From: Bispira polyomma
Taxonomy: Eukaryota
Length of the DNA stretch: 64,000 nucleotides
Reading direction: 5' to 3'
Assembly (NCBI GenBank): GCA_965649765.1
Contig: OZ287750.1
Coordinates: forward strand, 43,896,001 to 43,960,000
The notes below the pieces were generated by a model. The model ran no database searches. It was given only the letters and a program-made list of their open reading frames with translations, and was not told where the DNA came from. Shown here one piece after another: positions 1 through 64,000 of the stretch. Within the stretch, counting starts at the first letter, position 1. Each line of letters begins with the position of its first letter. A program made the position numbers and the translations under genes.

Positions 1-9
1 GCCTCGACT

Positions 10-2412
10 ATGAATACTGCTGGTCTTAGAAATTTTGAATTTCATAATGTACTCGAAAATTGGGATCATCATGATTCTGGTAATGAGATTCACTCTGTTT
101 TGGTCAACAGTGCTCCCTTATATGTTGAATATTGGCATATGGCCTGCAGTATCTCTGTCTTGGATTTCTTATATGTCGATAATTGTGGGCATCACCCTGT
201 TGTATTTTTGGATTTTCCTGACTACACCAGTGCCTCAGGTTTCTATTATCAAAATTGTTATAAGGACAACATCAGTAATGTTTTCTTAGGGGACATACCT
301 AGCTTTCCTTTTGGTGTTTCCTATATGTTCCAAGCTAGGATACTGATTGATTATAACTTTTTGAATGTTCAACAACTCAGTGAATTTCAAAACAACTCTG
401 CTAAATTAGCTCATGAAAACTATTTAAAAGATGTTAATTCCCTGTGGGTACAGGGATATGATTAAACCGTTTATATGCAGGAAATCATTGATGGCATCAT
501 CAAGGCAGATGATGTCATGATTGATAGTATCACCAGTAATGAATGTTTTGTTAATAAACTTACTCAGGCTAGAATCATGCGGCGTTCCGATATTGTCTCC
601 GATGGCTGTGAAGAGCTGGACAGCTTAGTCATGGCTGATTCGTCTTCTTCGAAAAATAACACTAAAGATCTGGTTGTTTCCCATAAATCTGTTGGTTTCT
701 TAAGCAAATCTGATACAAAATTTCAGTTCATTGGCCCTGATAAAGATTTTGTGGCCATTAATTCAATTAATGATATGTGTCTCATTGCTGACACCATAAG
801 ATCCACAGGTTTACCTAATTATGCTCAAGCTCGTATTCCCATTAGCTGTGGCTTGAATTTCCCGGCTTGGGAACTTATTACACATAACCATTCTGGCCAA
901 CTTATTTGTCAGTATTTGAAGTTTGGATTTCCCCAATCCTTAAGCAAATCCTTTGAGTTAAATCGCACAGATATAACTAACCATCACTCTGCGATACAGT
1001 ATCCTGATGCAGTTAACAAGTATCTTAACAAAGAAAAAAGTAAGGGTGCTATGTTAGGCCTTGTTTCCAACTTAGCAAACCCACATTACCACTGTTCTCC
1101 CTTACTCACCACCCCTAAGGATATTACTGATAGACGGGTAATACTTAACCTTTCACACCCCCAGGGTACCTCAGTTAATGACCATGTACTTGACGAATTT
1201 GAAGGTATTGAATTTTCACTTAAATTTCTGAATATTGACAATGTTACGGATGTCATCAATAATACCAGAGACCCGGTGGCCTTCAAGGTGGACGTTTCCA
1301 GGGCATTTCGTAACCTCCGTGTCGACCCTGTCGACGCCCTCAAATTTGGTATAAAGTGGGATGGAAAATACTACCTTGATCCTGCGGTTGCCTTTGGGTG
1401 GGCTTTCGGCAGTGCGGCCTTTCAGAGATGCTCTGATATTATTGCAGACCACATGCTTAGTTTAGGTTTTAAACTCCATTACTACATTGATGACTACCTT
1501 TGCATATGTACGAAGGTCAAGTCTAAGGTATGTTTTGAAAAATTATGTAGTCTATTAGATGATCTAGGTCTCCCCATAAACCCTAGTAAAATTTCTCCTC
1601 CTTCCACTAAGGTTACTTACCTGGGCATCGATGTGGATATATCCGCAGGTACCATAAGTATCACACAAGAAAAAATTGACCAAATACACTTAGAGGGCAT
1701 AGAAGCACGTAGTAAGAACTGGTTATCCCGTACTAGATTACAGTCCCTCTTAGGAAAGCTTCTTTATATACACAAGTGTGTTAAACCTGCTAGGTGCTTT
1801 ATTAACAGGCTTCTTTCCGTTCTTAGAGCTTCCCCTAACTCCAAAAGGTTTTAGGTCACTCATAATATGAAATATGACCTTGATTGGTTTATTCACTTCT
1901 TACATGCTTACAATGGTATTACCTATTTTAACCCTAAGGATATCGATTTCTCACACGAACTTCATCTTGACGCCTGTCTCACAGGTATGGGGGCCCTATG
2001 GGGCCAGGAGATTTATTTCACATCCGTTATTAACATTTTTGGTCAAAGATTGGCCATTACCCAGTTGGAGATGCTCAATGTTGTCATTTCACTTAGAGTT
2101 TGGGGGGAATCCTGGGCTCACCATAAGGTTACTTTTAATTGTGACAACCTGGCAGTTGTACTGGTCGTTATGACCGGCAAGACTAAGGACCCATTCTTAG
2201 CTGCGTGTATATGCAATATTTGGCTCATTTGCTCTATTCATGATATTATTATAAAAGTTCAACACATTCCAGGCAAGGATAATATATACGCTGATGCGTT
2301 GTCGCGTGTATATTCCTCACATCCTCCTGATCCACAAATCATGTTGGCTCTTAGTAAGCACACACGTAGAGATGTCCCCTTACACTATCATAATTTAGAT
2401 TTTAATATCTGA
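10..2412 (+). pseudogene. Retrotransposon pol (reverse transcriptase + RNase H) with two in-frame stops
   Basis: ORFs 10-465, 475-1854 and 1867-2412 share one frame and are separated by TAA (463-465) and TAG (1852-1854). RT motifs: KVDVSRAFR, AFGW, YYIDDYL, YLGIDVD. DIRS-type RNase H motifs: LDAC, QLEMLN, CDN, ADALSR. Confidence 0.9.
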
Positions 2413-2418
2413 TTACAG

Positions 2419-3415
2419 GTTCCACACAAGCATCATTGGCTCTGGGGGATGCTGCCATCAGGAGAATCCACACAGCTCTCAGACCTTCTACCATTGCAGC
2501 TTATACTTCGCAGTTTAGAACATTTCTTTCTTTTCTGCATTATGTTAACATGCACCATATCTCTATCCACTCCATTTTGGCCTTTTTGGAGTACTTGGCC
2601 CAGAATGGCCTTTCCCCTAAAGTTATTAAAAACTACCTGGCTGCTTTAAGGTTCATGACCCAAAAGTTTAATATCCTCCCAGATATTTTCCATCACAATT
2701 CCATCTCTCTCTTTATTCGTAGTTTGGTACACAATTCTCACTTCAGGCCCTCCCCCATAGGGTTATTCTCCATCAAACACTTGTCCTTTATTTCTCAGGC
2801 CTGTCATATCACAGGACCCCATTCTTTTTAGATCCATTTTTCTTGTGGCCTTTTATGGCTTTTTAAGATTGTCCAATATCGCTCCCCACTCTAGGGCCAA
2901 GTTTGATCCCACCAGACACATTCTTAGACAGGATGTGGTCTTTGGTTCCCCTGGGGCCTACTTAATTATTAAGTGGGCCAAGAATATGCAGGATAGGACC
3001 TCTACACATGTCATACAGCTTCCTTCCATCTCTGGCTCTCACCTATGTCCAGTGCAGGCTCTTTCCGCACTCCTTTCCTCTAGGGACCTACCCCCTTCTG
3101 CTCCACTGTTTGTTGTTTCTAAACCCCCTCATTTTCCCATTGTTGATTCACATGTCAGATCTGCCCTTAGGCAAATTCTACTCCACCTTGGAATTGATCC
3201 TTCATTCCATGGTTTCCATACTTTTCGCAGGTCTGGCGCTACAGCAGCTTTTAATAATAACGTTTCCCTCCAAAACATTATGGCCCATGGCCTTTGGCGT
3301 AGTTCCGCCGTGTTGGTCCTACCTCCAATCCACCTCCCAAGCTGCTTCCATTGTTCCCAATACTTTCTCCTCCATTGTCCCTTCCTCCATTTATTTGAGT
3401 TTGGGCTTATATTAA
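2419..3415 (+). pseudogene. Tyrosine recombinase (SAM-like N-domain + catalytic domain) with two frameshifts
   Basis: N-domain LRPST..AY..FLSFL..NYLAAL; catalytic FYGFLR, HTFRR, HGLW and WSYL (the Tyr is in the shifted frame). Frameshifts near 2811 and 3313. Confidence 0.88.
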
Positions 3416-6400
3416 AATCTCATTTTATAAAATTTTAATATACTTTTACCTACCCTGTACATATATACTAACCTGTACAGAATAAAATACTTCAAACCTT
3501 ATTCTTGTTCTCACTTAGCTTTCACCATAACTTATCCTCCACTTTAACTTTCACCTTTGGGAACTGTTACTAGCACGACCCCTTTAGGGGGCCTGCTGTC
3601 TCAGTTCCTAACCCCCTCCCTTTCCTTTTTTAAGGGCACTATTCTTGTTTCCCATTCTGTCCATCCCTCATTAGCTATGAACCAATCACACTGCACAGGC
3701 TTCATGATTTTGTGTTTTTGGCCCCTGCTCAGGCACCATTTTCACCCCAAGTGTACAAGGGTAAACATCAAGTCAGAAAACATTTTCCACCACCCTCCCC
3801 TCCACCAAGTACTGGGTTCTTGGTTGCTACATTACTTTTTCTTATCACTTCGGGCCTTGGGCTGTGTGGAGGTCGGGGGGCCGTCTCCTGCTCGTGTATG
3901 AGAGGGGCGTCCACCTGGTCCTCTGCTAGGTGATTTGGTGCCTTAGGCCCTTCGCCCTACTCCTCTTAATCGGGATCCACAGGACCCCTTAATTGGCAGT
4001 TTCGTTTACCATTTTTATGCAATAACTCCACAACTCTAACTGCAATAAGTACATATACAAAACTAAAATACTTCATAAAGCAATGAGCAAACTTGACATA
4101 GTTTTAGTATATGGTATTGTTTATTTCACACATTCTAAGGAATTTTTATTTTTTAAAAGTAGGATCAGCTATTAGACGAAACACTTGGTTATAAGATTCT
4201 AGTTCTCAAATCATCTTTTAAAAATTTGCTAGCTTTGATTAGATCACTCTGTATTTTGTGTTGACATGAAATTTGCTTGAGTCATTTTGTAGTCTTATAC
4301 ATGCATACATTAGCCTGTTCATTGTTTTACATATATACAGACATTTGGCTGTTTACTGTTTTACTAAACATGTTTCACCATGGCGGATTTTTGGAATCGA
4401 CTGAGTGTCTTCATCTACTGTTCAATTTCTGTTATTTGAGGTGACTAAAGTAATTTAGTTCACCTACCAGATTTTAAAATAGATCATTCAATAAGTCACA
4501 TTATCGACAAGCCACATTATCGACAAGTAGACATGTTTAAATCTGACTTCATTACAGAGCATGTTATTTTTTTTTCAGGCGAGAATCACCTGGCTTTAGA
4601 GCAAGTCATCTATTTATGGTTCTGTTGCTACTTTTGTTGTTGTCATTCCTCCATTTTTTTCAGAGATGCTGGTTTCTAAATAAGCAAATATATCCCAAAT
4701 ACTGGTAAACATAGCATCCATTGTTTTAGTGCTTTATACTATATGCCTCAGTGCTGTCGGGTTTATACTGCTGCCTCTTCAGTCATGGATTTCCAACTTG
4801 GTACCTAGAATACATGGGACATAGTTAGTGTTGGACTTGCTGAAAGCCAGTTGTTTAAATAACAGACATCTTGACAGATTAACCGGTACTGTGTTGATAA
4901 ACAGCCTTGTGAACGTTCTACCTAAATATGGACATCTGAGAAAAATGTGGATTATTTGAGGATCGTAACTAAATTGTAAAGGTTAAATTGTAGGACAAAT
5001 TTGATTCCATAACACTATAAAACACTCGTAATAATGCTACATGGAACAATATATCTCTAGTACATTAAGTATGAATCGATTAGTCCGACTGTAAACATAT
5101 TGTGGGATTAATTACTTTCATGAAATTAGTAAGAATTTGTAGCAAATGAATACTTAAAATTTACTGGATTTGATACAGTACTTTTTAAATGCCATTCTTT
5201 AGGGGACATTTAAATCACCTTTGTGGAATTCCCTACGCCTGGATATTAGTGCCAGAAAAGAAAATTAGAATGGTAAATAGAAACTCAAAACATCAAGGTA
5301 ACAACAGGCGAACACTTCTATATGTCATTAGAAGCAATGCTTGGATTTGAAGACCCACAGAATACCACGCAGGAAATGCTTGAATCTCTCTACCTGGTCA
5401 TTGGACATGGCTCTAGTGGGTTCTACCAGCTGACGGACGTGCAGATTTAGTGCAAGGAAGGATAGCATTTAGAAACCATCAGCTTTTTAATTGATGAGGC
5501 CACTTGTTATAAGGAATGACACCAATTATCCAAATAGAACACCACTCTGTCTAATTGGTCAGCTCTGGGAATCAGGGCTATTAGGCACATTTCCACTAAT
5601 TTGATCTCCCAGTAGAGGAAGTTGTCTTGATCAATACAGGTATGTGTGCAGTAAATTTCTACTGTGAATTCAAAGTAACCTCAATTCAAATGTATATATT
5701 CGAAATACAACTGAGTTTCTTGACATTCAAGCTTAATTTATAGGTATATTTCCCATGTGTGTTAAAAATACATTAAAATTATATAGTATCTACCGAAGAT
5801 AAATTAGGCCATCGGGGCTTGTTCAACGTTTGGGCTTACAGGTTAAGTTGTACTTTACCAGCTTGTAGACCTCAGATTCACCTTAGTAATAACAGGTGAT
5901 TTTGTCTCAATAATGATTTACATCCTTACCCATCTCCATTGCAATCAGAACATATACCACTTAGTTCAGTGTTCCTCCAACCTCTTTCCACATAATTATA
6001 CTATGCAGCCGATGAGAAGACCTAGTGTTTTCGCATTGAAATCTATTTGGACAGTTTACAATTACCCAAACAGATAGATTTGTTTGTTTGGTCATATTAT
6101 AAATTGAATTTATTTATTTCATTTGATTTATTCATTTTATTTTTGTTTCATTTCAAAGTATGAAGAGTTCCACATAAGGTGAGGCTTCTTGGCCCTTTGC
6201 TTCCAGATGGATACTATTGAAGACAATGATGCATGATAACCATGGAAAGGTGGAATTTAAAATTGTAAATTTTAATTAACTACTGCCTGCTTGACTTTCA
6301 AATTTCAAATATTAGAACTTTTTCTTGACTTTAGTGGTACAGGTCAATTAATGACCTAATTTGGTTTAATTAATTGACCAACAACATATCATTAACTAGA

Positions 6401-8163
6401 GCATGCCCAGAATATGCCATTTTATACCCAGTGTATGCCCAGGTTTTACAAGACCTCACAAACGATTATGTTCAGAATATGCTACATAACTTGAGCTATG
6501 GGAACTTTAGAATTGAGCTTAATGTTTTTGGAGACCAGGGCCCATGATGCTTACCTTTTTCATTCTCAGTTTTATAAGGGCCAGGGTTTCAGTCTAGTGT
6601 CTGAAAGCAAAAAAAAAACCTTTATTCTCAGATGCAGACTTGTATTGTTTGCACCCTGAAAATAGTGAAGCCATGTTGGAAAGGGCCGCCATTTTGAAAA
6701 GAATATGTATCTAAGGACTCCAAAGATTTGGTTCGAAGCAATTGATCTGGCCAAACTGTGTGGTGTCAGTCACGGCCTTGTTAGGCTAGTGGCAATTGCT
6801 TTATTGCTTGCTGTATTGTATTAACATTTATGCTTCATTTGATCTCTTCCTTTATTTGGTATTCAAAGCACTAATTAACATTTTTTAAACTGCCCAAGTG
6901 CAGCCGTGCAGCACTAGTGACTGTCAGTACCCTAACTGAAAACAGAGACTTGAGGATTACACTATTTTTAAACTTCCCCACGGTTCTTTGGCCTATCACT
7001 AGATGATTGGCCCCAGTGACAGAGGATGAAGGTCATTTTAAGTTTTCATCCAAGCCACTATGTATCTGCCAGTACCCGATGACCCCGGGCTGGAATCAAA
7101 CCCAGCTCCTCTGCATTCCTGAGTGAGTGTGTTACCCCGAATCTGCCATCTCACTGCATAAAGTGCTGCTACTATAATTTATTTTGATTTCACAAACCAC
7201 TAAAAGGCGCACTCCGTCAAACTGGGTACTCGCCTTAAAAAAAATCACAATCGAACAATCGGAAGGATTAATGGAAAATGGCAATCGATCAGCTAGTCAA
7301 TGTAATTGGCTCTTTTGAATTGGGGGAGGCCTTTAATGCAGGATGACAATAGATCACCGGACTCAAAGAGACCGCCAAAATCACAAAGAAAAAGGATGCC
7401 ACACTTTATTTATGCAAATTTCGTCTGCCTGGGAAGAAAATGCAAACTAGTTGGGTTTTTTTCTCTCTCTTGAAGATGAAAACTTCATTGTGTTTCTATC
7501 GTTGGGAATTTTGTGGGTGAATTTTACATCTGGGTTACAAATTAATTTTCTGAGAATGTTGCCAACAAAAATATATTTGAGTTATGAAAGCTGGATAAGA
7601 CAGCTTGTTGGTTTTGTGTGTATAAACTTGTTGTTTGAGCAATAATTATTTATAGTACTGTTATAGTATTGAAAGCAATGATTTCTTTTCATCAGTTTAT
7701 ATTGTTTTTGTACTTTCCTATTCCTACAATATTCTGTAATTATATAACAGAAATAAAAACTGGCAGATGCCAAAATTGCTATATTTTGCAAAGCGCAAAT
7801 GCTGAAAACCAAAAAAGGACCCCAGGTCTTCTGATCATCAGATCAGACAAACTCGGGACCTTCAGATTACAGGACCAACTACCCAGTCCTGAATCAAACC
7901 AGGGACCAATCTCCAGGCCAGCAGCGAATATAGAACCTGAAACCCTATGGAACCCTTTGATCCAATTTTAGGTATTATTGCTCTAAGGATCTTCGATAGT
8001 GAACATTTGGAAATTGTATTAATTTTTAATTGAAAAAATATCAATAGTAAAATTTATGTCATTTTATTTTGTAACAAATTGTAAAACAGACTTTCAGCTG
8101 AACCTTCAAATTACATTCTTCCGAAAGTAGCCACCAACAATTATAAATATTAGAAATAATAAT

Positions 8164-8282
8164 AACTAGAAAGAGTCTCAGTAGATACCTCTGCCAAGAC
8201 ACAACAGTGACAGAAACTGTAAAAACAAAACAAAAACAAATTAATAGATGTGATTGAAAACATAACCTCCTTGGTGGATATA
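8164..8282 (-). mobile_element. Short HINE-like (Helentron-associated) non-autonomous element
   Basis: CTAG near one end, TACCTCTGCCAAG inverted against the ACCTCCTTGGTGGA end, and an (AAAC)n tract. Related copies at about 9715-9860, 13257-13515, 20437-20650, 24510-24610, 31420-31575 and 32085-32130. Family assignment is from structure only. Confidence 0.5.
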
Positions 8283-8419
8283 ACCAGTACCTTTTAGTAC
8301 TAAGTTAATATTATTTCACAAACTTGGTGAAGTTATATATTCAAAAAAGTGATTTTTAGCAGCAATGTCTATTACCCTTTTTATTTGGGTGGTAAAATAG
8401 TATATTGTATTGTATATGT

Positions 8420-8650
8420 TATTTTTAACACGCTTTAATGATGCAAGGCATCTTTTGAAGCACAACAACCGAATCAATGAAGCAATCATGTATCCTACAC
8501 TATAGTTCAGTTGTCATCAGTAGGCAATGTAGACATGTTCAGATCTTGCCCAAGGGTGTTATCCTACCAAAGAACCTAGTGGTGTTAGCAGGTGTCGAAC
8601 CAGGGATCTTATGATCACCGGACCAACTTCACAACCAATGGGCCATGGGA
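8420..8650 (-). mobile_element. Old tRNA-derived SINE, CORE-like family
   Basis: Reverse strand has degenerate A/B boxes (GGTTCGACACC) followed by CCCTTGGGCAAGA, resembling the CORE domain. Relatives at about 36060-36200, 48600-48720, 52705-52900, 53375-53510 and 57460-57650. Confidence 0.55.
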
Positions 8651-8710
8651 GACCACATGTCTTGCAACAGTATCTGAATTTGACTTTATTTTGGTTTTAC
8701 GTCACTTTCC

Positions 8711-8973
8711 GGGGCCGCGGTGGCCTAGTGGTTAGCAAGCATTGCGCTTCACAATCACTGGTCTTTCACCTCTGGGCGGCTTGAGTTCGAATCCCGTCGA
8801 TGCCTATGTGGGAAAGGTGGTAGTTCCTTAATGTGGGCCGCTGATTTCTCTGCAGAACCTTGACCGACTGTATGCAGTGTTTCCTCCAACGTTTCCAACT
8901 ACCCGTCCCAATATAACCTACTAAAAGGTACTAGAGTGGACGTTAAATATCTAAATTCAAACTAAATTCAAAT
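8711..8973 (+). mobile_element. Young tRNA-derived SINE (family A), copy 1
   Basis: A box TGGCCTAGTGG, B box GAGTTCGAATCC, (AAATTC)n tail, perfect 10-bp TSD GTCACTTTCC (8701-8710 and 8974-8983). Four highly similar copies in the window. Confidence 0.92.
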
Positions 8974-9174
8974 GTCACTTTCCAAATTTTGGGTCATATC
9001 TGGGTGATGGCCAGATTTATTAATAGAGGAAACTAATACAATTTGTGCTGGAAGCCACCGACCTACAGCAAGTACTTTCCCACTTGAAGAAAGGAGTTGA
9101 GGTCAGACCAACTGTACTCAGAGGTGATAGAGACTAGTGGATACTGTGGCCCGCTGGAACAGTATCTAGATTTC

Positions 9175-9373
9175 AATTTGTATTTAGTTAGAGTTTACGT
9201 CACTTTCAACAGCTTAGGTCATACCACGACAGTCTAATTTATTGGTGGAAAAAATCTACAGCAAGTACCTGAAAAACTTTGTCCCACGAAGTAACAAACA
9301 TGATTCACGCTCACATTCGTGAGAGGTTAGTGATTGTGAAGCAGACACCTCTAACCACTAGACCACTGCAGCC
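9175..9373 (-). mobile_element. Older tRNA-derived SINE related to family A
   Basis: Reverse strand begins GGCTGCAGTGGTCTAGTGGTTAG...GCTTCACAATCAC and ends GACCTAAGCTGTTGAAAGTGACGTAAAC. Relatives at about 8680-9150 (interrupted), 24370-24500, 30900-31120 and 35740-35910. Confidence 0.65.
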
Positions 9374-9546
9374 ACATGAACAGTATTTTAAACCAAGGAG
9401 TACATAGGAAGTAAGACATATTCTTTAAATCATATAGAACAGACACAAAGAATGGGTGTTCCTTTACAATCCAGATCATGCAGTTCAATTACTTGACCAA
9501 AATGAAATCTATAAAGAAATAAAAATGAGAACGTCTATTACAATTA

Positions 9547-9552
9547 TTTATT
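9547..9552 (-). promoter_or_regulatory. Candidate polyadenylation signal of the SUEL receptor gene
   Basis: AATAAA on the minus strand with a U-rich tract downstream (about 9500-9530); implies a 3' UTR of about 3 kb. Other AATAAA candidates exist, e.g. 11466. Confidence 0.35.
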
Positions 9553-10522
9553 CCATACAAACAGTACATACAAATTATTCAAATAAATATCTATAAACCA
9601 TATACATTTACAAGTCTATATTACCATGTTCAATCTTGTTCAAGCTGCTAGTTGATATTTTTTTAACACATTTTAGGTTTTAATGTTAAAATGCATTTAA
9701 TTCGGTGTTTAAATTAGAAAGTATTCGATGGAGTGCATACCTCCGACAATGCACCACAATATCCAAAACTAATTGGATATTGTTAAATGACATCATTCAA
9801 TTCTAATTGGGGTGACAAATCAAACAAGGGCAAACACAAATTCTCCATGGTGGAGGAAGATATTTTGTTTATTGAAATTTATATATCAACAAATAACGTT
9901 ATTTTTCTCGTTCAAACCAACATGGATTGTAACAAATGAAAAATGAATGAAATAATAATTGTCTCATGGAGGAAATATTCTTTTCAAAGGGTAACTAATT
10001 TGCAAAATCACTGTTTTTAAAAGGACAATGTATTAATTAATTACAGTTTTTTGTTCAAGACCACCTTTAAGAAACATGTGTAGTGAGGTAACCCTGAATA
10101 GGGTTGATCTAATAATGTACTCATATAAAAGGGCAATAGCGTGCACAAAAATAAAATCCACTTTAAAAATGATTCAAACAAATTGTATTTTTTTTTCCAA
10201 GAAAAGTGAATACAAAAAGAAAAGCTTATATATGTAATCATATTGTTTAAATAACAGTTAGAGGTAACAAGTTCTATAAACAAAGAAGAAGCATGTCTGT
10301 GTAAAACCATTTCGCTTCTGACTGAGTAGTATTCCCCTCTACGGAGTGAATAGTTTCCAAATAGCTGAAGTGACAAATACACCACTGCCATATAACGTGC
10401 ACTACCCACATTCTCTAACGGCCTCATATACACATATTTGTTTTAATGTAAAACTTAACATTATTAAAACATTGCAAATGCGAAGTCGAAAGCTTGCGAA
10501 TAACAGGTGGTATCAACTACAG

Positions 10523-11381
10523 CGGCCGTATTCTCACAAAAAACTTAAGTTCAAAATCAGACTCAACTCTGAGTCTTTGCTCAGTTGCCATGGTGACACA
10601 CTCAACTTTAAGGTAAGATTGAACCTTAACTCAAGGCGTATTCTCCAATATTTTGAGTTAACTCATGCTTAAAGTTGAGCAAGGCTGTACCCTAACTCAA
10701 CTGTAATGAAAATTTCACTCAAATTTTAAAAGTGAATTTTAAGAGACTTTTTATTATATAGTAATGTTATAAAAAGTATATTATACCAAAGTCAGACAAT
10801 ATGTAAAAACTATAATGATTTAAAATATAAAATCTTTATTTACATTTTTTTTTAAATTTTCATAAAGATAACAGTTTGAATTCTTTAAAGAAATCATTTT
10901 TTTAAATGATAATTGAATTTTTTTTTATTAAATTTACAATACCCATATTCGATTTAAATTTTTTTTTTCTATTTTTCAAATCTTAATATTTAGTATATTT
11001 TTTTACTTTAAAAATTTGGAATTAAAAAAAATCATTATTTTTTTTTAATATTTTAAAATTTAGATCAGTTTAAGTTAGGTTTGAACTTTTACCAAGTAAT
11101 ATGGCAATACATACTGATGGTGACAGTTAATTCTAATTTGTTGGCTATTTTTGACAGAGAAAATCTATACATTTTGCCAAAAGTGTAAATGTAGCTATTG
11201 CCAATGAACACAAACAAAGGAATCATGTGACCACAGATCCAATATAACAGTGTGTTTGATTGGCCTGTTGTTATTTTGGACCTGTGCCAACATGTCTAGA
11301 CTTAAGTCTGTGCTGAGCAAAAATTTCAGCTGAGCTTGAGTCAAAATGAGCAAAACCTTTTTTTTTTCGAGAATACAGCCG
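10523..11381. mobile_element. MITE-like element with 21-bp imperfect terminal inverted repeats
   Basis: CGGCCGTATTCTCACAAAAAA (10523-10543) versus TTTTTTTCGAGAATACAGCCG (11361-11381), 3 mismatches. Very AT-rich core; no clear TSD. Confidence 0.5.
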
Positions 11382-11808
11382 ATGGTCAACATACAATGAC
11401 TGTGTAAAAGGGTTAAAACAATATATGGACATTTTAATGGTAAAATATTAACTACAAACCTCCATTTTATTTCTTTTACAAACTTACCTATTACAGGTGT
11501 CGTCTGCTTTCAGATTTGTCCTACTTTTGTAATGTCATACAGCTAAATACATATAGAAATGACTTGCATATAGAAAACAAAAACATGTTGTGAAGGTACC
11601 AGGTGTAAGCGTGTCAACATGATTTAGTTCTTTGATCTACAAGACAATGGCCAGGGTCATCAAAAGTCTAAAACATAAACTCACAATAATCTAAAAATAA
11701 ATGACCTCATATATACAATTAAAAATGTAAAATTTGACTCCAAATATTGAGTTCATAACTGCTAATTCTATTAAAATGAATTGTAAGTTCTTCCCAATAA
11801 CAACATCT

Positions 11809-12052
11809 GGGGCCGCGGTGGCCTAGTAGTTAGCAAGCATTGCGCTTCACAATCACTGGTCTCCCACCTCAGGGCGGTGTGAGTTCGAATCCCGTCGATG
11901 CCTATGTGGGAAAGGTGGTAGTTCCTTACTGTGGGCCGCTAGTTTCAGTGCAGAACTTTGATCAACTCTATGCAGTGTTTCCTCCAGCATTTCCAACTAC
12001 CCGTCCTAATATAACCTAAAGAGGTACTAAATATCCAAATTCAAATTCAAAA
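11809..12052 (+). mobile_element. SINE family A, copy 2 (small deletion near the tail)
   Basis: Highly similar to 8711-8973; lies antisense in the probable 3' UTR of the receptor gene. Confidence 0.9.
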
Positions 12053-12514
12053 ACTATATCTGTGGCACACATGTATTTGAATTGAAGCACTAGTTAAAAT
12101 TTAAAACGTTTGATAAACATGGCCCTATATGTGTCTTATTCGTCATTCATATCACCTTTTCTAGTAAAAAGAAGAGACTAGGCTAAAATATGGACAAAAA
12201 GTGGACAAGATATGCCCGATACAACTGCTTGCAAAAATAAATAAGACAAAGAAACAACACAAAAGGAAGCTGACTTCTGACACCCGGACCTGGGGTGAGT
12301 ACAAGTACTTGGTACTTGTACTTAAGTTTAAGTTTTGGAGCACTTCTACTTGAGTATTGGAAATTAAAACTACTAGTACTTTCCAGAAAAAAGTAAGGTA
12401 CTCTCAATTACTTTGCAAGGACACCCAAATACAATAATATCCATGTCTATATGTATTATAATGCCCCAAATGAGTGACTTCAAGTCAGTGACACAATATA
12501 ATGACTATCTAAAA

Positions 12515-13175
12515 CTAAGAAGATTGTTCAGGAGTGTACTGACAAGCAGAACAGCCAGACACCACATCTGGTCGCTGTTCCTCCTTGTCTACTTTGCCAC
12601 CCTGCGTCACACCATCAAATTTAAAGTAGTAGGGTTGTTCAGCTGGTCGCCTGGTAGTGGTAGCCCCACCATTTTTGGTTTTGCCCTTACCAGATCCTTT
12701 CCTGCCATAAGAGATGGAAAAGGCCTTCTTGGGTTCAGATTTTGCCGGATGTTTTCTCAACATGGTGAGTTCGTTGATCTCGTTTTCATTCATGCTCAGG
12801 GAGTCCCACCGATAGTCCATAGTCTTATGTTGTTTATCCGTGCTTCCAGAATCTATGGATCCGGAATAGTGACCCTCTGGAAGTGAAGGTATGGGAGGTG
12901 GTGACATAACGGGAGGATTGGGTAGGGGGGATGTGATAATGACCCCATCCACTACATTGTTCTGGACACGATGCACCCCTCTAAGCTGGAGTGTACTGGC
13001 CTCTACATGAGGACATTCTGCTCCCACTGGGTGACACCTATAGTGGTCTTCTCTGCCCAAAGTTTGGGCTCTCTCCGCCATCAACAGGCCATGATGGTAC
13101 AGACCTTCTTCGTATTTTGACTCTACAGCTTTCAGTGCATACCCTGACCGACTTCGGATCTTTCTCTGCTTCCGC
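12515..13175 (-). CDS. Receptor exon 7: cytoplasmic tail
   Basis: TTTCAG acceptor; basic stop-transfer RRKQRK; Pro-rich PLPNPPVMSPPPIP; QPYYF; ends at TAG. Confidence 0.85.
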
Positions 13176-16100
13176 CTGAAATCAAAAGGTATATATTGTG
13201 TCTTTTTTTTACAATAGCACATTTACAAAATTTAAGTATGCTTGGTCAATGATAAAACAAGAAAGGCAGTTAGTAGACTGAGTACCACCACAAAGGCCCA
13301 TTTCCCCATAAAGTAGACAAAGTTCCTGGATGCAGTTTTCTACCTGGATCCACAGGTAAAAGTTTAATAGATTATTTCTTGACCCATGCTCTATCCATAT
13401 CCTCTATTCCATTTACATCCAGTCCCAAAAATCCTTGAATCCACTTAGATTCAACCTTGATCCACAAACAAACCATTAAAGTGGTTAAAAGCATAACCTC
13501 GTTGGCGGAAGTAATTACAAATTGACACAGCAAACTTTTAAGCAAGTGTAACAGTTTTACAAGGCCCTTATATATAACTATAATCTCTGTAAACTGTCTA
13601 TATATCTTGTTAATGTTACCAAAACAATCATTCATGTATGTGAATTCAAACAGATAATAGTTAGAACAATGCCGAACCAAAACGCCATCTCCATAACGTC
13701 ACCTCCACAACTTTACCTAACTCATCTTTGATTAACCAACAATTACAGTAGAACCTCTCAAATATTCACACATATTTAAAATACATATCACATATTATTG
13801 TAGTATATGAGGTATCTACCTACCTTCTAAGATACGCCAGCACAATGAGCAACATTAAGACTCCTATAGCAACTCCAATAGCTACTCCCAGTGAAATGAC
13901 AACCAGTAAACCTACAAGAGGACATAATGATTGTTTTTTTTATTAGTTTTAATAAAGTGTTCAGTTGAATACAACTTAACTAATATTAGTATATCAATGA
14001 TAAACAATTGAAAAGGTACATTAATTTTTTAACTGAAGCTTTACAAATCATTTTTATGAAATAATACTGATTAACCAATTGCAAAATATGAATAAAAACA
14101 TTGCAGCCTTGCTTATTTAAGGTTATAGCCTTGGATAATAGGTATACCAAATAAAATAGTTAAAAATATTACTCATATATTTATATACCATAGGGAAATG
14201 TAGTCATATTGGAGAGAAAGGTGTTCATACCCCAGTCGTTGACATGAGTGTCATCTGCAAATGAAAAAGAAATAGTGAACAGTAAATACACATTTTGGTT
14301 ATAAGTTGTCACCTTCATGACCTATGCTTTACTATGATAGAAAATGTACTCAGAATTTTTTTTAAATTTAGAGAACCATTGAAAAAAAAAGGCTGACATT
14401 AAATTTAAATAGGGTTAACATAAAACAAGATCACTAAAATACACAGACATATGATATAATTGGTGTTATATTATTAGTGTTCAAATTTTGTTCAACAGCT
14501 GTTAGTCATATACATATTTAGAATTACTTTACATATACAGAAAAAGCTGTAAAACTTTCAGCTGTTCATGATGTCATTATACCTCTGACCACGAACCGGG
14601 TGAAGTAAAGTTACTAAGTATTTGATTCCATACCTCACAATAATGCTAGCCGTAGTATATAAGTATAGTTAACTTTCACCACAATCTGAGTAGGATTATA
14701 GGTACTCAGGCATTTGAGTACCTACTTCCACCACGGTAGTACAGTTACAAAGTAGTTAAATACCTATCTTCCACCACAGTATTATGAGTAGTGCTCCACC
14801 AAGTAATTAAGTATCCCACCTTCCACAACAGTACCAGTGGTAGTACAAATATTAGGTACCGCAGTACGATAAGTAGTAAATCTACTAAGCACTTAAATAA
14901 TTACCTATCACCACAGTACTAGAAGTAGTACAGTATTAGGTACTAAGAGTAATAAGTTACTTAGTACTTGAGAACATATCTACCACCACAGTACTATCAG
15001 TAATACATTTACTGAGTACTTAACTACATAACTTCCACCACAATACCAGCAGTAGCACAGTTATTGAGTACTTAAGTACCTACCTGCCACCCAGTACCAA
15101 AAGTAGCACAGTATTGAGAGTACTGAGAATAGTAAGTTACTTAAGTACATAGCTGCCACCATAGTACCAGAAGTAGTACAGTGTTTGAGTACTTAACTAC
15201 CTACCTTCCACCACAATACCAGCAGTAGCACAGTTATTGAGTACTTAAATGCCTAACTGCCACCCAGTACCAAAAGTAGCACAGTATTGAGAGTACTGAG
15301 AATAGTAAGTTACTTAAATACATAGCTGCCACCACAGTACCAGCAGTACTTAAGTACCTACCTGCCACCATAGTACCAGAAGTAGTACAGTGTTTGAGTA
15401 CTTAACTATCTACCTTCCACCAAAATACCAGCAGTAGCACAGTTATTGAGTATTTAAATGCCTACCTACCACCCAGTACCAAAAGTAGTACAGTATTGAG
15501 AGTACTATGAGTAGTAAGTTACTTAAGTACATAACTGCCACCTTATTACCAGCAGTAGTATAGTTACTTAGTACTTAAGTACCTACCTGCCACCACAGTA
15601 CCAGCAGTACCACAGTTACTTAGTACTTAAGTACCTACCTGCCATCACAGTACCAGCAGTAGTACAGTTACTTAGTACTTAAATCCTTACCTGGCACCAC
15701 AGTACCAGCAGTACCACAGTTACTTAGTACTTAAGTACCTACCTGCCACCACAGTACCAGCAGTAGTTCAGTTATTGAGTACTTAAGTACCTACCTGCCA
15801 TCACAGTACCAGCAGTAGTTCAGTTATTGAGTACTTAAGTACCTACCTGCCACCACAGTACCAGCAGTAGTTCAGTTACTTAGTACTTAAGTACCTACCT
15901 GCCATCACAGTACCAGCAGTAGTACAGTTACTTAGTACTTAAGTACCTACCTGCCACCACATTACCGGCAGTAGTTCAGTTATTGAGTACTTAAGTACCT
16001 ACCTGCCACTACAATTCCAGCAGTAGTACAATTACTGTATGAGCCCACCCACTGGCTTCCACTACAGGTGAGGTGCCAGGAGGCGAGAGTGTTGTTACAT

Positions 16101-19100
16101 TCTACCACGGCGATGTTACCTTTCATCTGTACAACAGCATTGGGAGGGGCTTCAATTGGGGCACAGCCTAGAGCTGTAGGAGTATAACGGGAAGGTTGTT
16201 TAACAGCCAGCTTGTTAAGGTTATATAAAGGAACACAGTAAGATCAAGGCCTAATTGGAATAATTGAAGGGTTAATATAAAATAAACAAGAAGAAAGGTT
16301 ATTTAGCATTTTGTATTGTATTATGTAATTTTAACGCTTTATTGATGCGAAGCATCTTCCAAAGTGCAACAACATGTCAATTAACCAATCTAGAAGTTAA
16401 GTCAATCGAAGAAAACAGTCTTAACAAGCGATGTGGTGATACACAGGCATCTAAAGGGGATAAGCCAGTTTGAAGAGATAGGTTTTAAGCTTTTTCCTAA
16501 ACACAGAAAGTGTTAATGAAATAAAATTACACATCAAGTTCAGCAAATAGATTTTACTGTATTATTTTGGATAAAAATACAGCTTGGAAATTAACCTTGT
16601 ACTTGGTTACATTTACTTTAAATACAGTGCATAATAGCAGAACAAATGCCAGAATTCTCTCACCAGAATACACCACCATAAAGGGAGTGGTACTGTCCAC
16701 AATGGTCACATCGATAATATTGCCCTGGGATAAGAACACGTTGGTCTGCTTCGTTCTCATGTGACCCACCCCACCGCTGCCAGTAGCAGAGGCACCTGCA
16801 CACAAGGAGATGTTACGGCTGGCTGGGGTGCCATTGTTCTCGACGATATAGCCAGCAGCCCCCGCCACACAGGAGGTTTGTAAGGGTCTATAACCCCCTG
16901 GTACAGGGTACCATCCATCATTACTGAGGGCCACTGTGAAATCAATCAGGGTCACATTAATTCTTTGGTAAGGTGGAACCTTGATCCTGATGGGACATCC
17001 GGGACCGCCAACGGAATCCGGAGCCAGAGTGGTGGTGGAAGCAACTACAGCACTAGCCAGTTGTCCAGAGGACTTAGTCACAGTCACATGACCTTCAGGG
17101 GGGCAGGAGGTCTGGGGTGATAGTGAGGCTGGTAAAAAAATTAAAGGAAATAATACAAAACATTTAATGAAATAAAGAAGAGAAAGAATAATGATGAAGA
17201 TAGAGCAATGTTGTAGATAGCTGCTTATGACATTTTGTCTGTGCTTTAGATGATTCTGTATTATAAACCAGGGTAAGTATTCTGAACCTCAAACTTACCT
17301 TAAGTAAAGACCATAATTATAGAGTTCTTGCAGATTTGGAGCAAGTTGTGACATAACCTATTTTAATATGGCTTTTAGGCCTAAATTTAAATATGGAGTC
17401 ACATTTGACATATCTTCCAGAGATACAGAGTTAGGCTGAAGTCTGAGTTTGGTTTTGCACAATATCGCCACAGACGCATGTAGAGTAATTATGCTATGAA
17501 TAATAAAACAGCCTTGTTAATGGAAAATAAATGTGCTTTTAGTACCCCCAAAAAGAATTGTGCTAAAATATAGGCCCTTTTATACTAAAGAGGTTGTTAG
17601 ACTTTATAAAATATAGAATACAACTGTATTGTTCATTATTAAGTTACAATATATCGATGCTGGAATAGTTTTAGAAACATAGCAAAGTAATAAGGAATGA
17701 TGCAGTATGTGACCAAACCCACAAGTGTAGGTAAGCAAGTTTAAAAAGATGAGACAAAACTGTTGTTAAATGAGACACAAATGAGACACATACACACCTT
17801 CTATGCAGCCATAGGTGATCTCTAAATAAAGCCCAAAGTCAGAGTTGCAATGACTCTTCCCGTGCAGTGATATCACAGGCACATGACAACTTCTCCTGCC
17901 TGAGCACTTGGCATCCATAAATGACGTCACGTCCGTTTTGCACCCCACCGCCCCATAATCCTTCTTGATGCACTTGCCGATGTTCATGAGGCCGTAGTTT
18001 GCTTTGTGTATAAGCACCACTTGAGTAGGGCTGCAGCTAGCATTGAAGGCTTCCCAGGCACAACACGTGTCTGTCTTTGTCACATCTATGGAAAAAATAT
18101 ATGATATAACCTTTATAAAATGATGATTTGGTGTCTATACATATTTATTCATTATCAGTGTTTACATATGTGTATACAGAAAAACCCTCTGAAAGTGAAT
18201 GAATCTCAAAAAGAACACAACTTTTATTAATGAATACATTTTCTCCGTCGCATTTTTTGCCACCAGTGAATAATTGTAAAGTGCTTACGAATAGTGAACA
18301 TTTTGACTGGATCCCATGAGTGTTGATTGTAATGAAGTTTTACTGTATTACAGTAAATTATGTAGCGGTTACAGTCCACTTTAGTTTAGAGTCCTTTGGA
18401 AATAGAGTACATTTGCCAAGCTAGCAATGATTTTTTTTAATTTGGATATTTAACGTCCACTCTAGTACCTGTTTAGGTTATATTCAAACGAGTAGTTGGA
18501 AACGCTGGAGGAAACACTGCATACAGTTGATCGAGGTTCTGTACTGAAACAAGCGGCCCACAGTAAGGAACTACCACCTTTCCCACATAGACGTCGACGG
18601 GATTCGAACTCACGTCGCCCAGAGGTGAGAGACCAGTAATTGTAAAGCGCAATGCTTGCTAACCATTAGGCCACCGCGGCCCCCCAAGCTACCAATGAGA
18701 TCGGGCAACTGTGCTCTATTTTCAAAGAGTGAACAATAAGAAGGGACCTAACCTCAATTAAATCATTACAAACCTGTAACAAAAAAAAATGGCTCATAAA
18801 CAGACATACATATATTCATTAACACTTTTCCAGTCATAATCAACAACACAAGATTGTCATGTCAAAATGAGATTTAATACACTTACATTATCATCATAAA
18901 CTTTCACAGTCAGTCATTGTAAGACGAAAATCAACATAGAAGCTTTATCTTGCTTTTTTCTTTATGGTATGTTTTATTTTTTTTCTAGATATTTTTTTTT
19001 ATTACAAGAGACGCCTTGAATATTTAGATATAAAGCACACCAATCCATTAGTTGTAATAAAAATTATATATGAAGTCAATGAGGTTGCTTACTAACTAAC

Positions 19101-22100
19101 GTAAGTAAGCAGACCCATAAAAAGTAACTTAAACCTTGATGTATACACAATACAAATTTAAAGTTGAGTATGACATTAAAAAAATTGTTTATTGTTAAGG
19201 ATAATCATGGCAATTAGAAATAAATTCTCAACAACCTCGAGCTTCATAGTGAAGTGATACAGTTTTGTGATTCTTTGCAAAGAGGACATCAAACCGGGGT
19301 TTGTCCCAACACAAATTAATGTACATTTTAGAGTCTTAGTCTGTTGATTAAATCATAGTTAGATTAACCACTTCATTACCCAAACCAGCTGCTCAGATTC
19401 TCGTAAACAGCTAATGAGACAGTATCAAAGGCTTATATCTCTTATATAACGAGGATTTGTAATGATTTGTTTATAGCCGGATGATATTGCCTTACTAGCT
19501 GGAAAACTAGAAATATTACTTTACTGTAGCCTTTAACTGAATTCTAATTACAAATATATTTATATATATATATACTCCAGTATATATGTTTTAAATAAGA
19601 AATTAACTAGATATTTGATTGTGTATTACAATTTAACCATTCCATACTTTTTGGGGTATTTAATGCAGAAAAAAAACGAAAGTAAAAGTGAAGCAAAGCT
19701 TTAACCGTTGTACAGAACATCTGAGGATCCAAGAGACCTTGCTTGACAGAGGACACTCCCTCATTAGTAGAAAGTTCACAGCCAGGCCAAATTAACCACA
19801 AATTCAGAAGCCCTTGGCTTGTATCTCACACTGTAACTAATCGGGACCAGGAGATCTGGGCCCCACTGAGTGAGCTGCTTTAATTCTGCTACTATTAAAG
19901 GGGCAACCAATATTTATAATGTTAGTGGCTGTTTGATTAAAGTCATTTATTTACGGATTTAGCACCATGTTAGTTTAATGCAGTTTTCTTACTTGGATTT
20001 AATTTGCGTTATTAAAGTATGGACATTTACTTTTTTATTGTCATTAAGTATTTGTAGAAGATTTTATGTACAAAATGTGACTGTCCCAAGTACACCACAT
20101 GTTTACGGTATCCTCTGGTCATATTAGTTACCTTGATCAACTGGGGTGGTATTTTGGTACTCTTAGATAGTGATTCCTTGTATATTTTATATCTAGTATT
20201 ATGAAAGTATTCTCGTCTGATGAATGATATAATCATTAAATTTATTGATCATGACCAACAATAATTGCTACTATATAATTGCCTAATAAAAGTGAAAGTA
20301 AACTAGAGCTTGAACCGATTTCTAAGGATATTGTTTTGTTTAAATCGATAACAATAAAATACCAATGCTCAACAGAAAGACTCATTAATGTAACAGATAT
20401 ATCGGATGGTTTTAGTAAAGCATCACTATTTTGTTTTCCTCTGCCAGGAGGTAAATGTGTTCATCCCTGTCTATTAGTTGATTTTTAACAGGATTATGAA
20501 AAAAGCATGCTGAACTAATTTTTAACTAACTTGGTGGAGAGCTAGGACCATGGACCAAGAAAGGAACCGTTAAATTTTGGGTGGATCGCATACTTCCGGC
20601 AAGGCATCACAGGACCAAAAAGTGACAAACATGCCAGGATCTGAATTTCTGCATGAATTAGCTATAAAATTAAAGGATTCTTGTTTGGCCCACATCCTTT
20701 TTGCGGAATGGGGGGGGGGGGGGGGGGGTTGGTTTTGGGGGTGGTCACCGTGCCACCCTGCGAGACATATACTCTCTAAGAGGCCTTGATTTGCCAATGA
20801 AAAACAAATCACCTTTTTCTTTGCACAATTTCATAGAAAACCTAAATTAACTTTAAACCAAGTGTGCATTAATTAGATCACTTAATATGATCATACAGGG
20901 ACTTATGCAAACAGATCTGTTACTATACTGGGGGGGGGGGGGGGGGGCTCAGAGACACATTTGGGGGGTTTTGGGCGGGTTACTAATGGAAACAGACAGA
21001 AACATTCCCATCAATAATCTCCACCCAAACCAGTCTAAAAGAAGAGAAGGGCAGCAAGCACTTGTTGGCCAACAAGATTGGATGTATTGGGGACAATCAA
21101 TCTTCATTCCAAGCCAAACTAGATATCATAAACTGCACTAACATCACTGAGAGAAAGCCCGCCACTTTAGTATGCAGATGAGCAGTGGTGGGCCAAGGAA
21201 TGGCCAGTGTGGTTGTGTGTGTCCTTATATCTGGTAATATCGTCCACTGAGCGAGAGGGTGTATGTGAGAGCTGAATAGTAAATCAGAAATACTGTTCTA
21301 TTACTGTCAATTTGTAGTGGATTTAGGTCTGGGGATATCAATATAAATGTGAAACTAATTCTATTGAAGGGGGGTATCGGTTGCTCCACATACATTGCAT
21401 ACATGTATAGATATGTAGGTTCTGTGTGAATACATATAGACCATTTAGTGTAAAGTTGAAAGAAAGGTATCCCCCAAGAATACAGAACAAGAATTAAATG
21501 AAATGAACCTTTTTGACTGCTTTCCACATCTGTTTGTACCTGTATAACAAACCTAAGCATGGTCTAAGGTTCACTTTGACAGTGACTTTTCCTATGATGA
21601 AACTACCAGTAGATTTACAGTCCTTCAGGAATAAACCAACAACTAATATCTTTTATAGTTTTTTCATTTTTCGGCTCTGTTGTCTTTTTCAATCTCTATT
21701 TTGGTACTGGTTTATGACTGATGCCTTTCAATATATGGCTCAATAATAACTTTGCATTTTGCTTTGCTGCAAAATTTAAACACTCTGAAGTCTGAAGTAA
21801 TACAACTATAATGAAGAAAGAAATATAACTTGCGAGGCTCTAAAATTGTGCATTTACAAGTAAATTTAGTGTCTATATAAAGCTAAGCTTGACTGATTTG
21901 TTTTGCGCGAAATGAAAACCTAAAGTTATTTTATCTAATACCAGAAAGTCAACACTTAACAAAAATCAAATATTTGACTGATTTATTCAAGAAACAAATG
22001 ATATTGTTGCTATATTGTTTTTATATGTCCATGTAAGTTATTCGTGGGCAAAAATATTGCAGTTTATCGAAATGGCGGGAAAGTCTGCAAAAATATCGTC

Positions 22101-25100
22101 TGCCTGGCCTTGATTAATGTTAAATCAGCAGTAATCTGTGACTTATGTAAGGGCATGAGCCGTGTGTGTATTCAGTACAAACAGACAGAAGATTTAAACT
22201 GACAGCCCACACCGTCTGTCTGTATTGGGGCAGAATAAACAAAAACACCCATCCAATGCAGATTTAAAATGAGCCCACACTGAAGGTTGCTGGACAGAAT
22301 AGGAGACTCTCAAGGTTTGGGCTGATAATTAAGTCATACAGATTAGGGAGATTGAGGGGGTTTTCTGTTTTTACATTTAGAAGTTGTTGTGTTTTTATGT
22401 ACACTTTCCTGATTTCAATTTTTGAATAGACATAAAAGTACTAAAGAAATGATCAAAGAAAGTTATTTTTAAACTTTTTTTAAACCCAGGAGTGTAGTAA
22501 TTTTAGTACATACCAAAGTGTATTTAGGACTTGATTTAAAGGTAATTTTAGTGTTTGCCACTCAAACACTCTGGCCCAGTGGGTAAAACACAGAGGACCT
22601 GGGTTTGATCCAAAGCCTAGGGTTGCCAAGTACAGGCAAATACTTAAATTGGCAGTTCTCTGTCATTGGGTCCTATCCCCAGTGGCAGGCAATAGAACCT
22701 TGGGGACATTGATAACAAAGGTCAACATCAAACTTCTAACTTAGGGTAATGACAGTTACTGGTGCTGGCTGGCTGTACTTGGACAGTCTACAACAGAATA
22801 ATTAGCATTTTGCATACTAAACAAATGTAGATAAATGGACTGACTTTAAATATATAACAACATCAACTGTATTTGTTATATACAAGAAACACTCATGCAG
22901 CTCCCTATAGGAGATAGATGTACAGTCCAGACTTGGATGATTTCACCTGGGGTTAGTATAACCCATCAGTTGAACACTAAAGGCTGGTAAATAAGCGGTG
23001 GATAAGCTGTCAGAAATATGGATATTATTTCACAAAACTGATACAGCGGAAGAGATATCTCGCTTCTGCTACTAGCAGACGACATTTTTTCAGCTTTTGG
23101 CGCCAAAACCTAGAAACCCCTCTGAGGCAGAAATCAATCAATGCTTTTCTGTGTGTCACTTTGTGATAATCTGAAGAAGATTTTATTAAATTACAATTCA
23201 ATTTTATTTCCATGTACATTTGAAACTGGATTAGCTTACTTACAAAAGTAAATTGAATGTCCCTTACAAAATCAAATTACATGTAATAATGACAGTTACA
23301 TATATAAGATAAAATATAACAGCTTCATAACCCTGACTCTAACAATAACTTTTAAATTTACACTGAGGGGCCACAGGGCACAATATGGCCCAATTTCTCA
23401 CAATCATTCTTCCAGAAAGATTAAGTAGTTTACATTTGTTATACTACAGGACAGAAAAAACAGAAATGGCGGGAAAAAGGTCTTTGTCAATAAAGTTATG
23501 GGCACATTACGATATTTTATATTGACCTTAAAAACAACGAAGTTGTGATTTTCCCAGCGTCCATCAGTTGGATTTTTTTGTCACCAGCATTACATAAAAA
23601 CTAAAGATTTGCTAGAAATTTGGTGGAGACAAAGGGCATAGTCCAAAAGAGAATCTATTTAATGCCGAAGAGAATCTTGGTAGAATGGTAGGTCGAGAAT
23701 TTTGTTATTATTTGTGATGCCATGCCGCAGGTATGCGCTCTAATAAGTGCCCTTTTAGTTGTGATTGAAATGATTTATACTGTTTGTAAATATAGAAGAA
23801 ATGATAGGAATAGCAACTTTATAACAATGGATGGTCAAATGTTAATGTATGTTGATGTTTTTGCAATATTTCCCAACACTCCTAATAGTTTTAAGCTGGT
23901 GGTCAAAGATATCGGAAGTCTTTTTCTATACAGTCTCTTTAGTTTGTGATTTTTTTTCCCAAGTTTTGACAGGAAATTACATGTACTAGATCATGCAACA
24001 CTGACATCTGTTTCATCATTATAAGCAGCCGAAAAATATAGTCACGGATTCTCACTTTAAAAAGTTGTGTCCCTCCTCCAAAATGATGAATGACTTGTCA
24101 AAAGCTGCATGCCAATTACAAGTAATCACTTGTTACAATAAAAGAGTTATTAAAATGGATTTTGCATGAGTTCGCTTTAACAAGCTTTGAAGGAAATGCT
24201 TCTGCATTTACTAAAATGCCAGATAAATCTAGTATTTTAATTAGATCCCAATTTACAACTAATACAGTAATAGCCAGATCCACTGGTATCAATTGGGGGG
24301 ATATTGCCTTCCCAAAATTAGAGGTAATATACGTCGTTGTGAAGGCTTTATATTTTGATTCAACAGAATTTATTTACTTGGAGTTTATGTCGCTTTCAAC
24401 AGCTTTGGTCACATTGCGAGGGCCAGACACTGTAAACCACCTGACAAACTTTCTCACATGAGAAAGAAATCCGTGGGATTCAATCCCCAGAGGTGAGAGG
24501 CCATCTCTAGTAAGGAGGTTATGTTAAATAAAATTTGGTGGAGGGATGGAGGGCATGGGTCAAAGATAAGTTTTTAGCGGGTTTTGCACTATGCTAAGTG
24601 ACTTTTCTAGGCATGTAAATAGTCTTTGACTCCCTATAGCTATTACTGAAGATGTTTCTTTTTGTCCATTTTATTATATACAGAGAATTTACACAGTAAA
24701 GAATGTATCAAGTTGTTCTACCTGTTGCACAGCTGATTGAACCGTTCTGATCTAACAACACACTCTAAAGATTTGACCTCATAAGTCTTTAATAACCAAT
24801 GTGGGAACTTTGCCATTTAGTTACTGTTGACATGCTTTGGTTCTAGCCTGACATAAACTTTGGAAAAAGGAAAATAAACTTAAAATAAAAAACCTAAATA
24901 GAATTCTGTACTCTTATTTGAAGATGAAGTTCAACAGTTGATGTTGTTGTTACAAACCATTTCATTGGTCAGTGTCAATTTGCCAACCTGTTTTGATGAT
25001 AACAACAAGATTAACGCTTCTGTTTTGCTGTGTCTACATTTGAGCATGATCAAAAACCCAGCCAATGGTTTACCGGGTGAAATCGAGTGACTCTTGTTCT

Positions 25101-28100
25101 GTGATTAATACTAAAACCCAAAAACTCCAATATAGGGTGTCCATGCACTTGGACTAAAATATAACTAGTTATTTGATAAAGTATTTCCTTATAACGTTGA
25201 CACCTAATTGTTGTTTATATTAGATTATTTAATTAATCAGTTAAATTGTTAGTAGTGTAAGTCTTGGATATATATATATATATATAAGATTAAACTAGGT
25301 TCCAGAGCTTTTCATAACTGTGTAGTTTAATGGGAAGTAAATGTAATTTGGTTCCCAGTGGAATCCAAGGCACTCCTAAATCAGAAACCTCCAGATCGGG
25401 AGGAATAAATCGGCTATGTTGACATCAGAGGAAGAGAGGCGTTTAGTTATTCCCCAGTTAATACAGGGCAGGCAAGCAGTAGGGGGGGGGGGGGGGGGGT
25501 CCTGCATTAACTCAACTACAGGATAGAAGGGATCCTAAATTAACTCTAAATTTGCTCCCAATACATCTGCTGCTCCCGAAATGAAGGTCTGAGCACCAAG
25601 CTCGACCTTTGAAGTACTGATTAAATCTGACAAGATAGCTTCATATTTCACATATACAGTAAAGACTCCATCAAATGCCCTACTTTGAAGGTAAACGACT
25701 GTATGGAACTACTAAAGATAGTTTGCTAATTTTAGCATTAAGAGTGATCTAAAACATTACTGATTACTAATGACAAAAGATCTTTAAGATTATTGTTATA
25801 CAAGTATGATTAAAAGCAAAGGATTTGAATTTGCCTAAAATATTTCTGCGAAAATGTCCTTAAAATTGTAATTTTTCTTAATAAATCAATGCAATATATT
25901 CTATCTATTATAATGAAGACATAATTGGGCAATATATTCAAGAAAATAGGCACCTCAATAAAATTACAAATAAAAAGTCAATTTACACTTTTAGTGGGAG
26001 AGGTACTTCAATATTCAAGCTGAAAACACATAGTGCATCCCAAAATATTTTCTGGAAACATTTTATTCCATGTTCTAGACATACTAAAGATAAAAAATAT
26101 ATTGTTTTATTGGGAGGTGGGGGTGTATGGAAAGGCCAGTAGCCCATTGCCTACTGCTAATACAATATCAACAACATACTTGGCCAGAGGACATGGGACA
26201 CAGAGGACATGGGACACAGAGGACATGGGTTCAATCCCAGTCTTGGGCAACTAATGTACAAGCAAATAAATAATGACTTGGATGACTACTTAAAAATGGC
26301 GGTCCTCTGTCGGTGGATCGTATCCTATATGATAAATGTGTCAAGCCTCTCTCTGTAGTTAGGGGATTGATAGTTAACTGATGCTGGTTAGCTATTGCCA
26401 GTCAAAAGAACGTCAATTAGCACTTTGAGTATTAGATAAAGTATAAATTTTAATACAACCAAAGGTTAGTTTTTTAGCATTTTTCTGTAAGATGCCAAAT
26501 TTGATCATAAACATATCCTATATGAATGTGGCTCAAAATAAAAAATGTATTTTAAATTCGTGAATAGTTTGACACACAATAAAAACATAGTGGCTCAGTT
26601 TTCCATGAAATTAGCATCATGTGGTAATAAATTAGATGTTTGTGAAAGTTTTAATTATTGGTTCATATACTCCTAGAATGAAACCAATAGTATTAAATAT
26701 CTTAATGCATAGAAGTAAATGAACATGTCATCTGCGAGTAATTAAATACAGAATATTTTGTGAATATTAAAAATATTTTATCTTTAATTTCTAGAATCTT
26801 AGAGGGATATTTATATTGGCAATTTGTACAGATGAATAGGTTTTTAAAATTGTAAATGGCTTTAATACACTTCCGATTTTATTTAGTATAGATAAAGATG
26901 GCATAATGTCCCATTTATACATTCGTGTTCAATGTAGAGCAGTTTACTTCTGGTGCTTGTGTGATCTGGAGTAAACGCCTAACATCTGGACATAAACTGG
27001 GCATAAACTGGAAAGATAGGGAAGAATGGGAGGCAGATCTGGAAGAACATGTTCAAAACTTCAGTGGGTGGTCGGCTCTAAAAGTCACATCTAGAGAGAA
27101 CTGGAGAAAGGGATGTGATTGGGGCTTAAACAGGGCATAAACGTGGAATAAACTGATAAGAACTTGTGTGATCTTAACAGGTCTGGTGTAATCTGGAGGA
27201 AACATTGCAAAAAAAACTGTGATAATCTGCTTAGTTCTGGTATGGTCTGATAAACTTGTGAGAGCTGTTAAAAAACTGGGCATATCCTGGGCATAAACAG
27301 GGCTTAAACGGGACATATCCTGGGTACAAACTGGGCATATCCTGGGCATGATCTGGTGAATCATATGCAAATAAGCATCTTCACCCATTTTCTCCAGATC
27401 AGTAAAATTCTAATGATCTGTGGTCGTCTGGTATAAACGTGACAAGAACTTTATAGTGTGATCGACACATAAGGTAAAAGTTTACACTATAGTGTCATAC
27501 CAATGTAAATATTGTTATTATTTAAATACTTATTTTGTACTTTTACCATACTTGTACCCGTGTATGGATGAATCAATCAATCCATAAATAAATATTAAAT
27601 AAAAACTTTAGAAAATGTAGCAAAAAGGCTTCCATGTAAATACATTAATATGTTGCAAAAATTAATGGAAAGCACATTGCTCATCAAATAAAAGCCACTG
27701 AGTGTGTAAGTAATGGGTTCTACTGTAGACAGAGCTGCTCACACACAAAGACTCAGTGAGATTTGATGTCTGTAATTTATTTTTTTTCTCTATCCAAGTG
27801 ATAGCAAAGCTATCTTTATCGGGATCCCCAATTGGATCCAGATTTTCACCGTGTGTGAGTAGTTCTAGCTCTTATATCTGGATTGTTTGCTATCCCACCA
27901 GTCAAACCATATAGCAATTAAAACTTTGAGATTTACTATTCACCAAGGTCACAGTTTGGAACAGAATATTCGTTAAGTATTAACCATAAACTACAACATA
28001 AAAACTATTTAATGATGTACTAGTTTTAGGGTTTTAGCAACAGTGAAATTTTACTTTTTAAATATCCAATTAATATCGTTTCTATAAATTTAAAAATAGT

Positions 28101-31100
28101 ATAAAATACCAATTATTGTATAATGAACATTTTTCTGTTGAGGAAAGTTATAAATAGATAAGGTGAACAATATTTGAAGCTGTAATTTTTCTCAGGCTTT
28201 TTCTCCACAGATAATTTTCAAGGTAGAGAATGTATAAAATAAGACTTTTTCCTTTATATTTTTTTCGCCTCTAAAGATAAAAAATAGCATACTTAACCTC
28301 CAGGTTATCACATGTTAAGTTTTTCCAGATTTTGAGAATTTAGATAGAGTTTTATACTATAAAGGCAGAGTGTTGAGGTCTTTAACTAGATATATGGCTT
28401 ACATTTTTACCCTAGCCTTGCCAAAGTCTCAAATTCTGTAATTATGTTTTTTTTTCAAAAATATTTTTATGCAATACTTTTGTTCGAAAAAAATGTATTT
28501 TTCGATAGCCCATTAATAATAATTATCAGTTGCATATTTGGTATGAATATAATCATATTCAAACGGCAACAACTAACATTTGAATATTAATCTTACATTG
28601 TATATTTGTTTATGGTAATATTGTGGTAAATTACATTAATGATATATGTAACAAAACAATTTATTTGCATAATTTATTTGTATATATTAAAGATGTATGA
28701 ATGAAAAAAAAAAATAAACAAATTGAAATCAGTTGCTATGATATACAACTATGGAATATAACTCCTTAAAATGTTTAAATGACTAAATTCTGTGACTTGA
28801 ATTTACGGATTCAAGAAATATGTGGCACATAAAATGTAGGTGTTTTTGTTCAGTAAAATTCAGTAAAAATACATATGACTACTAATGTGTATATATGTAT
28901 ATCTATAATCAGTTTAATTATAAGTAGTAAATTTATATATATCTCAATTCTGTCATTTGTTTTTGCTGCTATGGGATTGGTTTCTATGAACTATTTCTTT
29001 GTTACTAAAAGGTATTGTAAAACCGACCATTTTATGTAATGATAGTGTTATTGATGTAAAGCTTTTGTATTTCAAATGCAAATATCTAGGCTGGTGTGAA
29101 GTTAAGGTATCACTTCAGTGTTAGGGAAGAGATAAGGAACTCTTAAAAGTTTGCTCATTCTATAATAGTTTGTCTATATCTTCCATCATTTTATTTTAAA
29201 AAACAACCCTAATAACAACACAACAGACCACGTGGAACTCAAACCAGATGTCCTATTTCCCATTGTCCCAATTGTCCTCTCTGTTACCTCATTAACTAAA
29301 GAATACTTCCCTCATGTGCACACATAATTAAAACCTACTTCTGTTATTGGAGAGTCTTGGTCAGATCTTTCATACCTCTACTACACACACACACTTACTT
29401 GTCAATGCCCTAGTTCTTGAATGCCCCCCTAATTAACCCAAACCTACACGCTGTCCCCCCGGATATTTAATGATAAATGACCCTCCCCTCCTCTTCAATA
29501 ACACCCTTCTTCTATCCCCTTTCATCCATTCATTTACAAAAATTATCTCATCCTTTCCCGAGTAGAGTAAAAAAAAAAAAACTGATGAGTCCTATCGACT
29601 GGACCACAACAACCAATGTGGCATAATGTGCAGGAAATCAAGTAAACTAGGGTAATTACTAAAACTTTACTGGGGGATAAGTGAACAACAAAGAGAGAGA
29701 GGCCCCAGTTACAAAGTCTAGAAGAAAGCCACTTCTGTGGGCCACCCCCTTTAATGAATGTAGGTACCAGACAGGACCCTCTGATAGCCAATAAGTGCCT
29801 GTTCAATAGACACTTACAGGCATTCACCACCATTGATCTCACATTTTTACTACAGGGGACCTGCTGCAACTGGAGGGCAGTTCTTGCTGACTGTTGAGGA
29901 ATAATGGGGGATACTAAAACTCAAATTCACTAAAATTCAGATTTTAAAAATATTTCCCGGGATATTATTTACACAAAAAAACTTTGCCTGCCACCATTGC
30001 TACCATCATGAACAAATATATATCACTATATATTGACACATTATGTGCAAATATTAACACAAACCTTAACAAATATGACTTTAAGTGACTTCTCCAGGCC
30101 AATCAGTTTGTGTTCTGGTTTGATTCTCGTTGCAGAGAGGGTTTAAGTAGTGCTGTCTCTGCTCCCCTCTTTATACATTCTCAGAGATCTTGTAGATGGG
30201 TTGTAGGGCTAGAAAATGACTTAACTGGGACAAGCCGTTTGCTTAATCCACAAAGACACTGGGAGTTTTTTTGTGTGCTGTAGGCTGACACTTCAGGGTG
30301 GGTTAAGTGATGTTAGAATAATTGCTACTTTCCTCTGTAGTTGCAAATTGACTAAAGTTCTAGAATATTTTTACCTCATTTCTGGCCTTTTGTCTTGCAG
30401 TAGTGGGATTTTTTTAATTTAAGTGACAGAGAATTGTATGCAGATGATATAGCAAAGGGTTGCCATAAAGTTGCCATCAAACTTTTTCACTTTTTTCATT
30501 TTTGTTTTTAATTTTACAAATGCTGTAGGCAATTTATTATAATTTATTATTTAATCTTTGGATTTTGTTATTAAATCTTACAAAGAGCACACTGTTAGTT
30601 TACAGCACATGCAATGTTTCTTATTATATACACAGGATATATCTCTTCTTGTTCCTACTTACCCTTAGTTTTGTATAGTGTCCACCATAGTTTCTGCTGC
30701 ACTTTTGCACACATCACCAAAGTCTAACACATTAGTTACCATCATCTGGCCATTTTTATAGTTATTAGTCATCGTTCACACGTTATAATGAATAGATGGT
30801 AAATAGGTGAAGTATAGGTACACATGTGGATTTAGACACCTGGATAGATGTCTATCTCTTGATCTAAATCACTCGAGAACCATCAAATGAACCTTGGTAG
30901 TTACAATTTAAATGTAGTTGGACCTGCAGCACCTTAAACAGCTTAGGCCATATCACGATGGCCAGATTTAATGGTCAAAGAAAGCAGTGCTAAAGCCACT
31001 GTAAACCACCGACGTATGACAAGTACCAGACAAACTTTCCACATGGAGAAACAAACAGGATTTGAACTCATGGTGGTAAAAAGCCAGTGATTGTGAAACT

Positions 31101-34100
31101 AACATTTCGAACTACTGTAGCTGTCCAGTGAGGAATTTACAAATTTGGGTTTCTGTGTAGTTGTGGTTGTTATGTATCAACAAACCTGCCAATTTTATTA
31201 TGGCTTAAGTTGTTGAAGTGACAAAAAATTACTGAATATATTCAATACATTAAACAAAAACACAAACAAAGGGCAAGTTTCATACATTTGGTAAAGTCTA
31301 TCAAAAGTCTACACATTTTTGCAATATATACCATCAAGTACAACTTATCTCTGAGAATACAAGAAGGCCAACACTTATATTTACAACAAAATCCCCTAAA
31401 CCTAATAGCGAGCTTTATTACCTCTAAAAAGGTTTGTATTGAACCGATTTACATGAGATTTGGTGGAGGTATGGGCCATGGGTGAAGACAGAACCTATAC
31501 CATTGTGCTACTTTATGAGGTCACAGGATCATATATTTTGGTGGATATATGTGCTCGATTGAGTAGCCTTCTTGTTTTTAAACTATAAAACCAATAAAAA
31601 TCACATGGACAGCTGCAAAAAGGCGATAAAATCCATCCACAAAATTAGAACTACCCAAACCATCACACCCTTCTCCCATCCTGGAGAAAAAAACCCTCCC
31701 ACTTGATTAGATTTGAGGCTCATTCTCAGGGAGGATTTGTTCACAGCTCTACCATGTAATGTTTTGATAGATGATCCATGCTCAGATGATCCTGTGGTCT
31801 CTATGGGAATAAGCAGCCCATCCTCACACCCCCACCTCTCCACTGATGGGAGTAGAGGCCAGAGAGAGAGAGATATATAGAACCTAAATGTGAAATAACT
31901 ACCAGCCAACCAGAGCTGTGAATTAGTCAGATGGTAATGGGGCTTGGTAGTAACAAGTGAGGATAAATGCTCAAAAGCCATGATAATGTTAGTAAAAGTG
32001 ATGGTTGCTAAAGATATGAAACATTCATCTAAATATGTTAGATGCAATTAATAACATAATAATAACCGATTTGCTATACAAAAAATGTACTCAGTAAAGT
32101 ATAGACCTCCACCAAGACGACACAGTGCCCAAAACTGAAAACATCCGTTTTGTCTACCAAGCTTCATATAAATCGGTTACATAGGCTTTATGTAATACTG
32201 ATGACTAACAAGACAAGCAGATTAAACGACGTAAGCAACAACATGATCTTCTTAACAAAGGTTATAGTTTATTTAACTCGTTGCTATGCTAAGTTAAATA
32301 CTTTCAAATTATATATCTGTTCAACCACATTCTATCTCACTATAATAAGCATCATATCTAAAATCTTCTTTAGTAAGCGTTTTGTAAATCACTTTTGATA
32401 TATTAGCTTTTACTGTTAGCTTTATTTGCAACATCTTTTGCAACCTAGAAGCCTAGTGTTTACTTGCACACTAGAATGTAATAGAATCTATAATGAAAAA
32501 TGAGAAGAAGACAAATGGTAAAAGCACTTTGAGAAGAGGGAGGAGTTTTTGATGGGTGTGTGTATGTGTGGGGGGAGGGGGTGGAGGGGTGAGGGGGTAG
32601 TTGCAAATGTTGGCACCTTTCGATTTTTCACCAATACTTGTAATTACTTAATTCTACCCGTCGAGTTTCGCCTCAAACTACCCTTCTTCACAGAAAGAGT
32701 CACTTTATGGATATTACCAATGTACTGTTTAGTCATCAGTCTCAAGACCAACAAACATTGGGGTGGGGGCTGTTTGTAGAGCATAAAAAAGACAAATCAA
32801 TTGCAACTTACTGCAGCAGTAGTTGTAACTCTCACAAACCTATACTTAAGATTTTACAGGAGCCTGTAGCTTAATATGACATATGCAATTAATGAACATG
32901 TGATTAATTAATGGAATGGAATTAACGTTAACTCAAAATATAACTTTGTAAAATTTTAACAAATCTTGAAGCAATTTTATAGTATAAGCAATCTCCAACA
33001 CCAATACTTTTGGGAGGATATAAATTGCGCTTATTCTTCTGTGATTAGTTCTGGAAAGGAAGATAAATGTTTAAAACTGTATCATTCTTTAAAACTGGTG
33101 ATTGCAAAACTACCCATGCTGCTATAACTGAGAGCTCAATATAAGTATAGATTAGCTTCTGTATAAAATATGTAACAAGAATCATATACCACACGCCAAA
33201 ATGGTTTAGAAAAGACCAAAAGCCATAGTGAACCAGATTCTGGCAACTCCTCGGGTTTTAATTATTTAAATTACCAAATGCAGCAGACCTTGATTTCTAG
33301 ACGGCTTCAACGTACTTACGTCTACCAAAGCAATTAGCTGTAAGAGAATTGTATTTATTGTATTTTTATTACTACATTTCAATAATAGGACTGAGGTAGC
33401 TGGAGGCTTGTTACACGGGGGAAATAAGATCTACTCAACATTAAATATTCATAGCTCCCTCTGGCGAGAGGTTTTCACATCAGGGGCTTTGGCAGGCATT
33501 TGGTTCAGGCTGGTTGCAAAGCCCATTACAATTCTGTGTATGTATCATAAAACTCTGATACTGATAATACGTCTGTAGATGTATTTGGGTTTCATATCTC
33601 AGTGATGTATTGTAGAAAGAAAGTAGGAGAAAATGTATTTTATTTGTTTGTGATTAACGGATTAGAGTTTCTGGGGGAATAAACGGACAAGCGTTAATAT
33701 AGAAATGGTCCAATACATCGGAAAGCCCTTTTATTAATCATCAAATAAGGTACAAACTTAAGGAATTCATTTCTATGATAATATTTAGGTGTCACACTAT
33801 TATCAATATACAAATAATTGTTTCTAGTTTCGAGGTTATTTTCCAAGTCCCACCATTCTAGCAACCTTTGTTCTACCAGAAAAAGAATACCTACAACTTC
33901 CATCCTTTCTGGATTTTAATTTGCTAAAGCTCATAGCAAACTGATGCCTTTTGGGGTTTGTAATATCTATTTTCCTAGTTTGGAGAATGTTACTGGTGCT
34001 GCTTATTGGTGCTGGTTGGCTGTACTACAGAAAAGGTAAATTAGCACTTTAAGTTCCAAAAATACAATGACCTACTTACTGAGTATAAAATACACTAAAA

Positions 34101-36947
34101 AAGATCATATTTAGGCCTTTTAAGTTTATGTCGTGCATGACTTACAAATTAAGGCACTTCAACTACAATACAAAACTGCTGTGCTACATTTGGACAACAT
34201 TAGGACTAAGGTACTTTTGGTAATCTATATTGTCAACAATTTGTGTGACCATTACTGTGCCTATGAAAGCTGTCTTAACCAGGACATTGGTAAATACCTT
34301 TTGTTTGCTAATAAGTTGGCAATAATAGCCCTTTTAGGTCTGATAAAAAAATCACTTATTAGAATCGAGGATTTTATAAAAGTCTATCTTACACCAGGTA
34401 TGAAGTTGTATGTCTTAAAAAAGATGTTTACATTAGTTGCCCGAAATTGATAATGTCAATATATAACCATATTTGTTTAGCTTATAAAACAATGGTATAC
34501 CCCATGTAGGAAGTTTGTTGCAAAATAAGGGTAACCTGTTTCAATAAAGTTAATATTTACCAAACGCAAACTAAGCTAAAAAAAAGTCTATTGAACTCTC
34601 CAAATAGATTTCTTTGTTACCCCTATTTGTAACACATGTCTTTTCCCTGTAGTAGTCCTATTTTTTGTCTGTAAATGCCAATATTCTCAGCTGGGTGCAA
34701 TGAAATGACCCCTAACTCTAATCTCGCCGTCAGTATGATTAATGGGGGATTGTAAGAACGATGATCTCCATAAAACACGCCTGTATTAACTGGCAGATGA
34801 TGAGGGAGGGTCTATCTAAGAATGGACACTTCCCTAAACCTAGGAGTTCTGCAATTATTTTTAAAGGAAGCTGGTCTAAACTAGTGAATTACAATATCTA
34901 TTATTACATTGTGTAATAAACACCTCTCTAAATCTAAGAGCTCTGCATTGACTTTTTATTTAAAGGAAGATGATCTAAATTAGTGATGTTACTACATTAC
35001 AATATCTACTATTAGGTACATTGTGTAATAAACAACTGTTTCATTTCTACAATTACTTTAGGGGAAGCTGGTGTTACTAGTAACATTACTGGATTACAGT
35101 ATGTTTTATTAGATACATTGTGTAATAAACACCTGTTTTATTTCTACAATTACTTTTAGGGGAAGCTGGTGTTAACAGTAACGTTCTAGTTTACAGTATG
35201 TTTTATTAGATACATTGTGTAATAAACACCTGTTTTATTTCTACAATTACTTTTAGGGGAAGCTGGTGTTACTAGTAACGTTCTAGTTTACAGTATGTTT
35301 CATTAGATATCTTGTGTAATAAACATCTGTTTTATTTCTACAATTACATTTAGGGCAAGTTGGTGTTACTCGTAACGTTACTAGTTTACAGTATCTTTTA
35401 TCAGATACATTGTGTAATTAACTTCTCTCTAATAGGAGTTCACAATGTTGGTCATAATTTTGGTCATAATGTTGGTCGACACATATTTTAATGTCTAAAA
35501 CGTAATTTCTTAAAAATAAAATATAGTATTCTGTACTTTAATTCATAGACCTAAAGTAGCATGTGCTTTCAATATTTATTTCCGTCTGTAAGTTCGTTAA
35601 AAATGCAATGGACAATATTATGACTCGGCCAACATTGCGACCGCCCATGTAGTAGGGTAAATAGACAGCCCTCTAACCCTGTCAATTATATGTGGGTGCT
35701 GTATTTACTTTTAAGAAATTTAAATCTTAACATATTTGGGCTTTATGTTACATTATGCCTTTATGGTCATGTTGTGATGGTTAGATTTATTGGTGTACAA
35801 ATAACCAGGCAAAGTTTCCCACATGAATGAAATAGGGGGCGGGGGATCCAATTGTCGCCAGAGATGAGAGACTATAGTTATATTAAAGCACATCCTTAAA
35901 ACCACCAAGCCAACACAACCCCTTTACTATTACAAGAGTTTGGTGTTACTAATAATGTTACTACATAAAGTAATGTTAATAAGGATTTCCAACACACCCG
36001 GCAAGTCAATAACAGGCATATTCTAAAGCACAACATCATTGACAGTATGGCAAAAATGGTTCGTACTACAACATAACGTTAATTGTCATGATGTGTTCAC
36101 ATCTTGTCTAAGGGTGCTATCTTCTAGTAGCCATTATGGTATTATTCGGCGTGGAACCGGGGACCTTCTTATCACCAGTCTATCTCCTTAACCACATAAA
36201 CATACAGTATCTATAAAGTATTATGTGATGGATTAAACAAACCTGCACATCAAGTCAAAATTACAACAGCTAAAACAGTTAGATCAGGCAATATGGCAAA
36301 GTGGGAAACAAACTCGCTTTGGAACACAAAAGACCAGGGTTCTGTCCTAGGTAGGGAAGATAGATTATAGCTTGGATGACTACTTTAAGCAGCAGTCCTC
36401 TGTTTTTTGATTCTATCCCCTGAGGCAGACCCAAAGATCACCGGGGACTTTAGCTAGAAGTTATTATATGGGGTGGATACATGTAAACTCTTCACTGGGT
36501 GGAAACTACCACTTGGGATGCTTATAAAAATTGTTAAATCTAAAGTTTCAATGTGACAAAGCCTTATTGAAAATAGCAAAATATTTGACAGTGAGAAACC
36601 AATATCTGATTAGTATTAGTCTCTTTATGAAAGAAAAACTCTTTATCTTGAAAAAGAATGGACATTTTGAAGAAACCGTAATATATTTTGAGCTGTAAAG
36701 TTACATCATCAATAAAATAGTCTTGCTTGTACCTATTAGGCTTGTTTATGGTCTACTATTACATAACACAAAAGTAAGGAGATATTCAGTGTTTATAAAT
36801 TATTAGTGTTAATAGATGCATTCTTGTGTACTCACCCGAGTGTAATGCAGTAGTCCATCCTGAAGCTACCACAGTCAGAAATATTAGACCACAGTACAGC
36901 CAATGCAGGGCAGTGGTATAAAATAAAGCTTCCATTTTCTCTCCCAT
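12515..36947 (-). CDS. Type I membrane protein: signal peptide, SUEL/Gal_lectin, CUB-like, sushi-like, TM, cytoplasmic tail (7 exons, 602 aa)
   Basis: Exons 36947-36836, 18085-17798, 17128-16664, 16173-16003, 14254-14231, 13911-13824, 13175-12515. All introns are GT-AG with compatible phases (1,1,1,1,1,2); total 1809 nt, open frame. Exon 1 linkage across 18.7 kb is the least certain part. Confidence 0.85.
13824..13911 (-). CDS. Receptor exon 6: transmembrane helix
   Basis: GLLVVISLGVAIGVAIGVLMLLIVLAYLR, flanked by TTGTAG and GTAGGT. Confidence 0.88.
14231..14254 (-). CDS. Receptor exon 5: 24-nt micro-exon (DDTHVNDW)
   Basis: Strong acceptor TCTTTTTCATTTGCAG, donor GTATGA, symmetric phase 1-1, open frame. 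Confidence 0.65.
14700..16040. repeat. 52-bp minisatellite derived from the exon 4/intron 4 junction
   Basis: Unit ACTTAAGTACCTACCTGCCACCACAGTACCAGCAGTAGTTCAGTTATTGAGT. Homogeneous over about 15570-16002, higher-order repeats over about 15030-15540, degenerate to about 14700. Confidence 0.95.
16003..16173 (-). CDS. Receptor exon 4: sushi/CCP-like 4-Cys domain
   Basis: ALGCAPIEAPPNAVVQMKGNIAVVECNNTLASWHLTCSGSQWVGSYSNCTTAGIVVA; C..C..C-xxxx-W..C pattern; CCTACAG acceptor and GTAGGT donor. Confidence 0.85.
16664..17128 (-). CDS. Receptor exon 3: CUB-like domain
   Basis: SSGQLAS...CPIRIKVPPYQRINVTLIDF...C...LC...VFLSQGNIIDV...FMVVY follows the CUB strand pattern. Confidence 0.85.
17798..18085 (-). 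CDS. Receptor exon 2: SUEL-type (galactose/rhamnose-binding lectin fold) domain
   Basis: SUEL Cys spacing with ANYG, CSGRRSC and YLEITYGC. Confidence 0.9.
18431..18683 (-). mobile_element. SINE family A, copy 3
   Basis: Reverse complement of family A; 15-bp TSD CCAAGCTA(G/C)CAATGA at 18416-18430 and 18684-18698. Confidence 0.92.
26180..26420 (+). mobile_element. Old tRNA-derived SINE, Deu/Nin-like family
   Basis: B box GGGTTCAATCCC followed by GGATGACTACTTAAAAATGGCGGTCCTCTGTC. Relatives at about 6980-7150 (-), 22570-22810, 36295-36460, 48480-48600 (-) and 50390-50505. Domain name is from recalled resemblance only. Confidence 0.5.
26955..27470. repeat. Fragment of a non-autonomous element with internal CTGGGCATA/GGCATAAAC repeats
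   Basis: Dispersed short direct repeats; a related reverse-strand piece lies at about 6400-6480. Confidence 0.4.
34845..35420. repeat. 97-bp minisatellite, about 4 good plus 1-2 degenerate units
   Basis: GATACATTGTGTAATAAACA-like anchor recurs at 35015, 35112, 35209, 35306 and 35404. Confidence 0.92.
36836..36947 (-). CDS. Receptor exon 1: signal-peptide-like leader
   Basis: MGEKMEALFYTTALHWLYCGLIFLTVVASGWTTALHS; consensus donor G|GTGAGT in phase 1, matching exon 2. Alternative ATG at 36935. Confidence 0.7.
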
Positions 36948-38296
36948 TACAGTAGCCAACTGTAGTCTTCTGATACTTTTACAGGCAGTTTTATCTGGGA
37001 ACTGGTGAAATAATAGTGCATAAAGTTTCTCCACAATCTCTTTAAATAATCTAAAATTTATAATCTGTTTAAGTAGTGAAAATGAAATTTCAGTATCTGT
37101 ATGTTTGACACACTCACAAATTGGTAAATTATATGATACTATCCACCTTTGCTATAACAAATACTTGTTCTGTCCTATTGCTGAAATACATGGTATACCA
37201 AACAAATATTTAACGGAGTCGAATATTTAAACCCTTTCAAACACACTATTTGCTTGGAAAAGGTCAAAATCAGTTTTCTATTCAATGCTATTTTGTGATC
37301 CTATGAGACCGGTAAACATCTATTCAATGTATGATAACCTAAATTATAGCCAACCATTGTCCAGTTGTGTAATATCTCAATATTTGTATCTTAGATCTGA
37401 TCCTGACTGTCTAGTAAAACAACCATTCAGTCAATCCACAAGTTGTAAATATCCTTTAAATATTATGACACACAATACTAAGTTTGACATGTCCACGTCA
37501 AATGCCACATACTTTTTTATACCCCCAAACACTTTTACAGTACAATAGAAGCTTTGAAATCCATTTTTTGGGGTCTAAAATAAAAGCACCCACTGCCACA
37601 CTAAATCTAATCAAAAACTAATTTGTCCACATTCTCCAAGACAAAGTTGAATAGATATAAAGTGCCACAAAAAGAACATCCCTTGTTCTAAAACAGATAT
37701 CATCTAAATCCACTTCCTCAAACTTTTACTACTTATTAGAAATGACTAAACACTAAGGCAAAACAATGTATTTGTATAACAATCTATTGTTATGCTATTT
37801 CTCCCCCCCCTCCCCCCACTAAACCCTCCTCCTCATCTCTGACTAAATAATCCTTGTCCTCTAAAAATACAAAAAGTGCCATTTTCCCTCCTGCCGCCAG
37901 TGGAGGATAAAAAACACATTATAAGAGAATATGAATTACAGCACCATGTACTCTCCTTGTGAGTGGCAAAAAATGGTGAGCACACCAATTTATTTCCACA
38001 GACAGTTGTTTTGATTTACACAAACCCTCTCCGTGCAATTTCGCCTGAAGATTTACAGAATTGACCGGCCCATTTATCTTGATCGTTTTCAGTGTTATTA
38101 TTTCCATCCATCTATGTGTGGGTCTGTGTGTGTGTGTGTGTGTCCCAATCTAAAATCTCTAAGCTTTAGATAGTACCCTTCACCCCCCAAAAAAGTGTCC
38201 ATATACCTTCCGGTAGACAAGCAGGAACGTGAACTAGACAACCTTCTCCCCCTTCAAGGACACCCGAGGGTAATGCATTAAGAGGGTAAAGTTTTT

Positions 38297-40064
38297 GCCG
38301 GTGTAACGCCATAAAATCACCCCCTGCCATATTTTTAATCCCCTCTTTGATCTTTTGAGGGGGTGAGTATTTGGTAAACAAATTTTGCACCCCCCAACAA
38401 TAGGAGGATTAAAGGGGGAAAAATATGGCAGCCAACTTGCCAAATACTGACCCCCCTGACAGAAACTGACCCCCTTGAGTGATTTTTATCAAGATTAATC
38501 CAGTTACACCGATTACCACTGACTTGCTCTTGCATTCAATTACAATCAGGGTGATAATTAATTATGTGCATTTACTGACAGGTTATGTGGGGAGATTGTC
38601 ATTGGTATTTTGGGGATTTATAGGCATTAGAAATAGATAAAAAAAATACTGATTAATTGATGATATGGCATGGGATGACTTGGATAAGGCTGATAACTTA
38701 GGAGGTGTGGCTAGTATAAGAGGCAGCCTTTTTAGAATTATTGCATAAACCACTCAGAAAGTAATACCTAAATTAAAAAAACACTTCATACAACTCTTTC
38801 ATTAACTAACACCACATGAAATATAGTGAACTTAACTTTTAAAGTACCTCTTTAAGTACACTTAAGATTGTCCAGTTTTCAAGAGAAGCCTAATCTTTCT
38901 AATCAAAAGTAAGAAGCTACTATCAAGATCATTTGAAAGGGTATTTCTTGAAGTTACCATAAAACATTGTTTACCACACTATGAGAAATCACATTTAATG
39001 AGGTAATCAACTGTATTATATGAAGCCACTTGCAATCAAGTAATCAAGGTACTGATGACTTTCACTATGAGAAGCCACACTCAGTTAAAGTGATCAAGGT
39101 AGTTTGGTGGTTGTATATACCACAATGAGAAGCCTCATTCAATCATCTAGTAATCCAGTTAAAAACAAACAATCAAGTAATCAAGGTGCTGATGATTTTT
39201 ACTATGAGAAGCCACATCCAATCATCTAGTAATCCAGTTAATCAAACAATCAAGAAATCAGGGTACTGATGACTTTCACTATGACAAGCCACATCCAATC
39301 ATTTAGTAATCCAGTTAATCAAACAATCAAGTAATCATGGTACCAATGAGTTTCAGTATGAGAAGCCACATTCAAGTTTTAAGTGATCAATTCAGCTTTG
39401 TGGTGTATACCACAATGAGAATCCAATTATGTAGTAACCTAGTTAACTTCTAAGATTTACATGTACAGATATACAAAGTTTCACATGTTTTCTTTAATGT
39501 AACACTCAGCCTTAAGACTTATATGTCAGTTCAAATAATTTAAATATTCCAATTCAAAGTGTGCAAAAAATAGGTGTAAAAAATTACTAATTTGCAGAAG
39601 TGGTAAAATTCACAATTTATATCTATATATTTAATTCTTTTAAAATTTGGATTTCCCATGTAAATATATACCGGTTATTGGTAATGTTAATTTAGATTTG
39701 TGTGTACAGAAATGGGAAAGATAAAAATCTTTTTTAAAAAAGTTTTTTATAGTTTGATGAAAGTAGTGCTTTTTATTAATGCTTTAACCAAACTCATTAC
39801 ATTACAATAACTCTCAAACCTGTTAAAAAATTATAATAATAGGGTCACTACCTAGATGAATTTGCCATCATATATAAATGAAAACCCATATACCACAGTG
39901 TTACCTGCTATTGATCTTAAATAGCTACATATATAATGTCCATATAGCCATTATGATTTGGGGAGTAAAAATTTGGCAAGGGGGGTGAAAATATGGCACC
40001 CCCCTTGCCAAATCCACACCCCCCAAGAAAAAAAAGGGGAGTAAAAATCTGGTGCTACACCGGC
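38297..40064. mobile_element. Putative non-autonomous DNA transposon (about 1.77 kb)
   Basis: TIR GCCGGTGTAACGCCA versus TGGTGCTACACCGGC (13/15), with subterminal CCAnATTTTTAnTCCCC-type repeats at both ends. Confidence 0.6.
38975..39450. repeat. Degenerate 77-79-bp tandem repeat
   Basis: GAGAAGCC-like anchor at 39127, 39206, 39283 and 39360, with shared AATCATCTAGTAATCCAGTTAA. Confidence 0.85.
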
Positions 40065-43000
40065 TTCTCACCCTGCCCTGTATAGTTCCGTTATCACACT
40101 GTCGTCTGCTGTTTAAAGCTCTTCCCGCCAGAAAAAAAGACGAATGTGGCGGGTTCCTGTGGTTTTGCAGTAACAGCTACCACTTCCGGCTGTCACAAAT
40201 CTACCGAAACAAGTGTAATGTACACATATGTACAATCAACCTCTCCACTGCCCCCCATCTAATTCTATCTCCTACTCTCTCTGGTTCTATCCAATATTCT
40301 AGTCCTGCTCAGTTGAGAGGATTATCCCTGTCAATTTTAAATTGATGAGGATTCTCATGTGTCCGTAGATTCCCCAAAAAGTGTTAATCCACACAACTTA
40401 AGAGAAGCAACATTTGTGTTTAGGAAAATATGATACAGTCTTAAATCATTTTTTTTTTTTTTTTAAGTTTTATGTTATGTAATCCTAACATTTATTTCTT
40501 AGTTTATAATTGTTAGCTTCACATAAAGAAAGTGTAAAACGTCATGGTATGAAGCAGCAGTTTATCAGCGGTTTTTCTTTCTAGAATTTTAAAGTCACGT
40601 GTTTATAAATGGGCTGATTGTCGTCTGCCAAAGCATAAAGAGCTTATTTACAACTGGTATTTTGGTGAGAAAAGCCCAGCTTTTTATCCAGATTACGGAT
40701 GTCAATCACCACCAATTTTGCGCTGAGCCACTTCAAAGGCGAAGACTGACTTAAAGGGTGTGTGATGAGCAAATTGCAGTGAATGGCAAATGAAGGCATT
40801 CCCGATTGAAGACGGCATTTCAGCTGCAGGTTATCATAAATCCCTCGTCTCGGCTAGCCTTTACAAGTCTATGTTATACAAGTCTTCAAGGCGATGTAAT
40901 TCAAATCTATGGATTTTAACTACTATAAAAATAGTAATTTTTACAAGGAATTGATTTAGATAAGTTAGCTAATCAATTGAAATAGTGAAAATAAATACCC
41001 AGTGAACATTTGAACTCATATTGATATTTTAAACTGATAATAGCCAGTGAAAATTAATTATTCTTAAAAATTTTAAGATAAATACATATTTTTATGGGTT
41101 AAGCTTATTTCTTTAAGTTCTCCCTGTTTTCTAATGATATAAAGCACTAGTTAAAAGAGTAACCATCCGGCATCACTAACCTAATGGAAGACAGAAGCTG
41201 GATGATAACCATTTATCAACATCTGCAAGGTACTTCAACCACTGGAGACATGACCTGATAAGAATAATGCCACCATTTTAACTGGTTATCCAAGTCATTA
41301 TATATCTATTCGTTTGTGATGGTGATCTTTGTGATTTGTATTGTACTTTTTGATCATAATAAAAATAATGTCTGTACATGGGAATCCCAGGTTGGCATCT
41401 ATAAAGCGGAAGTTGAAGCAGAATTTGACAAATCGATGATAAATGGGTATATTATAAAAATATTCCACGATCAAACAAGTTTTATATTTATTTGTGCATA
41501 CCAAAAAAAAAAAAAGAAGATAGAAAGACGAGCGATAAATGGATATATTAGAAGAATATTCCATGATTTTTAGGCGAGTTTTACAGTTATTGGTGCGAAC
41601 AAAATAGAAGATAAACCTTGGGTAGTTAATATGACTAATGGTTATAATCCTCGAAACATGGATACAAGTACATTAATCCTATTCCAAAACATTGTTGATA
41701 TATTTAAAAAGTGACTGTTCCATACATTTCAAACATTTAAAAATTATGTGTCAAATTAAATTGCAAACGGATGAACATTTGATGCAGATTATATGTACTC
41801 GGCAGCTGAACCATTCAGAAGTGTTAAAATATAGTGAGAAAGGGTTTTAAATCATCAGATATTTTGCAAAATATAGCTTTTGACACCATAATCAGATTAA
41901 CGATTTCAATCTCCAAAACACTATTGCCACTTACTACCTACCTTCAAAAGGCTGGCACTACTATTAATATATATATATATATATAGATTATTATTCCACC
42001 CAGACAAAATTTATTGTAATTTTAGGCAAAAAAAATTACAAGGGAAAATTATCACATTCAAATGTAGATTTACTACAAATTTACAAAAACTCACTTAGCG
42101 TTACTTATTAGACAATATTCTAAGGTTCCCATTTTGTGGTAAATTGCTATGTAGTAGGCCGGATGGGGCCATAGTCATTACTTTTTATGTTACCCAAGAG
42201 TGCTATTTTTAGCTACCCTTGTATTTGTTTATCCAGATATAAACATAATCCATGACACTGGCCAGAAATGGTATTATCGCTCACTGTGGTAATTTTCACA
42301 CACACAAAAAAAAACCCGTTTTATGTAAATTTCTGCTGGTGAAGTCTTGGTACAAAAATGTCACTAATTTGTCTGACACCAGAGGCAGTTCTATTTAGCT
42401 ATTTTTATTTAGCAAATAGGAACATATACTTATAGATTGTAACTGTAACCTAGTAATCACCAAAAGAGTTTATAAACTTTAAATCACATAAATATATAAT
42501 GTTGTACCTTACTTTGAGTTTGTGGCTACAAATAAGAAACTTATTAAATTAATGACGCCTACAAATGAGAAACTTATTAAATTAATGACGTCTAAAGTGA
42601 AACACCTTGTTAAATATGTTTAAATTATTTTATCTTTTCAGACTGAAATCAAGGCTGTGTCTGATAAAAAGAGATAACAGGAATCATATAAATATATATG
42701 TCCAGATATGTGATACATATAGATATATGTAGATACTCATATATGTCACACGTCCAAAGGTATATATCTGTCTAAAACCTGGCTACTACAAAAACAAATA
42801 CATTATTTTGGTATTTGTTTTGTTTTTTTCGACAAATCCCAGTTTCTCCTCCTATAAAGCTGAAAGCAGCTTTCCCGAACAATTCCTGTTGCAAGCCTTG
42901 ATCAGCAAGTGTTAGTAATGCTATCACACAGGGGTCTGGGAAAGAGATTATCTTCTCACAACAAACTATATAGCTCTAGTCTTCTGTTACTTTTTTTAGC

Positions 43001-45263
43001 CAAAGACCTCTAATGTGAACGTTAGCTGGGGGCCGCCATGTTGCATGACAGATCTTCACAATATTCATGAAAACATATATTTGTTCTATTGTGAATAATG
43101 TTATATTTGTCTCATATTTATGGTTAATATATTTCTCTTATATAGGTGGGCTGATAAGAAGTTTATTTTATAAGAAAAATGAAAGAATTTATTGATGTAG
43201 AAATATAATGTTGACAGTTAATGTTTTTGTTTTTTTTTTACTTCTGGGATTTTCCGGTCTGGTAATGCGTCATAGCTGACATAATTAGAAAGTAGGTCAA
43301 ACCGCTATGCAAAACGGTTACTACTAAAGCCTGAAATGTCACTCGGAACCGGAATAGACCTGCGAAAGTGTTGGTGTATGCTAGACTTACATAAAGCAGT
43401 CTTCACCTCCCTTCGACCTGCTCTTTAAAAAGGCTATTCTTGTGACGCTTTGTAAGGCTTATGTTATAGTGTTGATATAACCAAACAGATACATTCACGG
43501 AATTTACAAAAGTTTACCAACTTAACCTTGGTTTATGTTATGTCTTATACCAGGTAAAATATGATACCATACGAGATCTAAATATATATGTACTGTCTTT
43601 TCTTAATGTAACTTTCCATTTTATTTGGCAACAAATAGTTTAAAGTCACCACTAATTCTGTGGGTACGTGATACTTAGCAAACCATATACCATATGCTTC
43701 AGTTACATTAAGATCAGTATCCACTGTAACATTTAAAATCTGATGTAATCTAAGCTTTTTAACTGCTAAATCTTCCCATATAAAATAACCCTATATGCTA
43801 TAGCATCTTCTAAAATGGCCGTGTCATTTCAAAAGTTTGATATATATTTTTTTTAATTGGTTACTTGCCTTTGATCGACTTCACAAACAGTGCTTAAAGG
43901 TGTAATGCACATGCTTTAACATCATCTCCAGTTAAAACATTCCCAGATAATCATCGATCCCTGGTTCCTTGTTCTCCAAATGAAACGCAAGTTAGCACTC
44001 AAACTTACCTCAAGTGATGGCTATATAGAAGTAATTCTATATGATATAGAATTAACCCATACTTGTAACCATTCATTTTAATAGAGCTTTCAACTCTGAA
44101 TTCAAATATGTGATTATATTTTACTAAGGACTAGTCTAGTCAGAGATGTGGAGACATTAGTTTTTGAGCTTGAGACTGTTTGAGAGGACGGAAGCCCCTG
44201 GATTGAACACCTCACCCCTATTCCTATCTCCCTCCCCTCCACACACTACAGAGGGCATCTAGCTTGTAAAATGAGGGATTGGTAACAGCATAAACTCCCC
44301 AAAAACACTTACCCTTCTAAATACACACACACAGAAGGCAGCTCGTCCCAAGACCCAAATTGAATTTTTATCCATAGAGTGATTCTTTATGTTCTTATGT
44401 AAAGGACTGTGTGATTGCTAATAAAGCTGCTTTCGTGTAATTGTGTGTCAAAGACTTGGAAGAGCCTCTTGTGTTGTGCTTGTTATTTTCTTTTATGAAT
44501 TTCAGGCTTTGATAAAACAAACATGACATGAGTTTTTTTTTATAAAGTTTCTTTCTCTGCATTTTTATTGGTATTACAAAGACTAATCGTTTTGCATTAC
44601 TAATATGAGTATGAATAAAAGAATAAGGCATAATGATAACCAGTGAATTCAAGCTTTTCTGCCTTAAAAACAATTCTGAATTAATTAAGATTTGAATTAA
44701 AACATATCTACAGCTTACGAGAGTAAACTATTGAAGTAATATTTTTTACAAATATTTTTTTTCTGTATTATTTTTGTATAATTATATTTCATAATTATTG
44801 GTGTGTACTTGTTATTTGTTCTAATATGGTCTATTATATATATTTATCTTAGCATTTGTAAATATACAAATTGTGTTGATATTATGTCTGAAATAAAGTT
44901 GTTGTTCTTATTTCAGGTGAATCTTTATTACATGGGATAATAATAATAATAAGGTGTTTAATAGAGGGCTGTGGAGTGGACTTATTCTGAAAAATTTTAG
45001 CATGCATTGAGAAATACATCCATTCAACGGTGTGCAGATATATATATAAGAATAGGGAAAACCATAATCTTAATTAAAATCTAGTCTCTTTTCAGAGAAG
45101 ATCACTACATTAAATGGAACAGTTTAAGTATTAAGGGTCTTGCTAACCGGCTCCAGTGTAGTATGATTCGAACATGTACGATCCGATAAAAATTCAAGAA
45201 ACAATAAAAAATATATTTTCCATATATACTTCATCATATCCGTTCCGATCTGTGGCAATCAAA

Positions 45264-45520
45264 GGGGGCCACGGTGGCCTAGTGGTTGGAAAGCATTGCG
45301 CTTCACAATCACTGGCCTCTCACCTCTAAGCGGCGTGAGTTTAAATCCCATCGATGCCTATGTGGGAAAGGTGGTAGTTCCTTACTGTGGGCCACTGGTT
45401 TCAGTGCAGAACCTTGATCATCTGTATGCAGTGTTTCCTTCAGCATTTCCAACTACTCGTCCCAATATAACCTAAATTGGTACTAGAGTGGACGGTAAAT
45501 ATCCCAATTCAAATTCAAAA
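45264..45520 (+). mobile_element. SINE family A, copy 4
   Basis: 14-bp TSD CTGTGGCA(A/T)TCAAA at 45250-45263 and 45521-45534; (AAATTC)n tail. Confidence 0.92.
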
Positions 45521-48500
45521 CTGTGGCATTCAAAACAATATAGAAATTTCTTTATTTCTGGTCGGATCGGATGAGAAGAAGGACTGGAAATCTTAAAATA
45601 TATTATTAAACCTCTTATTTCTTCCTAATATCACATTTTCAGTGATAAAATACAAACTAAATAGAAAACAGTTGTTTGCTTTGTTTACATCCTAACTTAA
45701 AACCGGAAATGAAAATTTGAACTAAATGGCAAACTTCCTGTTTTGTCACATGTTTCAATGTTAAAAAAAAATGAAAAATTGACTACAACCAAATGACAAA
45801 GCGTATTTATATTTAACCATTATTTTACTTATTGCAAGTTATACCAGCTTTTTAGTGAGCAATATGTACCCAATATCGGATGCAGTATAAAAGTACCATC
45901 CAAAATGGTCTGATAATTTTGTACGCAATTGTTCTGACCATACCAACCCCGTAGCCACTTTGCAAGAGCCTTAATACCCCACGAAGGTGTGCTGAACAAA
46001 GTATTTACAAAAGTCCTCAGTTTTAACTTAAAGCTAAGGCATTTGTGAATACCAATTCCCAGATGTCTTCAATTTGATATGACATACACAAAATGTGCTA
46101 TAATTGCAGAGACAATTTCATGGGCATATTATATTGTACATTCTTAGAATAAAAACTTTCATGAAAGAGCTACAACTCAGCCCTTTTCCCGCCATAGTCG
46201 TTTCCAATGATTCACCTAAAACTTACAAGTATTCCAGTAAATTAAGCATGTAAGATCAGCTAAATGTAGGATTGTCCTCAATGTACAATGTGTGTTAATT
46301 TTCCCACTTATGCCCTGTTTCCATACACGCATATCAAATGTATACGTTAAAATTTCAATTCATTTTACATATATTTTCGACGGTGTTCAAATCTATGTAT
46401 GTATATCATGCATATCCAAAAGAAACTTCTCCGGGAATCGTTTTTGATGAATACAAGTAGCAAAAGTTGAAACAAATATTGGTGTTTGGCATACATAAAG
46501 ATATAAAATGGTGAAATAAGTATAAAAATTGGATAAGTAATGACAACGTTGTGGCTTAAAAGCCGTATCTTATAAAATAAAGGATAGATTTGACACGTAC
46601 AGGTTACGTGTATGCATGTATGGAAACAGTGCTTTAGAAAACATGTAGGCATCAACACTGTAGCATCATGGTTGTAGTGGTGTAAATGCATTCTATTGTA
46701 CATGAGAGAAGTATCATGGGATCAGCAGATGGCAAGGCAGAAACGAGAATGCAAATGTTTTGCTTGGCTTATCTAAGCAAAGGAAAATACCAATAACCAA
46801 TCGAATACAGGGCTGTTGTGTCAAAGAAAAGTGTCAGGACAACATGTGCTACAGCTATAGGGCGAGAGGGGTAAGAGAAATAGTAAAAGAGGAGGGGGTG
46901 TTGGGGGAGGGGTAAAGCCTTCCCATTCTATGGATTATTTGTAAAAAATACAATGATATCAATGACTTTCTCAGTTTGGTCCAATTTATAATGCAAAGAT
47001 AAGCAATGCAACACAGAAGTGGAAAAAGTACACAAAAAACCTTACCCTATCTCAAGGTCCACATGGTTTTATATGAGTTGTATTGCTCTGAATAAATGCA
47101 GGACTATTAGCCACTTATTTGAACCACAAGTATGTATACAAAAACAGAGGCTTGAGAATAACGAATTATCATTGACCTCAAGATCCATTACTAAGTTTGG
47201 GTGACCAGATACAGAAACATAAACAGTCATTCAAATGACCAATCAATTAAAATGGCAATCAGCTGTCATGGGTTCTAACCCCAGTGACAGACTGGAGAAC
47301 CATGGAAGTGTGGATAAATGGTTATTACCAAGCCTCTCCTTTTTAGCTAGAGGTATGAGGTACTGTTGCTGGCTTGATGCAATTAGGCAGTCAAGAAAGG
47401 GACTAATTAGCACCTTGAATACAATCTAATGGTAGATAGATGTGCCTAATATAAATGTCCATATAATACAATACCTTTTAAAAAGTCCACATTAGACAAT
47501 GTTCATATATCCTTTTGTTCTAAACCATAGCATTATAAAGTAGAACAGGTGACGCATATTTGATAACTAACTTTTTCCACAGATTTTTCTAATAACTAAC
47601 TTTTTCCCACATATTTTCTACTTGAGATGTTATTTTATGAAGATGTCACTGTTTCTAAACACCTCTGTTTAATATGTAGATCTTGTTTTGTAAATCTTTT
47701 TTCCAAAGACATTATATTTTGAAAGAATAGCAAATAAATAGCAAATACGTTTGCAAATACTTTGTTTGGCCACTAGACGGTTAGACTACTATAGTTCAGT
47801 GTTGCAAATTGCAGGCCAATCTGGTCTGGTTTGGGTTGCAACTTTGTTATAACTTCAATACATATATGGATGTGACTATTGTATAATAACATAATTAATA
47901 GGTTTTACATAGGTGTTATATTCCTGTATGTACACATCAATCACCAAATGGTTAGAAGTCAAGTCAATTAATGTTGACAGGTAAAGTATACATAACGGAA
48001 GACTTTCTTTAAGACCTTTCTTGTAAATTGTAATGAATGAGCGCCTTATGACTTTTCTTTCTCCTCTTACTTTGTATTGAAGTAGTAACTCCTATTAAAT
48101 ATCACACCACTTTTAATAGGGATGTATTTGAGTACTAACGTTTGTTACTATCGTTTGTTAAATATCCAAGGGGCCCGAATTTACTATAGATTTCTCTACA
48201 TTGATTTTGCAGCTTACACCTTTAAGCACTAGGCCACCTCGTCTAAGAATATGTGGGGCCTGGGCTAAAACTTGACCATCAATTGAATTGCCCTTTAACT
48301 TAAAGTAAGTCTAGGCTCCAGCACTGATCAAAACACTTATCTATATTATATTACATTAACCAGCTGTTTTTATTTGGTTTGATGGAAAAAAAATGAAATA
48401 TGACATTTGTTATAGCACAGTTATACAACATGGGGTCATTTCAAATGCGCTTCCTCATGGGCAGCCACTATGGGGGCCGAGGCTTGCTTGAGGATGACTA

Positions 48501-49312
48501 TTTATCAACGTCCCCAAAGATCCATAATATGTGACTGGAGATAGCACTCAGTGACAGAGAACCACCATTTTAAGTGGTCATACGAGCCACTACGCAAACT
48601 TGTGTTCACTTCTTGCTCAAGGATGTTATCCGCCAAAATGAAACTAGCGGTAGGTACCAGGAATAGAGCCTAAGACCTTCTGATTATGAGATCAACACCC
48701 TAACCATTAGAGCACAGGGGGGAATCACATAGGTTACAAACTATATAAACTATATAGAACAAATTTAACCAATCCCTGAAATGTTCTCTACAGAAGTTAA
48801 TGCATGAACCCTTTATTTACAATATAAATATATATTATCTGGCTTAAATGTTTTTCATAATGGGAACATAACTTGACAACAACTGGATTAATTTAAAGGA
48901 CACACTGTTGTGGCTTTATTTAATCACTCGGTTTCACATACACCTAGTTTAGTATCAGAGAGGTTCTACCAACAGTTTCTTTAAAACTTTGCATGACTGT
49001 GATATGTATGTTTGATGATGTATGTACTTTGGACATAAATTGATTCAGTTTATCACTTTATCTCTAATCTTTAACACAGACATCTTTGATATATATTTGT
49101 TACGTATTGATTGTGATGTGCTCTGTATTGTGACTATTCTTCAACATATGTTGAGATAACAATTCCTTTTTAACCTATACTTGTACACATTTTGAGTTAT
49201 ATATATTATTATCATATGCTGTATCTTGTCTAGGAAATAGATTGAGTTAAATAAATAAGTATACAATACACATTTTAAAATACAATTACAGCTAGCTATC
49301 AAAAAAATCATT

Positions 49313-52300
49313 ATGAAAAACATCAATCTATGTGTGATCGGTGGGGGAGTTATAGGTCTCTCTACTGCTGTCAATATAATTGAGAACATTTCAGATGTTA
49401 AAGTGGATATTATAGCTGAGAAATTCTCACCTAACACGACTAGTGATATATCTGGCTGCTGGTGGGAACCACATGATGTCAAAGACAAAGAAACTCTGTA
49501 AATTGGTTTTTGTCTGGAGTGGTTGGTTTTGTTTGTTTTGATAGGCATGTGTTCAATAAAAATATATGCAGGTTATTGACAAGGAGTTATGGTCAATGGA
49601 TTATTGTATTAAATCTTGTTTTCTAGCAAAATAAAGGGTTACATTTTTTGGAAAAATGATGTCACATGTGACTTACACTTAAATAAACTATTGGTGATCA
49701 TATAGCCTATAAAGCCTATAAAAGATACAATATGTACGCCACTTCACCAACGGTAGTAAACATTAATTTTGGTTCCGAGAACAAATAAAAAAAACCCAGT
49801 GATTTGAAGTTATATCTCAGCCCTACTGTTTTGCAGTAAACTGGCAGAAACCACTTTCCAGTACATGAGGGATCTTAGTACAACAGAACATGCATCTCAA
49901 GTGGGGGCTTTTATGTTGTCTGGCTATTACATTTCACAGAACAAAGTTCAAGTATGTATAAACATTTGTTAAACCTTCCCTATGAAAAAATATTAGGAGA
50001 CTAATTTGTCCAGAAAATAGAAGGTTGGTATAATAGAAGAGACATTTTTGTATAAAATGAAACAACAGGATAATCTACCATTTGGCTGAGTGTTAGTTTT
50101 TTCACAAATCAAATATTTGGATAATTGAAATTCAGATAATAGAGGTAATATTGTAGTTAATAGTTATCTAGAAATACATTTTGTTTACCAAGGGAGTAGA
50201 TTAACTATCAAATTAGTAATATGTGTGAATTACAAGTCTACATTTGCTTTTTAGCCACCAATATACAAAGATATATTTAATGGGTTTCGTGAACTGACCA
50301 ATGGAGAACTCCTCACTTTTCCAGGTTATAGGTAAGAGTCTTTTTATGTTATTATGCATATGGAATTTAATAAATGTTTATGGTTAACTGCCACTGTGGC
50401 CTAGTGGGCAACATACTCGTCTCCTGGCCAACCGAGTACAGGCAGATACACAGTGGCATAAAGTACCACCTAAAATGACAGTCCTCTGTTATTGAATCCT
50501 ATCCTAAATATTAACCAACTAATATAGGATTCCAGGAAACTCTCTCTGGCTTTAGAACTAACTTCAAGACCCTGGCTTACCCTCCATATATTACCTTTCC
50601 TCCACGCCACCCCCGACCACAAATTTGCATTGGAAATAGACTATGATTTTAACAACGTTGGTATTAATGTTGTGATTTAGAAGTTGCCTGGCATCAATTA
50701 GGTACGTTAAAATATGTCATATCATCATCCCCAGTGGAATGCTAAATAACCTTAGAAACAATTAATGTTATAAATGGTTATTGTCAAGCACTGTCTTTAG
50801 TTATGGAAAAGACCATTTGTGCTGCTGTTTGGCTTAAGCATTAATTACAGCTTTGAATAAATAGATAAATAAATGGGATGCATATAAATTTCATTACAAT
50901 GTATTAGTTTATATAGGTTTCTCAGTGTGTAAACAAAGATAGTGACATACTTAGATATTCAGAACATTCTTCTAATAACACTTTCTATCACCTTTTCTTT
51001 AAAGTTATGGTTTTGGTTTTACCTCAGCCGTATTAGAGTGCAACATTTACCTGCCTTGGTTAATGAAAAGGTAAGATATTTGCATCACATATCATTTTCT
51101 ATTGATTCCATATTCCCCCAAGGAAACAAAAACAATCAAGACTTAAACTCAGACTTAACTCAGATTAAGACTGTATGGAAGTTACTATGCACAGGAAGAA
51201 TTTGTAACTTACAGTCACCAGAAATGTGTGTATCTGACCTCAAAGGTCAAAAGAGGTGAGCATGACCTTTGAAGGTAAAATGGTGATGACCTTGAAATGT
51301 GATGAAGTCGGATGTAGCTTGGGATCAATTTATTTACAAATTTCCTTGGCTTCTAAAAACATCGATACAGAAAAATTTAATATAAAAGTTTTAAAATACC
51401 AAAGCCAAACTAACTACAGGAAGCACTTGTAACTTCTAACCATCCACGTCATAGAAGCTTTTAGTGCCAAAGTCAAATATGTTGTTAGATTTTACCGAGC
51501 ATCATTTAACGAGAGATAACTTGACCTCAGATTTGAGGTGGAGTATAAGTTAACATTGATATTTTAAGAGAATATATGTCACAGTACATTTGCACATTAT
51601 AGTTTTGTGTGTATTGATTCATAGTCGATCCAGAAAAGGTTGATTAACTGATTTGTACTTTTGTACTATGCTTGCACCATACTTGGTGTTCTCTATATGT
51701 TTATAAATAGTAATTACATGGTATTTATTTACAATATACATATTTATTTTTGAGCTTTTCATGGATAGACAAAAGATTGTAAGTAAGTTCTTACATTCTG
51801 ACAGTGATAAAAACCATGATCAATGGCAGTGTAGAAATTATTCTAGTAATTAGAAAATATGTTAAAATGTAGTAATTAATAAGTCGGCTAAAAATATGTC
51901 ATCAATGTAACAGCTGAAGTCACATTGTTTTAATGGAATAGTTTTAATGTCACGTTAAGGTTTGTCCGAAGAGGTGGAAGGATGACCAAGAAGAAAATTT
52001 CTTCATTGAATGAGGTATGTGAGAAATCAAAGGCTAATTCTCCTAATTAGGCTACTTTGACCCATAAATTATGTATTTGAGGGTAAATGAATTAATATGA
52101 ATGAAATTGTATTCACGTTTATCAGTGGCATCAGCCAATTTGTTTAAGTAGAATAGATTTTGAGCCCATGAACACTCCTTTTCTGTTTAATCTAGTAATG
52201 TTTGGTTGTCTAAATATTTTAAAGGCCGGAAAAGTTTGAGAAGACTTTCAGAACTACTACCGTTTTAATGAGGTGTGTTGTTTTCAGTTAGCCTCAAGAT

Positions 52301-55030
52301 ATGACATAGTAGTGAACTGTTCTGGACTGGGAGCATCTGATCTTGTACAGGATAGAAAGGTCAAGCCAGCCAGAGGACAAATGGTCCGTGTTCAGGCACC
52401 TTGGATAAAGCATGGTGTTTTTAACCTGGGCAATGATATAGCTTATGTTATTCCAAGGTAAAGAACACTCACGCCATACATAGAACTATTAAATTGTATT
52501 TCATGTACATAGATATGTGATATTTGTTTTGGAAAAATATATAGTATTCCATTAAGAGAATTACCCGAGGGAATAAAAATGCATTATCTGGTAGTATCAC
52601 TCGGCAGGTATAATAAATGCGTTTGCTTGAATGTATTATGTAAGTGAAACAGAAAATATACTTATTTTAACATTGTAGATTGTTATGTTCCAGTGGCAGT
52701 GGGCTCCCATGGCCTGGTAGTTAGGGGAGTTGGTCTAGTGATCAGAAAGTTTTACTCATGGTAACGCCATATTGGTAATTGGGGTATAACATCCTTGGGC
52801 AAGAGTTGAACATGCAATTAACTACTGATGACGACCTATTGGCTACTTATAAAGATCATGATTTTCGTTTTTCACTTTCAAAGAAGTCTGGCATCAATAA
52901 GGATCATTAACACTCCACAATACATTGCAATGCAGATGTAATATCCAAGGTTTGGCTTGATGTTTCAGAAGTGACCATGTCCTATTGGGGGGGACTGAGG
53001 AGGAAAGCTATGACTTAGAAGTTTGCATGGAGACCAGGGAAAGAATTATGGCAAGTTGTGAGAAGTTAATACCATCATTGAAGGTAAGCCAAAATTAGTT
53101 TTAACACTACTTATGTTAAGAATAATTTTACACAGCTATGTTGCCAATTGGGGTTCTGATCCAACATAACTACCTTGCACCAATGTACACAATAACATCA
53201 TCTTACTGAAATTAGTAAGATACACTAACATTAATAAAAAAATTATTGCAAAACATGTGTGATCAGCCTCTGTTCAGTGCTTTTACATCAATAACCTTAT
53301 TGAACCAATTACATAATGCCCCCTTGATACATGATCATCTAAGGTGCTCATTTTTAGAAAGGGGTAGTCGTACAACATCATCATTAGTCAAGGCGTGTTG
53401 TCCATGGATGTTATCCCACCAATGAATCTAGCAGTATAAGTGGGAGTTGAACTGAGGACTTTGTGATCACCAGACCAATTCTCTAACCACTAGCCAATAG
53501 AATACCACTGTAGATTATGGAAACTCTCACCTATCAATGATGTATTGTAATAAATAGTATAAAGTCCATATATTTCATATATGCACACTCAGATTTCTGA
53601 AATCAAATCTGAAGTCAGTTATTTTTAATGTTAGGTGTATATCTTCCCTTCTATTGTAAACTGAAGATTATAGGAAAATGGAATTTTGAGAAACAGATAG
53701 ACCTTGTTATTGGTATAATGTTTTGATAAAATAGATCATTATATAAATCTTCACTCACGTTTCCACATGCCACTGTTTTTATGTACTATATATATTGCAA
53801 GTTTTGTATATAATAGTATGCCAAGTTTGAGAGTGACATAGTCGGTCTGAGACCTCACAGATCTACAGTGAGACTGGAGAGAGAAGAGGTGTTAACAGAT
53901 GATAAGAAAAACATACAGGTATCTGGGGTGAAAGATGTACATTATAATGTAGATGAGTATGAATAAGTATAAATGTCACTTTATGTAACACTTATTAAAC
54001 AAGACCAATGAAAGGATTTAGTAGTAATAATGGTATAGGGATTTCATGTATTTTAAAGCCTGGCCAGTCTTGGGGATTATTCAGAATAAAAGAGCTAGTT
54101 AGGAATTGTGGCATCAAAGGTGGATTTGTGATTATTACAAAAATTTGGCAAATTGGAGGTGAGTTAGGCAGGGGAAAGTTAGTAATGCCAAACAAATCTA
54201 TTTTAGAAAATTGCCATTAAACCTTCTATCTAAGGAAACTGTCAGGAAATTTATTGTGGATACAATGCTAAGATTTGGAAAAATTATCATGCCAGTTACT
54301 AGCAAAGAAAAACTGTCAGAAAATTAATATTATAGCAGCAATTAATATGGTTTTAGATACACTCCTAAGATTTGGGAAAAGTAGCATGACAGCTCCTATC
54401 AAAAGGAAACTGAAATATGATAGCAATTTTGATATAGTTCTTCAATAAATTGCTTTGATGAAACATAAATAAGAAAACTTTTCAAAATAGATTTTGAACA
54501 TATTTCTCAGATTTATTTTTTGTGACGGTTATGTTTTGGTATTGAAAATTCCACAATTAGAACAAAACTTTAAAAAATCCTTAAATAGAATAACATGTGA
54601 AGTATCATATAACCTGAAAGATTCCGAATTGCGAAAATAAATTAAATTGTATGTTTTTTTATGGGAATATTGCACAAACAATATTTATATATTCATCATT
54701 CTTTTGTTTCCAAGTGATATTTTCTCATCTGGGACATTTACTGTCTATACACTAATTATTTTCATTTGTGAAGAGCAAAGATATAAGAAAGTATTGCATG
54801 TTGTGTATTTACATAAACTATTTTACAGATTGTTCACATTTATGAGCATGGAGATTATTATTTGATTTACCAAAAATCAAAAGAGTGATTCTTGCACCAT
54901 TATTTTACAGGTTGTTCATAATTATGGGCATGGTGGGTCTGGGGTGTCTTTACACTGGGGATGTGCACTGAAGGCTACCAGTCTAGTACATGAAGCAGTG
55001 GACAGGATAAGGACCCAGTCTAAACTCTAA
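49313..55030 (+). CDS. DAO: Peroxisomal D-amino-acid oxidase / D-aspartate oxidase family flavoenzyme (9 exons, 334 aa)
   Basis: Exons 49313-49497, 49837-49951, 50255-50331, 51005-51070, 51960-52014, 52288-52457, 52969-53083, 53817-53918, 54911-55030 = 1005 nt, open, all GT-AG. Motifs: GGGVIG (FAD), [35 protein letters not shown]-terminal SKL. DAO versus DDO orthology is unresolved. Confidence 0.93.
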
Positions 55031-56299
55031 ACTAATCACACATATTTTTACACAAAAATCCTGATTCCCTATTGGTTTGCTGGTTCCTCAAAACATGAAA
55101 TTTGCCTAACAAGGATACAGGGAAGATTGGGATATGAGAAAACTTAAGTAATTTTAGCATTACTCTCTACACCTTTTGTAGGTTATCTTAGAAAATACTT
55201 GTTTTTTGTAATAGTTTTATATTTTCTATTATTACAATTATTATATATGTAATAATTTCTTATGTAAATTGTTCTTTATTTATTCTTTTCAAAATATCTC
55301 ACACATATATAATAATAACAATAAATGTTTGTAACATGTGACACCTTCAATTAAGTAACACTTTTGAATGAATAAATGATCTATTATTGGGCCCCAAAGG
55401 CTGTAAACATATCACCTCTGCCTTTTAATACATTTATTTATTTTTGTACTTCTGAATATTGTTTAAAATACATAAAATTCAACAAACGTTAGAGTTGTTT
55501 TGTTGGTTATTGTAAACATAAAATTCACATGTAAGTTACAAATAAAGATATATGAAACAATTATTAGCTTGGCTTTATTAACCTTTGTTGTTAAAAGAAG
55601 TGGCCATTACACATAATACGTCCTATAGTAAATATGATGTCAAAATTTAATGATCTGGTTTGTTGTTCAGTCTGAATGCTACATGGTGTATATGTTTTTC
55701 CCTCCCTCCCCCCCCCCCCCCACGGCCATTGTTTTAGACTTTTAGTTTTTTAGTTCTGTGTTCCCTTCTTTTATTAAACTTTAACTCTACATTTCAACAT
55801 AATGGTAACTTATCAGTATAGAAGTAATTACTAGCTTTTTGGTTAACATATAACACCATAAGTTACGTAATTGTTTTATAATTATTAAGTCATACGTATG
55901 TAATTATAAGCTATGTTTACAATGATGTAATGTGCCATTGTAACTTTAACACTAACAGGATGCCATAGTTGTATTTATATGTAATTATATGTTTTGTAAA
56001 AAAATCTTCAAGGTTAAAAGTAGTGTAACAGTTAGATTAACATTGATGTTTAACAAAACAAAACTTTACAATTAACAAGTTAACAAACTGTCAATGTAAA
56101 GTTATTATAAAGGGTAACAAGTAATGTGTTTAATTAACCTATTGAAAACCAGATAAAGATTAAGAAGTTTATATATATTTCTCATATATTATATTTCATA
56201 AAAGTTTTTCAGTATTTAAACTAATCCATATGATATATTTTCATGAATATATAGATATTGAGAATATTCTTTAACACTTTCTATCCTGTTTGTTTAAAG

Positions 56300-59200
56300 T
56301 TATGGCTTTGGCTTCACATCAGTTATATTGGAGTGCAATAAATATATGCCTTGGTTAATGAAAAGGTAAGACATTCCATCAGATATCATTTTCTCTTTTC
56401 TCCAGTGTCCATATTCTCCAAACAAAACTACTAAAACTCAAATCAGATGAAAATTACATGTACATTTTAAATATTTTTCACTGGTGACCATTAATTTTAG
56501 AATAGCAATCAGGGCTGAAGTAAAAGAAATCCTGCAAGAATTCAGTAAACGCCGCCATAGCAAGATATGTGTAGACTTGATCTTAGCTTAGATCGAGAAT
56601 ATGTCACAATACATTTGCACATTATATTTTCTGTGTGTATTTTATGTAGAGATACAGATCTCTATTTTGAGCTTGTCATCGATAGAGGAAAGACTTTAAG
56701 TAACTTGTTACATTATAACAATGATAAATAGCATGGAAAATGTACAAAATGTACTGATTATAAAGTAAGATATAAACTATATATGTTTTGAACACACATG
56801 AACTCACATGATTTTAATAAATGACAATTTTGATGTTACATTAAGTTTTGTACAAAGAGGTGGCAGAATGGCAAAGAAAAAAAGTTCTTCATTAAGTGAG
56901 GTATGTTGACAATCAAACTCCAATGAGTTCTTCTAATTATGATACCTCAAATTCTGTGTTAATGTTAATTATAAATATAAATTGTATTCACTCTTACCAA
57001 TGGCATCAACCAATTTGTTCAATTAGAGTGGAATTTAGGCTTGTAAGCATTTAGGGTTCCAATAGTCTTTTTTCTGTTTAATGTAAAAATTTTGGGTCGT
57101 CTAAAATTTCTAAAAAAATGTTAGGCTGAAAAAGTTTGAAGAGTCTTTACAACTGGGGTGTTGTTTTCAGTTGTCTTCTGCGTATGGCATAGTTTTGAAC
57201 TATTCTGGGCTAGGAGCATGTGATCTTTAAGGATAGAAAGGTCAAAGCAACCAGAGGACATATGGTCTGTCTTCAAACACCTTAAATCAAACATGCTGTG
57301 TTTGACAAGGGCAATCCTGTAACTTATATTATTCCCAGGTAAGTAAGCACTATGGATAATTATTAAGTTTGCATTTAAACGATGTACATAGTTATATACA
57401 AATATTAAAAATTTGTTAAGAATTTGGTCTGGAAATCAGAAAATCCCTTGTTGGAGATTTGGTCCAGTGGTCATGCATCTACGGTTCTACTCCTGGTAAC
57501 ACCATAATGGTCATTGGTGGATAACTTGCTTGGGCAAGATGTGTATACACTATTGCCTGATGATGAAGACCAACTCTATTAGGATTATGATTCATGGTTT
57601 TTCGGTGCTGATGTTGCCCTTTAGAAGATTTCTGGCAATCAACAAGGCTCACAATACAATGCAGATGCCATACCCAAGATTTGGTGTAATGTTTCAGCAG
57701 TGACAATGTTCTGTTTGGCGGGACTTGTGAGCAGAGAAACTTTGACACAAAGATTAATCTTGAGATCAGAAAAAGAATTATGGCAGATTGTGAAAAGTTA
57801 ATATCTTCATTAAAAGTAAGCCAAAAAATTTAAACAGTATCTATGTCACTTTAATTTCTATGTTCCAACTTGAGACTCTTGTCCAATGTAATTGCCTTAC
57901 AGAAATATACGCAATCACCGAAAATTACATAAATTAGTTAGTGTTGAAGAAGTTATTGCATAACAAAAAAAATGTATGATGTGTGATGAGACCTAATATG
58001 TGAGCCAAATATGACATAACATTTACTACAAGAGCAATCATTTTACAAAGAAGAAACACAACTAAATCTTTGTGTCAATCAAGTTCCACATTCCATACCT
58101 TGACGAAGAAAGCATTGATGTTGGAAAAATGTCAGCTATATTACATGTTAGATGTGCGTCTTCACCTTCATTGTTGATTCATACACTATACATGTATTCC
58201 ATTTTTGTATATAATAGTATGCAAAGTTTGAGAGTGACCTAGTTGGATTGAGACCTCACAGATCTACCGTGAGACTGGAGAGAGAAGAGGTGTTAACAGA
58301 TGATAAGAAAAATATACAGGTATATGGGTGAATGACATAAATAATTGTTTCAGAACCACCGAGGATTCTAGGGTGTAGGTCAGAATAAACTGATGTTAGG
58401 GTGTGAATAATAAGCCCTAAATATTCAGTTCTATACGTAATTGTTGGATTATACATGAACACCCAAAGACAAGCTGTGGTTACGAAGTTTAATTAATACA
58501 TAATTTCCTCCTGTCCCAGCGTTCTACTTTAATTCAAGTCATGGCCTAATAAGAATTTAGACAAAATACTGTGAAACTGGTCTACCTAATGATTGACAGG
58601 AAAAACATTGTTTTAATGCAACCTGTATTTTTATAAGGCAGTATGACATCACATAATGTAGATGATTATAAATAAGTAGATATATATTACTTTATTTTGC
58701 TACACAAATAGGTGTGTTGAGATTAAATACATTTGAAATCCTAACCAATTTAGGGGTTTCACCGGTAAACACCAACTTGAATTTATCTTAACGGCTGCTA
58801 AGCATTTTTAAAACATTCAGATTAACAGGAAGCTTGTCAGGCAGTGCAAACTTAGTTTTAACAAACACCGATTTTGGAAAACTAGCATAATAGGTGCTAT
58901 CAAAGTCAACTTGACCATCAGGGAATTAATATTGTAACAACTTTTTTATTGATATTCTATACATAATTTTAATGAACCAGAGAAGTGACAGAATCTGTAT
59001 ATTTATGAGATATCTTCGTTGTGACAGCCATGTTTTGATTTTTTTCAAAAGAATATAATTAAGAGAAAGCTTTAAATAGAATAAAATTTGCAGTAATATA
59101 TATTCCTCATGATTCAGTAATTGTCACAGGGAAAATAAGTTAAATTATTTGTCTTACGAAATATTGTACAGACAATACTCATCCGTATTTTGTTTCATGC

Positions 59201-59461
59201 TTCAAAATTATTTTTTACTCACCTGGAAAATTTAATATCTATATAATATAACTGTCTTATGTGAAATGCATCAATATAACCAAAGTATTGCATGCAACAA
59301 ACTTTGAAGTATATTAAAGTGGTTACATAAATTATTTTTAGGTTGTCCATAATTTTGGCCATGGTAGGTCCGGGGTGGCTTTACACTGGGGATGTGCACT
59401 GAAGGCTATCAGTTCAGTACAGGAAGCAATAGACAGGATAAGGACCCAGTCTAAACTCTGA
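56300..59461 (+). pseudogene. Tandem partial duplicate of the oxidase gene (exons 4-9), disrupted
   Basis: Exons 56300-56365, 56846-56900, 57171-57338, 57698-57815, 58218-58319, 59342-59461. A 2-nt deletion gives TAA at 57228-57230; Trp->TAA at 57283-57285; GHGG->GHGR. Introns are homologous; no copies of exons 1-3 were found between 55030 and 56300. Confidence 0.9.
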
Positions 59462-59641
59462 CCAATCACAAGTATTGTTACATTAATCAAATGGAGAGTG
59501 CAAGTGTGGTTCTAACAGGTGAATTTATTTTATTATAAACTCTTAGCTGACCATGGAAGAAAATGATTGCACAGATGACAAGACACTGTACATGGGCAGT
59601 GGCATGTTATAATCATATCCAACATTATTTCATAGTCATAA

Positions 59642-59740
59642 TCAAAGTGGCAAAAGTGTCTTACTATTTAAAGTCAAAGTGGCAAAAGTGTCTTCCTATT
59701 TAACGTCAAAGTAGCAAAAGTGTCTTCCTGTTTAACGGCA
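59642..59740. repeat. 32-bp tandem repeat x3
   Basis: TCAAAGTRGCAAAAGTGTCTT starts at 59642, 59674 and 59706. Confidence 0.9.
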
Positions 59741-60019
59741 AATCTAAGTTGTTAAATCTAAATTTTTATGTAATCTCACTGCTTCTCCTTTCAGTCTTTT
59801 ATTTACACCACAATCTGTTACCTTTTTGTAGTTCAACTATTAGTCCTGCTGTAACTGTTAACACTCTTTTGTTCACAATATAATTTTATACTCTCACAAT
59901 GGATTTCTTAGTCCCCATTACAATTGACACAGATTTTTGTTGTTCTCTATTCTCAAAATTGCTATAAAAAGTTATAGGAGCGGTCCACAAATACTTGGAT
60001 AAATGTAATTATTTGAGTA

Positions 60020-60520
60020 ACGACATAAACCTTGTCTTGGATTGTGATAAAACTATAGCCCTCACCCTTCTAGATCTGTCTGCAGCTATTGATATCATTG
60101 ACCATGGTTTACTATTCGACACCCTAAAACAGTAATATGGACTAAATGGCTTGTTCTTGATTAGATTAGATGTTTTTGGCTCTCAGAACCAAAACAATCA
60201 AACTCGATGATCACTTCTCATTCTCATTCAACCTTCCTTTCTAAGGATTCCAGGGATCAGTTCTCTGGCTTCTAGTTTTAACCCCCTACATTCTCCCCCT
60301 CCCTTGGCACAGTCATGATTAATTTTTAGGTTAAACATCACATGCTTGTTTATGACACTCAAATCTTTCTTTCTCTCAAACGTAAAAATTCCCACAAAAA
60401 TCTTGGTCTACTTGCCGACAGCCTCTCCTCAGTCCTAGCCTGGATGAATTAATCTACATTAAAATTAAATCCTGACAAAACTGAATTTATTCCAATGGGC
60501 AGCAAGAAATGCCAAGTCCT
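60020..60520 (+). mobile_element. Degraded L2/CR1-group LINE reverse transcriptase fragment
   Basis: Translates to LTLLDLSAAIDIIDH, QGSVL, (Y)DTQIF and WM..LKLNPDKTEFI, with stops and frameshifts. Confidence 0.8.
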
Positions 60521-62384
60521 CTGCATTCCAAAGTAGTATGTTACCCACCGATATAAACATATTACTTTTGCGTAGTTCTTGCTTAGCCAGTCAAGCTTTG
60601 TAATTTTGTGATTTGAGATTTTATTGAAATCTTTATCTGTCCTCTCTTCACATGGGGAACTTCAGATTTACAGGCTAGTATATCTGTCAATATGAAGTTG
60701 ATATCAATGCAGCTGTTCCAAATCCTTATTTGTTCTTGTGACAGTTGTCATTTGTAAAGTTTAGTTGGATATTGACAAAAGCTAAATAAATACTTTATCA
60801 CCTGGGTATAATTTATGCAAGGTCCCCCAAGTCACCACAATTCTCAGCCGAAAGTCCTGCTAAAATAATTACTGGCATGTTTAGCTTTTGTCCATTTAGT
60901 GTTCATAAATAGGACTATGACATCAGCATTAAATGAGGGCATATTGTGGAGATGTAATACACATTTTTGATAATAAGTAATAATAATAATCATTTGATAT
61001 AGCACAGTTATGAACATCACTGTTGTCTAATGCATTTCGAAATTATTACCCTAATCAGAGTTCTTCCACTTGTCAACCAATTGTTAAGTCTCAGCTCCCT
61101 CAGGAAACAAACTAGCCATGCTACCACATTCGGTGTATGAAAGACTAACCTTTCAGATCCGACATTAGTGCATTGTGTTCAGTAATAAACAATTATGTGG
61201 AATATAAGTTTAAGTACATATATGAGTTTGAGACATTTTCATAAATACTACAGGAGTGTGTGGCAAAAGGCACAATATAAGAACAAGAGTTGTCTATTTA
61301 AAACACAGGCACAGAGTGTGATAAATATAGTCTAGAAACAATATCAGACTATGCCTGATAAAACAATATAACTTAATATATTTATTCTATCTTTCTGCAA
61401 GCTAATATTCTAAATATGATTGAATGATAATCATCATTGAATTATCTAATTACCAGCTAACCTAATTGAGTTTTATTTCAATGTCAAAATACAGAGCAAT
61501 TGTTTACTCGGCTATCTAAGCTTTGCAACATTGCAATAGCTCAAAAATCCTGATCTTAAGACATATTCCTATTTTCTTCTAGTTGGAAAATAAAATACCT
61601 TGGACATCTCAAAAACTAAGGATTTCCCTTTTGATAATACCTCAATATAATCTGGGATTATTTTCCAATGACTGAATATCATTGAATGGCTCTGGGATTG
61701 AACAGCAATTACAGAAGCATGAAGCATGTATTGTTTGGGGCAAACTACGAAGTCACAATAAATTTTACTTGCATAAACATTAAATAAGTATCAAAAAACT
61801 TTAGCAAAGTCATATGTATGTTATAGTAATGTTCATCTGATAAGCATGAACAAAAAGTGCATAGTAAATGTCTATACTTGGTATAATATAGGATATTTAT
61901 TATAATTGAATTAAACATTACATTTATTCTTTAATATAACTGACATTCTTTTCAACCAATTGGATTTCAAAATTTAAAGTTATCAACTCCAACCATTAAC
62001 AATGACTTGAAAATGTTATGAGAAATATCTTGTGATTGGTTAAGAGTTTCCTGTTTACTGCATCCTGTGTACTGTATCCTGTACTAGACTGGTATCCTTC
62101 TGTGCACATCCCCAGTATAAAGTCACTCCAGATCCATTGTGGCCATAATTATGGACAAGCCATGAAATAATGGTGCAAGAATCACTATTTTATTTCCAGG
62201 TAAATCAAATAATAATCTAAAATAATTTAAGATACAATCTGAAGTATTATTACAATAAGTTCTTTATATACAACTGTGAAACAATTAGAAGAATAAAGCT
62301 GATCAAAAATAATTAAAGTATTTATACCTCTCTGCCACTGTCAAAAAAAGCAGATATCATTTTAAATCTTTTGAGTTAGAAAAA

Positions 62385-62590
62385 TCATCTGTATGCTGGT
62401 TGATTTATAGTTGAGGTGCCTTTGTGGGCCATAAAGTCATTTAAGTGCTTTGCCATTGCTTTTTTGATGAGTTTGGAGATGTTGCTCAAGGTAGTTACAG
62501 GTCTACAATTCTCAAGAATATTTCTGTCAAGGCTGGATTTTTTGAGAAGTGGGAAAACATACACAGTTTTGAAACAAGATGGAAAAATGT
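62385..62590 (-). mobile_element. L2-type LINE ORF2 fragment (RT N-terminal region)
   Basis: Minus strand reads FPSCFKTVYVFPLLKKSSLDRNILENCRPVTTLSNISKLIKK..QPAYR, matching the PLLKK..NYRP..SK..QSAYR pattern. Confidence 0.8.
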
Positions 62591-62948
62591 TTTGACAATG
62601 ATCAAAAGTTACTTAAATAATGTACCACTTGAAAATCACAACATAAAATCAATTAAACCTGTTCCCCAGTCTTTTCAGAATCATGCGAGGGCTACAAAAT
62701 CATAGTATATCTTTAGATCTACTTGGATTTCAGATAGCCATAGTCTTGTACTTATAATAAATGTTCTTGACCAATAATAAAGTTTCTCATTTCTGACTTT
62801 GGTCTCTTTGGCAAGTAGTTAATCTCATCTTGTACTGCCATTACCATGTACATCCTTGCATTATGTAATCACACAGCACATACCTGTAACCAGATAGCCC
62901 AAATCTTACATCACCTCATACGACTGAATGACGAGATCCACGAAGTGA

Positions 62949-63480
62949 ATGAGGATAGGCGTGCTAAGAAACTTTAAGCAGCTAAGTCAGGAGCTACCAC
63001 CTGTCTTCCACCCGTGTCTACTGGCAAGTATATATGCCTCTCTTTTCACTTCAGCCAAAAGCACAACCTCTGATACGATTGGAACATTTAAGGCCACTCC
63101 AGTCCGGCAGTCGGCCACTGAAGCATTCGATCAAACAATTTTACCCTCACGGCTTGACAACGCCCACCTACAAGGTCGGGTCGAGCAACAGTTACGTGTG
63201 ATGGAGGACTGTGACGAACTAGACTTGCTGCAAGGTAAAAAAAATAAAATCTGGCCTACTTAGATCAGGAGAGTTGCAAGCTAGACTAGAATTAAATTGG
63301 TCACATGAATTTGTAATAAGTAACGATAGACAGGGTATCCACTGTAATAATTTAAATCCCATTCAGTTTTGTCAAGGGTACATGCAATGTGTGCTGGAGA
63401 ATTCAATGAATCTATTGGAGAAAACATGCTCCAGCATGAAGTACAGTTACTACACGATGCCCAAGAAAAATTACAATTTA
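62949..63480 (+). mobile_element. Degraded gag-like fragment of a DIRS/Ngaro-type element
   Basis: Removing one A from the run at 63237-63244 gives QGKKIKSGLLRSGELQARLELNWSHEFV...LNPIQFCQGYMQCVLE, resembling the KSG..WPHE..QFVQG pattern I recall from DIRS ORF1. May extend to the window end. Confidence 0.5.
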
Positions 63481-64000
63481 CCAATGTTTTGTTACCTAAT
63501 GTGTTTCAGGATAGTTTTAATGTTGATTGTATTGATTGCGTGTATCAAAATGACATGCTATCTGCTGGTTAGGAAATTACTGTGACTAATCTCACCCCTG
63601 GCCAGTATAATGTCACCTCTAATGTGATAGCTGATGCAGTGCATGAGCACATTGTGAATGACCTCTCACGTTGTCATAATGTAGGGCATGAGAGCATTAT
63701 GAATACACTTCTCAGTGATAATGAGTCAGATGTTGCTGATTATGATAGTATTGAAACCATGCAAGTTGATATGAATAGACTACCTCTGGGCTATACTGAC
63801 ATAGACACTCATGCACAAATAAATGACCTTAAGGGACACACAGACAGTGACGACACACATGCTACTGGGTCTGCTCTAGCACAACACATTATACATACAC
63901 ACAGTGGTCAACTTGGTGAGTATACTGTCGACAGAGGTCATTAAGGTACTTACTCAAAAATACGACAATACTGATTTTAGACAGGCGTTATCAGCTCAAC

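Follow-up and report, generated by a model that had tools for sequence, protein, structure and literature searches.

A donor-spanning minisatellite, probably removed whole by splicing, in a predicted receptor gene of Bispira polyomma, and duplicated exon boundaries elsewhere in its genome

Across the boundary of exon 4 and intron 4 of a predicted receptor gene runs an array of 52-bp repeats, many of which carry a copy of the splice donor, and this locus raises the question of whether the array contributes to the protein or leaves with the intron. The window, the whole stretch of 64,000 nucleotides that was analysed, belongs to contig C3, the animal genome as a whole measuring 1.035 Gb. Its minus strand offers seven exons whose junctions agree in phase and which join into an open frame of 616 residues, a gene structure predicted from the genomic DNA. 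Candidate exon 1 (36836..36947) would supply an ATG, a signal-peptide-like start and a phase-1 donor at the 73rd percentile of our site matrix, and the frame stays open through exons 2–7. Exon 2 (17798..18085) encodes a SUEL lectin domain (Pfam PF02140, E = 3.7e-9) and the predicted exon 3 (16664..17128) an extracellular domain of 154 amino acids, which we take, by eye, to be “CUB-like” and for which a Pfam search gave no significant match. Exon 4 (16003..16173) encodes a four-Cys module, labelled “sushi-like” by eye and without a match in the Pfam search; its predicted true donor, GCAG|GTAGGT, lies at 16003/16002. There follow a predicted stalk (exon 5, 14189..14254) with a strong acceptor (96th percentile), a predicted transmembrane helix (exon 6, 13824..13911; Kyte-Doolittle 19-residue mean 2.92) and a predicted cytoplasmic tail (coding part of exon 7, 12514..13175). 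The SUEL and the sushi-like module both belong to families of more than 100 members, the four-Cys exon having 101 matches in the genome and the SUEL exon 121; SUEL and sushi-like exons alternate in dense clusters on contig C4 (~13.9–14.0, 26.96–26.99, 36.86–36.95, 88.21–88.33, and 99.26–99.43 Mb).

Tandem Repeats Finder reports a repeat of period 52 at 15520-16036 (9.9 copies, 90% matches). Alignment of the exon end with 19 further units bears out the earlier note, which had taken the 52-bp unit to be the last ~34 nt of exon 4, here the first unit, plus the start of intron 4. The extent given there, 15570-16040, covers a genuine repeat but about half of the array, which comprises ~20 copies between 16036 and ~14940; those near the exon are uniform, and decay increases farther away. 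Its homogeneous part (15520..16036, minus strand), in which the ten exon-adjoining copies are ~90% alike, holds eight intact extra donors (15951, 15899, 15847, 15795, 15743, 15691, 15639, and 15587). The degenerate distal part (14940..15520, minus strand) contains a 173-bp higher-order repeat and has lost the donor +1 G in 5 of 10 units (6 of 11 including the one at 15535), so that GT is kept in 13 of the 19 copies and all six losses lie from 15535 outwards. This +1 G is the sole column of 33 with three different substitutions, all in older units, a weak hint that selection sees the copies; on these numbers the pattern is not significant. The true exon end differs from the unit consensus at five positions over the 34 exon nucleotides. 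Nine extra GCAG|GTAGGT donors and one CCAG|GTAAGG had been claimed for 15570-16040; the latter is present, and seven of the former lie inside this interval, nine being reached only by adding those at 15362 and 15084 outside it. A perfect palindrome of 12 bp, GTACTTAAGTAC, is also present in most units of 15520-16036, and in several there is a four-GG tract, GGTGGCAGGTAGG; the tract resembles the G-rich core of human minisatellites, and both are possible drivers of array instability.

By its structure, the array classes as a donor-spanning minisatellite (F7 type, or mirage), a kind that is already known. It is a tandem array with a unit in the range of 10–160 bp (52 bp, ~20 copies), its first unit spans and derives from an exon-intron boundary predicted from paralogues, and the splice site is reiterated as pseudo-sites. 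The array is also specific to its locus: a 22-nt motif of the unit has 10 matches in the 1.04-Gb genome, all 10 of them here, and the reversed control has none (one exact pattern was searched). Descent of the unit from a dispersed element was rejected on this count. Among the human precedents, according to the passages of Borensztajn et al. (PMC1557585) cited here, F7 IVS7 carries a donor-spanning repeat of 37 bp in 5–9 copies and uses the most upstream donor; LMNB2 (100 bp, 10–15 copies) and PDGF intron 4 (81 bp, 16–18 copies) use the authentic site only, and the interferon-inducible gene 6-16 and CBS IVS13, two of the five, use the next two pseudo-sites as well. The present array resembles those described there (PMC1557585) in that its first unit lies over the boundary and identical pseudo-sites recur at regular intervals beyond its authentic donor, and also in unit size and copy number. 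Unlike F7, where these passages give four copied exon bases, it copies 34, and unlike the human minisatellites as portrayed there it has an age gradient and a higher-order repeat and is known from DNA alone. Boundary duplications termed “mirages” have been described in amphioxus for Adh3, troponin C, the globins BflGb6 and BflGb9, and PGBD5; in the passages cited (PMC3087553, PMC3902484) they occur at both exon ends, are reportedly harmless to splicing and are suggested as raw material for new exons or introns. They share with our array the tandem duplication of a boundary, units of tens to ~150 bp and many intact AG or GT sites, whereas animal and gene are different, and those passages contain neither a frequency estimate, such as the 7–9% obtained below, nor a bias of exon families to one side (PMC3087553, PMC3902484).

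The direction of copying can be read from the paralogous exons, which finish on the same G-x-C-T-type motif and have their phase-1 donor within a few codons of it; the unit holds the conserved N-C end of this module family. Because the phase-1 intron position is common to the paralogues, it is old, and the unit is derived from the exon, with the boundary as predicted from these relatives, and not the reverse. The array probably started as a small tandem duplication across the junction, which would leave one complete exon and every extra copy intronic, an arrangement that selection would have tolerated for this very reason. Unequal exchange or slippage would then have amplified the unit.

Duplicated boundaries are not peculiar to this gene. 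In a census of the genome we took a 24-nt probe at each exon boundary and searched up to 300 nt into the intron, but not into the exon, for a copy with at most five mismatches; it covered 90 of the 101 sushi-like matches, 70 LDLa loci for 150 listed, 30 of 150 EGF loci and 50 of 121 SUEL loci, and the kinase loci, mostly long single-exon matches, were left out. With sushi-like, SUEL, LDLa, and EGF exons taken together, duplication of the exon's own boundary was seen at 16 of 224 donors and at 21 of 236 acceptors. The p-values that follow are optimistic, since the exons are concentrated in a limited set of genes. Sushi-like exons show the duplication at 9 of 90 donors (this locus included) and 1 of 90 acceptors (p = 0.03), with 50/1980 and 49/1980 at control anchors in their introns; the donor excess persists if this locus is omitted (8/89 versus 50/1980, p = 0.002). 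Each of these duplications matches its own exon, and seven of the nine donor cases belong to contigs other than C4, which together contribute 29 exons. LDLa exons (L162–L231) lean the opposite way, with 14 of 68 acceptors, about one in five, against 1 of 56 donors (p = 0.0015); the acceptor count was 15/66 under a slightly different anchor rule and 8/42 in loci added later, the matches were inspected, and the controls gave 40/634, raised by the arrays themselves, and 13/491. EGF exons (L252–L281) have duplications on both sides (donors 3/28, acceptors 5/30; controls 8/236 and 14/292), taken alone a modest excess, and SUEL exons (acceptors 3/50, donors 1/48) are near background. A genome-wide donor bias was accordingly rejected, given the LDLa lean to acceptors and the EGF counts. 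On the donor side the nearest copy has an intact GT in 11 of 14 cases, and on the acceptor side an intact AG in 19 of 20, a count in which detection favours intact copies; since nearest copies mostly keep these dinucleotides, intact look-alike sites are widely tolerated in this genome, and a purging of copied sites is no general pattern.

Among the sushi-like exons (L011–L100), the motif GGGTGGG, which encodes Trp-Val-Gly codons near the donor, occurs in six of the nine mirage cases and 8 of the 81 others (p = 0.0003, post hoc). Seeding by G-runs was rejected as a cause, because the mirror prediction, set beforehand, failed in held-out LDLa exons (8 versus 34 exons; p = 0.16 for the C count and 0.13 for C runs). 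The repeats of these paralogous exons are independent of one another and range from arrays of about 56 bp in more than 25 copies, 74 bp, and 56 bp in nine copies to duplications with two or three copies, and they are also found at L019, L053, L063, L064, and L100. At L063 the end of the exon and the start of the intron are repeated without a mismatch over 239 bp, the copy lying 239 nt beyond the donor; this duplication is either very recent or one made in assembly. Long donor-spanning arrays of unrelated sequence lie just past the matched sushi-like exon at L013, L025, and L030. The kinase matches include many dispersed intronless ORFs of a kinase domain, of 411–419 residues with similar scores on at least 10 contigs (e.g., L137–L153), possibly carried by a mobile element.

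In the open literature searched, we found neither a published frequency of boundary duplication nor a family-specific side bias. With about one in twelve sampled splice sites duplicated, the genome offers a large natural test set on which to ask whether first-donor choice (oriented scanning) and choice of the last acceptor also hold in non-mammals, whether mirages lead to new exons or introns as proposed, and where gene annotation goes wrong. The single locus would be one more example of a described oddity, likely with no change in the protein.

By analogy with the known arrays, we consider it probable (about 0.75) that this array is removed whole, from the first donor to exon 5, that the receptor is unchanged and that the array is neutral. 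The spliceosome would take the most upstream of the identical donors, as in human F7. The acceptors within the repeat are weaker than all predicted real ones and that of exon 5 is strong, which favours whole-array removal. Against exclusive use of the first donor stand the eight proximal copies, which are as strong as the true one (10.8–11.6 versus 10.8). That the first is used is likely by analogy with the mammalian and amphioxus cases. To a small extent, splicing might leak to donors further along, the second or third, which is what human 6-16 and CBS show. Reading past the true donor meets a TAA after seven codons (15980..15982, minus strand), so that use of a distal donor would end the frame before the transmembrane exon, as the earlier note had rightly stated, and the transcript would be a likely substrate for decay.

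Whether such a leak could have a function is the most serious alternative, although we think it improbable. Splicing from the second or third donor would then produce a secreted SUEL/CUB-like/sushi-like ectodomain, or lower the amount of receptor through decay, and copy number would modulate the outcome. The identical strong donors every 52 nt, the stop ahead of the transmembrane exon and the use of the two nearest pseudo-sites in 6-16 and CBS are all compatible with this. However, boundary duplications affect 7–9% of the sampled boundaries in several unrelated exon families, and being so common they need no gene-specific purpose. Moreover, all distal donors lead to one and the same truncated product, so that copy number could alter the leak rate only, and the stop lies upstream of three junctions. 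A search for homologues of exons 3 and 7 among longer proteins found none, which is weak evidence, and hence support from conservation was not found.

A less likely alternative to removal of the whole array is that its old part is giving rise to a new exon. Outside the interval of the earlier note, a 17-nt insertion in three units of the higher-order repeat has produced an acceptor and in each delimits a 39-nt pseudo-exon on the minus strand. The one at 15084..15122 is in frame, stop-free and reads LSILCYFWYWVA, its acceptor and donor scoring at the 55th and 93rd percentile; its sister at 15466..15504 has weaker sites (18th and 33rd percentile) and the third copy, 15295-15257, a dead donor. 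If 15122-15084 were included in some transcripts, its 13 hydrophobic residues together with the end of exon 4 could form a second membrane-spanning segment, as the 19-residue hydropathy behind exon 4 would rise from 0.65 to 2.03. Neither the 18.75 kb of intron 1 nor the 26.9 kb upstream contain a pseudo-exon equal to it in both sites, and inclusion would fit the model proposed in Fig. 7 of PMC3087553. Pseudo-exons with an acceptor this strong and a median donor, on the other hand, occur twice in intron 1 and four times upstream, the donor's strength is built in, an exon of 39 nt would be short, and one of the three sister copies has lost its donor. A fitting reading frame arises by chance one time in three, and T-rich codons read hydrophobic by default. 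On its splice sites, 15122-15084 is the best candidate for real inclusion, still with long odds against it. Were it true, we would be looking at a mirage caught exonising, which completes a second membrane helix behind the sushi-like module and switches receptor topology, and, with 7–9% of exon boundaries duplicated on a side set by exon family, mirages would account for much of the supply of new exons in this lineage; we rate this equally low.

The least credible of the proposals with an effect on the protein is the one from which the analysis departed, namely, that proximal 39-nt units are included via TTAAG acceptors and add Cys-bearing stalk segments or stop cassettes. Some of its elements are sound. 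Each proximal unit parses as 39 nt plus GTAGGTACTTAAG as described, and the units 15937-15899, 15729-15691, 15677-15639, and 15625-15587 are open, with the right frame and donor, while four others carry a TGA; one more unit, 15573-15535, is also open, though its donor is dead. A unit start in frame is a one-in-three chance, and the phase of the unit end follows from its being the exon end. The acceptors speak against the proposal. The sites were scored on a matrix of 200 acceptors predicted in this genome, whose own leave-one-out scores have a minimum of 0.0 and a median of 7.3; being predicted and partly picked by a pyrimidine heuristic, these reference sites make the “real” set look somewhat better than it is. 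The gene's own six predicted acceptors score 6.8–11.5 and the six proposed AAG sites −1.5 to −2.7, under all 200. AAG acceptors do occur in this genome (6 of 76), yet with a smaller 76-site matrix all 35 AGs at 16002-15534 fall below every one of the 76; neither matrix reveals the usable acceptor per unit expected of a tandem cassette-exon array. The TACTAAG motifs, cited as potential branch points, are indeed the first seven bases of six units, but they stand after the proposed AG of their own unit; they are suitably placed for the CAG that closes the unit 33 nt farther along, which scores at the 2nd percentile, and splicing to it would presumably find another GT next and restore the junction as it was. 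Coding constraint, likewise expected of such an array, is not apparent either: among the nine variant codons of the nine proximal units one is synonymous, seven are missense and one is a stop (27% synonymous expected for random changes), and the Cys codon has become TGA in four of the nine units. Between exon and unit consensus, three of the five differing codons are synonymous, a bias that selection on the exon alone explains equally well. Regulation by cassettes or copy number is unlikely, and nothing in the DNA shows it.

That the array is a product of misassembly can be practically dismissed: tandem arrays can be mis-sized, but the unit differences are structured and graded, and in three DNA-like runs (short-word contigs from one study, possibly of the source sample) a contig covers 15980-16371 with 0 differences, unit-like short contigs with 2–4 differences are found and the summed depth over the first unit is ~8 times that of the flank, which is not a copy number. 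Over 15952-18100 these runs behave as DNA, with flat depth over introns and no exon-exon joints among the contigs shown.

A fragment of a high-copy dispersed repeat lies at 16312-16527, where contig depth is very high. A short recurring element, tRNA-like by eye, is found at 18530-18680, 11810-11980, and 45167-45475 and likewise represents high-copy dispersed repeat fragments. The window contains two other minisatellites, at 34981-35422 in intron 1 (97 bp, 4.5 copies) and at 39121-39375 upstream of exon 1 (77 bp, 3.3 copies), both away from predicted exon boundaries.
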